DNA from: a virus
Lineage: Duplodnaviria > Caudoviricetes
Virus record (IMG/VR): IMGVR_UViG_3300048574_000241
Location: 1-41,129 of that record
DNA length: 41,129 nt
Direction: 5' to 3' (one strand)
Each line of letters begins with the position of its first letter. Positions within the stretch are counted from its first letter, which is position 1. Made by a program: the position numbers and the translations under genes. Below the pieces are notes generated by a model that saw only the letters and a list, made by a program, of their open reading frames with translations, searched no databases and had not been told where the DNA came from. Below, in pieces: positions 1 through 41,129 of this stretch.

Positions 1-2
1 CC

Positions 3-177
3 GACGGCTGGCTGCCGCGCATGTTCACGGCGGAATACGCCGGACAGTTCGATGCTTTCCTGCAGGGCTTCTCCCGTTTCCGGATGCCGCTGCCGCTCGG
101 CGGTTCGTCGAACCACTTCCGCACCGCTGTGCTGCGCGACGCCGGCGGCTGGGATCCCTACAACGTCACCGAGGACG
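3..177 (+). pseudogene. 5' part of an interrupted host family-2 glycosyltransferase (begins upstream of the window)
   Basis: Frame from nt 3 reads DGWLPRMFTAEYAGQFD...LGGSSNHFR...GGWDPYNVTED, then meets TAG at 180-182 inside the phage end. The frame resumes at 40926 with DLGFRL...QRSRW. Confidence 0.9.
173..177 (+). repeat. 5-bp target-site duplication, left copy (GGACG)
   Basis: GGACG lies immediately before the terminal TG at 178 and recurs at 40921-40925 immediately after the terminal CA. Confidence 0.93.
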
Positions 178-182
178 TGTAG

Positions 183-228
183 CGCGCAAATTCAAATGTC
201 ACCCCCGCGCAACTTCACTTGTCACCCC
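183..228 (+). repeat. Two tandem 23-bp transposase-binding sites at the methylase-proximal end (Mu R1/R2-like)
   Basis: CGCGCAAATTCAAATGTCACCCC (183-205) and CGCGCAACTTCACTTGTCACCCC (206-228); inverted copies occur at the other end. Confidence 0.85.
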
Positions 229-381
229 CTGATCCGCCCCTGACCGAGGTCGGCCATCGGCCTCCTTGGCAGCCAGATACCACGCATCGAAGGCATCGAG
301 GCGGCATCGGCTGCAGGGGCGCGGTTCCCCCGTTATGGCCTCCACGACCCCACGGTCACTGCAGCAATTGCACCTGATCAT
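199..381 (-). CDS. Small putative zinc-binding protein (CNCC...CSRC)
   Basis: 60-aa ORF with AGGAGG upstream and two Cys clusters; its stop lies within the terminal binding sites. Confidence 0.55.
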   Translation of the reverse strand: MIRCNCCSDRGVVEAITGEPRPCSRCRLDAFDAWYLAAKEADGRPRSGADQGVTSEVARG

Positions 382-1136
382 GCCATCCTCCTAGAAGGCA
401 CGGGAACCACGCCCCGAGCGGCAGGCGTTCGTTCCGGTCTACCAGAAGGGTCTGTGGCAGCGGTCGCAGATGACCTGCGCATCCTCCTCGATCTCCTCCA
501 GGAGCATCCTTTTCTTGCAGCGTGGACAGGTACAGTCGAGCCATCCATAGGCCGGCAGCCACCAATTCCGTTCAACGCGCCGAGGCGTCCGCAGCATCGA
601 TTGCTGGGCTTGGCGGGCCTTGCCCTGCGCCTTCCGGTCACCGCCGGATAGGAGCGTCGGCTCGCTGGACAGATCACGCTCGACGGAGAAGCGTGCCTGC
701 GCCTGGATGAAAGCGAGCGACAGGATCGGCATCCGCCGGAACTCGGCGCGGCCAATGAAAATGACGGGGTGGTTTGAGCGGGCCATGCCCGACCAAACCC
801 CTGATTCGCAAGATAGGCAAATCGTCCTATATCTTGTGTTAGCGCCTCGCTGGAACAACCCGCCATTGTCACAGCTCCTTCGACGTGAATCGCCCGCGCG
901 GTTTCCGCGTCTGTAGTTCCGTGGCAGGCGTCCGCGAGCCCGCGCAGGTACTGGCGCTTCGCCTCGTCGTCGGGATGCTCCACGCATGCGGCGCTGGCCT
1001 CGCGGATCAGCGCCGCCTTGTTGAATAGATAGCGGTGTATCGACCGGGGCAGATTATCAGCATTGCGACCGACGCCCCCGCCCGACGGAGGTGTTCCACT
1101 CGGCTCGACCGCTGGCGCTTTAAAGCCGTTCTCCAT
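378..1136 (-). CDS. Hypothetical protein; only the N-terminal ~90 aa look like real coding sequence
   Basis: ATG directly follows the methylase stop with GGAGG upstream. The C-terminal half is Arg/Ser-rich and overlaps ORF 439-786. Confidence 0.35.
   Translation of the reverse strand: MENGFKAPAVEPSGTPPSGGGVGRNADNLPRSIHRYLFNKAALIREASAACVEHPDDEAKRQYLRGLADACHGTTDAETARAIHVEGAVTMAGCSSEALTQDIGRFAYLANQGFGRAWPAQTTPSFSLAAPSSGGCRSCRSLSSRRRHASPSSVICPASRRSYPAVTGRRRARPAKPSNRCCGRLGALNGIGGCRPMDGSTVPVHAARKGCSWRRSRRMRRSSATAATDPSGRPERTPAARGVVPVPSRRMA
439..786 (-). CDS. Hypothetical protein with C-terminal zinc ribbon (CTCPRC...CDRC)
   Basis: ATG at 786 (MARSNHPVIF...) follows an AT-rich promoter-like segment; protein-like composition and paired CxxC motifs. 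Confidence 0.55.
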   Translation of the reverse strand: MARSNHPVIFIGRAEFRRMPILSLAFIQAQARFSVERDLSSEPTLLSGGDRKAQGKARQAQQSMLRTPRRVERNWWLPAYGWLDCTCPRCKKRMLLEEIEEDAQVICDRCHRPFW

Positions 1137-1949
1137 CTACTTCCTCCCTCGATCGGTGATGATCAGCTCCCGTGCTTTCCGCGCCTTGCCGACGCCGACG
1201 GTATAGGTCACGCCCACGGGCTTCATGGTGAAGCCGGCGAACGCCTTGCGGATGGCCGGAACGTCATTGATGGACAGGATGAAGCGGCCTTGAAGGCCCC
1301 TTAAAGCCTCCGCCATGCGCTCGAAATCGGCCCGGGAGAAGCCGTCGCCATAGTCCTTCTCGGAGCCCCAATACGGCGGATCGAGATAGAACAGCGTGCC
1401 CGGTCGGTCGTAGCGCCGCAGGAAGTCGCTCCAGTCCAGGCTCTCGATCACCACGCCCGCCAGCCGCTCGTGCAACTCCTCCAGCATCGGAATGATCTTG
1501 GTGACATCGAACCGGCTGGAGAGTGCCGGGCTGACGCCGAAGGTCCGGCCGGCGACCTTGCCTCCGAAGGCGAGCCGCTGGACGTAGAGGAATCGCGCCG
1601 CGCGCTCCAGGTCGGTCAGCGTGGCCGGATCGGTCGCCATCAGCCGCTCGAACTCGCGGCGCGAGGCGACCTGCCAGCGCAGCATCTCGACGAAGGCAAG
1701 ATAGTGCCGCTGCAGCACCCGGAAGAAGGTCGCCACGTCGCCGGAGCGATCGTTGATGACCTCGGCCGAGGCGGCCTCACGGCGGCGGAAAAACACCCCG
1801 CCCATGCCGACAAAAACCTCCGCATAGGCTTCGTGGGGAATGCGCTCGATCTGCGCGATCACCGCCTTGGCGAGCACGCGCTTGCCGCCGATATAGCCGG
1901 CGGCAGGCTTCAGCGCCGCCACCGGCCTGTAGGTAACTCCTTCAACCAT
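1137..1949 (-). CDS. DNA adenine methyltransferase, D12/Dam family
   Basis: Motifs YIGGK, EVFVGMGGVFF, EVIND and FYLDPPY. Start chosen at ATG 1949; the ORF is open up to 2141. Confidence 0.92.
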   Translation of the reverse strand: MVEGVTYRPVAALKPAAGYIGGKRVLAKAVIAQIERIPHEAYAEVFVGMGGVFFRRREAASAEVINDRSGDVATFFRVLQRHYLAFVEMLRWQVASRREFERLMATDPATLTDLERAARFLYVQRLAFGGKVAGRTFGVSPALSSRFDVTKIIPMLEELHERLAGVVIESLDWSDFLRRYDRPGTLFYLDPPYWGSEKDYGDGFSRADFERMAEALRGLQGRFILSINDVPAIRKAFAGFTMKPVGVTYTVGVGKARKARELIITDRGRK

Positions 1950-2137
1950 CTTTTCTTCCGCGCCCAAATCAGGCCCTCTCACCGTGCTGTGCAGGCTCTG
2001 TGCAGCGGCGGCGGGACGGCGATCAGGGCTTCCTTCGTCGTGCGGGTCACGCTTCCATACGAGGCCCGTGGCTGCAGCGTTGACGCGCTGCACCCCCGCC
2101 ACCGGCGACGGCGCGGGGAATCGGTCGAGGCCGGCCA

Positions 2138-2338
2138 TCACGAGGCCGCCTGATTGATCAGCCGCCGCGCCAGCTCGGGGTCAACGGCCGTGATGGCCGC
2201 GAGCGCGGCGGACTGCATGGACGGGCAGACGCTCGGCGAATTCACGCACGGGCATTTGGCTCCATAGACCCGGTGGCAGCACGCCATGGCCGCGATCTCC
2301 AGCGGGGTCTTTTCAACCGGCTTTGAAGGCTTCTTCAT
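2138..2338 (-). CDS. Small Cys-rich hypothetical protein
   Basis: ATGA overlap with the gpD stop; MKKPSKP...ACCHRVYGAKCPCVNSPSVCP. Confidence 0.6.
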   Translation of the reverse strand: MKKPSKPVEKTPLEIAAMACCHRVYGAKCPCVNSPSVCPSMQSAALAAITAVDPELARRLINQAAS

Positions 2339-3348
2339 TTCGGTTTGGTCTCGCACTCGATCCGGGTGGTGAAGCCGCTGCCGCTGTCCATGCGCTGGGT
2401 CACCCGCTCGATGGTCCACGGCACGCCGTCGATGCCGCTGCGAATCCCCATGGCCACTAGGTCCATCTCGGCGCGGATCGTGGCGTCGCCCCAGCAATTG
2501 AAGGTCGCCGATCCCTCGTGGCGCTGCAGCTCGCGCACCTTGCCCTTGGCCGCGTCCTCGGCCTGCTTGCGGCTCGGAAACGGGTTGCGGAATCGGAATG
2601 TCACGCCGCCATCGCCGCCGCCCTCGGTCACCGGCTGGCGCGCGACCTTGCCGCGGTCGAAATAACTGGCCTCGACCTCGCCGTGGATCGGCTTGTCCTT
2701 GAAGGAGACCTCATAGGCGTCGCGGTCGATCAGCATCTGCGGGCGGATCACGATCATGCCGCTGGCTCCCGACATGCTCTTGCCGTCGCCGGCGCGCGCG
2801 ACCAGCAGTTGGCCATCCTTGATGGCCATGAAGCCGCCGAGGCCTTCGGACACCCGCGTCAGAAAGGCCTCATCACTTTCTTCATGCTGGCCGATGTAGC
2901 TCTGGTCGCTGCCCGCCAGCAGCGGAAACTTGATCGACGCCAGATCGCCGGCGACCTGTCCCCGCAGGCCGTGGCGGCCGGCGATCTCCTGGACGACCTC
3001 GCCCAACGTCTTGTTGGTGTAGTCCTTGGTCCGCCGTTCTTTCAGCGACTTCTTGTTGTCGGCCGCGTTGGCGGTGATGCGGATGGTGTGGGGGTAGCCC
3101 TTGAAACGGACCTGATCGACCTTGAACGAGCCCATCGGCACCAGGCCGGTCTCGCGATAGCCCATGGCGATCGACAGCACCGCGCCGCGCCGCGGCGGCT
3201 GCACAATGGCTTCGGGATCGAAGATGCCGATCTCGGCGGAATCGCTTTCGGTGCCGCGCGCATCCACCACCTCCAGCTCGATCTTGCGACCGGAAAAACG
3301 ATCGGTCACGTCGAGGCCGTCAGCGCTGATGGTGAAGTCCGGCGTCAT
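2335..3348 (-). CDS. Phage late control D / baseplate hub protein (P2 gpD-like)
   Basis: MTPDFTISADG, DARGTESDS, MGYRETGL, QHEESDEAFLTR; follows gpU and gpX. Confidence 0.9.
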   Translation of the reverse strand: MTPDFTISADGLDVTDRFSGRKIELEVVDARGTESDSAEIGIFDPEAIVQPPRRGAVLSIAMGYRETGLVPMGSFKVDQVRFKGYPHTIRITANAADNKKSLKERRTKDYTNKTLGEVVQEIAGRHGLRGQVAGDLASIKFPLLAGSDQSYIGQHEESDEAFLTRVSEGLGGFMAIKDGQLLVARAGDGKSMSGASGMIVIRPQMLIDRDAYEVSFKDKPIHGEVEASYFDRGKVARQPVTEGGGDGGVTFRFRNPFPSRKQAEDAAKGKVRELQRHEGSATFNCWGDATIRAEMDLVAMGIRSGIDGVPWTIERVTQRMDSGSGFTTRIECETKPK

Positions 3349-3355
3349 CGGCCCG

Positions 3356-3568
3356 TCACTCCCACAGCTTGAACACGGCGCGCTGCGGCAGTTGCTGCGC
3401 GGCGTCGGGGATCGTCACAGTCACGCCGGCCGGCAACACCAGCGGCTGCCGCGCGACGGCGGGATTGGCGTCGAGCACGATCTCCAGCGCGCCGGCGGTG
3501 CGGCCGCAGGCGCGAAACACCATCGCGTCCAGCATGTCGCCCTCGACCGATGTCACCGTCTTGGCCAT
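3356..3568 (-). CDS. Tail protein X (P2 gpX-like)
   Basis: 70 aa, EGDMLD...VLDANP...LPAGVTVTIPD...LWE. Confidence 0.9.
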   Translation of the reverse strand: MAKTVTSVEGDMLDAMVFRACGRTAGALEIVLDANPAVARQPLVLPAGVTVTIPDAAQQLPQRAVFKLWE

Positions 3569-3572
3569 CGCA

Positions 3573-4001
3573 TCACCCGAACAGGCTGAACGCGCCGGAA
3601 CCGCCGGCGACCGGAGTATCGGCGGCGATATCGATCACGACGTCGATCTTTTGCGCGATGCCGCCGACGATGATGTGGTCGCGGGTGTCGTCGACGTTGC
3701 GGATGGTGTAGCGGCCGAGCACGCGGCCGGTGCCGGCGGCCAGCATCAGGGATTCGCCGCGCGCCGCAGTCTGCCGCATATCCTCGATCTGCGAGAGGCC
3801 GGAGCCGGGCAAAAACAGCGGATAGACCACGCACGGGAGCTGAATGGTTTCTAGCCCCGGACCGAGGAACTGCGATCCCGGCGCGCGCGCCATCAGATCC
3901 TGATCGGCGTAGCGCAGCGGATACCTGCGCTCGATGCGCAACAGAATCTGGCTGTCGATCGAAAACCGGAACGGCCCCAGCGCCATCATGATGCTGCTCA
4001 C
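3573..4001 (-). CDS. Tail protein gpU-like
   Basis: MMALGPFRFS, QFLGPG, GTGRVLGRY; lies downstream of the tape measure gene. Confidence 0.9.
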   Translation of the reverse strand: MSSIMMALGPFRFSIDSQILLRIERRYPLRYADQDLMARAPGSQFLGPGLETIQLPCVVYPLFLPGSGLSQIEDMRQTAARGESLMLAAGTGRVLGRYTIRNVDDTRDHIIVGGIAQKIDVVIDIAADTPVAGGSGAFSLFG

Positions 4002-6022
4002 GCCAGCGCTCCGTCATACATGCCGGCCTGACGCTGGCGGTCGAGCGCGGCGACGATGCGGCGCGCCACCGATTCCGGGTTGTCGCTGCCGCTGATGGTG
4101 AAGTTGTTGTTGAAGGTCATGTTGGCCTGCCGGGCGAGGCCCGGCGCGGGCGTGAGGCCGCCCACCGCCGACTGCTTCTGCAGCACCGGCGCACCGCCGC
4201 CGGTCGATCCCGTCGGCGCGCCGCCGACGCTGGGCGAGACGCTGAAACTGAACAGGGATTTGAGCTTGCCGACGAGACCGCCCGCCCAGCCGAGCAGTTG
4301 CTGTGCGATCGACTTCATCCCCTCCCACAGCGACGTGATGATCTTGCTGCCGGCCGCGAAGAAGCCGGACACGTCGATCCCGCTGAACCAGGCGGTGAGC
4401 TCCGCCCACTTCGTCTTGATCCACTCCGTGATCTGCGCGAAGCCTTCGGCGATCGGCTCGCGGAAATAATAGATCAGCGCCGCCGCCACGGCTGCGGCCA
4501 GCACCGCCCAGCCGATCGGGTTGCTCAACAAAGCGATCAGCCCGGCCACGGCCTTCATGATGATGGGACCGAGCGCCATGATGGCGCCAAAGAGCATTGG
4601 CCCCAGCGTGGTCGCGAGCGAGACCAGCATCCGGCCGATCCCGCTGGCCAGGAAACGCAGCGGCAACAGCGCCAGCAGCAAAATCCGGCCGATGCCGCCC
4701 ACCACCTTGCCGAGGCCGAGGAACTTGCCGATCATCATCGTCGATGCCAGCGCGAGCAGCGGCTGGCCCAGCTGGGTCGCCATCGGCACAACATCGGCCA
4801 GCGCCATCGACACGCCGGCAATGGCCCGGGACAGCCGCGGGAAGCGGTCCGCCAGATTGCCCACCCACGTGTTCAATCCAGCCAGCAGGTTGCTGCGCCA
4901 GATCGACATGCCTGCACTGGCTTTCGCCCATTTTTTCTGCCGGGCGTCGATCGCCGCGTCCAGCCGATTGAGCGCGGCCAGTTCCGTCTCGCTCATGGCG
5001 GCGTAATCGGTGCCGATGGTGCCGCCCGCCGCCATCGCCTCGCGGCGGATTTTGACGAACTCCTCATACTTCTCGATCAGCTTGGCGAGGGCGAGCTGGG
5101 CCTGCTGATCGTGAAACAGGTCACCGACCGTCAGGCCGCTGTTCTCGGCCAGCGCCTTCTTGGTCTGCAGGATAACGGTCTCGAGCGGACTCTGGCCCTG
5201 GGCCATTCCTTTTTCGATCGCGTCCTTGATGTCGATGCCGACCTTGCTGAACGCTTTCACGGTCTGCGGGGCCGAGGTTTTCAGCAACAAGTCTTTCAGG
5301 TTGGTCGCCGCCTGACCGGGCGAACCAGCGCCCTCGCGGACGATCTGTGCGGCGGCCGCGATCTCGACCGCGGCCGCTTCTCCCTTCATCCCGCGCGACG
5401 ACGCCGCCGCGGCGATCGCGGGGAGATATTGCGCCATGTCCTTGAGTTCGAAGTTGCCGCGCTTCGCCGCCAGCCAGACCTTGTCGAACGTGCTCTCCAG
5501 TCGGTCGGCGTCGATCTCCAGATTCTGAAACATCGCCTGGGCGGCCTTGGAGATGTCGGCGATCCCCGAGCGCGTGGCCACGGCGACGCGCCCGATCGGC
5601 TCCAGCATCTTCTCGACGCGGTCCGGCGCGATACCGGCGGCGACCAGGCTGTTCGCCACCTCGCCGATCTGGCTCGGGGTGCGGCCGAGTTGCGGGCCGA
5701 GCTTGAGGATGGTGTCGCGCAGCGAGGCGAGCTGACCGTCCGCGAGCTCGCCGGTGCGCGCGATGCCCTCGAGCATGTCCTCGAAGGCGGCTCCGCGTTT
5801 GACGTTGCCCTGCAGGTTGTTGCCGAGGTTGACGGAGGCGGCCCACAAACCCGCAAGGCCCAGGCCGACGCCGGCGATGCTGGTGCCGATTTTGTCGAAC
5901 TTCTCCGCCGCCGGCGCGCCTGCGGTCGCGGCTCCTTCGATGCCCTTGACCGCGTTGACGACTTTGGGTGCCACGCTGGACACCTCGTCGACAAGCCTGA
6001 CGATAAGCGAGACGAGAGGCAT
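3998..6022 (-). CDS. Tail tape measure protein
   Basis: 674-aa Ala/Gly-rich helical protein with GNFELKDMAQYLP core and NPIGW motif; follows the chaperone genes. Confidence 0.93.
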   Translation of the reverse strand: MPLVSLIVRLVDEVSSVAPKVVNAVKGIEGAATAGAPAAEKFDKIGTSIAGVGLGLAGLWAASVNLGNNLQGNVKRGAAFEDMLEGIARTGELADGQLASLRDTILKLGPQLGRTPSQIGEVANSLVAAGIAPDRVEKMLEPIGRVAVATRSGIADISKAAQAMFQNLEIDADRLESTFDKVWLAAKRGNFELKDMAQYLPAIAAAASSRGMKGEAAAVEIAAAAQIVREGAGSPGQAATNLKDLLLKTSAPQTVKAFSKVGIDIKDAIEKGMAQGQSPLETVILQTKKALAENSGLTVGDLFHDQQAQLALAKLIEKYEEFVKIRREAMAAGGTIGTDYAAMSETELAALNRLDAAIDARQKKWAKASAGMSIWRSNLLAGLNTWVGNLADRFPRLSRAIAGVSMALADVVPMATQLGQPLLALASTMMIGKFLGLGKVVGGIGRILLLALLPLRFLASGIGRMLVSLATTLGPMLFGAIMALGPIIMKAVAGLIALLSNPIGWAVLAAAVAAALIYYFREPIAEGFAQITEWIKTKWAELTAWFSGIDVSGFFAAGSKIITSLWEGMKSIAQQLLGWAGGLVGKLKSLFSFSVSPSVGGAPTGSTGGGAPVLQKQSAVGGLTPAPGLARQANMTFNNNFTISGSDNPESVARRIVAALDRQRQAGMYDGALA

Positions 6023-6024
6023 GG

Positions 6025-6168
6025 TCAGCGCGCCTTCAGGCGGGCGTCAGCCGCCTTTGCAAAGAACATGAAGCGGTCCGGCTCCATCGCATCGATTTCG
6101 CTCGGCGGGAAGTGATAGACGAGCGCGATGGCCTCGCTCATCAGTTCGTAATTTTCGCCTACGCTAAA
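6025..6168 (-). CDS. Tail chaperone frameshift extension (P2 gpE'-like), -1 frame
   Basis: -1 frame reads FSVGENYELMSEAIALVYHFPPSEIDAM...KAR*; HFPPSE resembles the P2 GpE family motif. Confidence 0.8.
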   Translation of the reverse strand, partial: FSVGENYELMSEAIALVYHFPPSEIDAMEPDRFMFFAKAADARLKAR

Positions 6169-6482
6169 GGGCCGGAGGGCATCACCTCTTCCAGCTTGTC
6201 CATCAACGCCATGAAGTCGTCGATGTCGAGCGCATCGATCACCGCTTCGTCGACGCCGGCGATCCGTGCGAAGAACGGAGCCAGCTTGTCGAACAGACCT
6301 ATCGGAAGGAGGTCGAGCCCTGACGCACCCTCTGCACGCCGCTTTTCGACGGTGGCCATCAGGCCGAGCGCACCGCTGCGATCGAGCAGCCGCAGCGCGC
6401 CGCCATCGGCCCGTTTCAGGGTGAGCACCTCATAGGGCCGGCCATTGACCTGGATCGGATGTTTGAGCGTGAGCACGGCCAT
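6159..6482 (-). CDS. Tail assembly chaperone (P2 gpE / Mu gp41-like)
   Basis: LTLKHPIQVNG...LTLKR...IDALDIDDF; lies between the tube and tape measure genes. Confidence 0.85.
   Translation of the reverse strand: MAVLTLKHPIQVNGRPYEVLTLKRADGGALRLLDRSGALGLMATVEKRRAEGASGLDLLPIGLFDKLAPFFARIAGVDEAVIDALDIDDFMALMDKLEEVMPSGPLA
6165..6171 (-). other. Programmed -1 frameshift slippery site C CCT TTA
   Basis: In-frame X XXY YYZ heptamer separated from the chaperone stop by a single codon. Confidence 0.8.
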
Positions 6483-6484
6483 GA

Positions 6485-6985
6485 TCAGAACCCGATGCCG
6501 AGCGCCTGGCGCGCGTCCTGCCAGATGTTGACGCCGTCGACGATGCAATCGTAGTTCTGCGGGTCGATCTTGTGCAGCAGCCGACTATCGACCGTGTGCT
6601 CATAGTAGATGATCGAGTTGAGCGTGTATTCGAAGCCGCTCTTGTCGCCGCCCTTCCAGGCATCCGACTTGCCCGAAATGCGGTGCTCCATGGTGATGAT
6701 CTCGGCCTGACTCGTTCCGTCAAGCTCGCTGACGGTGTGGCCGCGAAACGTCGAGCGAATGCGCTTGCCCGGCGCGAGGCCCATCTTGGCCATCACATCC
6801 GGATTGCGCGTAAACAGCTTGGCCGAGGCCTCCAGCTTCTCCAGCCCCAAAGCGACGTCGAGGCCCATGCCGGCGATGCGCAATTCTTCGGTTTTGTCGG
6901 TGATCGCCGGCGGCGTCAGCTCCTCGAGCTCAAGGTGCAGCGACGAGCCGTCGACCCACCACGTAAAGTTACGGAGAATCTGCAT
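6485..6985 (-). CDS. Major tail tube protein (P2 FII-like)
   Basis: ILRNF...VDG, LGLEKLEAS, WKGGDK, IVDGV...RQALG. Confidence 0.92.
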   Translation of the reverse strand: MQILRNFTWWVDGSSLHLELEELTPPAITDKTEELRIAGMGLDVALGLEKLEASAKLFTRNPDVMAKMGLAPGKRIRSTFRGHTVSELDGTSQAEIITMEHRISGKSDAWKGGDKSGFEYTLNSIIYYEHTVDSRLLHKIDPQNYDCIVDGVNIWQDARQALGIGF

Positions 6986-6996
6986 TCAAGCCTCCA

Positions 6997-8454
6997 TCAC
7001 GCCGCGGCGAGCCGCGAAATCTCGCGCGCGGCCTGCTCGGTGAGTTCGCGGTAGTAACCGGTGTTGCGATTGAATTCGAAGATCAGGTGCTCCAGCGGAG
7101 CCGGACCCTCGGCATCGTAGGAAATCCACAGCTTGCCGGCGGCAAGCTGATCGGGCGTGTTGAGCGTGGGGTCGAGCCACATCACGCCGCCCAGGATCGC
7201 GCCGCGCCGCCGCAGCGTGCGCAGATAGGCGTTGCCGGTGTCGGCGATGTCGAGCAGCAACTGGAGTGAGAACGGCCGGTCGACGAAGATCATCGAGGCG
7301 ATTTCGACCGACTCGATGATCATGTCGTGGGTGCGCCGCACCGACCAGAAATACTTCAACCCGTCGCCCGAGGTGACGCGGTTGCCCCACAGCTTGAAGC
7401 CGCCGTTCTCATAGTCGCGGATGATGGTGGTGACGTGGTGCTCGTTGAGGTAGTTGGCTTCGGTCTCGGGGTCGTTGAGCGCCCAGTCGATCGGCCGGGC
7501 GATGCCGACCACGCCATTGAGCACGTGGTTCGACGGCGACCACCAGAAGCCCTTGCTGTTGTCGAGGCCGGCCTGCAGGCCGACGACGCGCGCGCTCGAC
7601 GGCTGGGTAACGACGGACGTCCCCTTGTACGCCTTGACGTAGGGGTCGATGCACATGATGCGATCGCTGCCCCAGTCGAGGCGATCGGCGACCGCCGCCT
7701 CCTTGGTGGTGTTGGGGCCGTTCTTGGCGATCATCGCGCGCAGCCGGCCGGCGATACCGAGCAACTCGGCGACCACGGGACTTGCCGTGGTGCCGATCGT
7801 CAGCGTGCCGGCCGCGCCGCTGCCGCCGCCACCGGTGAAGGTGAGGCTGACAGGCGTGTGACCGCCGACGCCGGGATTGTCGATGACGACTTCGGTGACG
7901 GCACCGGCGACGACGACAGCGTGAGCCGCGAAACCGACCGGCACCGCGCCACCTGCGCCGGCCACGGCGACAACCGTCGGCGCGGTGGCGTAGTCATGAC
8001 CGCCGGCGGTGACGACGGCGTCGGCCGCACCATCCGAGGGCCGCCAGGAATCGTAACCGGGCGTGATCAGCATCTTCGGCTTGAGGCCGGTTTCAACGCC
8101 GGCGCGGGTGAACGCATGAACGCCGGTGCGCGCGGTGCGGTCGCCGATGATGTTGCCGACAGTCTCGGCGATGTTCGCGCCTTCCTCGACGCGCACCGCC
8201 AGCACCGTGGCGCTCGCTTGATCGAAGATGGCGTCGAGCGAGTCCTTCATCTCGCCGCCGGCGGAGTCGAGGCCCTTCGGCACCCCGCGCTCGCCGGTGA
8301 TGACGATCGGCTTGTCGAGCGGCCACAGCGCGGGATCGGCGTCCGGCGCGGTGCAGCACAGGCCGATGACCGATGACTTGACGGTCTTGACGGGACGGCC
8401 GCCCGCGTCGTTTTCTATGGTCTCGATTCCGTGAAGGAATTGATCGCCAGCCAT
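6997..8454 (-). CDS. Tail sheath protein (P2 FI-like)
   Basis: FLHGIETIE, SSVIGL..TAPDAD, GFWWSPSN, GFKLWGNR, PAPLEHL. Confidence 0.95.
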   Translation of the reverse strand: MAGDQFLHGIETIENDAGGRPVKTVKSSVIGLCCTAPDADPALWPLDKPIVITGERGVPKGLDSAGGEMKDSLDAIFDQASATVLAVRVEEGANIAETVGNIIGDRTARTGVHAFTRAGVETGLKPKMLITPGYDSWRPSDGAADAVVTAGGHDYATAPTVVAVAGAGGAVPVGFAAHAVVVAGAVTEVVIDNPGVGGHTPVSLTFTGGGGSGAAGTLTIGTTASPVVAELLGIAGRLRAMIAKNGPNTTKEAAVADRLDWGSDRIMCIDPYVKAYKGTSVVTQPSSARVVGLQAGLDNSKGFWWSPSNHVLNGVVGIARPIDWALNDPETEANYLNEHHVTTIIRDYENGGFKLWGNRVTSGDGLKYFWSVRRTHDMIIESVEIASMIFVDRPFSLQLLLDIADTGNAYLRTLRRRGAILGGVMWLDPTLNTPDQLAAGKLWISYDAEGPAPLEHLIFEFNRNTGYYRELTEQAAREISRLAAA

Positions 8455-8518
8455 GGGTGGTGTCTCGCTTGGTTGGATGCGCCGCGCAGACGCTACCGTC
8501 TGCGCCCATCCGCCCTAA

Positions 8519-8536
8519 CTCTGACAGGTGTCAGAG
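8519..8536. promoter_or_regulatory. Palindromic late-activator-type box CTCTGAC-N4-GTCAGAG upstream of the sheath gene
   Basis: The 23-mer TAACTCTGACAGGTGTCAGAGCG (8516-8538) is identical at 20188-20210; a third copy of the arms is at 28575-28592. Confidence 0.8.
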
Positions 8537-8989
8537 CGCCGCGAACGCCGCGTCGATCTCTGCGAAGGTGGTGACGGTACCGGCGGCAATCCCCGGCAGA
8601 ACCGTCATGCGGAGATAATCGAACGTCGGCTGGATGTAATCGTCGATAGCCTTGCAGAGCGCGATGAAGTCGGCGGCCTGAATTTCAACGAACTCAACCG
8701 CGCCCACCTGCCACCACACGGATACCGGCGGCTCGGGTTGCTGCAACACGAGCACCTTACTCGCCATCAGCGCGACGCCGCCGGGCGACGTGTCGAACGT
8801 GTATTGCTGGCCGCCGATGCTCGTCGTGTACCCCCCGAATGCCTTGCGCGATTGCGCCGCATTGGCATAGGCGATCAACTCAGCCACAGGCGGCGGCGCG
8901 TTAAGCTCCGCGAGATATGCGGCTTCTTCTTCCGGCGTCAGGTCACGCTCCACGCCATCAATCATCGCTCGAATGGTCATGCACCTCAC
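8531..8989 (-). CDS. Tail fibre assembly/chaperone-like protein (DUF4376-like)
   Basis: Follows the fibre gene; LIAYANA...GG and C-terminal IAAGTVTTFAEIDAAF. Start may be 8980. Confidence 0.7.
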   Translation of the reverse strand: MRCMTIRAMIDGVERDLTPEEEAAYLAELNAPPPVAELIAYANAAQSRKAFGGYTTSIGGQQYTFDTSPGGVALMASKVLVLQQPEPPVSVWWQVGAVEFVEIQAADFIALCKAIDDYIQPTFDYLRMTVLPGIAAGTVTTFAEIDAAFAAL

Positions 8990-10311
8990 CTCATGCCAAA
9001 GAATGCAACGACTGTTCCGGCCGCAACTTGGCCGGACGTGGGGGTATGCCTAATCCTGTCAACCGCCGTGCTGGTTGTCCCCGAAAATCCAGAGAAATCA
9101 TTTGAAGTCGATATTTCGACCATAGTACCCATCGCGGAATACGTTGCGATCTTGACCACACAAAAACGGAACGCTGTTGAGATATCCCCGGATGGGATCA
9201 ACTTAATCTCTGAGGAACTGCTTCGTAAGGACATGTTTGATACTGAGGATGACGTTCCCTTAAACAGCATGAGCCATAGAAACTGCTTGTAAACGCCGGG
9301 CGTCCACGACTGCTCGATGTACGCAGTATTCGCACCAAGCGTTTGTGTCGTTCCGATCTGCTCCCAACCCGCCTTCGCCAGCGCTGCAATCGCCTCCGCC
9401 GTCCGCGCGGGCGTCATCAGCTTATCGGCGTCGGTGCCCGCCTCGGCGTCGGCCTTAACCGCGAGCAACGCGGCAGGAATGTGCGATGCACCGTCCAACT
9501 GAATGACGTTGTTGGCTCCAGTGCCGACATCCTTTGTTGCGGCGGCTCCGAGGCCCAATGCGGTACGCCCTGCGGCCTTATCAACAGCCGCAATGAGCGC
9601 CTTTCCGACTGAGCTCGCGCCGAGGTTGGTCAGCGCATTGCTTTTCTCGGTGCTGTTGAGCCCCTGCGCATCCGTGTCGGTCTGCAGGCGGTTGGCGAGG
9701 GCTGCGGCGACCGGAGCCATCGCGTCAGAGATCGCCGCGCTCGTCTGCTCGATCGTCCAGGCTCCGACCTGGGCGGCCGTCACCTCATGCGGGTTGTCCG
9801 TCCTCGCCTCATGGCCGAGATTCGGCGCGGCGGCCGGCGTGATCGTCCAGGCGCTGAAATTGCCATCGCCGGCGACGTAGTCGACATTCACCGTGAGCGT
9901 CCCGCTCGGCCGATCGTAGGCCGCGAAGCTCGCCAGCATCGCGGCCGTGGTGTCCTGGTTGCTGCGGACCATGAGATAGGCCGCCGGCGCGAAGCGATCC
10001 CGGTTCGCGGCGTCGATCGTGAACTGGCGAACACCGAGGCCGATGGTCACGGCGGTGGAGCTCGTGGCGGTGAAGATCGCCCCGAGCTGGGTCAGGCCCG
10101 CGATTGAGGCCATCGCCGGAGCCAGCACGTCATTGACCCGGGCGAGGCCGATCTCCTGCAGCAGCCGGACGGCATCGTCGAACGAGGCCTTCTTGTCCTC
10201 GACCGATTTCAGACGCACTTCAAGCGTCTGTAAAATCGAATTCCAGACCGCCGGCGTGATGGTCTCGACCTTCGCCGCCGCGAAAGCGTCGAGCAGCGTC
10301 TGGCTGGCCAT
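8986..10311 (-). CDS. Tail fibre / receptor-binding protein
   Basis: HEARTDNPHEVTAAQVG, ARTALGLG-like and EAEAGTD...MTP-like fibre motifs; the C-terminal part is visibly AT-richer. Confidence 0.8.
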   Translation of the reverse strand: MASQTLLDAFAAAKVETITPAVWNSILQTLEVRLKSVEDKKASFDDAVRLLQEIGLARVNDVLAPAMASIAGLTQLGAIFTATSSTAVTIGLGVRQFTIDAANRDRFAPAAYLMVRSNQDTTAAMLASFAAYDRPSGTLTVNVDYVAGDGNFSAWTITPAAAPNLGHEARTDNPHEVTAAQVGAWTIEQTSAAISDAMAPVAAALANRLQTDTDAQGLNSTEKSNALTNLGASSVGKALIAAVDKAAGRTALGLGAAATKDVGTGANNVIQLDGASHIPAALLAVKADAEAGTDADKLMTPARTAEAIAALAKAGWEQIGTTQTLGANTAYIEQSWTPGVYKQFLWLMLFKGTSSSVSNMSLRSSSSEIKLIPSGDISTAFRFCVVKIATYSAMGTMVEISTSNDFSGFSGTTSTAVDRIRHTPTSGQVAAGTVVAFFGMR

Positions 10312-10508
10312 TACGGGGCGACCTCACGCATCGGCGGCATCGGCTCGGCCGACAGCACGATCTCGGGCGGAATCTCCGCGAGCGCGTCGCCCATAAGATA
10401 GTAGGCATGGGCCGGCATGAAGGTCCGGCGCGCGCTGAAGAGATGCGGCTTCTTGAACTTGACGCGATATTCGATCGCCGAATCGTACACGGTGGTTTTC
10501 TTGGCCAT
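10311..10508 (-). CDS. Small hypothetical tail-region protein
   Basis: GGAG upstream; stop overlaps the fibre start codon. Confidence 0.7.
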   Translation of the reverse strand: MAKKTTVYDSAIEYRVKFKKPHLFSARRTFMPAHAYYLMGDALAEIPPEIVLSAEPMPPMREVAP

Positions 10509-10523
10509 TGTGATGCTCCCTGG

Positions 10524-12812
10524 TTACGCCGCCCAGCCCATGCCGACCGTGGCGGAGACGTGGTAGGTCACCAGCGCGTTGTTGGTGGTGCCCTCGATCT
10601 TGACGCGCATCGACGAGATCGACGGCGCGGGATGGAACACGAAGCGGAATTCCTTGCGGCCGGTCACCAGCATGCCGGAGATCATCACGTCGGGCAGATC
10701 GATCTCCTCGGCCGCCGCCGCCGTCACCGTGGTGGCATAGCCCACGCCCACCAGCAGCTTGCAGTTGACGTCATGGCGCGCGTCGTCCCAGTTTTCCACC
10801 TCGACGCGGATTTCGACCTCGTCGCATGCGGCATTGAGTGCGATCGGCAGCGACACCTGCTTGAAGTCGGTGCGCGGCCGCCACGCGGTGACGGTCGACG
10901 CCGCGCCGAGCGTGAGGCTCGGCTGAACGTCGGTGGTGCCGACGAACACGATGCGGTACGGCAACAGCGCCGGCAGGCCGGCGAACAGATTGAGCGATCC
11001 GCCGTCGATCCGCCGCCATACCGAATTGACCTGGACCTCGTGATGGAGCTCGGTGCCGGGCGGCGTGATCGCCTCGCACAGCAGGTCGATGTTGGCGATG
11101 CCGTTCTCCAGCGTGATCGGCTGCATCTGGACCTCGGTGCGCGGCGAGGCGAACTCCGCGAATACCAGCTCGATCGGCACGTCGCGGGTGAGGTCGCCCT
11201 GGAACCAGGAGCCATCGGTGCACTGGAAGAACGAGCCTTCCAGGTACTTGTTGCCGGTGACCAGCGCCATGAAGTGGTTGCCGGGCGTGGCCCACACCAC
11301 GGCGTATTGAGCCGCGCCGAGATAGACCGGCGTGATCGGGATCTCGGTCTTGACCGGCAGCACCTTCAGGTTTTCGGCGGCGACGGTGGTGCGGGCGATG
11401 ACGCGCTTGGGGTCCGGTGAGCCGCCGGAGGTCTCGCAGATCATGACGTGAATGTCGCCGGTGTCGGCGACACGGGTGAGCGGCAGGCGGATGGCGGTGA
11501 GCCAGCCGCCCTGGGCGTTGAGCCAGGTCTGGCCGCTGATCGCACCCGAAACCGCCTGGGTTTCCACGCGCGTCTCGGTGTAGGCCTCCTCGAAGGTGTC
11601 CACCCAGTACTGGCGCACGCGCAGGATCTCGTGGCCGACACCGAGGTTTTTGGTGAACGACACCACCTCGTAGGTTTCGCCATCCCGCGCGAACAGGCCC
11701 TGGGCGGCGTTGAACTGGCCCGACTTCCACCACGCGGTGTTGGTGCAGACGTCGAAGCTCTCGCCGTAGCGCGTGCGCTGGCGCGTCGCGGTCAACTGCT
11801 CGGTCTGGATGGTCTGATAGGCGTATTGCGCCATCGCGAACTCGCTGTCCTGACCGGTGACCGCGATCCGCGTGACGGGCGTGTATTTCGGCAGCATGAA
11901 GGTGCCGCCGGTCAGCTTGACGCTGGTCTCGTACTGGTTGAGCAGCAGGATCTGCGCCAGCGACTGCTGCGCCGCCGGAAAGCGGATGCCTTCCTCGACC
12001 CGGGCGAGGTGGTCGGGATGGGCGATGTCGGTATGGCGCAGGTCGAGGAAATGATCGGCGTAGGAGCCGACAACGTCCTGCGGCACGTTGAGGATGTCCT
12101 TGATCCGCGCGACGTCGGCGATCACATCATTCATCGAGCGCCGCGTGACCATGCCGCGCGTGCGCGCGTTGAGCGCGGCCAGATCGGAGGCCAGCGTGTC
12201 GAGGCGCGCGCCGGCCTGATTGCGCCACGCATCAAGGTCCTTGATCTTGGTGGTGTTGGCGGCCACCGACGACAGCCGGTTGATGTCGGCCGCTACGATC
12301 GAGACGATGCCGGCAGGCGACAGCGTCACATAGGCCACCGCCAGCACATTGGCGTCGAGTGCGGCCGGCTGCGGCTCCACCGCCTCGATGCCGGCGGCGA
12401 GATTGACCTCGGCGTGACGGCGGCTTTCCGTGGCGACGGCGTCGGCATAGGTCGCGCGGGTGACGGAGTCCTCGAGAAAGGTGCGCGGCTCGACCGCGGT
12501 CATCACCTCCTGGCCCCACACCGCGACGGTCACGACGCGGCGCGTCACCAGCGGGATGTAGTCGGCGAGCTGCAGCACCACGCCGCCGTCGTCGTCACGG
12601 TAGAACACGCGACCGACCGAATAGAAACGGCCGGCTCCCACCGTGATCTCCAGCGGCCCGCTCTGCACCACCGAAAAGCCGGTGAACTTCTTGCCGGGAT
12701 CGATGCCGTCGTTGACCACATGGTCGAGCGACGCGCGCGCGAACAGGCCGGCGTTGTTCAGGTCGGCGGAGGCGATCTTCTGGTTGGGCGAAATCCTGAC
12801 GTTGCGTTCCAT
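10524..12812 (-). CDS. Large tail/baseplate structural protein
   Basis: 762 aa, AGGAG upstream, beta-rich composition; lies between gpI and the fibre gene. Confidence 0.75.
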   Translation of the reverse strand: MERNVRISPNQKIASADLNNAGLFARASLDHVVNDGIDPGKKFTGFSVVQSGPLEITVGAGRFYSVGRVFYRDDDGGVVLQLADYIPLVTRRVVTVAVWGQEVMTAVEPRTFLEDSVTRATYADAVATESRRHAEVNLAAGIEAVEPQPAALDANVLAVAYVTLSPAGIVSIVAADINRLSSVAANTTKIKDLDAWRNQAGARLDTLASDLAALNARTRGMVTRRSMNDVIADVARIKDILNVPQDVVGSYADHFLDLRHTDIAHPDHLARVEEGIRFPAAQQSLAQILLLNQYETSVKLTGGTFMLPKYTPVTRIAVTGQDSEFAMAQYAYQTIQTEQLTATRQRTRYGESFDVCTNTAWWKSGQFNAAQGLFARDGETYEVVSFTKNLGVGHEILRVRQYWVDTFEEAYTETRVETQAVSGAISGQTWLNAQGGWLTAIRLPLTRVADTGDIHVMICETSGGSPDPKRVIARTTVAAENLKVLPVKTEIPITPVYLGAAQYAVVWATPGNHFMALVTGNKYLEGSFFQCTDGSWFQGDLTRDVPIELVFAEFASPRTEVQMQPITLENGIANIDLLCEAITPPGTELHHEVQVNSVWRRIDGGSLNLFAGLPALLPYRIVFVGTTDVQPSLTLGAASTVTAWRPRTDFKQVSLPIALNAACDEVEIRVEVENWDDARHDVNCKLLVGVGYATTVTAAAAEEIDLPDVMISGMLVTGRKEFRFVFHPAPSISSMRVKIEGTTNNALVTYHVSATVGMGWAA

Positions 12813-12820
12813 GGTCTCTC

Positions 12821-14080
12821 CTAGAGTCGAAACGAGGTGGTGCCGCCGAAGCGGAAGGAGCCGTCGAGCGGAATGCCGTCGGCGAAGGTCAGCGGCCGGC
12901 GCATCTTGTGGGTGACCAGCACCCGGTCGCGCAGCGCTTTGGAAACGTTGACGGCTTCGCGCGCCCGCATGCGCCGCGTATCGTCCTCGGCAATCGCGAA
13001 GCCGTCGTCACAGAAGCCGTCGTCGGTGAAGCCGGCGCGCGGCTCGGCCTGCTGCTGCAGGTCGATCAGCGCCATCGCGGTGAAGCCCGGAAGCCCGAGT
13101 CGAGCGTCGTCGTAGAACGACCAGCCGTCGATCATCGGTGCGGCGCGGGCCGGATCGTGCAGCACGATCCGGTCGTAGAGCATCCAGGCCGCGCCATCGG
13201 TGCCTGCGAACCCGTCGTCGCAATAGGCGTCGTCGCAGAACGACAGCTCGTCGCCGGTGCCGCGCGCGCTGATGCGCTCCGAGCGCACGTCGATCGGATC
13301 GAGACCGGGCGCGATCGCATGCATCGCCAAAGACGAGGTGACGTGCTGATAGGCCACCTCCTGCCGATAGGTGACGAAACGCGGTTCCAGCACGGTGGCG
13401 TCGACGAAACCATCGTCGGCAAAGGACGCATCGGCGAAGGCGGTGTCGGCTGCGGCCTCGCCGGGGATCATCACCCGCTCGATGCGCAGGCCGAGCCGCG
13501 CCTCGCGCTCGGTGGTCAGCTCGGTCATGACCAGCGGCGTCTCGACGCCGCGATCCCACAGCCGGGCGGCGCGGCCGTAGAGCGCGCGGCCGGCGTCGAA
13601 CAGCGCAAAGGCGTCGTCGTAGAAATCCTGCTCGATGAAGGCGGCCGCGCCAGCCTCGCCGACCTCGCGGGCGAGATAGACGCGGATCTGCGGCATGGTC
13701 CGCAGCCATGCGTCCAGTTCGTCTTTGGTCAGGTCGCGGCCGGCGAACGCGCCCTGGGGCGGCCGGACGAACTGGACAATATCGCCGTCCGTCAGCGCCA
13801 CATGATCGCGGATGCCTTGCGGCGTGCCCTTGAGCCGGTGCAGGTCGAAGCTGCGGGCGATGACCCGCCGCTTTTTCTCCTCGGACCAGGCATCGTCCCA
13901 GATGTCGATCGACCATTCCCAGCCGAGCCATGGCAGGAAGCGCGCCGGGGTTTCAGCGGGGCGGTGCATCGCCTCGATCGGCGACGGGATCGCGGTGATG
14001 CGATCGGTCAGCGCCGCCACCGTGCGCTCGTCGGCGGTCGCGTTGGGTGGCAGGAGGTGGTCGGACGCGGTCGGCAACAT
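12821..14080 (-). CDS. Tail protein I (P2 gpI-like) with an acidic-aromatic repeat extension
   Basis: LLPPNAT..E, FLPWLGWEWSID.W, LHRLKGT; repeated F-x-D-x-x-F-x-DD-x-F motifs. Confidence 0.9.
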   Translation of the reverse strand: MLPTASDHLLPPNATADERTVAALTDRITAIPSPIEAMHRPAETPARFLPWLGWEWSIDIWDDAWSEEKKRRVIARSFDLHRLKGTPQGIRDHVALTDGDIVQFVRPPQGAFAGRDLTKDELDAWLRTMPQIRVYLAREVGEAGAAAFIEQDFYDDAFALFDAGRALYGRAARLWDRGVETPLVMTELTTEREARLGLRIERVMIPGEAAADTAFADASFADDGFVDATVLEPRFVTYRQEVAYQHVTSSLAMHAIAPGLDPIDVRSERISARGTGDELSFCDDAYCDDGFAGTDGAAWMLYDRIVLHDPARAAPMIDGWSFYDDARLGLPGFTAMALIDLQQQAEPRAGFTDDGFCDDGFAIAEDDTRRMRAREAVNVSKALRDRVLVTHKMRRPLTFADGIPLDGSFRFGGTTSFRL

Positions 14081-14922
14081 CAGATCACCGCCGTTTCAAT
14101 GAAGGTTGAAACCAGCCGCGGCACCTGATGCGGCCCGACAACGACGTCTCCGGACGGCTCGGACATCACCACGTTGTCGACACCGCCGGCCTTGAGCGCG
14201 GCGGTGACGCCGACCGCATAGATGGTGCTGGCGATGGCGTAGCGCTCGGCGCGATAGGCGGCGAGGCGAAGCGCCGCCTGCGCCTTGACCGCATCGGGGT
14301 CCGGCCCGCGCCGCACCTGGAGAACGGCGCGGATGGTGTAATCGACCGGCTCGGCCGCGCGCACGGAGACGGTATCGGTCAGCGGGCAGACGTCCTCGCG
14401 CCCGAGAAACTCCGCAATCGCCAAGAGCGCCTCGGGCGGGACGTCGGCGGCGTCGGGCATCGCCACGATGACATGGACCACGCCGGGCTCGGGCGCGTAG
14501 GCAAAGGCGTCGGCGATGGCGGGAGCGACGGTGAGCGCCCAATACTCGTAAGCGCCGGGAGGCCCCGCCGTGGAAAACGCCTCGGGCGCGAGCTGAATAC
14601 GGCGGCGGTAGCGCGCATCGTCCTCGCCGTCGAGGCGCTTGCAGGTAAAGCGCGCGCCGATGTGATCGAGATCGCTACCAAACGCCTTGGCGAGCAGCGT
14701 CGCCAGCGCGGCGGTGTTGACGCGGGCGCGTAGCATCGTCTCGCGATAAGCAAGCACCTCGATAAACTTCATCACCGGCTCGGATTCGAGCACCGCCGTC
14801 CATTCCGGCCAGCGTAACCTGTAATCGGCCACGGCCGCCGCGACATAGCTTTCCGCGTCGAGCGCGTCGATCAGCGCCGGCGGCGGCAGTTGCGAGAGGT
14901 CGATGACCGAGGGCTGCCTCAT
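14080..14922 (-). CDS. Baseplate J/gp47 family protein
   Basis: IDLSQLPPP, LESEP, GSDLDH, RRIQLAPEAFSTAGPPGAYEY, PLTD.V.V. Confidence 0.93.
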   Translation of the reverse strand: MRQPSVIDLSQLPPPALIDALDAESYVAAAVADYRLRWPEWTAVLESEPVMKFIEVLAYRETMLRARVNTAALATLLAKAFGSDLDHIGARFTCKRLDGEDDARYRRRIQLAPEAFSTAGPPGAYEYWALTVAPAIADAFAYAPEPGVVHVIVAMPDAADVPPEALLAIAEFLGREDVCPLTDTVSVRAAEPVDYTIRAVLQVRRGPDPDAVKAQAALRLAAYRAERYAIASTIYAVGVTAALKAGGVDNVVMSEPSGDVVVGPHQVPRLVSTFIETAVI

Positions 14923-15254
14923 AGCGCGATCCTCGTCGAGACGCTGCGGCCGTCCTCGAGATAGGTCAGGTCGAGGTCGAGTTCGCCGACGCCGTCGGGC
15001 GATGCCTGGACGAACTGCACCCGCTCCAGGCGCACGCGCGGCTCCCACCTGTCGAGGGCGTCGGCGGCGGCGATCACGAAGTCGAGCGTGGTCGCGTCAT
15101 TCATCGGCCGGTCGAGCAGCGCCGGGATCTGCGAGCCGTAGTCACGGCGCAGCACCCGCGAGCCGATCGGCGTCGTCAGGATGTCCCGGATCGACTGGAC
15201 GACGTGATCCCAGCCCGACAGCGGGGCAAGGGTTGCGGCCGACGTGCCCTGCAT
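14919..15254 (-). CDS. Baseplate wedge W/gp25 family protein
   Basis: QSIRDILTTPIGSRVLRRDYGS, WEPRV. Confidence 0.93.
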   Translation of the reverse strand: MQGTSAATLAPLSGWDHVVQSIRDILTTPIGSRVLRRDYGSQIPALLDRPMNDATTLDFVIAAADALDRWEPRVRLERVQFVQASPDGVGELDLDLTYLEDGRSVSTRIAL

Positions 15255-15463
15255 CACTCGACCTTCTTGTGCCTGCGGCCGCCAGCATTTTCGGCGGGCG
15301 CATCGGCCGGCCGATCGGCGGCGGGTTGATCGGTGCTGTCCAGCGTGATCTGGCCACCTCGCAACAGCCATTTTGCCTCGGCGTCGGTGAGCTCGATCAT
15401 CTCGCCCGCCTTGCGATAATTGCCGTCGAGCCAGCCTTCGCTCATGACCTTGTAACGCGGCAT
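15254..15463 (-). CDS. Small hypothetical baseplate-region protein
   Basis: AGGAGG upstream; YRKAGEMIELTDAEAKWL; stop overlaps the gpW start. Confidence 0.75.
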   Translation of the reverse strand: MPRYKVMSEGWLDGNYRKAGEMIELTDAEAKWLLRGGQITLDSTDQPAADRPADAPAENAGGRRHKKVE

Positions 15464-15472
15464 TCCAGCCTC

Positions 15473-15997
15473 CTAATCGCTGTCCGGATCGTCTCCGACG
15501 ACCGGATCGGTTGACACGATGATGTCGCCGCCCTTGACGACGACATGCCCGCTCGCCGTCTTGAGCTTCGCGAGCTCCTTCTTGACGACGACGCGACCGC
15601 CGTCCTTGAAGCCGATGATGGTGCGCTCCTTGGTCATGCTGGCGATGTTGTCGCCGATCTTGATCAGGCGCTCGCCCTTGTCGGTGGAGGGCTGCTTGAA
15701 CTGGTCGGAATAGCCGCCCTGGAGCACGAAGCCCTGGCCGGGCTCGCCGGTCGGCGAAACAAACACCACGCGCTCGCCGACCGTCGGCGGCTCCCACTCG
15801 ACGATGTCGCCCGCGCGGGTCAGCCAGGGCGACCAGCCGCTCTTGAGGCCATGGGCCTCGACCTTGACCAACCCCTTGTCCGCGTCGATCTCGACGACCT
15901 TCGCTTCCCGCACGGTGTTGTTGAGCCGGCGGTCGAGCTGCTCCATGCGCTTTTCGAGCGCGAGGATGTAACGGCCGAGTTCGTCGACCGCGCTCAT
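15473..15997 (-). CDS. Baseplate assembly protein V (spike)
   Basis: SGWSPWLTRAG...WEPPTVGERV..VSPTGE. Confidence 0.9.
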   Translation of the reverse strand: MSAVDELGRYILALEKRMEQLDRRLNNTVREAKVVEIDADKGLVKVEAHGLKSGWSPWLTRAGDIVEWEPPTVGERVVFVSPTGEPGQGFVLQGGYSDQFKQPSTDKGERLIKIGDNIASMTKERTIIGFKDGGRVVVKKELAKLKTASGHVVVKGGDIIVSTDPVVGDDPDSD

Positions 15998-16548
15998 GCC
16001 TCGCCTCCGACGATCACGGTCGGCGGGCCGTCGCCATCGCTGATAGTCACCACCACCGGCGCGCCTGGCGGTGGCGCGCTGGAGATCCCGGCGGCGATGT
16101 CGTCCGTACCGATGCGCACCGTGTGCGACCACAGCACCACCCAGACCGCCAGCCCGGCGCGATCGAGTTCGTCATCACCGACCGGCTCGACGTGAATGTT
16201 GATCGCCGGCTGGCAGGTCGGCACCGCTTTCGCGGGAATCCACGACGTCAGCTTTGTGGCGACGGCGATCGCGAAGTCGATGGCGTCATCGTCGGCGTCC
16301 TCGACCCGGCCGGACTGCGTCACGATGACCGCCGAGAACGACAGGTCGATCTGCACCTCGCCCGATGCGCAGGGTTTCGGCTTGGAGCCGCCCACCAGGC
16401 CAACCGCGCACGCCGGCGAGGCGCGCAGCATCCGCTTGAGATCGTCGACCGTGTAGCGGCCGACATGCGGGGTCACGTCCTTGAAGCCGAGTTGAGCGGC
16501 CTTGATGAGGTCGACGATCGCCGAGCGGAGCGCGCGCGGAGTGCTCAT
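15994..16548 (-). CDS. Mu gp37-like tail terminator/completion protein
   Basis: Position after gp36/gpG; HVGRY..DDLKR...PA..V; overlapping start and stop codons. Confidence 0.65.
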   Translation of the reverse strand: MSTPRALRSAIVDLIKAAQLGFKDVTPHVGRYTVDDLKRMLRASPACAVGLVGGSKPKPCASGEVQIDLSFSAVIVTQSGRVEDADDDAIDFAIAVATKLTSWIPAKAVPTCQPAINIHVEPVGDDELDRAGLAVWVVLWSHTVRIGTDDIAAGISSAPPPGAPVVVTISDGDGPPTVIVGGEA

Positions 16549-17036
16549 TCCTCGCCTCCGAGATCGGCCAGCATGGCGTTGAGCTCCTCAACGATCTCGT
16601 CGTGATTCTCCGTTGACAGGCCGATGAAGGGACGCGCCGGGATGGTGACCTTGTGGGCGAACACCGGCGCGCCGTTGGGGCCGATGCGGAACATCAGCCG
16701 CTTGGCGTTGCGCGGCCGGATGGTCATGCCGGTCTGATGGACGTGGGCATGCTGCCAGTGCGCCTCGACGATGGCGTCGGGCCCGGACGTCCTGTTGGCG
16801 ATGCTGTCGCGCAGATGGCGGCCGGTGCGCAGCAGCGTCGAGGTGCCGGTGCGGTTGGGAGCCCACGCGACGCCGCGCGGCGAGCGCTTCTCGCTCTCGA
16901 TGCGGCGGCGCGTCTGACTTTCGAGGATCGGCGCAATCCGTTGCGCCCCGTCGGCCGGGCTCCAGCCGGTCAGCCGTTCGAGCTGCTCGACGGCGGCGGC
17001 GATGCCATGGGTGGTGATGATGAGGGAGACGCTCAC
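16545..17036 (-). CDS. Phage virion morphogenesis protein (Mu gpG / P2 gpS-like)
   Basis: RRIESEKRSPRGVAWAP, LLRTGRHLRDSI, VHQTG, VTIPARPFIGLS. Confidence 0.9.
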   Translation of the reverse strand: MSVSLIITTHGIAAAVEQLERLTGWSPADGAQRIAPILESQTRRRIESEKRSPRGVAWAPNRTGTSTLLRTGRHLRDSIANRTSGPDAIVEAHWQHAHVHQTGMTIRPRNAKRLMFRIGPNGAPVFAHKVTIPARPFIGLSTENHDEIVEELNAMLADLGGEE

Positions 17037-17485
17037 GTCATCAGCCCCGAATTGCGATTCGTGCGGCGGCCCGAGGTGATGAACTGCACGTCGTCGCTGG
17101 AGCCGGAGGCCGCGGTGGAATCGGGCTGGTTGGTGGTGTCGATGCCGGGCAGGCTCGCCTTGCCGGTGGAGACGGCGATCAGAAACTTGACGGCGTCCTC
17201 GTAGCGCGTGCGCAGCTCGTCGCGCGGCCGGCCATTGCGCAGCGCGAGGCGATAGATCGCCATGTCGATCGCGAAGGCGCGCAGCACCTCGGGAACGAGC
17301 GGCAGCGGCAGGCTGTGGCGCGCGCCGATATAGGCGTCGATCTGGCCAGCGCTTTCGGACAGCGCCTGGTCGATGCGAACGATATCCTCGTCGCCGAACA
17401 CGCCGTCGCGCGCGAGGTTGAGCACGCCGCGCAGCTCATCCGCGCCGTAGAGAGCCTCAATGTCCGATCGCGTCGCGTAGATCAT
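17033..17485 (-). CDS. Head-tail connector, Mu gp36 (DUF1320)-like
   Basis: YATRSDI...IDAYIGARHSLPL...DMAIYRL...RYEDAVKFL. Confidence 0.92.
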   Translation of the reverse strand: MIYATRSDIEALYGADELRGVLNLARDGVFGDEDIVRIDQALSESAGQIDAYIGARHSLPLPLVPEVLRAFAIDMAIYRLALRNGRPRDELRTRYEDAVKFLIAVSTGKASLPGIDTTNQPDSTAASGSSDDVQFITSGRRTNRNSGLMT

Positions 17486-17520
17486 GGGCGCAGCCTGCCG
17501 GGGTCAGGGATCAGAGGTGA

Positions 17521-17546
17521 CGGGGACGGCCTGATGACCGTCCCCG
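17521..17546 (-). terminator. GC-rich hairpin after the capsid genes (terminator/attenuator-like)
   Basis: CGGGGACGG-N8-CCGTCCCCG; no strong U-tract. Confidence 0.45.
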
Positions 17547-17602
17547 CCAGGGCGGATCGAATGATCCGCATCGCCGCGCGATGATGGCTGAACGCGCGGA
17601 GC

Positions 17603-17875
17603 TCACGTTTCCGGTGCGGCATCCTTGCCGGGAGACGCATCGACGATGCCGAGGCACGGATCGTTGACGATCGCCTCCAACTGCTCGGCGGTGAGCGTGC
17701 CAGCCGGGATGATCACGGGCTCGATGCCGAAAGCGATGCCGCCGCGATAGCGACGCGGGACAGACGCCCGGACCTTCATGGCCCCATGCTGGACTGCATC
17801 AACGGATGGCGCGTCCGGCGGCATCGTGGTGCTGCCGGCGTCAAGGGCTTGCTGGGTTGGTTTTGGTTTCGCCAT
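17603..17875 (-). CDS. Mu gp35 / HI1506-like protein
   Basis: RYRGGIAFGIEP...LTAEQLEAIVNDP.L; directly after the capsid gene. Confidence 0.75.
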   Translation of the reverse strand: MAKPKPTQQALDAGSTTMPPDAPSVDAVQHGAMKVRASVPRRYRGGIAFGIEPVIIPAGTLTAEQLEAIVNDPCLGIVDASPGKDAAPET

Positions 17876-17883
17876 GTCCGACC

Positions 17884-18777
17884 TCACAGCCACGGCACGA
17901 TCAGCACGTCGACAAGCTTGAAGTTCGGATTGTCGGCGCCATTGGCGAGCCGCTGCACGGCTACGATTTCGTTGGCTGCGTTGCGGAGGCTGACCGGGAT
18001 CACGAGCAGGTTCGGTTTAACTCCGAGCGGGCGACCTTCATCACCTTTGCGCCCCGCCATCGCGTCATAGGCGGCGTCGAAGTTATCCTTGGTGAGGGGC
18101 GCCTTCGATGCGTAGCCGAGTTGCCAGAACGCATAGCCCGCCTCGCAACGGCCGTAGACGCCGTAGGTGAACATGTTGCGCATGAACACAGCGTCGGAGG
18201 AGTTCGGATCGTCCTTGGCGACGAACTCGAACTTCTTGCGATCCTGGAAGATCAGCGGCTTGACCACCTTCGAGGTGTCGAGGAGGAACCAGGGGGTGCC
18301 GCCACCGGCCTGCAGATTGGACTGCATCTCGGTCGAGCCGTCTTCCTTCTTGACCGGATGATCGGTGTCGAAGAAAAACTGGCCGTCGTAACAGTTGGTG
18401 GAAAAGCCTTTGCCAAGCATCGAGAAGACAAGTTCGTCCGGAAACACCCGTGCATCCTCGCCCATCGACGCCATGAGCGGCGAATAGAGGGCGTGCGTAT
18501 CGTCTTCGATCGCGGTGCGCGGCACTTCGACGGTGGCTTCAAAAGGCTTGTTGGTGAGTTTATAGCCTTCGGCCGTGATCGAACGGACCACGCGCTCGCC
18601 GACCCACTCGCGGATGCGTGGCAGATGGCCGAGCCAGGTGTAGGCTTCCGTTCCCGTCGTTGACGGCACGACGGTGGCGACACGTTTGTAGAGCGTCTCG
18701 CCGGCGGTGAACGCATTGCGAAACGCGGTGCGATAAGACACCTGCAGGTCGTTGAGATTCGTGCGATTGATGATCAT
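17884..18777 (-). CDS. Major capsid protein, Mu gpT family
   Basis: YTWLG..PRIREWVGER, CYDGQFFFDTDHPV, KPLIFQDRK, WQLGY. Confidence 0.96.
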   Translation of the reverse strand: MIINRTNLNDLQVSYRTAFRNAFTAGETLYKRVATVVPSTTGTEAYTWLGHLPRIREWVGERVVRSITAEGYKLTNKPFEATVEVPRTAIEDDTHALYSPLMASMGEDARVFPDELVFSMLGKGFSTNCYDGQFFFDTDHPVKKEDGSTEMQSNLQAGGGTPWFLLDTSKVVKPLIFQDRKKFEFVAKDDPNSSDAVFMRNMFTYGVYGRCEAGYAFWQLGYASKAPLTKDNFDAAYDAMAGRKGDEGRPLGVKPNLLVIPVSLRNAANEIVAVQRLANGADNPNFKLVDVLIVPWL

Positions 18778-18792
18778 CGATCAGGTGTCCCT

Positions 18793-19191
18793 TCAGAAAC
18801 GCACCCACACGCCGTTGGACTCGACATCGTGAACGATGCCGGCCTGCGAGCGGGTGTTGGTGCCGTTGGTTTTCGCCACCGTCTCGTCGTCGACGACGTA
18901 GCAAGGCTTGCCGATCGAGGTGCGGTCGACGGCGTCGGTGGCGCTGTTCTTGAACAGGAAGCAGCCGCGGCGGATCTGCACCCGGCTTGCCCCGTCGGTC
19001 GCGCCGCCGGTGACGGTGCCCTCGACGCGCCCCAGCGCCGTCAGCGTGGTGGATGTCGCACCGGGCGTGGCGTAGCCGGTCGCGTTGGCGCAGCCGATCG
19101 CGCCCTGGTAGAGAGTGACGCCGGCGGCGACGTCGAGGACGTAGAGGTATCCGTCGCGCAGCCGGGTTTCGCGTTCCGTTACAAGAGCCAT
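18793..19191 (-). CDS. Probable head decoration protein
   Basis: Between protease and capsid genes; IG..CYVVDDETVAKTNG.NTRS.AG...GVWV. Confidence 0.8.
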   Translation of the reverse strand: MALVTERETRLRDGYLYVLDVAAGVTLYQGAIGCANATGYATPGATSTTLTALGRVEGTVTGGATDGASRVQIRRGCFLFKNSATDAVDRTSIGKPCYVVDDETVAKTNGTNTRSQAGIVHDVESNGVWVRF

Positions 19192-19197
19192 GAGTGA

Positions 19198-19683
19198 TCA
19201 GGCGACGTTGGCCGCCAGCTCCTTTTTGAAGTCGTCTTCGGAAATGCCGTGCTGGGCACAGAGCGCCTTTTGCGCGGCGGTGAGTTCGCCCGGCTTGTCG
19301 CCGGGCGCGATCCTGTCGAACCCGCTCGCATCGGTGAGATTCGGCAGCGTCTTGAGCAAAGCTTCAACCTGCGCGAGGCCGCCGTCCTGGCGGCAGATGG
19401 CGAGGTAGTGGTCCCGCGAGGCCGGCGCGATCTTGCCGTCCTTGACGCCCTGATCGACCAAGGCGACGGCGCTGGCGATCTGGGCCTGCTTGCCCTGGTC
19501 GGCCAGCTTCTGCTCGGCCGTGGTGGCGCGGTTGAGCGCGGCGTCCAGGTCGGCTTTCGGCACGAACTTGTTCGGGTCGGGCCGGTCGAGACTTGAGCGC
19601 ATCGAATTGATGGCGGTGATGACGTCGGCGTCGGTCGCGGTTGCGGCGATGCCGAGAGCGGCAGCGATGGCTGCACGATCCAT
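19198..19683 (-). CDS. Nested scaffold protein (Mu gpZ-like) from an internal in-frame start
   Basis: GGAG precedes in-frame ATG 19683 (MDRAAIAAALG...); matches the Mu I/Z arrangement. Confidence 0.6.
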   Translation of the reverse strand: MDRAAIAAALGIAATATDADVITAINSMRSSLDRPDPNKFVPKADLDAALNRATTAEQKLADQGKQAQIASAVALVDQGVKDGKIAPASRDHYLAICRQDGGLAQVEALLKTLPNLTDASGFDRIAPGDKPGELTAAQKALCAQHGISEDDFKKELAANVA

Positions 19684-20154
19684 GTCGGTCTCCAGTGTTT
19701 GGTTGTTAAGTGATGGCAGGTCGAGGTTGGGCTTGTTGGTGAGCCCGACAGAGAGCAGCCGCGTGATGCGGCCGTTGTCCTTCCGGTGAAGGAAAGCTGG
19801 CGAGATGTAGCGATAGGCCTTGCCGGCCACGAGCGCGGCCCCGTGCTCGGTCCACTCGACGTCGGCGATCAGCTCGCCGTTGAGCGCGGTGAGCTTCTTG
19901 ATCCAGCCCTGCGCCGGCGCGGGTTCGCCCTTCGGGCCGCGCAATTCGGTTGCGTGCTCGATGTCGATCGGCACGTCGATGTTGCCGGCGGTGAAGTCGG
20001 CGACGATCCCGTCCGGCTGATCGTTGAGGAAAGCCCGGCCGTCGCGCCCCCGGTTGGTCCCCGGCCGGAGCAGGACGAGCTGGGACGGCACCGCGCCCTC
20101 GGCGTTGAGGGCCAGGGAGAAGAAAAAGCTGGCGAGGGAGGACGGCTGCGTCAT
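19198..20154 (-). CDS. Prohead protease, Mu gpI family (start 20154 or 20163)
   Basis: GRDGR, IDIEHA, APAQGWI, VEWT, YRYISPAF, GLTNKPNL. Confidence 0.93.
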   Translation of the reverse strand: MTQPSSLASFFFSLALNAEGAVPSQLVLLRPGTNRGRDGRAFLNDQPDGIVADFTAGNIDVPIDIEHATELRGPKGEPAPAQGWIKKLTALNGELIADVEWTEHGAALVAGKAYRYISPAFLHRKDNGRITRLLSVGLTNKPNLDLPSLNNQTLETDMDRAAIAAALGIAATATDADVITAINSMRSSLDRPDPNKFVPKADLDAALNRATTAEQKLADQGKQAQIASAVALVDQGVKDGKIAPASRDHYLAICRQDGGLAQVEALLKTLPNLTDASGFDRIAPGDKPGELTAAQKALCAQHGISEDDFKKELAANVA

Positions 20155-20190
20155 GCCGGCCATATCAGGCGCGGCGGCCGGCTTTCGTAA

Positions 20191-20208
20191 CTCTGACAGG
20201 TGTCAGAG
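20191..20208. promoter_or_regulatory. Palindromic late-activator-type box upstream of the protease gene
   Basis: CTCTGACAGGTGTCAGAG, identical to 8519-8536; position equivalent to Mu PI. Confidence 0.8.
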
Positions 20209-20405
20209 CGACCCGAAATGCAGCCCGGACACCATGCCTGCCGGCGGCCGATCTTGGCAAGCCCCTGTCAGGGGGGCGGGATCGACGGGGCGGAGGGCTG
20301 TCAGGGAGGCGCGTTCAAGGGGTTTTCAAGCCCGCCCGGGCCGATGACGGGGCGTCCGGCACCCGGTGGACCGGCCGGGGGGCAAAATGGGCTGTGTGGC
20401 CGATT

Positions 20406-20433
20406 TTGAATTTTCGGGAAAATGGCCTATTTT
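20406..20433 (+). promoter_or_regulatory. Candidate sigma70-like promoter convergent on the MuF gene
   Basis: TTGAAT-16 nt-TATTTT in an AT-rich patch within otherwise GC-rich DNA. Confidence 0.45.
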
Positions 20434-20435
20434 GA

Positions 20436-20506
20436 GGGTGCCTGAGCCATCCGCTTACCGGGTTTCACCCCGCGGGGACATAGCGACCCCCCAGGCGTTT
20501 AATTTT
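20436..20506 (+). ncRNA. Candidate small structured RNA abutting the MuF-toxin stop codon
   Basis: Closing stem GCCTG(20440-44)/CAGGC(20492-96) encloses two hairpins and is followed by GTTTAATTTT. Folded by eye only. Confidence 0.4.
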
Positions 20507-21692
20507 CCCCCTCGTCGTGACGTCTTTGGGCCTGACGCCGGATTCGGGCGATGTCGTCGGCCGTGATCCGGTGGAACGTCGTGACGTAGAGCGCATCACC
20601 GGCGCCGGTGCGCTTGACGACGAGGTGCCAGGGGCGACCATCGAGGGTGCCGACGAAGTTGGTGATGCGCCCGGCCTCGATCCGCTCCGCCGTTCGCAGG
20701 AAGTCCGGCAGCAACTCATAGTGCCGACCGATCACTTCAGGATGTTTGGCAAGCTGCTTGATCGCGGTCTCGGTCGAGAGCAACGCGACGGATGAAGCCG
20801 CGCCTGCTGGCGGTTCGGCAAGAGTTGCAACGGGCAAGGCAATGCGCTTCGCCAGCTTCCCGGCAATCAGTTTGGCGAATTCCGCCGACAGCACGACGGT
20901 CTCCACCGCGACTGCGCGCAACATCGGGTCCTCGATGCGGCCGATCTTGTCGGCGAGGACGCGCGCCAAACCGACACTGCGGCTCTTGCCCGGATTGGTG
21001 TGCCAGCCTGGATCGATACCCACCGGCACCTCGACACGCTCACCGGTGCGCCGGTTCTCGAAAATGCGAGTCCGCATCACGGGATCGGGCGAGACGCCGC
21101 CCAGGCGCTTGGCCTCGGCGCGGCCGACCTGCCGCACCGCGCACTGGCAGCCCCAGCCATTCGGCGGGAAATGGGTCGCCCAGAACTCATGGTCGATCGG
21201 CAACAGCGTGCCGACCCATTCGAGATGCTCCTGACGCGGATCAGCCGCGGTGGTCTCGACGTAAAGAAGGTAAGGCAGCACATCCTTGCTGGCCTGGGCG
21301 CGCTCCCATTGACCTGCCGCGCGCGCCGCGCGCATGTTCGACCAGAAGATGTTCTGCAGCCGTCGCGGCGATGAGAAATCGACCGGCTTGCGCGCGCCGC
21401 TGTCCGCGTCCTCGACGGTACGCGGTCCCCACCAGCCCAGTGACGCCAGCTTGGGCTGGAGCTGCGCCCGCCACTCCTCATAGCCGAGCCCGCGCGCGAT
21501 GGCGTCGTCGATGGTGCCGCGAAACGCGGCGAGCACGTCGACGTCGACGGCCTTGGCGACGGTGAAGGCGTGCGCGTGTTCCTGGCCCCACACGTCGAGC
21601 CAGGAGAAGGCGGGAGCCAGCTTCCGGCCGCGGAAATAATCCAGCACGTCGGTCGGCGGCGTCACCTCATGGATGCGGACGGAATCGGGCAT
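20499..21692 (-). CDS. MuF (gp30) head morphogenesis protein with C-terminal BECR/PBECR2-like nuclease domain
   Basis: N-terminal HAHAFTVAK, RRLQNIF, PPNGWGCQC, DPGW..NPG. C-terminal LSTETAIKQLAKHPE...Y..LP...VVKRT...LYVTTFHR. Confidence 0.88.
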   Translation of the reverse strand: MPDSVRIHEVTPPTDVLDYFRGRKLAPAFSWLDVWGQEHAHAFTVAKAVDVDVLAAFRGTIDDAIARGLGYEEWRAQLQPKLASLGWWGPRTVEDADSGARKPVDFSSPRRLQNIFWSNMRAARAAGQWERAQASKDVLPYLLYVETTAADPRQEHLEWVGTLLPIDHEFWATHFPPNGWGCQCAVRQVGRAEAKRLGGVSPDPVMRTRIFENRRTGERVEVPVGIDPGWHTNPGKSRSVGLARVLADKIGRIEDPMLRAVAVETVVLSAEFAKLIAGKLAKRIALPVATLAEPPAGAASSVALLSTETAIKQLAKHPEVIGRHYELLPDFLRTAERIEAGRITNFVGTLDGRPWHLVVKRTGAGDALYVTTFHRITADDIARIRRQAQRRHDEGEN

Positions 21693-21709
21693 GGGCTACG
21701 CCGTCGCGC

Positions 21710-22201
21710 TCATTCCGCACGCCCCGCGAGGATCGCGACGGCATAACTGCGATGTGCATCCTCTAGACGCTTGTGCGTGCGCCAAGCATCGCGTTCTTCT
21801 TGATCGTCAGCATGCCGATCGAACAGATTGCGAGAGACGCAGTGGCGAGCTGCTTGTTGATTATGCCAATTCGCACACTTCCCCCGTTCATCGGCACGGA
21901 TCGCGGCTTCGTCGAGAGGCTCGGGTTCAGAAAGTTGCTGTTCGAGGTCAGCTAGGTCTCTTGCGGAGTGATAGTCCCAAATAACACCGAGCCCACCGCA
22001 TTCGTGGCATCCGCTGCCAGCCTCGCATTTGAACGTCCGGCTGAAGTGGTAGCGCCCTACAGAGTGGCCGTCTTCGGTTTCATGGCAGCCGGTGCACGGC
22101 CGCCACCACGCGGCGGCACCATCTTCGCCAGCCTCCTTTACGACCTCGGCAATGCGGCCTCGGAGTTTTGAATCAAGCTCGACACTGGTGGAGTCAGACA
22201 T
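21710..22201 (-). CDS. Inserted hypothetical protein with CxxC...C...CxxCGG motif
   Basis: AGGAGG upstream; WRPCTGCHETEDG...GSGCHECGGLGVIWD; AT-richer than its neighbours. Confidence 0.75.
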   Translation of the reverse strand: MSDSTSVELDSKLRGRIAEVVKEAGEDGAAAWWRPCTGCHETEDGHSVGRYHFSRTFKCEAGSGCHECGGLGVIWDYHSARDLADLEQQLSEPEPLDEAAIRADERGKCANWHNQQAARHCVSRNLFDRHADDQEERDAWRTHKRLEDAHRSYAVAILAGRAE

Positions 22202-22213
22202 CAACTACCTCCT

Positions 22214-22333
22214 TCAAAAGCAAGCGAAATGCATGACACGTCGAGCAATGAATCCGATGGTCGACAACACGCCGATGATGGCGAACAGGAGCCACAAGCC
22301 GAGGATGATGAAGTCGCGCATGTCTTCGCTCAT
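22214..22333 (-). CDS. 39-aa single-pass membrane peptide (not on the ORF track)
   Basis: MSEDMRDFIILGLWLLFAIIGVLSTIGFIARRVMHFACF; fills the gap between the portal stop and the next ribosome-binding site. Confidence 0.6.
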   Translation of the reverse strand: MSEDMRDFIILGLWLLFAIIGVLSTIGFIARRVMHFACF

Positions 22334-22335
22334 CT

Positions 22336-23931
22336 TCAGCCCTCTCCGACGTCACCGAGGCCGCGCGCGATCGCCGTGGCCTTGGCGAGCTGGCTGGCCA
22401 ACGCGCTTGAATCCATCTTGCGCACCGCTTGCGGCAGCCGCTCGAGCAGTTCCTCGAACGAACCGCATTCCCGCGCCAGCGCGAGCAGCGGGTCCACCAC
22501 GGGCGGCAGCACCTCCTGCCAATCGCCGCAGGCCTCCGCCGCCATGCGGTCGATGTCAGTCAACGCCTGCTGGCTGGCGAGCGCGACGCCATGCACACCG
22601 CCGCAGCCCGGACAGCGCATCCGGTTGATGGCCTTGGCCGCCGGCGGCTGCTCCGCCGCCGCGCGCCCGGCCGAGAGCGGCCGCAGCACGATCTCGTCGG
22701 CATCGGGATCGGAGAAGCCGATGCGGTCGCGCACCTCGGCCTCGCTGACCCGGCCGCCACGGTCGACGAACTCGGTCAGCACCTCCATCGTCGCCTTGAT
22801 GTCCTCGGGCTCGATGACGGGCAATGTGAACAGCGGCATGCCGTTCTTCGGCATCCCGAAATTGTAGAACACGAACGGCTCGATCATGTCGCGCTGGATC
22901 GTCGCCGACAGTTCGTCGGCGTCGGCCGCCACCAGCTCGCGGCGAATCTCCTGATGCTCCTTCGACACCGCGTGGCCGCCGGACACCGCATCGGTCGTGG
23001 TGGTCTGGCCGAGCACCAGCTTCGACATCAGCATGTCGAGGTACTTGCAGAGCTTCTCGAAGGCGTCGGTCGCCTTCGAGCCGCGCGTCTCCAGCAGTTC
23101 GATGATCATGGCCTCGGGGATGATGGCCGCGCCGTCGCTGGCGATGTTCGCCACCGCCCGCAACAGCGCCGACTTGTCCTCCCGCGATGCGCCGGGATGC
23201 CATTTGCCAATGCGCCACGGGATGCCATAGACGTCGAGAAAGTTCATCCAGTCCTTCAGGCTGAATGACTTGAGCATGAACATCCACATCGCCACCCGGG
23301 CGAGGCCGCCGCGGATCGGCTGGCCCGACTTGAGCTTGGGCACGTGGACCACGAACTTCGCGGGCTGCAGCGGCACGCCGTCGATGTTGCCGTCCTCGCG
23401 CAGCCGCAGATGCATGCCGGTGATGCGGTCGAACTGGAACATGCGCGGATCGCGCCACGCGAAGCCGCCGATGCTCCAGCGCGTGGCGCTGGTGGTCCAC
23501 AGCATCTCGACGACGGAATAGCCCTTGGACAGGCCGTCGCACAGATCCACGATGGAGGACCGGAACGCCGGCGTCGCCACCAGCTTGCGCACCGCGTCGG
23601 CGATATCGACGTCCACCTTGTCGGTCGAGGCGGCCTCGATCACCGGCGGGATCGCCCGCAGCGCCAGCTTGCGGGTGGTGATGACGGCGCGGTAGTGCGG
23701 CTCGCGCTCCTCAATCTCCTCGGCGAGGGTGAGGTATTCGCGCGTGTCACCGCCGGGCTCGGCCGATTGCCGCAGCACGCGCGCCAGGCGCTCCGGCGTC
23801 AGGCCGGAGGCGACCGGCTCGTTCCAGATGGAGCGCACCCCGGTCATGGTCGGCTCGGCGACGGGACGGGTCTCGGGCTTTTTCGGCAGCGGCACGCCGT
23901 ACTGGTCGGTAAGGCTGTAGGTTTCGGTCAT
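22336..23931 (-). CDS. Portal protein, Mu gp29 (DUF935)
   Basis: GLTPERLARVLR, GYSVVE..W, DW..F...YGIP.RIGK, SKLVLGQT.TT. Confidence 0.95.
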   Translation of the reverse strand: MTETYSLTDQYGVPLPKKPETRPVAEPTMTGVRSIWNEPVASGLTPERLARVLRQSAEPGGDTREYLTLAEEIEEREPHYRAVITTRKLALRAIPPVIEAASTDKVDVDIADAVRKLVATPAFRSSIVDLCDGLSKGYSVVEMLWTTSATRWSIGGFAWRDPRMFQFDRITGMHLRLREDGNIDGVPLQPAKFVVHVPKLKSGQPIRGGLARVAMWMFMLKSFSLKDWMNFLDVYGIPWRIGKWHPGASREDKSALLRAVANIASDGAAIIPEAMIIELLETRGSKATDAFEKLCKYLDMLMSKLVLGQTTTTDAVSGGHAVSKEHQEIRRELVAADADELSATIQRDMIEPFVFYNFGMPKNGMPLFTLPVIEPEDIKATMEVLTEFVDRGGRVSEAEVRDRIGFSDPDADEIVLRPLSAGRAAAEQPPAAKAINRMRCPGCGGVHGVALASQQALTDIDRMAAEACGDWQEVLPPVVDPLLALARECGSFEELLERLPQAVRKMDSSALASQLAKATAIARGLGDVGEG

Positions 23932-23980
23932 GGGGTCAAACCCGCTTCAAGGTGTTGTCGGCAACGAGTTGTCACGGCGC

Positions 23981-25594
23981 TCACCACAGCCCGTCGCGGC
24001 GATGGCCGATCATGATGTCGCGCTCCGCTCGCTGCGCCTCGCTCCAGTGCGGGGCCGGGCCGCCGGCGGCCTGCGAGCCCAGCGTCTCGTAGCCATACTC
24101 GGTGTAGTTCGACCGTGAGGCGGCATGGGCGAGCAGCAGGGCGACGAAGGCGTCGCCGTGGCGCTTCTTGCCGTCGCTGCCGGTGACGCGGAGCGGCGGC
24201 ATGGTCGGCACGCCGCCGCGCATGATCGGTAGCTGCAGGTCTTTCTTGATGTCGAGGTCGAGTGGGATCGCGATGCCGTCATCCTCGAAACTCGCGCGCA
24301 GCGCCGGCACGTTCTCGACGTACCATGTCGCCGACAGCTTGACCTGTTCGACGCGCAGCGCGCCGTAGCGCTGCGCGAAGGTCTCGGCGAGCTGGGCGCC
24401 GATGCCGATGGCGTCGAGCTTCGCCGCCGAGAAACGCGGCAGGCGATCGCAGATGTAGCGGCCGATCTGCCATTGCTGTTCGAACGGGATGTTGCGCAGC
24501 TCGACCACAAACGGCGTCACGCGCTTTAAGGTGCGCGCCGTCACCAGCGGCCAGTACACCGTGAGGTCGCCGACGCGGCCGAAGTCGCCGCCGAGGAACG
24601 ACGGCAGATGCGGGTCCATCACCTTGAGCAGCGGCAAGAGGAAAGCCTCGCACCATTGTTCGGTCTCGGCGCGGCGCGCCGCTTCCGGCATCAGGCCGAA
24701 GGCAGTGGACTTTTCCAGCCGCAGCACCGGGACGCCGTCGGTCATGCGCGCCTCGATCAGCGCGCCGTTGAGCACGGCTCCACCGCCCTGGGACGGGATG
24801 CAGAAGAATTCCTCGTCTGCCGCGTCGCCGGCGTTGTCGATCAGGTTCTGCCGCCAGCGAGCCTCGGCTTCCGCGCTCCACGTCTCGCCGTTCTTGTCGC
24901 AGATGCGCCGGAACAATCCGTCCATCAGCGCATCGTCGAGGGTGACCCGGAGCACCTTGTACGGCTTGCGGCCGGCGCGCGCGTCCTCGATCATGCGGTT
25001 GAAGGCGTTGGCCTCGCCAAAGTGGGTGGAGATCACCAGAATCTTGCCGCCCCACATCAGGAACGGAACGGCGGCGTCGATGACCTGCTGCAGGCTGTCG
25101 TGGAACGCGGCCTCGTCCAGAATCAGGTAGCCCTGCAGGCCGCGCAGCGACCGGGGGCGCGCGGCGAGCGCGCGGATCTCGTAGCCCGACGCGAACCGCA
25201 CCCGAAACGCCTGGATCGGCTGGCCGGCATCGTCGAACAGATAGGGCTCGACGCCGACTTCGGTCATCGCCTCGCCGAACGACTCCGCCCACATGGCGCA
25301 GGTGTCGATGAACTCCCGCGCCATGTCGAGGTTGTAGCCCATGTAGAACACGTCCATGCCGCCGGCCTCGCGCATGGCGGAGGCGGTGAGGACGGCGTCG
25401 GCCGCGGCGGCCCAGGTCATGCCGGTGCGGCGCGACTTCTCGCACAGCACGACCGTATGCAGCGCCGTGGTCTGCAGCAGCTCGCGCTGGTAGCGCAGCA
25501 GGATGTCCGAGGTCTCGTCGGGATCAGCGTGGGCGCGGAGCGCGGCCCATTCGGCCTCGCTGATCTCCCGGCCCTGACGTGCCACCGCATCCAT
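23981..25594 (-). CDS. Terminase large subunit, Mu gp28-like
   Basis: EKSRRTGMTW, ILDEAAFH, ISTH.G..N.F, GGDFGRVGDL, RHGDA; the ATG overlaps the upstream stop. Confidence 0.95.
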   Translation of the reverse strand: MDAVARQGREISEAEWAALRAHADPDETSDILLRYQRELLQTTALHTVVLCEKSRRTGMTWAAAADAVLTASAMREAGGMDVFYMGYNLDMAREFIDTCAMWAESFGEAMTEVGVEPYLFDDAGQPIQAFRVRFASGYEIRALAARPRSLRGLQGYLILDEAAFHDSLQQVIDAAVPFLMWGGKILVISTHFGEANAFNRMIEDARAGRKPYKVLRVTLDDALMDGLFRRICDKNGETWSAEAEARWRQNLIDNAGDAADEEFFCIPSQGGGAVLNGALIEARMTDGVPVLRLEKSTAFGLMPEAARRAETEQWCEAFLLPLLKVMDPHLPSFLGGDFGRVGDLTVYWPLVTARTLKRVTPFVVELRNIPFEQQWQIGRYICDRLPRFSAAKLDAIGIGAQLAETFAQRYGALRVEQVKLSATWYVENVPALRASFEDDGIAIPLDLDIKKDLQLPIMRGGVPTMPPLRVTGSDGKKRHGDAFVALLLAHAASRSNYTEYGYETLGSQAAGGPAPHWSEAQRAERDIMIGHRRDGLW

Positions 25595-26205
25595 CAGCCG
25601 CGATCCTTGATCTGGATGTTGAGCGCGGCCTTGAGCGCGGCGATGCTTTCCGGCGTGCCGCCATGCTTCTTGGCGACCTTGTCGATCGCGTCTGCCGCCC
25701 GGGCCTTGATCTCCTCCTCGATCTTGCGCCGTCCGTCGGCCGAGATGCGCTTGGCCTCTTCGGCATGTTTCAGCGCGCGCGACGTCAGCATCAGCATTTC
25801 GGCGGTGTCGCCGTCGGCTGACAGTTCTCCGGCGTTGGAGAGCATTTCGTGCACCAACGTCTTGATGGTTTCGGCCACCAGCAGGGTGACGGAGCTGTCC
25901 CCGGCCTGATCGAGCCTCGGCGCGAGCACCTGGGCGATCTCGCGCGTCTCCTCCAGCCGCCGCCCGAGCACGGCAAGGCGCATTGAGGCGCGGTTGAACG
26001 CGCTGCGCGAGATCTGCGGCGGGTCGGTGACGCCGTTCTCCCAGGCGGCCGTGCGCAGCCGCGCATTGAACTCGTCGAGGATTTCGAGCGCCGGCCGCTG
26101 GCGGCTTTTGAGCTCCCCGAACGCCCACAGCTTGGCCTCGTCGGCCCATTCGGGCAGAAGATCGAGCGACGACAGCCGCCCGCGCTTGGCGGTGCCCTTC
26201 GCCAT
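25594..26205 (-). CDS. Mu gp27 (DUF3486), putative terminase small subunit
   Basis: GRLSSLDLLP, ISRSAFNR; lies directly before the large terminase gene. Confidence 0.88.
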   Translation of the reverse strand: MAKGTAKRGRLSSLDLLPEWADEAKLWAFGELKSRQRPALEILDEFNARLRTAAWENGVTDPPQISRSAFNRASMRLAVLGRRLEETREIAQVLAPRLDQAGDSSVTLLVAETIKTLVHEMLSNAGELSADGDTAEMLMLTSRALKHAEEAKRISADGRRKIEEEIKARAADAIDKVAKKHGGTPESIAALKAALNIQIKDRG

Positions 26206-26209
26206 GGCG

Positions 26210-26500
26210 CTACCTCGGGCTCGGGCGCTTGACGCCTTCGATCACCAGACGGCCTTCAACGTGCTCCGCCCCCTTGGGAGCGAGCTTGGCGACGATCACG
26301 CTGGCCTGTTCGGTCCGCGTGATCGCTGCCTTGTCTTCGAGCCAGTTCAGTTCCTCGCGCACCCAGTCACGCGACTTCGAGATTCCGAAAGCCTCGAGCA
26401 CATGCTGCAGAAGGCCGTCATGGAGCGCATAGTTGGTCTGCTGATGCAGCTCGCGCAGCATGATCAGCCGCGCCTCTTCCCTGATGATGTCTCGCGCCAT
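26210..26500 (-). CDS. Mu gp26-like winged-helix protein
   Basis: RLIMLREL...SRDWVREELNWLE...G..HVEG...IEGVKRP. Confidence 0.85.
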   Translation of the reverse strand: MARDIIREEARLIMLRELHQQTNYALHDGLLQHVLEAFGISKSRDWVREELNWLEDKAAITRTEQASVIVAKLAPKGAEHVEGRLVIEGVKRPSPR

Positions 26501-26502
26501 GT

Positions 26503-26877
26503 TTACACTCCGGTCTGTTCCATAAGTCTCTCTTGAATGCGCTCGGCGATCGCGGTGACGGGCCTGATTTGTGCCGCCAGAGTGCGAATCTCGCCGCTGA
26601 GCTCCGTCATCTTCAGTTCGATGGTGTTGACCGTCTTGTGGTCGGGCAGGTGCAAAAGCTCGGACTCGATGCGCGTTGCACGGTCCTCAAGTTTGTCGAC
26701 TTTATCCGCGATATTGGCGACATGCTCTTTGCTTGCCCTGGTGCCGATAAACGTCCCAATGCCCTCCAGCTTCTCGTCTATCGCCTGCGAACGGTCACGC
26801 TTCATCGTGTAGGCCAACGATCCGAGGCCCACGACGAGCGCCAGCCACGGCACGATGGCTTGAATTTCGACGTTCAT
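26503..26877 (-). CDS. DUF2730 / Mu gp25-like membrane-anchored coiled-coil protein
   Basis: N-terminal hydrophobic helix; R..RIE.EL.HLP motif. Confidence 0.8.
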   Translation of the reverse strand: MNVEIQAIVPWLALVVGLGSLAYTMKRDRSQAIDEKLEGIGTFIGTRASKEHVANIADKVDKLEDRATRIESELLHLPDHKTVNTIELKMTELSGEIRTLAAQIRPVTAIAERIQERLMEQTGV

Positions 26878-27095
26878 TTCGCAGCGCTCCAGCAGCCGGC
26901 CTTCTCGCCGAATTCGTTGTGGGCGAGAATGCCGGCCGCCGCGATCAGGTCGCGGCTGGCGATGTAATCCACCGTCGACGGCTTCATGCGGATCGGCTCC
27001 CAGCCGTCACAGCTATTCGCCGTCACCGTCGCGCACCCGCCAGCGAGACAGGCGACGGCGCACAGCGTCATCGTCAAGGCCGCGAACTTCATCAT
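26874..27095 (-). CDS. Outer-membrane spanin-like lipoprotein
   Basis: Signal peptide and lipobox LAGGC; CDGWEPI...ILAHN...C; overlaps the upstream gene in another frame. Confidence 0.75.
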   Translation of the reverse strand: MMKFAALTMTLCAVACLAGGCATVTANSCDGWEPIRMKPSTVDYIASRDLIAAAGILAHNEFGEKAGCWSAAK

Positions 27096-27282
27096 TGGTC
27101 TTTGCTCTTTCTCGCAGGTTGTGCAGCGATTGCTGGTTTTGCTTGGCGCGCTCGGCATCCTTGCCGGCGCTGAAGACTTTGAGGACCGCGATGCAGATCG
27201 CGGCCAGAAGACCGAGCGCGGCCAGGATCGCCTGACCGGCCCGCGACGTGGTGAACCACAGGACGATGCGCGCCCACATCAT
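27013..27282 (-). CDS. Inner-membrane spanin-like protein
   Basis: N-terminal TM helix then a charged helical region (...LDDDAVRRRLSRW); follows the endolysin. Confidence 0.7.
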   Translation of the reverse strand: MMWARIVLWFTTSRAGQAILAALGLLAAICIAVLKVFSAGKDAERAKQNQQSLHNLRERAKTNDEVRGLDDDAVRRRLSRWRVRDGDGE

Positions 27283-28163
27283 GCCGGCTGACCTTCCGGC
27301 ACCTCGGCCAGCACGTCGCCGTCGATCGCGCGCTGGGCCAGCCGCGACTTGCGGTTCGACCAGAACCCGTAGGCGACGCCGCCGACGGCGACGACGATGC
27401 CGGCGACGGTGAGAACGACGTAGACGGTGTTGACGAAGTTCGAGGTGCCGACCAGCGCGGCGAGTTGCTCGCGCGTGCCCGAGATCAGGCCCGACAGGCT
27501 TGCGCCGCCCACCGCCGAGGTGCCGGCCTGGTGAGCGTCGAACATCGGCTGCGCGACGTCGCTGGCGTAGCCCTTGGCGTCGCCCTGCTGCCGGTGCGCC
27601 TCGACCGGAGCCGGGCCGACCGAGCCGATAGCCCACGCCTGGGCGATGGCCTTGACGTTGCCGACCCGCGCCGACCAGCCGCGGCCGAAGTCGGACCATG
27701 TCTTGAGGCTTTTGAGCATGCCCATGCGCCGCGCCGCCATGTCGGCGATCAGCAGGTCATGATCGTCGCACAGCGCCAGCGCGGCCAAGGTGCTTTCGCC
27801 GAGGTGGCCGTCAACCTCGACATTGCCGAGCGCGCGCTGCAGCCATTTCACCGCCTGGAACGGACCGGAGTTCACCGCGCAGTCAAACACGAACAGGTCG
27901 ACGCCGGCGGGCAGTTCGTCGCCGCGGATGGCGTTCCAGTACTGCTTGCGGTAGATGGCGTCGCGCTCGGTGATCCATGACGACGTGCCGCGCATCGCGG
28001 CGGTGAGCGCCTTGCGCGGCAGTCCGTTGCGCTCGCGATAGCCGTCATAGACGCGCTGGATGATGCCCTCCAGCGTGCGGCCGCCGGGGTCGCGCGGATG
28101 ATCGGAAAAGCCGCCCTCATAGCGCAGGATGACTGGCATGCACGCCGGCAGGTTGCCCTTCAT
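27279..28163 (-). CDS. Endolysin, glycoside hydrolase family 108, with C-terminal hydrophobic segments
   Basis: EGGFSDHPRDPGG.T..GI, LPAGVDLFVFD.AVNSG, LQRALG..VDG..G..T, FGRGW..RV. Confidence 0.92.
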   Translation of the reverse strand: MKGNLPACMPVILRYEGGFSDHPRDPGGRTLEGIIQRVYDGYRERNGLPRKALTAAMRGTSSWITERDAIYRKQYWNAIRGDELPAGVDLFVFDCAVNSGPFQAVKWLQRALGNVEVDGHLGESTLAALALCDDHDLLIADMAARRMGMLKSLKTWSDFGRGWSARVGNVKAIAQAWAIGSVGPAPVEAHRQQGDAKGYASDVAQPMFDAHQAGTSAVGGASLSGLISGTREQLAALVGTSNFVNTVYVVLTVAGIVVAVGGVAYGFWSNRKSRLAQRAIDGDVLAEVPEGQPA

Positions 28164-28519
28164 GCCGCCACCTCGTCGGCCGCGGCGCGGGGCAGGCCCA
28201 GCACGTAGCGGCAACGCTCCTCGTTCTCCGCCAGCCGTTTGAACAGGAGATGCGCCTGCATGATCATGCGGGCGTCGGCCGCGAGCAGGCGCACCGAGCG
28301 GCTGACGCCCGGGCTCTCGGGGCTGAGCTCGGTGGCGGCAGCGTGAAGGGTGGTCAGCGCGAAGGCGCGTTCGCTGGCGGCCGAAAAAAGCGCGGCGGCG
28401 ATATCGCCGAAGCTGTCCGGCATGCCCTCGGCCTGCGCGGCGAGATTGTCGAGTGCCTGCGTTTCGCGCGACAACGTCGCGTCGATATCGACGAAGCCCG
28501 TAGCGGTGGCGATGATCAT
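28160..28519 (-). CDS. Hypothetical protein, first gene of the lysis operon
   Basis: 119-aa ORF; ATGA overlap with the endolysin start. Confidence 0.65.
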   Translation of the reverse strand: MIIATATGFVDIDATLSRETQALDNLAAQAEGMPDSFGDIAAALFSAASERAFALTTLHAAATELSPESPGVSRSVRLLAADARMIMQAHLLFKRLAENEERCRYVLGLPRAAADEVAA

Positions 28520-28574
28520 GAAAAACCCCGGTGCGACCCGGGGTTATTGTGCAATTCGGGATCGGACTTTGTGA

Positions 28575-28592
28575 CTCTGACGCACGTCAGAG
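28575..28592. promoter_or_regulatory. Palindromic late-activator-type box upstream of the lysis operon
   Basis: CTCTGAC-GCAC-GTCAGAG overlapping the activator gene stop; position equivalent to Mu Plys. Confidence 0.78.
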
Positions 28593-28991
28593 CAGCGAGC
28601 CCTGATCGTCCTCGCCGCCGCCGCGATGGGCGCGCCGGTGCCGGTGCACGGTGCGCTGGGTGACGCCGATGCGGCGGGAGATTTCCGCGCTCGATGCGCC
28701 GTCGTTGTGCAGATCGTGCACGCGCTTGGCGATCGAGCGGCGCAGAGTCGGGTAGGCCCCGCCGCCGTAGAGCGGAATGTAGATGCGCGCCCCGATGCCG
28801 TCGACCGCGAAATGCGCGCAGATCCGGTCGGCGGCGCGGCGGCCGACGCAATCGACCAGCCAGTGGCCGTCGTCGACTTTTGCCGGGATGTAGACGTAGC
28901 AACCGCCCTGACGCGCCGCGATCATGACGGCGGCGGCCTCGCCGGCCGCCTCCGCGATCTCCGCCAGCGCCTCGGGCAGGTGGTGCGTCAT
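28587..28991 (-). CDS. Mor/C-like late transcription activator
   Basis: LP..LAEIA..AG..AA......GG..VYIP and C-terminal HTH (SSAEISRRIGVTQRTV); last early gene before the lysis operon. Confidence 0.85.
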   Translation of the reverse strand: MTHHLPEALAEIAEAAGEAAAVMIAARQGGCYVYIPAKVDDGHWLVDCVGRRAADRICAHFAVDGIGARIYIPLYGGGAYPTLRRSIAKRVHDLHNDGASSAEISRRIGVTQRTVHRHRRAHRGGGEDDQGSLL

Positions 28992-29218
28992 GCCAGCGCC
29001 AGCCCCCGCACGGTGCAGGTCACGGTCGAGATGACCGAACCACGGTTGCGCCACACCACCCGCGCGGTGATGCTGCCGTCGCCGCAGCGAAACAGCCGCG
29101 CGCCCGAGACCACGTATCCGTCGCTGGTCCACAACACGTGCTGGCGGCGGATGGTTTCGCTCGCCGCGAGAAGCTGCTCGAAACCGATGACGATGCGGCG
29201 CGACTTGCGGCGGGTCAC
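28988..29218 (-). CDS. Hypothetical protein
   Basis: 4-nt overlaps with both neighbours. Confidence 0.6.
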   Translation of the reverse strand: MTRRKSRRIVIGFEQLLAASETIRRQHVLWTSDGYVVSGARLFRCGDGSITARVVWRNRGSVISTVTCTVRGLALA

Positions 29219-29553
29219 AGGCCGACCTCCCGCAAAAAGCCGTCGAGGCCGAGCGGCGCTTCGGGCGTCTTGAAACAGGCTTCAATTCGCCGCCAGATGT
29301 CGTCGTGGCGTTTGATCTGCAGGTTTCCGATCCTCTGGACGGTGTCCACACTGATCGATCTCTCGCGGATGCGGCGATCGACCAACCGGCGCATCCGCCG
29401 GTCGTGCGCCTTGAACCGCTTCCATTCGTCGCGAAGCGGCACCGGAAGCAACCGCCAGCACTTGCCGCAGACGATGCGATCGGAGTTGCCGTCGGCGGCT
29501 GCCGTCCGTCGGCAAGCCGGATTGAGGCAGGGAATGCGACCGGGGAACGTCAT
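29215..29553 (-). CDS. Hypothetical protein with C-x4-C...CxxCW motif
   Basis: RIPCLNPACRRT...IVCGKCW; translationally coupled on both sides. Confidence 0.7.
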   Translation of the reverse strand: MTFPGRIPCLNPACRRTAAADGNSDRIVCGKCWRLLPVPLRDEWKRFKAHDRRMRRLVDRRIRERSISVDTVQRIGNLQIKRHDDIWRRIEACFKTPEAPLGLDGFLREVGL

Positions 29554-29909
29554 ACGTCCGTATCCTCAAGATCAGCCGCCGATAGGGCGGACCACAGCCG
29601 ATCCTCAATTCGCTTGGCTGCGTCATAGTTACGATCTGCGGCAGCGCGCGCATCTTTCGCGTCGATCCACTTGAGGTGGAGTTCGGCTCGCTGACGGTCC
29701 GCTGACGCGCTCATATAGGCGTCGAAAGCGCTTTGTTCGGCTCGAATCATCCCGATCAGTCTTTCGGAGAGAGCTTCAACTCGTCTTCCGGCGGCACTCC
29801 ATTTGATCGAGAGAAAGGTGCGCTGCGAGCACCGCAGCCCGCTCCGCTTAACCAGGTCGATCAATTCGGCGCGGGAGAGATCATCAAGCGTGATCGAGGC
29901 CGGCTTCAT
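29550..29909 (-). CDS. Hypothetical protein
   Basis: GGAGG upstream; ATGA overlaps on both sides. Confidence 0.7.
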   Translation of the reverse strand: MKPASITLDDLSRAELIDLVKRSGLRCSQRTFLSIKWSAAGRRVEALSERLIGMIRAEQSAFDAYMSASADRQRAELHLKWIDAKDARAAADRNYDAAKRIEDRLWSALSAADLEDTDV

Positions 29910-30274
29910 CGCTCACCTCCAATATCCGCGATCGCCGTTTCGAGATCAGCCTGACCGGTGTCCTGTTCCTTCAGCTTGATCGCGGCGAGGATGCCGCCGA
30001 CGCGGGCGATCTCCTTGCGCACTTGCTCGACCTCGACCTCCAGCGACGTCTTCAACCGCCGCTGACGATCGATGGTCCACATCAGTTCGTCGAGTTCTGC
30101 GCGCAGGCTCGCCAGCGTCTTGCCGGCGAGCTCGGCGTCACACCACAAGTCCAGCTCACGGCGGACCGCGCTCGGGTCTTCCCCGTCACTGACGGCTGCC
30201 TCGACCTCGACGGCTCTGTTCGAAAAACCCGGCTCCGAGATCAGCTTGCGCACGCGCACATGGGTGATGTTCAT
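29906..30274 (-). CDS. Hypothetical coiled-coil protein
   Basis: Start MNITHVRV at an ATGA overlap. Confidence 0.7.
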   Translation of the reverse strand: MNITHVRVRKLISEPGFSNRAVEVEAAVSDGEDPSAVRRELDLWCDAELAGKTLASLRAELDELMWTIDRQRRLKTSLEVEVEQVRKEIARVGGILAAIKLKEQDTGQADLETAIADIGGER

Positions 30275-30432
30275 GCCACGTCCCTCACCATGTCGCGGAA
30301 GTTCGCGACCCACCGCGCCACCAGCCATTCCGGCAGGTCGAGGCGTTCGGCGATCGATTGCGTGTCGAACTTTGCGTTCCAGAAGCGGATGACGTCGGCG
30401 TATTTGCGAAGGTCGGCGCGGGAGACGGTCAT
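30271..30432 (-). CDS. Small HTH-like protein
   Basis: FDTQSIAERLDLPEWLVARW; coupled to the gcrA-like stop. Confidence 0.65.
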   Translation of the reverse strand: MTVSRADLRKYADVIRFWNAKFDTQSIAERLDLPEWLVARWVANFRDMVRDVA

Positions 30433-30926
30433 GCGCGAACTCCCTTGCCTTGCTGACTGGAACGATCCCACGCCCGCCTGTTTTGGCCGGCGCAGTAGGG
30501 CGTGCCGAACATGCGCGCGCCACCGCAGAAGCCAAAGCCGGGCGCGCCGGGATCGCCCACCGGCCATTTGCAGTGATGGCTCAGCAGGCCGGCGAAGGTG
30601 ACGTTGGCGAAGTCCTGGCCCGCCGGCTTCAAGGCGTCGTCAACAGGACTTGCAGCCACGGGTTTGGCCGCGGCCGGGACGGGCTTGCGCCGCGGCGGCT
30701 TCGGACGCGGCAGTTTCGGGCGCGGCGGTTTCGCCGCTTCCGCCTTGCCGGCGAGGCGCAGCCCCATGCGGCCGACGATGCCGATCACCGCGTTGCGGGT
30801 GACCGAGCGGCCGCTGGCGGTGAGGCGCTCGGCGATGACGCGAGCCGACAACTTCTCGCCGACGAGTTGCCGGACAAAGGCCTTCTCCTCGTGTGTCCAG
30901 GGCACGATGCCGAGGTCAGCGCGCAT
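30429..30926 (-). CDS. gcrA: GcrA-family cell-cycle regulator homolog
   Basis: WT.E...LSA..IA..L...VTRNAVIG...R, a Pro/Lys linker, and CKWPVGDP....F.FCG......PYC. Confidence 0.88.
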   Translation of the reverse strand: MRADLGIVPWTHEEKAFVRQLVGEKLSARVIAERLTASGRSVTRNAVIGIVGRMGLRLAGKAEAAKPPRPKLPRPKPPRRKPVPAAAKPVAASPVDDALKPAGQDFANVTFAGLLSHHCKWPVGDPGAPGFGFCGGARMFGTPYCAGQNRRAWDRSSQQGKGVRA

Positions 30927-31593
30927 GACCGGCCTCCCTGCGGCGGGTCTGGAGCGCGGCGCGGATTCCACGGCCGAGGGCGCGCTGCACGTCGTCGTAG
31001 TGATGCGATTCCAGCTCGCCAAAGGTGAGGCCGTCGGTGAGCCCGGAGACCAGCATCGCGAGATCGGCCAGCGGCTTGCGGCCGCCGAGATCGAGCAGCC
31101 GCTGCCATTGCGCCTCGATCACGGCGCGCTTGATGTCGAGAATGTCGGCCTCGGCCCCGCGCGGCTTCAGCGGCCAATTCACGCCGCCGTCGCGGCGCAG
31201 CCACACCTTGAGCGCCTCGATCGCGCTGGTGGCATCCGACGGGCTCGCCAGAAACCGGGTGTGTGACACGCCGGTCTGCCGCTCCAGAAACGCCAGCATC
31301 GCCCGGTCGGTGCGATCGTGGATCAGGCCGAGGTTGTAGCCGGTGAGCCACAGCGCCTGCATCTTCTTCGCCACCGAGCTGTCGAGCCCGGTGACCGCGC
31401 CGTCCGGACGGCGATCGCCAGCGGAGGCGCGCAGCCGCTCGATGACCCGGCCCGCCTGGGTGAAGGACAGCGCCTTGGCGGAGCGCACCCCCGCCTCGCG
31501 CTGCAGCAGGTCGCGATAGGTGTCGTCGTCGAGGCCGGCGCGCGAGGCCAGCGTGCGGATGGCGGTGATCTGTTGCGGGGAGACGGCGATCAT
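30916..31593 (-). CDS. gemA: GemA (Mu gp16, DUF1018) family protein
   Basis: GLDDDTYR.LL....G..SAK.L, K..ALW, IEALK.W..R. Confidence 0.9.
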   Translation of the reverse strand: MIAVSPQQITAIRTLASRAGLDDDTYRDLLQREAGVRSAKALSFTQAGRVIERLRASAGDRRPDGAVTGLDSSVAKKMQALWLTGYNLGLIHDRTDRAMLAFLERQTGVSHTRFLASPSDATSAIEALKVWLRRDGGVNWPLKPRGAEADILDIKRAVIEAQWQRLLDLGGRKPLADLAMLVSGLTDGLTFGELESHHYDDVQRALGRGIRAALQTRRREAGHAR

Positions 31594-32072
31594 GACCGCA
31601 CCTCCGACAGCCGGTCGCCGGCCAGCTTTTCCTCGGCACCGAGCGGCTGCACGATGCCCATGCCGATCATGGCGTCGGCAAGCCGGTGCAGCGCCGCGTG
31701 GTCAAAGTCAGCTTCGCGGTTGGCGGGCGACGGCGCGGACACCACCAGATAGACGCCGCGCTCCAGGTCCTCACACACGATCTCCTGATGATCGAGGCTG
31801 CCGGCGCGAAACACGAACCTGTTTCGGATGCGGACGTCGAAGGCGGACTCCATTTCGACGGTCACGGACAGCGTGCCCGAGCGGAGGCGCGCGGCCGGCT
31901 CCATCGTCCATGTCCATTCCGCCGCGATCCAGCGGCTGACGAGGTCGCGGATTTCCGCGTCGCGGGCGTCGCCGCCGAGGGCGGCCATGTCGAGCACGCC
32001 GAGCGGCGCAGAGGCCGCGCCGGGCGCGATGGTGACGGTGTCGAGGTCCAGGGGAGGCAAAGGCGTCTGCAT
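31590..32072 (-). CDS. Hypothetical protein
   Basis: AAGGAG upstream; ATGA overlap with gemA. Confidence 0.7.
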   Translation of the reverse strand: MQTPLPPLDLDTVTIAPGAASAPLGVLDMAALGGDARDAEIRDLVSRWIAAEWTWTMEPAARLRSGTLSVTVEMESAFDVRIRNRFVFRAGSLDHQEIVCEDLERGVYLVVSAPSPANREADFDHAALHRLADAMIGMGIVQPLGAEEKLAGDRLSEVRS

Positions 32073-32084
32073 GGTGCGTCTCCT

Positions 32085-32714
32085 TCAGGCGGCGGCGAGG
32101 TCGATGGTGATGGCGATCCACGGCGCGTTGCAGTCCGCACGGCGGTAGAAGCGGACGTATTGCTTGGAGCCGATGATGCGGATGGCGTCGCCCAGCGCGT
32201 TCATGGCGGCGCGCCAGTGATCGTCGTCGATCTCGAGGCGGCGGAGCTGAAACAGCGCGGCGCGGTTGATGCGGCCTTCCTTGTCGACCTGGAAGGCGTG
32301 CTCGACGAGCGCGCGGATTTCGACGCGCGCGCCGTCCGACCACGCGGTGATGCATTCGTCGACCAGTTGCTTGGCCACCTGCAGCTCGGGGCCGAACGTC
32401 ATCTGATCCTGGACCTGTACCGTGACCTTGAGCAGGCCGTCATAGCTGGTGAGGGTGATGTTGCCCTTCTTGCCGCCGAGGCGCGCGCCGTATTGCTGCG
32501 CGAGCAGCTCGCCGAAGCAGGTGACGTCGTCGAAGACGTGGCCGCGGAAGCGGCTGATCTGATCGGACAACGTCTGCGCGAAGCCGATGATCTTGCGCAC
32601 CGTCTGATCTTCAAGCAGGTGCTGCGGCTTGATCAGGCTCACCGGCACGAGGCTGCCCTTGGCGTCGTGCATGTATGCCTCGCCGTTGATGGTGATGGTG
32701 GCGTCGTCAGTCAT
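32085..32714 (-). CDS. DUF3164 family protein
   Basis: DAKGSLVP...IKP, GGKKGNITLTSYDG, FGPELQVAK.LVDEC, GSKQYVRFY. Confidence 0.92.
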   Translation of the reverse strand: MTDDATITINGEAYMHDAKGSLVPVSLIKPQHLLEDQTVRKIIGFAQTLSDQISRFRGHVFDDVTCFGELLAQQYGARLGGKKGNITLTSYDGLLKVTVQVQDQMTFGPELQVAKQLVDECITAWSDGARVEIRALVEHAFQVDKEGRINRAALFQLRRLEIDDDHWRAAMNALGDAIRIIGSKQYVRFYRRADCNAPWIAITIDLAAA

Positions 32715-33310
32715 GCGTGGTCTCCATGTCGGGGGCTGGTTTCGTCGCCGGCCGCGTAGCCGAGCGCGGCGAGCGTGGTGAGGATGTCCTGCAGATGCTC
32801 GGCGTGGCGGGCGCGCTCGCTGGCCGAGAGGCACTCCAGCAACTGGAACGTGCTGGCGGCCACGTCTTCGAGGGTCAGGAGCCGCGCCGCCATGGCGGCG
32901 GATTCGAGCGCCGACACCCGCAGCGCTTCGCGGATCGGGTTGTCGGTGATGCGATGTGCGATCGCGACCGCATCGGGATCGGCGAGCAGCCGGGCGAGGC
33001 TGCTCGATGCGATCATGAGGGCCGCCTGCCGCGCGGCCCCGACCTTGAGGGCGTATTCGGGATCGGTGGCGAGGCGCGCGCGCGCCTCGTTGATGTGGTG
33101 CAACACCGTGGTGTGATCGCAGCCCGCGAGCGTCCGACCGATCACCACAAGCGTCTGCTCCGTCAGTTCCCGGGCCAGCAGGCAGGCGGCCTGCCGCGCC
33201 GCGATGAAGGCGGGCTGGCGGCGCGGCGCGCGGATGTTGCGAACCTCGATGTCAAAGGCGGCGGCGACGGCCTCGAGGACCGTCGAGACCGAGATGAATT
33301 CAGCCGCCAT
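32711..33310 (-). CDS. Protein with DnaA C-terminal (domain IV)-like HTH
   Basis: ARQAACLLARELT..TL..IGR.L.G.DHTTVLH closely mirrors the DnaA domain IV signature. Confidence 0.85.
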   Translation of the reverse strand: MAAEFISVSTVLEAVAAAFDIEVRNIRAPRRQPAFIAARQAACLLARELTEQTLVVIGRTLAGCDHTTVLHHINEARARLATDPEYALKVGAARQAALMIASSSLARLLADPDAVAIAHRITDNPIREALRVSALESAAMAARLLTLEDVAASTFQLLECLSASERARHAEHLQDILTTLAALGYAAGDETSPRHGDHA

Positions 33311-33524
33311 GACGCCGCTCCGGCAGGCGCACGACATTCGGCCCGAGCGGATCGACCAGCCGCACCGCCTGGGCGACGCAGGTGCGCTCCAGTTGCTGCG
33401 CCTTGTCGGTGCAGTCGTCGAGCACGGTGATGACAACGCGCAGGTTGTCGTCCGTGATCGGCAGATTGTGATCGCGGGCGTACTTCATCCAGGCTGTCAT
33501 GCTTTCGAGCTTGTGGGACAGCAT
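33300..33524 (-). CDS. Hypothetical protein
   Basis: AAGGAG upstream; MLSHKLESM...NVVRLP. Confidence 0.65.
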   Translation of the reverse strand: MLSHKLESMTAWMKYARDHNLPITDDNLRVVITVLDDCTDKAQQLERTCVAQAVRLVDPLGPNVVRLPERRHGG

Positions 33525-33526
33525 CT

Positions 33527-33925
33527 TCAATGCTCCTTGATGCGGGAATGCGGGCAGCCGGAACGGCAGGCGCGGTAGAGCTTCGAGCGCACCGAGCTGG
33601 TGGCGCTGCGCGGCTTCTTCTGTTCGTCGAGGCAGACGTTGCGACCGATCTCGCCGAGGATCGGACAGATGACGGTCGCGCCCATCAGCGCGCCGCGCAC
33701 TTTCGCTTCCACGCGGCCGATATCGCCCGAGTAGGTGGCGGCAAAGACATGGGAAAGCAGCGAGGACGAATAACCGATCTTCTTCGCCGCCAGCACCTGC
33801 GAGGTGTTGGTGGCCTCGACGGCCAGTTCCTCGACCCAGTCGGGCAGCGCGTCGCCATAGGCGGCGCGGGCCTTGGCCACAAAGTCGGTCTTGGTCTTCA
33901 AGCCGGGAGCGGGGCCGCGTTTCAT
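33527..33925 (-). CDS. HTH transcriptional regulator with C-terminal Cys motif
   Basis: SQ..AAKKIGYSSS.LS.V....Y.GD; CPILGEI...C...ACRSGCPH. Confidence 0.85.
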   Translation of the reverse strand: MKRGPAPGLKTKTDFVAKARAAYGDALPDWVEELAVEATNTSQVLAAKKIGYSSSLLSHVFAATYSGDIGRVEAKVRGALMGATVICPILGEIGRNVCLDEQKKPRSATSSVRSKLYRACRSGCPHSRIKEH

Positions 33926-34539
33926 GCGACCTCCTCGGCGTCGACGGTGTCGCCACCGACGAGCTTCATCAGATTGTCGTCGAACACGACATGCATCTTC
34001 AGGATTCGGGGAGAGCGCGGGCCTGTGTTCATCGACGGTTTCAGTCGGAAATCACTCCGCGACAAACCCGTGATGTAGCCTGCCATCCGAAGACGGTGGA
34101 CGTAGGCCTGCGCAACTCCGATCTTGACCGAAGTTCCTTTGTCATCGGCCGCCGCGTGAGCCAATTCGCTGAGCGTGAACTGTTTGAGCGATCGAATCGC
34201 GTTCCACATCCGCTGCTGCGCGTGGACGCCAACCACGCTGCCGTCTCTGCGCAGAGCGGGCGCGGCCGCCGGCCTTTTCAGCAGGCGGAAGAGTCTGGTT
34301 GGCGTCCCGCGGTGGTTTTGCAGAACCTCACCAACCTGTTTGACGAAGCCGGCGCGTTCAAGACGTTTGACGTAGTCGTTCACCGACTCCTTATGCGGCT
34401 CGTTTGTCAGCTCGTGCACATCGGGCACGGACCAAGGGCCCTTCTGGTCGAGGCCACGAATAACCGCCCAATATCCGTCTCGTCCGCGCGGCATGCGCGC
34501 GGACAGCCGGATGACTTCGAGGTAACCTTTCCGGGGCAT
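33922..34539 (-). CDS. Tandem winged-helix-like hypothetical protein
   Basis: Two similar units (YW..IR.L...YVKRLERAGF and MW.AIR.L...YV.RL..AGY); lies after MuB. Confidence 0.8.
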   Translation of the reverse strand: MPRKGYLEVIRLSARMPRGRDGYWAVIRGLDQKGPWSVPDVHELTNEPHKESVNDYVKRLERAGFVKQVGEVLQNHRGTPTRLFRLLKRPAAAPALRRDGSVVGVHAQQRMWNAIRSLKQFTLSELAHAAADDKGTSVKIGVAQAYVHRLRMAGYITGLSRSDFRLKPSMNTGPRSPRILKMHVVFDDNLMKLVGGDTVDAEEVA

Positions 34540-34541
34540 GA

Positions 34542-35318
34542 TCAGGCCGCCATCATCTTGGCGCGGCGATATGGCTCGACAGAGCGCGGCGAAGGCGGCT
34601 CACCGGTGAAGAACGGCCGCGAACCCCACTCTTTCAACCCGAACGATTTCGCCGCCTTGTTGCGTGCCGCCTCCGCGACCCGCGCGATGTTGACGACGAT
34701 GCGGCGCGCCCGGCCGCCTGACTGCGCGCGGATATGGTCGAGGATGTCATCGCCGAGCGTGAGGCCCGGCGCGAAAGCCGAAGCCAGCGCACGGGTGTCG
34801 TCGAGATCGCAGGGCTGCGCTGGCAGCCAGTCGAGGACGCGGTTGTGCAGCCGCTCGACCGTGAGGAGCTTGTTCGGCAGCTTTTCTTCGCCGATCAGGA
34901 TGACTGGCGCGCCGGAGTGCTCGTGCAGCTCGCGCACGATCTCGATCATGCCCTTGTCGACCAGCTTGTCGGCCTCGTCGATAATCAATGGCCGCGCCGA
35001 GTCGTCGCCCAGCGCCATGATCGCGCTTTCCGCGAGTTCGGCGATCGTGCCGCGCTTAACAGCAACGCCATGCTCGCGCAGGATCGCGGTCAGCAGCGTC
35101 TTGCGCGTCCAGCTATCGCCAACCTCGACGCGCAGCGCGCGCGTCCGGTTCTGCGCAAAGATGCTGGCGTAGGTTTTTCCGAAGCCACTGGGGCCATGGC
35201 ACACCGCGATGCCCGGCAGGTGCGGATCGCGCTCGATGAGGCGTGTGGCCATGGCCATGAAGGACGCAACATTCTTCAACGCAACCGGACCCTTGACAGC
35301 AGACATCTGCGACGTCAT
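34542..35318 (-). CDS. MuB-like AAA+ transposition ATPase (start 35318 or TTG 35324)
   Basis: Walker A GPSGFGKT, Walker B LIIDEAD; follows the transposase. Confidence 0.93.
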   Translation of the reverse strand: MTSQMSAVKGPVALKNVASFMAMATRLIERDPHLPGIAVCHGPSGFGKTYASIFAQNRTRALRVEVGDSWTRKTLLTAILREHGVAVKRGTIAELAESAIMALGDDSARPLIIDEADKLVDKGMIEIVRELHEHSGAPVILIGEEKLPNKLLTVERLHNRVLDWLPAQPCDLDDTRALASAFAPGLTLGDDILDHIRAQSGGRARRIVVNIARVAEAARNKAAKSFGLKEWGSRPFFTGEPPSPRSVEPYRRAKMMAA

Positions 35319-35331
35319 TTCCAAATCTCCT

Positions 35332-37515
35332 TCAGAGTGAAACTCGCCCCGCTTCGGCGGGGTTCTTTTCTTCAGGGCCGACCCCGTAGGTCAGCGCGAA
35401 GCCGCGATATTCCGGCCCGAGGCGGTAACCGCCGAGCCAGAGCAACTCTTCATCCGAGGCCGATCGTCCGGCGGCGACCGCCGCTTCGATCGCCCGCGCA
35501 CGCTGCCAGCGCTGATGCGCGGTCTCTTCCGTCCGCAACGGTGTGACGATGGGATTGCGTTCTTCGGCAATCAGCCGTGCCTGCAGCGCCAGCACGTCGG
35601 CCGAGTGCACCGGCTCGCTTGACGCCGGGCCGTTGGCCGCCTCGCGCGCCGCCTCGATCGCCCGCGTCGAATGCGCGATGGCGCGTTTTGGGAATTCCGC
35701 AAGCTTGCCGGCATCGGCGAGCGCCTGCCGATGGATCGCGGGCGCGACGTCCTTGGCCTTGATGGCGCGGGACTCGCGGCGGACATCGGCCAGCCGTTCG
35801 TCCATGAGTTTCTTCTGCTCGGCGCGCACCTTGGCGACGGCCGCGGCGGGATCGATGCCCGCGAGCTCGGGGCATAGCACCTCGCCGAGATAGGATATGC
35901 CGTCGAGGGAATACACATAGGCGCGGCCGAGGTCGGCCGGGTCCATGCGGACCATCACCTCGTCGCCGACGTCGAGGAAGCCGCCGAGGTAATAAGCGCC
36001 GTCGATGCGGATGCCGCTCTTGGTGACGATGCGGCGGCCATCCTTGCCCGCGACCGGCATCAGCAGCATGTCGAGGGCGCGATCATCCTCGACGCGCCGG
36101 ATCGGCCCAGCATAGGACGCCGCCCTGGCGAAGGGCGACGCGCCGTCGAGCCCGGCATGTGCCTTGTGGCCGTAATTGACCGCGCACCATTCGTCGATGC
36201 GTTGCTGCAGCTCACCGGCGGTGAGCGCCACTTCGAACATATCCTCGGGCGTCTCGCCGAGGCGGCGCGCGAAGCCCTTGCGGCCTTCGATCACCTTGCG
36301 ATCGGCCACGCTGTGGCCGATGAAGCCTTCCAGCGTCCGCATCAGCCCGCGCTGCAGCGTGCCGATGGCGCGCTCGACATGGCCTTTTTGCTCCGGCGCG
36401 AACGGTGCCGACTTTTCGTGTTCGATGCCAAGCGCCGCGAACAGGCGCTGGCTTTCGCGGGCCACGAAGTCGGAGCCGTTGTCGGTCTTGATCCGCTCCG
36501 GCACGCCCCATGTCTTGATCGCCTTGCGGATCAACAGCCCGACGGCTGCGGCGCGCGGCGTCTTGCTCACGGTTGCGACCATGCGGCGCGACCAGATGTC
36601 GAGGCAAACGTAGATCGAGGAGCGGCCGTCGATCAGCAGCACGTCGGCGGGCGACGCATCGATCTGCCAGACCTCGTTGAGCCGGCTGGCCGGGTTAGCG
36701 ACGCGCGCCGCGAACCGGATGCGCGATTTGAAGCCGTCGGGGTCGCGGATGGCCGCGAGGTCGTTGCGGTATTCGTTCCGCCACGCCTTCAAGGCGTGTT
36801 GAAGGGTGCGCACCGGTGGGAAAGCGATGCTCCGGCCGCCGAGGGCGATGGCCGGGAAGCGGTCGCAGGCCAGCGCATGCAGGTGGTGCGCCGTGAGCTG
36901 GGGCTGCTTCGCCAGCAGCGCCAGCAGGAAGGTCTTGACGGTGCCGTCATTGGCGCGATCGAGCACGCCGGTGCCGCGCCGCGCGGCGGAACGGTCCACC
37001 GCCAGCTTCGCCGTTGCGCCGGCGGCGCGCGCGGCGCGCCATCGCGCCAGCGTGCGCGGCGTCAGCGATTTGACCTCGGCCTTGATCCAGTCCGCGACGG
37101 TGACGGCGCCGGAGTTGTAGAGATCGGCGAAGTGGCGATCTGCGATCTTGCGCGAAAGCTTGCCGTCGGCGGCTGTGCGGTCGGCGAGCATCAGCAGCGC
37201 CAGCCGCGCGTCGCGGGCTTCCGAGGCTGCGCCGCTCAGATGCGCGGCCTGCGGTTCGCTGGCGGCTTCGCGCGCGACCGACGCCGGCAGTTCGACCATT
37301 TCGACGTGACGCGCGACGTAGCCGGCGCGCGCGTCGGGCGGAAGGATGTGGATGTGATACTCGTAGCCTCCGCCGCGACCGGCGCGCGGGCGCGCGAATT
37401 CGGGGTGCGCGTTCCAGCCGTTGGCATCGGCGTGGACGTTGATGTTGCGCTTCGTCGCCGGAAGTCCCGGCAGCGCCAGTTCGGCAATCTCCGCGGCGGA
37501 CAACCAGACTTTCAT
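35332..37515 (-). CDS. MuA-like DDE transposase
   Basis: N-terminal Mu DNA-binding domain (WLSAAEIA..LPGLP...GRGGGYEY); WQIDAS, KTDNGSDF and KGHVERA provide the DDE residues; DP.DLG C-terminal motif. Confidence 0.96.
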   Translation of the reverse strand: MKVWLSAAEIAELALPGLPATKRNINVHADANGWNAHPEFARPRAGRGGGYEYHIHILPPDARAGYVARHVEMVELPASVAREAASEPQAAHLSGAASEARDARLALLMLADRTAADGKLSRKIADRHFADLYNSGAVTVADWIKAEVKSLTPRTLARWRAARAAGATAKLAVDRSAARRGTGVLDRANDGTVKTFLLALLAKQPQLTAHHLHALACDRFPAIALGGRSIAFPPVRTLQHALKAWRNEYRNDLAAIRDPDGFKSRIRFAARVANPASRLNEVWQIDASPADVLLIDGRSSIYVCLDIWSRRMVATVSKTPRAAAVGLLIRKAIKTWGVPERIKTDNGSDFVARESQRLFAALGIEHEKSAPFAPEQKGHVERAIGTLQRGLMRTLEGFIGHSVADRKVIEGRKGFARRLGETPEDMFEVALTAGELQQRIDEWCAVNYGHKAHAGLDGASPFARAASYAGPIRRVEDDRALDMLLMPVAGKDGRRIVTKSGIRIDGAYYLGGFLDVGDEVMVRMDPADLGRAYVYSLDGISYLGEVLCPELAGIDPAAAVAKVRAEQKKLMDERLADVRRESRAIKAKDVAPAIHRQALADAGKLAEFPKRAIAHSTRAIEAAREAANGPASSEPVHSADVLALQARLIAEERNPIVTPLRTEETAHQRWQRARAIEAAVAAGRSASDEELLWLGGYRLGPEYRGFALTYGVGPEEKNPAEAGRVSL
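35347..35372 (+). terminator. Intrinsic-terminator-like hairpin antisense to the transposase 3' end
   Basis: CCCCGC-TTCG-GCGGGG followed by TTCTTTTCTT. Confidence 0.55.
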
Positions 37516-37760
37516 CGGCTGGCCTCGCACAAATTTTCATGCACGCCACGGCCGTGCTCGGTGACATGTACGACCGTGCGGTTGACCCAAAACTCCAGCA
37601 GGCCATTTCGCTCCAGCGAGCGGATTGTGGAATGGCTATGATATTCACTGCCGGAGATGCTTGGGTCCGACCATCCGTTGACCGACCGATGCAGCCCCCT
37701 TCTAGGGTAGGCATCATATGCGTCGGCGAGCGCCGTGCGCTGCATTTTGGAGAGCTTCAT
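37512..37760 (-). CDS. Small winged-helix-like hypothetical protein
   Basis: TIRSLERNGLL...VTEHGR; ATGA overlaps on both sides; AT-richer. Confidence 0.65.
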   Translation of the reverse strand: MKLSKMQRTALADAYDAYPRRGLHRSVNGWSDPSISGSEYHSHSTIRSLERNGLLEFWVNRTVVHVTEHGRGVHENLCEASR

Positions 37761-38221
37761 CGCCCCGCCCTCCACTGCGCGTCGGTGGCGGCAATCTCGC
37801 GGTCGAGCCGTTCGCGCGCCTCCTTGGCGAGCTCGCGACGGATCAGCACCTCGTATTTCGCCGAGACCGCGATCAGGCCGGCGTCTTCGAGCAACGCATT
37901 GATCAGGCGCGCGTCGCCGGTCACGGCCAGCAGCGCCAGCAGGCGGTGCGCCGGAATGTTGTGCTTGTCGTTGGATGGCGAGGCGTATTGATTGAGCATC
38001 GCCTCGGTGACGGTATCGCCGAGATAGGTCGACATCTCGCGGGCGATATCGGCGCGCGACCGGCCGTCATTTTTCAGCGCCTCGGCGATCGCGCGCGCAA
38101 CACGCATCGTCACCGTGGCGGCGCGCATCCGCTCCGGCGCGAAGCGCTCGACCACGGTCGGCACGACGTAGTCGCGGAACAGATCAGGCGTGGCTGTGTC
38201 GCGTTTGCGGGGCGGGGCCAT
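37757..38221 (-). CDS. Phage regulatory protein (CII-like HTH)
   Basis: SRADIAREMS.YLG..VT..ML..YAS.....HNI...R..AL...TG. Confidence 0.8.
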   Translation of the reverse strand: MAPPRKRDTATPDLFRDYVVPTVVERFAPERMRAATVTMRVARAIAEALKNDGRSRADIAREMSTYLGDTVTEAMLNQYASPSNDKHNIPAHRLLALLAVTGDARLINALLEDAGLIAVSAKYEVLIRRELAKEARERLDREIAATDAQWRAGR

Positions 38222-38394
38222 CAGGGTTGCCCCCGCATCGCGTCGGCGCATGATGCGCCTTGAAAACCGCTTGATGGGACGTGCCGGGCGAGATTGCCCA
38301 AGGCCATGGCCAGATTGATCGCGGCGGCGGCGATCAGCCCGGCGGCGACCAGCCCGTGAAGCCCCGGAATCAGGCGGCGGAACCGGCAGATCAT
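38221..38394 (-). CDS. Small hydrophobic hypothetical protein
   Basis: Coupled to the ner stop and to the next start; one TM-like segment. Confidence 0.5.
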   Translation of the reverse strand: MICRFRRLIPGLHGLVAAGLIAAAAINLAMALGNLARHVPSSGFQGASCADAMRGQP

Positions 38395-38672
38395 GATGCC
38401 CGCCTTGTCAACAGACGGCCGCCCTTTTGACTCGCGGCGCAGCCCTGTTTCCGCGTAGGCTGCGCGCGAGAGATGCCGGTGTAACGGTCCGGCCACAAAG
38501 CTGCGGGTTCGACGTCGATGGCTTCGGCGATTGCCCGCTCGCCGGCGAAGTTGCGTCGGCGAAGCGCGGCTCTGCAGGCGGTCGGTTCAAGGCCGGCCGC
38601 CCGTGCGATTCCGACGAGTGTAAGACCTCGACGGTGGACTTCAGCTTTGATGGAGTAACGGTCCCAGATCAT
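38391..38672 (-). CDS. ner: Ner-like DNA-binding protein
   Basis: WDR..IKAEV.RRG.TL..IA...GE.AIA......P..LWPDRY; divergent from the repressor. Confidence 0.9.
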   Translation of the reverse strand: MIWDRYSIKAEVHRRGLTLVGIARAAGLEPTACRAALRRRNFAGERAIAEAIDVEPAALWPDRYTGISRAQPTRKQGCAASQKGGRLLTRRAS

Positions 38673-38686
38673 CGACGCTCTCGGTC

Positions 38687-38785
38687 TCCACAAAATCGGG
38701 CCACTGGCCCATTTTTTTGGAGCTAAAAATCTCGTTCGTGACTGAGAATGTCCATTTTTATGGATATTTCAACTGGAAAAATGGG
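38687..38785. promoter_or_regulatory. Lysis/lysogeny switch region with repeated operator-like 14-mers
   Basis: TCCATTTTTATGGA (38751-64) and CCCATTTTTTTGGA (38708-21); weaker copies at 38687-700 and 38772-85. Confidence 0.6.
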
Positions 38786-38862
38786 TGACGCGGATGGATT
38801 TCGTCCTAATCCCGCTAAAAGCGGGTTTTGTGACATCAGCGCCTGCCCAAAAGTGGTGATCG

Positions 38863-39507
38863 ATGGCCGTTTCTGGGTGGAGCGACGGGTTCAAAACCCG
38901 TTTTGATGAAGTTCTCCGGCGAATCGGCAGCCGCGAGGCCGCAGCAAGGTTGGCCGGCTTGGGAAAGCCCGACCAACTCACGAAGTGGAGGGACGGCTCG
39001 GCGAGGCCGCCACTATTTGCGGTCTATAATATGCTGCAGTCAGCCGGGCTCAGCCTCGACTGGTTGATGGAAGGTCGCGCCAGCGAGCTGCCATCTGGCG
39101 ATATACAGATGGTCCAAAAGCTGTCGTTTCGCCCCTCGGCGGGCGCGGGCCTGCTTCTGCAATATAACGAGCCGGAGACGGTCCCGATCCCGCGGCATAT
39201 TTTGCAGCGGCTGAACCTCCCGGAGCGCAAGGCACGACTGCTCAATGCAGCCGGGGACAGCATGATGCCGACGATTCAGGACGGGGAGCCGCTTATCGTC
39301 GAGGTCGACGTGGACATGTTGGTCGACGGCAAGATTTACGTCTTCACCATCGACGAGAGCGTCTATGTGAAGCGGTTGCGGCGCGGCCCTGGGCATCTGG
39401 TGATGATCTCCGATAATCCGGACTGGCCGACGCGCGAGGAACCGATCCCGAATGCAGAGCACTTCGCCCTGATCGGCCGGGTGAGATGGGTGGGGCGGAC
39501 GCTGTGA
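38863..39507 (+). CDS. Prophage repressor, HTH plus S24 (LexA/CI-type) peptidase domain
   Basis: SLDWLM.G, SAGAG, GDSMMPTIQDG, YVKRL, MISDNP, IGRV.W. Confidence 0.93.
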   Translation: MAVSGWSDGFKTRFDEVLRRIGSREAAARLAGLGKPDQLTKWRDGSARPPLFAVYNMLQSAGLSLDWLMEGRASELPSGDIQMVQKLSFRPSAGAGLLLQYNEPETVPIPRHILQRLNLPERKARLLNAAGDSMMPTIQDGEPLIVEVDVDMLVDGKIYVFTIDESVYVKRLRRGPGHLVMISDNPDWPTREEPIPNAEHFALIGRVRWVGRTL

Positions 39508-40106
39508 TCAGGCTTCTGGCACTTGCGGCAACAGCGATGTTGCTGAATGGCTGTGTCGAAATCCACGACAGGATAACGTTTAAACGCGAAGGCTGGCTGT
39601 CGCGCGCCGGTTCGTTTTCTCTCGTCCGGGAAGCACGTATCGATCGCCAATTTTACGACCGGCTACCGGAGTCACAGCGGCGCGACATGTGCCCTGAAGG
39701 AGAGCAGCCTATTGCCGGCGGGAAGGTGAAGACCGAATCCGAATTCCAAGGGGGATATTTTTTCTGCCGCTTGACTGTCGACGCCACGGAACTGGTGACC
39801 AGCGATGGCAACAGCATTTTCTCGGCTGTGAAGGAAGATGGAAAAATCAAAATCCGCATCGACCCGCGACAGTTCGCCAGCAATATGAGCCCGCCTAAAG
39901 ATGAAGCATCTCGGGACATGATCCGGCAGGCATTTGCTGGGCGCAGTTGGCGCGTGACGCTCACCGCACCGAAAATATATCGGACCAGCGGCAAGCTGAA
40001 CGCCGGCGGGACTGAAGCGATTTGGGAACGCCCGATGACCGATATAGTCGAAAGATCAGAAAGTGACTGGCTGGTATTTACCGGTGAAATCCAAGACGTT
40101 TTCTAA
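39504..40106 (+). CDS. Lipoprotein, probably lysogen-expressed
   Basis: GTGA overlap with the repressor stop; signal peptide with lipobox LLNGC. Confidence 0.8.
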   Translation: MIRLLALAATAMLLNGCVEIHDRITFKREGWLSRAGSFSLVREARIDRQFYDRLPESQRRDMCPEGEQPIAGGKVKTESEFQGGYFFCRLTVDATELVTSDGNSIFSAVKEDGKIKIRIDPRQFASNMSPPKDEASRDMIRQAFAGRSWRVTLTAPKIYRTSGKLNAGGTEAIWERPMTDIVERSESDWLVFTGEIQDVF

Positions 40107-40115
40107 GGTCACAGT

Positions 40116-40604
40116 GTGAGCTCAAAATCGATTGTCTTGCTTCTGGCTCTTTGTTTTTCACTGCCGGCGCTCGCGGGGGCGGAGATCGCCGGGCAGGCAT
40201 CCGTGATCGACGGTGATACCATCGAGGTTCATGGGCAGCGCATCCGGCTCTTCGGCATCGACGCGCCCGAAAGCCGGCAGTTGTGCCGGGATGCGGCCGG
40301 GAAACCGTACCGTTGCGGCGCGGTGGCGGCGAACAGCCTGTCGGACTTCATCGATCGTCGGCCGGTGTCATGTGCTCAGGTCGATCGTGATCGGTACAAC
40401 CGTGTCGTCGCGGTCTGCACCGTCTCAGGCGTCGATCTGGCGGATTGGCTGGTCGGCCACGGGCTGGCGCTGGACTGGCCGAGGTACAGCGAAGGGCGCT
40501 ATTCGGCCTCTCAGGAGCGGGCCAAACGCGCCCTTGAAGGGCTATGGAAGGGCGATTTTGAACTGCCTTGGGAGTGGCGGCGGAGCCATCTGCAACGGCT
40601 TTAG
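40116..40604 (+). CDS. Secreted thermonuclease (SNase) family protein
   Basis: Signal peptide ending ALA; VIDGDT, IRLFGIDAPE, DRDRYNR, GLW.G....PWEWR. Confidence 0.92.
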   Translation: MSSKSIVLLLALCFSLPALAGAEIAGQASVIDGDTIEVHGQRIRLFGIDAPESRQLCRDAAGKPYRCGAVAANSLSDFIDRRPVSCAQVDRDRYNRVVAVCTVSGVDLADWLVGHGLALDWPRYSEGRYSASQERAKRALEGLWKGDFELPWEWRRSHLQRL

Positions 40605-40779
40605 ACCAGGCGATCAGCATCCCAGTTGCGTCCCAGATCGGCGTCTCCCCAATTGCAGAAGCTGCCTATTTTGCTGGATTCCGAACTGGGACGATCCCGC
40701 AAATACGACCGCTGGCGAATCCCGGTTCGCAGTGGCGCTCTCGATTTTCCGGTGTGTTTTGCGTGGGCGCGATCGGCGC

Positions 40780-40915
40780 GGTGACATTTGAAGTTGCGCG
40801 CCCCGGTGGCGGCCCGAGTTTGGCCGACTCCGTCTAAGCCCTTATAAAACGGGCACTAACCGACAATTCCCGGTCGATCCCGGTTAATCCCGGCGGTGTC
40901 ACGTGTTCTTGCGCG
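40780..40915 (-). repeat. Two transposase-binding sites at the repressor-proximal end (Mu L1/L2-like), 94-bp spacer
   Basis: Reverse complements CGCGCAACTTCAAATGTCACC (40780-40800) and CGCGCAAGAACACGTGACACC (40895-40915). Confidence 0.82.
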
Positions 40916-40920
40916 TCACA

Positions 40921-40925
40921 GGACG
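40921..40925 (+). repeat. 5-bp target-site duplication, right copy (GGACG)
   Basis: Follows the terminal CA; identical to 173-177. Confidence 0.93.
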
Positions 40926-41129
40926 CCGATCTCGGCTTCCGGCTGGCGCGCCGCGGCCACCGCTGCGTGATGTTTCCATCGACCACTTACGAGGAAGCGC
41001 CGGTGCGCTTCAGCGCGTGGCTGCGCCAGCGCTCGCGCTGGATGAAGGGATGGATGCAGACCTGGGGCGTGCACATGCGCACGCCGCTGAAGCTGTGGCG
41101 CGACGCCGGCCCGAGCGGGTTCTTCACGC
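40926..41129 (+). pseudogene. 3' part of the interrupted host glycosyltransferase (runs off the window)
   Basis: DLGFRLARRG...STTYEEAP...WLRQRSRWMKGWMQT contains the QxxRW motif. Confidence 0.9.

Follow-up and report, generated by a model that had tools for sequence, protein, structure and literature searches.

What spares the host of a phage whose minor head protein appears to end in an RNase, when no immunity gene follows that protein? The question is raised by the virus record IMGVR_UViG_3300048574_000241 (Duplodnaviria; Caudoviricetes), the 41,129-nt stretch of DNA that was analyzed here at its full length and is called the window.

The MuF gene and its phage context

The gene set of the window is that of a Mu-like phage and comprises a transposase, a repressor-like peptidase S24, a terminase, portal, I protease, major head and tail genes. 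The MuF gene (Mu gp30-like minor head protein, 397 aa; 20499..21692, minus strand) lies downstream of the portal gene, located by Pfam search at 22336-23931, and is followed on its own strand by a Mu-like I protease gene (19198..20163, minus strand; PF10123, E 3.5e-52). The MuF head domain was assigned by PF04233 to aa 60-186 (21135..21515, minus strand; E 4.8e-14, 53.5 bits versus a cut-off of 29.6), and with the protein ending at aa 397 the first-pass annotation of this DNA had correctly described MuF as running past its head domain into a C-terminal extension. It had also reported that no minus-strand immunity ORF precedes the protease gene, and the ORF list agrees, as no immunity-type ORF is found in the 335 bases between the two genes; the only ORFs near the 3' end of MuF are an 84-aa minus-strand ORF, almost wholly within MuF in another frame, and a 31-aa ORF at 20165-20260. 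A small same-strand ORF directly downstream of MuF, as expected for protein immunity, is thus missing, and the slot is occupied by a predicted RNA and its promoter.

Some further features of the window were recorded. Between portal and MuF sits an inserted 164-aa Cys-rich ORF without a Pfam family (21710-22204, minus strand), accompanied by a 39-aa ORF (22214-22333), and a D12-class adenine methyltransferase gene (1137-2141, minus strand) lies near the genome end. Upstream of the I protease gene a TTGAA motif is repeated at 20313-20329 (minus strand), as a candidate activator site of a late promoter. With a strict pattern, such a motif was detected after MuF in 20 of 113 relatives in all, namely in 16 of the 101 loci positive for the RNA described below and in 4 of the 12 negative ones.

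The C-terminal domain of MuF

A cluster-representative search with the last 123 residues of MuF (aa 275-397; 20502..20870, minus strand) yielded 119 relatives, and a structure model of this domain, based on 63 aligned sequences, reached a pLDDT of 92.6. Foldseek with the model returned BrnT as the top match (E 2.5e-3), followed by a CdiA toxin and RelE-type toxins. A wide fold search likewise found BrnT (Z 8.0, rmsd 3.1, 75 aligned), a Salmonella toxin-antitoxin entry (Z 6.1), CdiA-CT of NC101 (Z 5.6) and colicin D (Z 5.5, rmsd 2.9, 80 aligned), to be read with the warning of the tool that Z values up to 8, the level of the domain's best match, can reflect a common arrangement. His317 at the end of the first helix and Thr372 on the last strand are candidate active-site residues and fit the pattern of a His and a strand-4 Ser/Thr given for PBECR domains (Iyer 2017). 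PBECR domains fused to MuF are characterized in that source by the BECR fold with a His in the first helix and a Ser/Thr on strand 4, their activity being predicted (PMC5512222). In the model, both the fold and the residue pattern of the MuF C-terminal domain agree with a BECR assignment.

The Pfam search of the window domain matched no family, PBECR3 (PF18812) included, and PBECR3 matched 6 of the 63 domain-family members weakly. Since the family profile matches the tail of the MuF of phage SuMu (E 7.5e-16), which is itself PBECR3 above the cut-off (64.6 bits vs 30), the window domain can be regarded as distantly related to PBECR3, its site looking intact. Sequence search of the PDB with the domain profile gave chance matches only, and the long-type domain found no match in the cultured phages or E. 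coli genomes searched. The first-pass reading of the extension as a BECR RNase is thereby supported by the predicted fold (BrnT, CdiA-CT, colicin D) and not by any Pfam match of the window domain, and from the model and the profile we infer a predicted RNase activity. Beside these results, a protein was met in which the same BECR domain is joined to a Mu portal protein (P0032); in scans for portal-fused or non-Mu MuF contexts, neither a fusion of portal and BECR domain nor a non-Mu head carrying this domain was recovered.

Position, promoter and strand of the RNA element

Covariation among relatives predicts a gene for a tRNA-shaped small RNA of 61 nt on the plus strand (20438..20498), tail-to-tail with MuF. 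Its predicted promoter consists of a -35 element TTGAAT (20406..20411, plus strand), the position of which is conserved among relatives, and, after a 16-nt spacer, a -10 element TATTTT (20428..20433, plus strand) that is also supported by the relatives. A closing, acceptor-like stem of 7 bp is formed by 20438..20444 and 20492..20498; enclosed by it on the same strand are CGCT in a D-loop-like position (20452..20455), a variable hairpin in the anticodon-arm position whose loop is not conserved (20459..20472, helix 3 of the alignment), and a T-arm-like hairpin stacked on the closing stem (20474..20491, helix 4), with AGCG at 20482-20485 in its loop. A U-rich tail (20499..20506, plus strand) runs over the MuF stop codon and is a possible termination or processing site. 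The motifs quoted in the first-pass annotation were all located where it had placed them: GCCTG at 20440-20444 with CAGGC at 20492-20496, GGGG-ACATAGCGA-CCCC at 20474-20491, and the MuF stop at 20499-20501.

Taken alone, the window element folds no better than its shuffles (z-scores -0.33 to +0.52). A consensus promoter scan gave 0 sites, being too strict for the predicted RNA promoter, and neither standard nor Rho-independent terminators were found in 20100-20800. It is the comparison among relatives, and not the window sequence by itself, that lifts the element beyond chance.

Regarding the promoter, 72 copies were placed by covariance models blind to it, and in 49 of them a sigma-70-like site lies upstream, its end 1-9 nt from the element, compared to 1-6 of 72 in each of seven shifted windows; the convergent promoter claimed in the first-pass annotation therefore stands at the expected distance in most of these copies. 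In the closing stems of 92 parsed copies, G-U pairs outnumbered A-C by 19 to 1, with a parser that slightly favors G-U; not included here are 9 RNA-positive loci in which the element was displaced or parsed wrongly. Moreover, at the 110 family loci the joint descriptor passed 96 times opposite to MuF and 8 times on the MuF strand, against 12 of 350 other gene ends. Promoter distance, G-U polarity and the strand bias of the descriptor together indicate that the RNA reads on the plus strand of the window, with a start near 20438-20440. The tails of the 92 copies are 79% pyrimidine and 39% T, and CCA is present in 2 of 92. A descriptor lacking the promoter term could not tell real sites from false ones and was set aside.

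Structure of the RNA

The 30 window-type copies were aligned from sequence only, and 82% of cells pair, with two-sided changes in 18 of 23 pairs; none of 500 shuffles was as good, a control that kinship can inflate, and slid controls drop to 40-47% paired. Pairing is strongest in the closing stem (91.5% of cells, two-sided changes in 8 of 9 pairs; 208 of 210 cells for columns 3-9 versus 70-76), followed by the stacked hairpin (89%), in which the GGGG/CCCC arm, columns 49-52 versus 66-69, pairs in 118 of 120 cells, and RNAalifold recovered the same stems unprompted. A conserved structure behind MuF, as the first-pass annotation had supposed, is thus borne out by covarying stems; the three-way junction that it had drawn is not. 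Its CCGC..GCGG and GGGG arms cannot both form, as G20474-G20475 are common to both, and the CCGC/GCGG arm, 59.8% paired among relatives, is unlikely in the window RNA. More likely, CGCT at 20452-20455 pairs with AGCG at 20482-20485 in the loop of the GGGG arm (helix 2, 62% paired, weaker than the stems), which revises the shape to a tRNA-like one.

In a long subtype, represented by 23 copies, the loop of the extra arm pairs with the loop of the stacked hairpin in 100% of cells, with two-sided changes in 4 of 5 pairs. When loops were swapped between loci, none of 10000 permutations reached the own-partner score for the 25 long copies tested, whereas 85 of 10000 did so for 59 short ones, and the loop-loop pairing predicted for the short, window-type RNAs is therefore moderately supported. 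The closing stem has 7 bp or more and carries a stacked arm of 4-6 bp, with no spacer between them in 90 of 92 copies as read by a parser that favors zero spacer. With closing stem, stacked arm, variable arm and loop-loop contact, the predicted shape of the RNA is tRNA-like. The 7-bp stem with its stacked 4-6-bp arm resembles the portion of tRNA recognized by processing enzymes. At the same place, three members of another BECR subfamily (L083, L167, L173) show a D-loop-like GG and T-loops that we take to be canonical by the tRNA consensus, and phage SuMu holds a T-loop-like sequence inside the loop-pairing form of the RNA. Common descent of all RNA subtypes is plausible.

ARAGORN called 0 of 80 loci as tRNA at the position of the element, and at gathering score Rfam 15 matched no family in the window or in sets of 20, 16 and 8 loci. 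The mimicry would be one of shape only, since CCA is absent and the loop in the anticodon position varies among copies. A ribozyme of the HDV-like or hammerhead kind was considered by eye and set aside, as the outermost strands pair with each other and no Rfam family matched. A resemblance between the T-like arm and the 16S 3' end was likewise not retained, given that its loop lacks conservation. Additional elements were noted on the way: near-tRNA elements with T-loops, missed by ARAGORN and Rfam, lie behind MuF_C-like domains (L083:3230-3302, L167:2841-2921, L173:2828-2902), and further RNA subtypes after the MuF stop (L143, L151, L154, L174, L191) are matched by neither covariance model and share the closing stem and stacked arm.

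Association of the RNA with the intact domain

From 220 collected MuF loci, 113 distinct loci of the domain family with at least 190 nt downstream were tabulated, four low-scoring relatives (L005, L009, L035, L078) being entered by hand and L140 being excluded since other domains follow. The RNA was called in 101 of the 113, by model R1 in 50 loci, by R2 in 26 (training sequences included) and by the descriptor alone in 25; six R1 matches had E values of 0.02-0.62, and all of them also passed the descriptor. Descriptor matches at L178 and L179 were rejected by eye, as they are located in the next gene. The domain is eroded in 11 of the 12 RNA-less loci, and the His and Ser/Thr pair is present in 90 of 101 RNA-positive versus 1 of 12 RNA-negative loci, the His being counted anywhere in the helix window. 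On a head-domain tree built with FastTree the eroded, RNA-less state (the 11 loci plus phage B23) corresponds to 9 changes, all forced by strong branches. An intact domain without the RNA was found in 1 of 102 cases; L048 combines an intact-looking domain with a truncated RNA, and L089 has an assembly gap.

The RNA is kept despite inserted genes in L081 (450 nt away) and L079 (1.4 kb away), and in L130 and L096 it is retained beside a recently broken domain. The cargo ORFs between RNA and MuF in the former two loci (L079:2199-3714, DUF6602; L081:3133-3734) lie on the RNA strand and are apparently positioned for the RNA promoter.

Among the 220 loci the C-terminal domains are interchangeable: besides short versions, peptidase-like, ART-like, PBECR2 and MuF_C-like ones occur, the first two being named from a reading of motifs. 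Behind other toxin-like MuF domains the descriptor passed in 0 of 20 loci, and sense-strand ORFs are found there instead; it passed in 1 of 43 short MuFs, 2 of 10 PBECR2 and 5 of 11 MuF_C-like loci, with other folds visible by eye in these last two classes. PBECR2-type MuFs (L122, L135, L138, L170, L190, L325, L326) have a convergent promoter-like site and differently folded RNAs after the stop, possibly separate families. Another observation concerns one genome with at least six Mu-like MuFs (L102, L103, L109-L111, L114), the ART-like tails of which differ C-terminally and are each followed by a different small ORF.

Among cultured phages, POA1180 and SuMu have an intact domain and the RNA (in SuMu by eye), B23 has an eroded domain and no RNA, and Mu has no RNA; in Mu, gene G overlaps the MuF stop, and its domain is described as inactive (PMC5512222). 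In RcapMu and RR1-B, PBECR2-type domains are followed by a structured segment with a convergent promoter-like site. The RcapMu copy, at about 21525-21585 of the RcapMu record on the strand opposite MuF and with a different fold, is absent from the sRNA list published for R. capsulatus SB1003, as far as the available part of this single Ion Torrent study shows. Judged by comparison of the loci, the RNA is a real, new RNA family tied to intact MuF-BECR domains.

Copies in host chromosomes

RNA-first genome searches gave matches in 7 of 151, 2 of 41 and 2 of 151 genomes, the sets overlapping. Six new single matches lay directly behind a MuF-type BECR gene (L331, L333, L334, L336, L343, L346), L336 repeating L061. 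Genome G031 holds four different tandem RNA copies, the fourth at E 0.008, among valS, TolC, DUF2497 and PEBP genes; behind this array (G031:C8:12640-13321, equal to L347:6641-7322) the contig ends with two CRISPR-like repeats and one spacer, and one of the tandem copies is 90% identical to the RNA of prophage locus L080. A single copy in G080 (L335:1501-1675) has a promoter-like site and a downstream terminator-like hairpin, has no phage genes nearby and is flanked by two host genes, a helicase-like and a housekeeping-like ORF, labeled by reading of the ORFs. Neither MuF nor a credible domain match was found in the G031 and G080 assemblies, both of which may be incomplete. In G157, one copy lies behind MuF; the other, probably an orphan as well, follows a host polymerase-like gene where a contig ends.

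Discussion

The reading that we consider probable from these sequence comparisons is that the RNA acts as a protein-binding antitoxin, type III-like in action but not a member of type III. A trans-acting antidote that binds the protein is the simplest account of an asymmetry: the domain almost never occurs without the RNA, while the RNA survives breakage of the domain, displacement and transfer to hosts. The tRNA-shaped RNA would likely bind and block the BECR RNase in place of an immunity protein, possibly by occupying the active site as a non-productive tRNA-like substrate. Without depending on the late genes, its housekeeping-type promoter would supply it in the lysogen as well as shortly after infection. 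MuF itself would be packaged and injected, so that cells with the matching RNA, held or quickly made, would survive and others would be slowed or killed; delivery of MuF toxin domains by the virion is a hypothesis in the literature consulted. Hosts may gather orphan copies of the RNA as borrowed immunity.

An unlikely alternative is that the RNA is a working partner of the toxin: the BECR domain would bind or mature it, and the RNA or the complex would act on the infected cell, e.g., as a tRNA decoy against host anticodon nucleases. Mutual dependence of this kind agrees with the absence of the RNA from every one of the 11 eroded loci, and joint loss of domain and RNA is equally expected under positive cooperation. 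The closing stem and stacked arm resemble the part of tRNA used by processing enzymes, and with no standard terminator the 3' end of the RNA may need cutting. Furthermore, PBECR domains may spare host tRNA and rRNA according to Iyer 2017 (PMC5512222). However, a partner would not be expected to outlive a broken domain, as in L130 and L096, or to occur in host chromosomes lacking the domain; in addition, the intact domain lacks the RNA in just 1 of 102 cases, and the RNA fills the slot that is held by an ORF in other MuF toxins.

Silencing of MuF by the RNA or by its transcription, via antisense pairing or polymerase collision in a type I-like manner that would keep a toxic late gene off in the lysogen, is suggested by the convergent layout, in which the transcript would enter the MuF 3' end, and by elements that overlap the last MuF codons (L016, L020, L040, L053). 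This is improbable: antisense action would do without a conserved tertiary fold, whereas covariation is seen in both the stems and the loop-loop pairs, and the displaced (L079, L081) and orphan copies do not overlap MuF. Still less credence is given to an element that acts on the MuF strand, as a late-mRNA terminator or a stability or processing signal, with the opposite promoter incidental or serving cargo genes. A closed stem could form on both strands, and in L079 and L081 inserted genes do lie downstream of the promoter; against this stand the G-U polarity of the closing stem, the fixed promoter distance, the descriptor passes (96 of 110 antisense vs 8 of 110 sense), the T-loops of L083, L167 and L173, readable on the antisense strand only, and the short MuFs, which are without the element. 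Finally, chance structure in GC-rich DNA or a dead tRNA remnant, as might be read from single-sequence z-scores near 0 and from the silence of ARAGORN and Rfam, is scarcely conceivable given the compensatory changes in 8 of 9 closing-stem pairs, which already contradict it, the descriptor null of 12 of 350 and the tight link to the intact domain.

Returning to the antitoxin reading, it would, if true, explain how MuF-PBECR proteins without an immunity ORF spare their own host, the RNA would be a first immunity factor of its kind for a polymorphic toxin that is delivered, and the BECR fold would join the toxins controlled by RNA antitoxins. Because presence of the RNA marks probably active PBECR domains, the role of MuF extensions becomes testable in a two-plasmid assay. 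More tentatively, and with somewhat more doubt than confidence, one may imagine that widespread phage-delivered polymorphic RNase toxins use tRNA-derived RNA immunity genes, that these RNAs diversified together with the toxins from tRNA-like to minimal knotted forms, and that bacteria stockpile chromosomal arrays of them against virion toxins, once beside CRISPR-like repeats. The orphan arrays would then be an RNA form of acquired immunity against phage-borne toxins.

Comparison with known systems

The window system resembles MuF-PBECR3 (PF18812; PMC5512222) in the MuF fusion, the BECR fold and the His and Ser/Thr residues, with a link to PBECR3 via the SuMu protein; it differs in that the window domain scores on no Pfam model and in that the available text of the PBECR description names no immunity factor or RNA. 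With the MuF polymorphic toxins (PMC5576092, Jamet 2017) it shares the MuF head with an interchangeable C-terminal domain in the head module of a temperate phage, and the Ct_MAD domain of proteobacterial phages described there may overlap the window domain family. The window system can thus be regarded as a MuF polymorphic toxin without a protein immunity gene. A description of an RNA behind MuF or PBECR genes was not found in the literature searched, the scope of which left out most subscription journals; the sources consulted also include PMC3976366, 10.64898/2026.08.28.747851 and PMC5546546.

With tRNA, the RNA has in common the 7-bp closing stem, the directly stacked arm and a loop-loop contact, whereas the window-family RNAs have no conserved anticodon loop or CCA, and Watson-Crick loop pairs replace the elbow in most copies. 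Among bacterial RNAs, Y RNAs are tRNA mimics.

Two systems are alike in pairing a toxin with an RNA. In AbiF/RCd22 of a C. difficile prophage, AbiF is neutralized in cis and in trans by a non-coding RNA that binds it directly, and the combination of prophage toxin and RNA is shared; by contrast, AbiF is an Abi_2/Cas13-related protein with an abiF motif RNA and, in the available text, no head-protein fusion, whereas the window RNA has no Rfam match (10.1101/2025.04.15.648962). The type III systems ToxIN, CptIN and TenpIN (PMC5086642) also combine an RNase toxin with a small, structured RNA, which blocks the toxin through binding as the window RNA would; the type III RNAs are pseudoknotted. Type III systems have upstream tandem repeats, a promoter shared by RNA and toxin and a terminator between the two, none of which is present in the window system, where the RNA is downstream, on the opposite strand, in a single copy and tRNA-shaped, and the toxin is fused to a virion protein. 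The loop-loop contact, strongly supported for the long copies and moderately for the window type, would make a knot whose topology differs from the H-type knots described for type III. The first-pass reading as type III-like is thus retained for the manner in which the RNA would act, by blocking an RNase through binding, and not for the genetic layout, in which the window system follows a plan different from that of type III.
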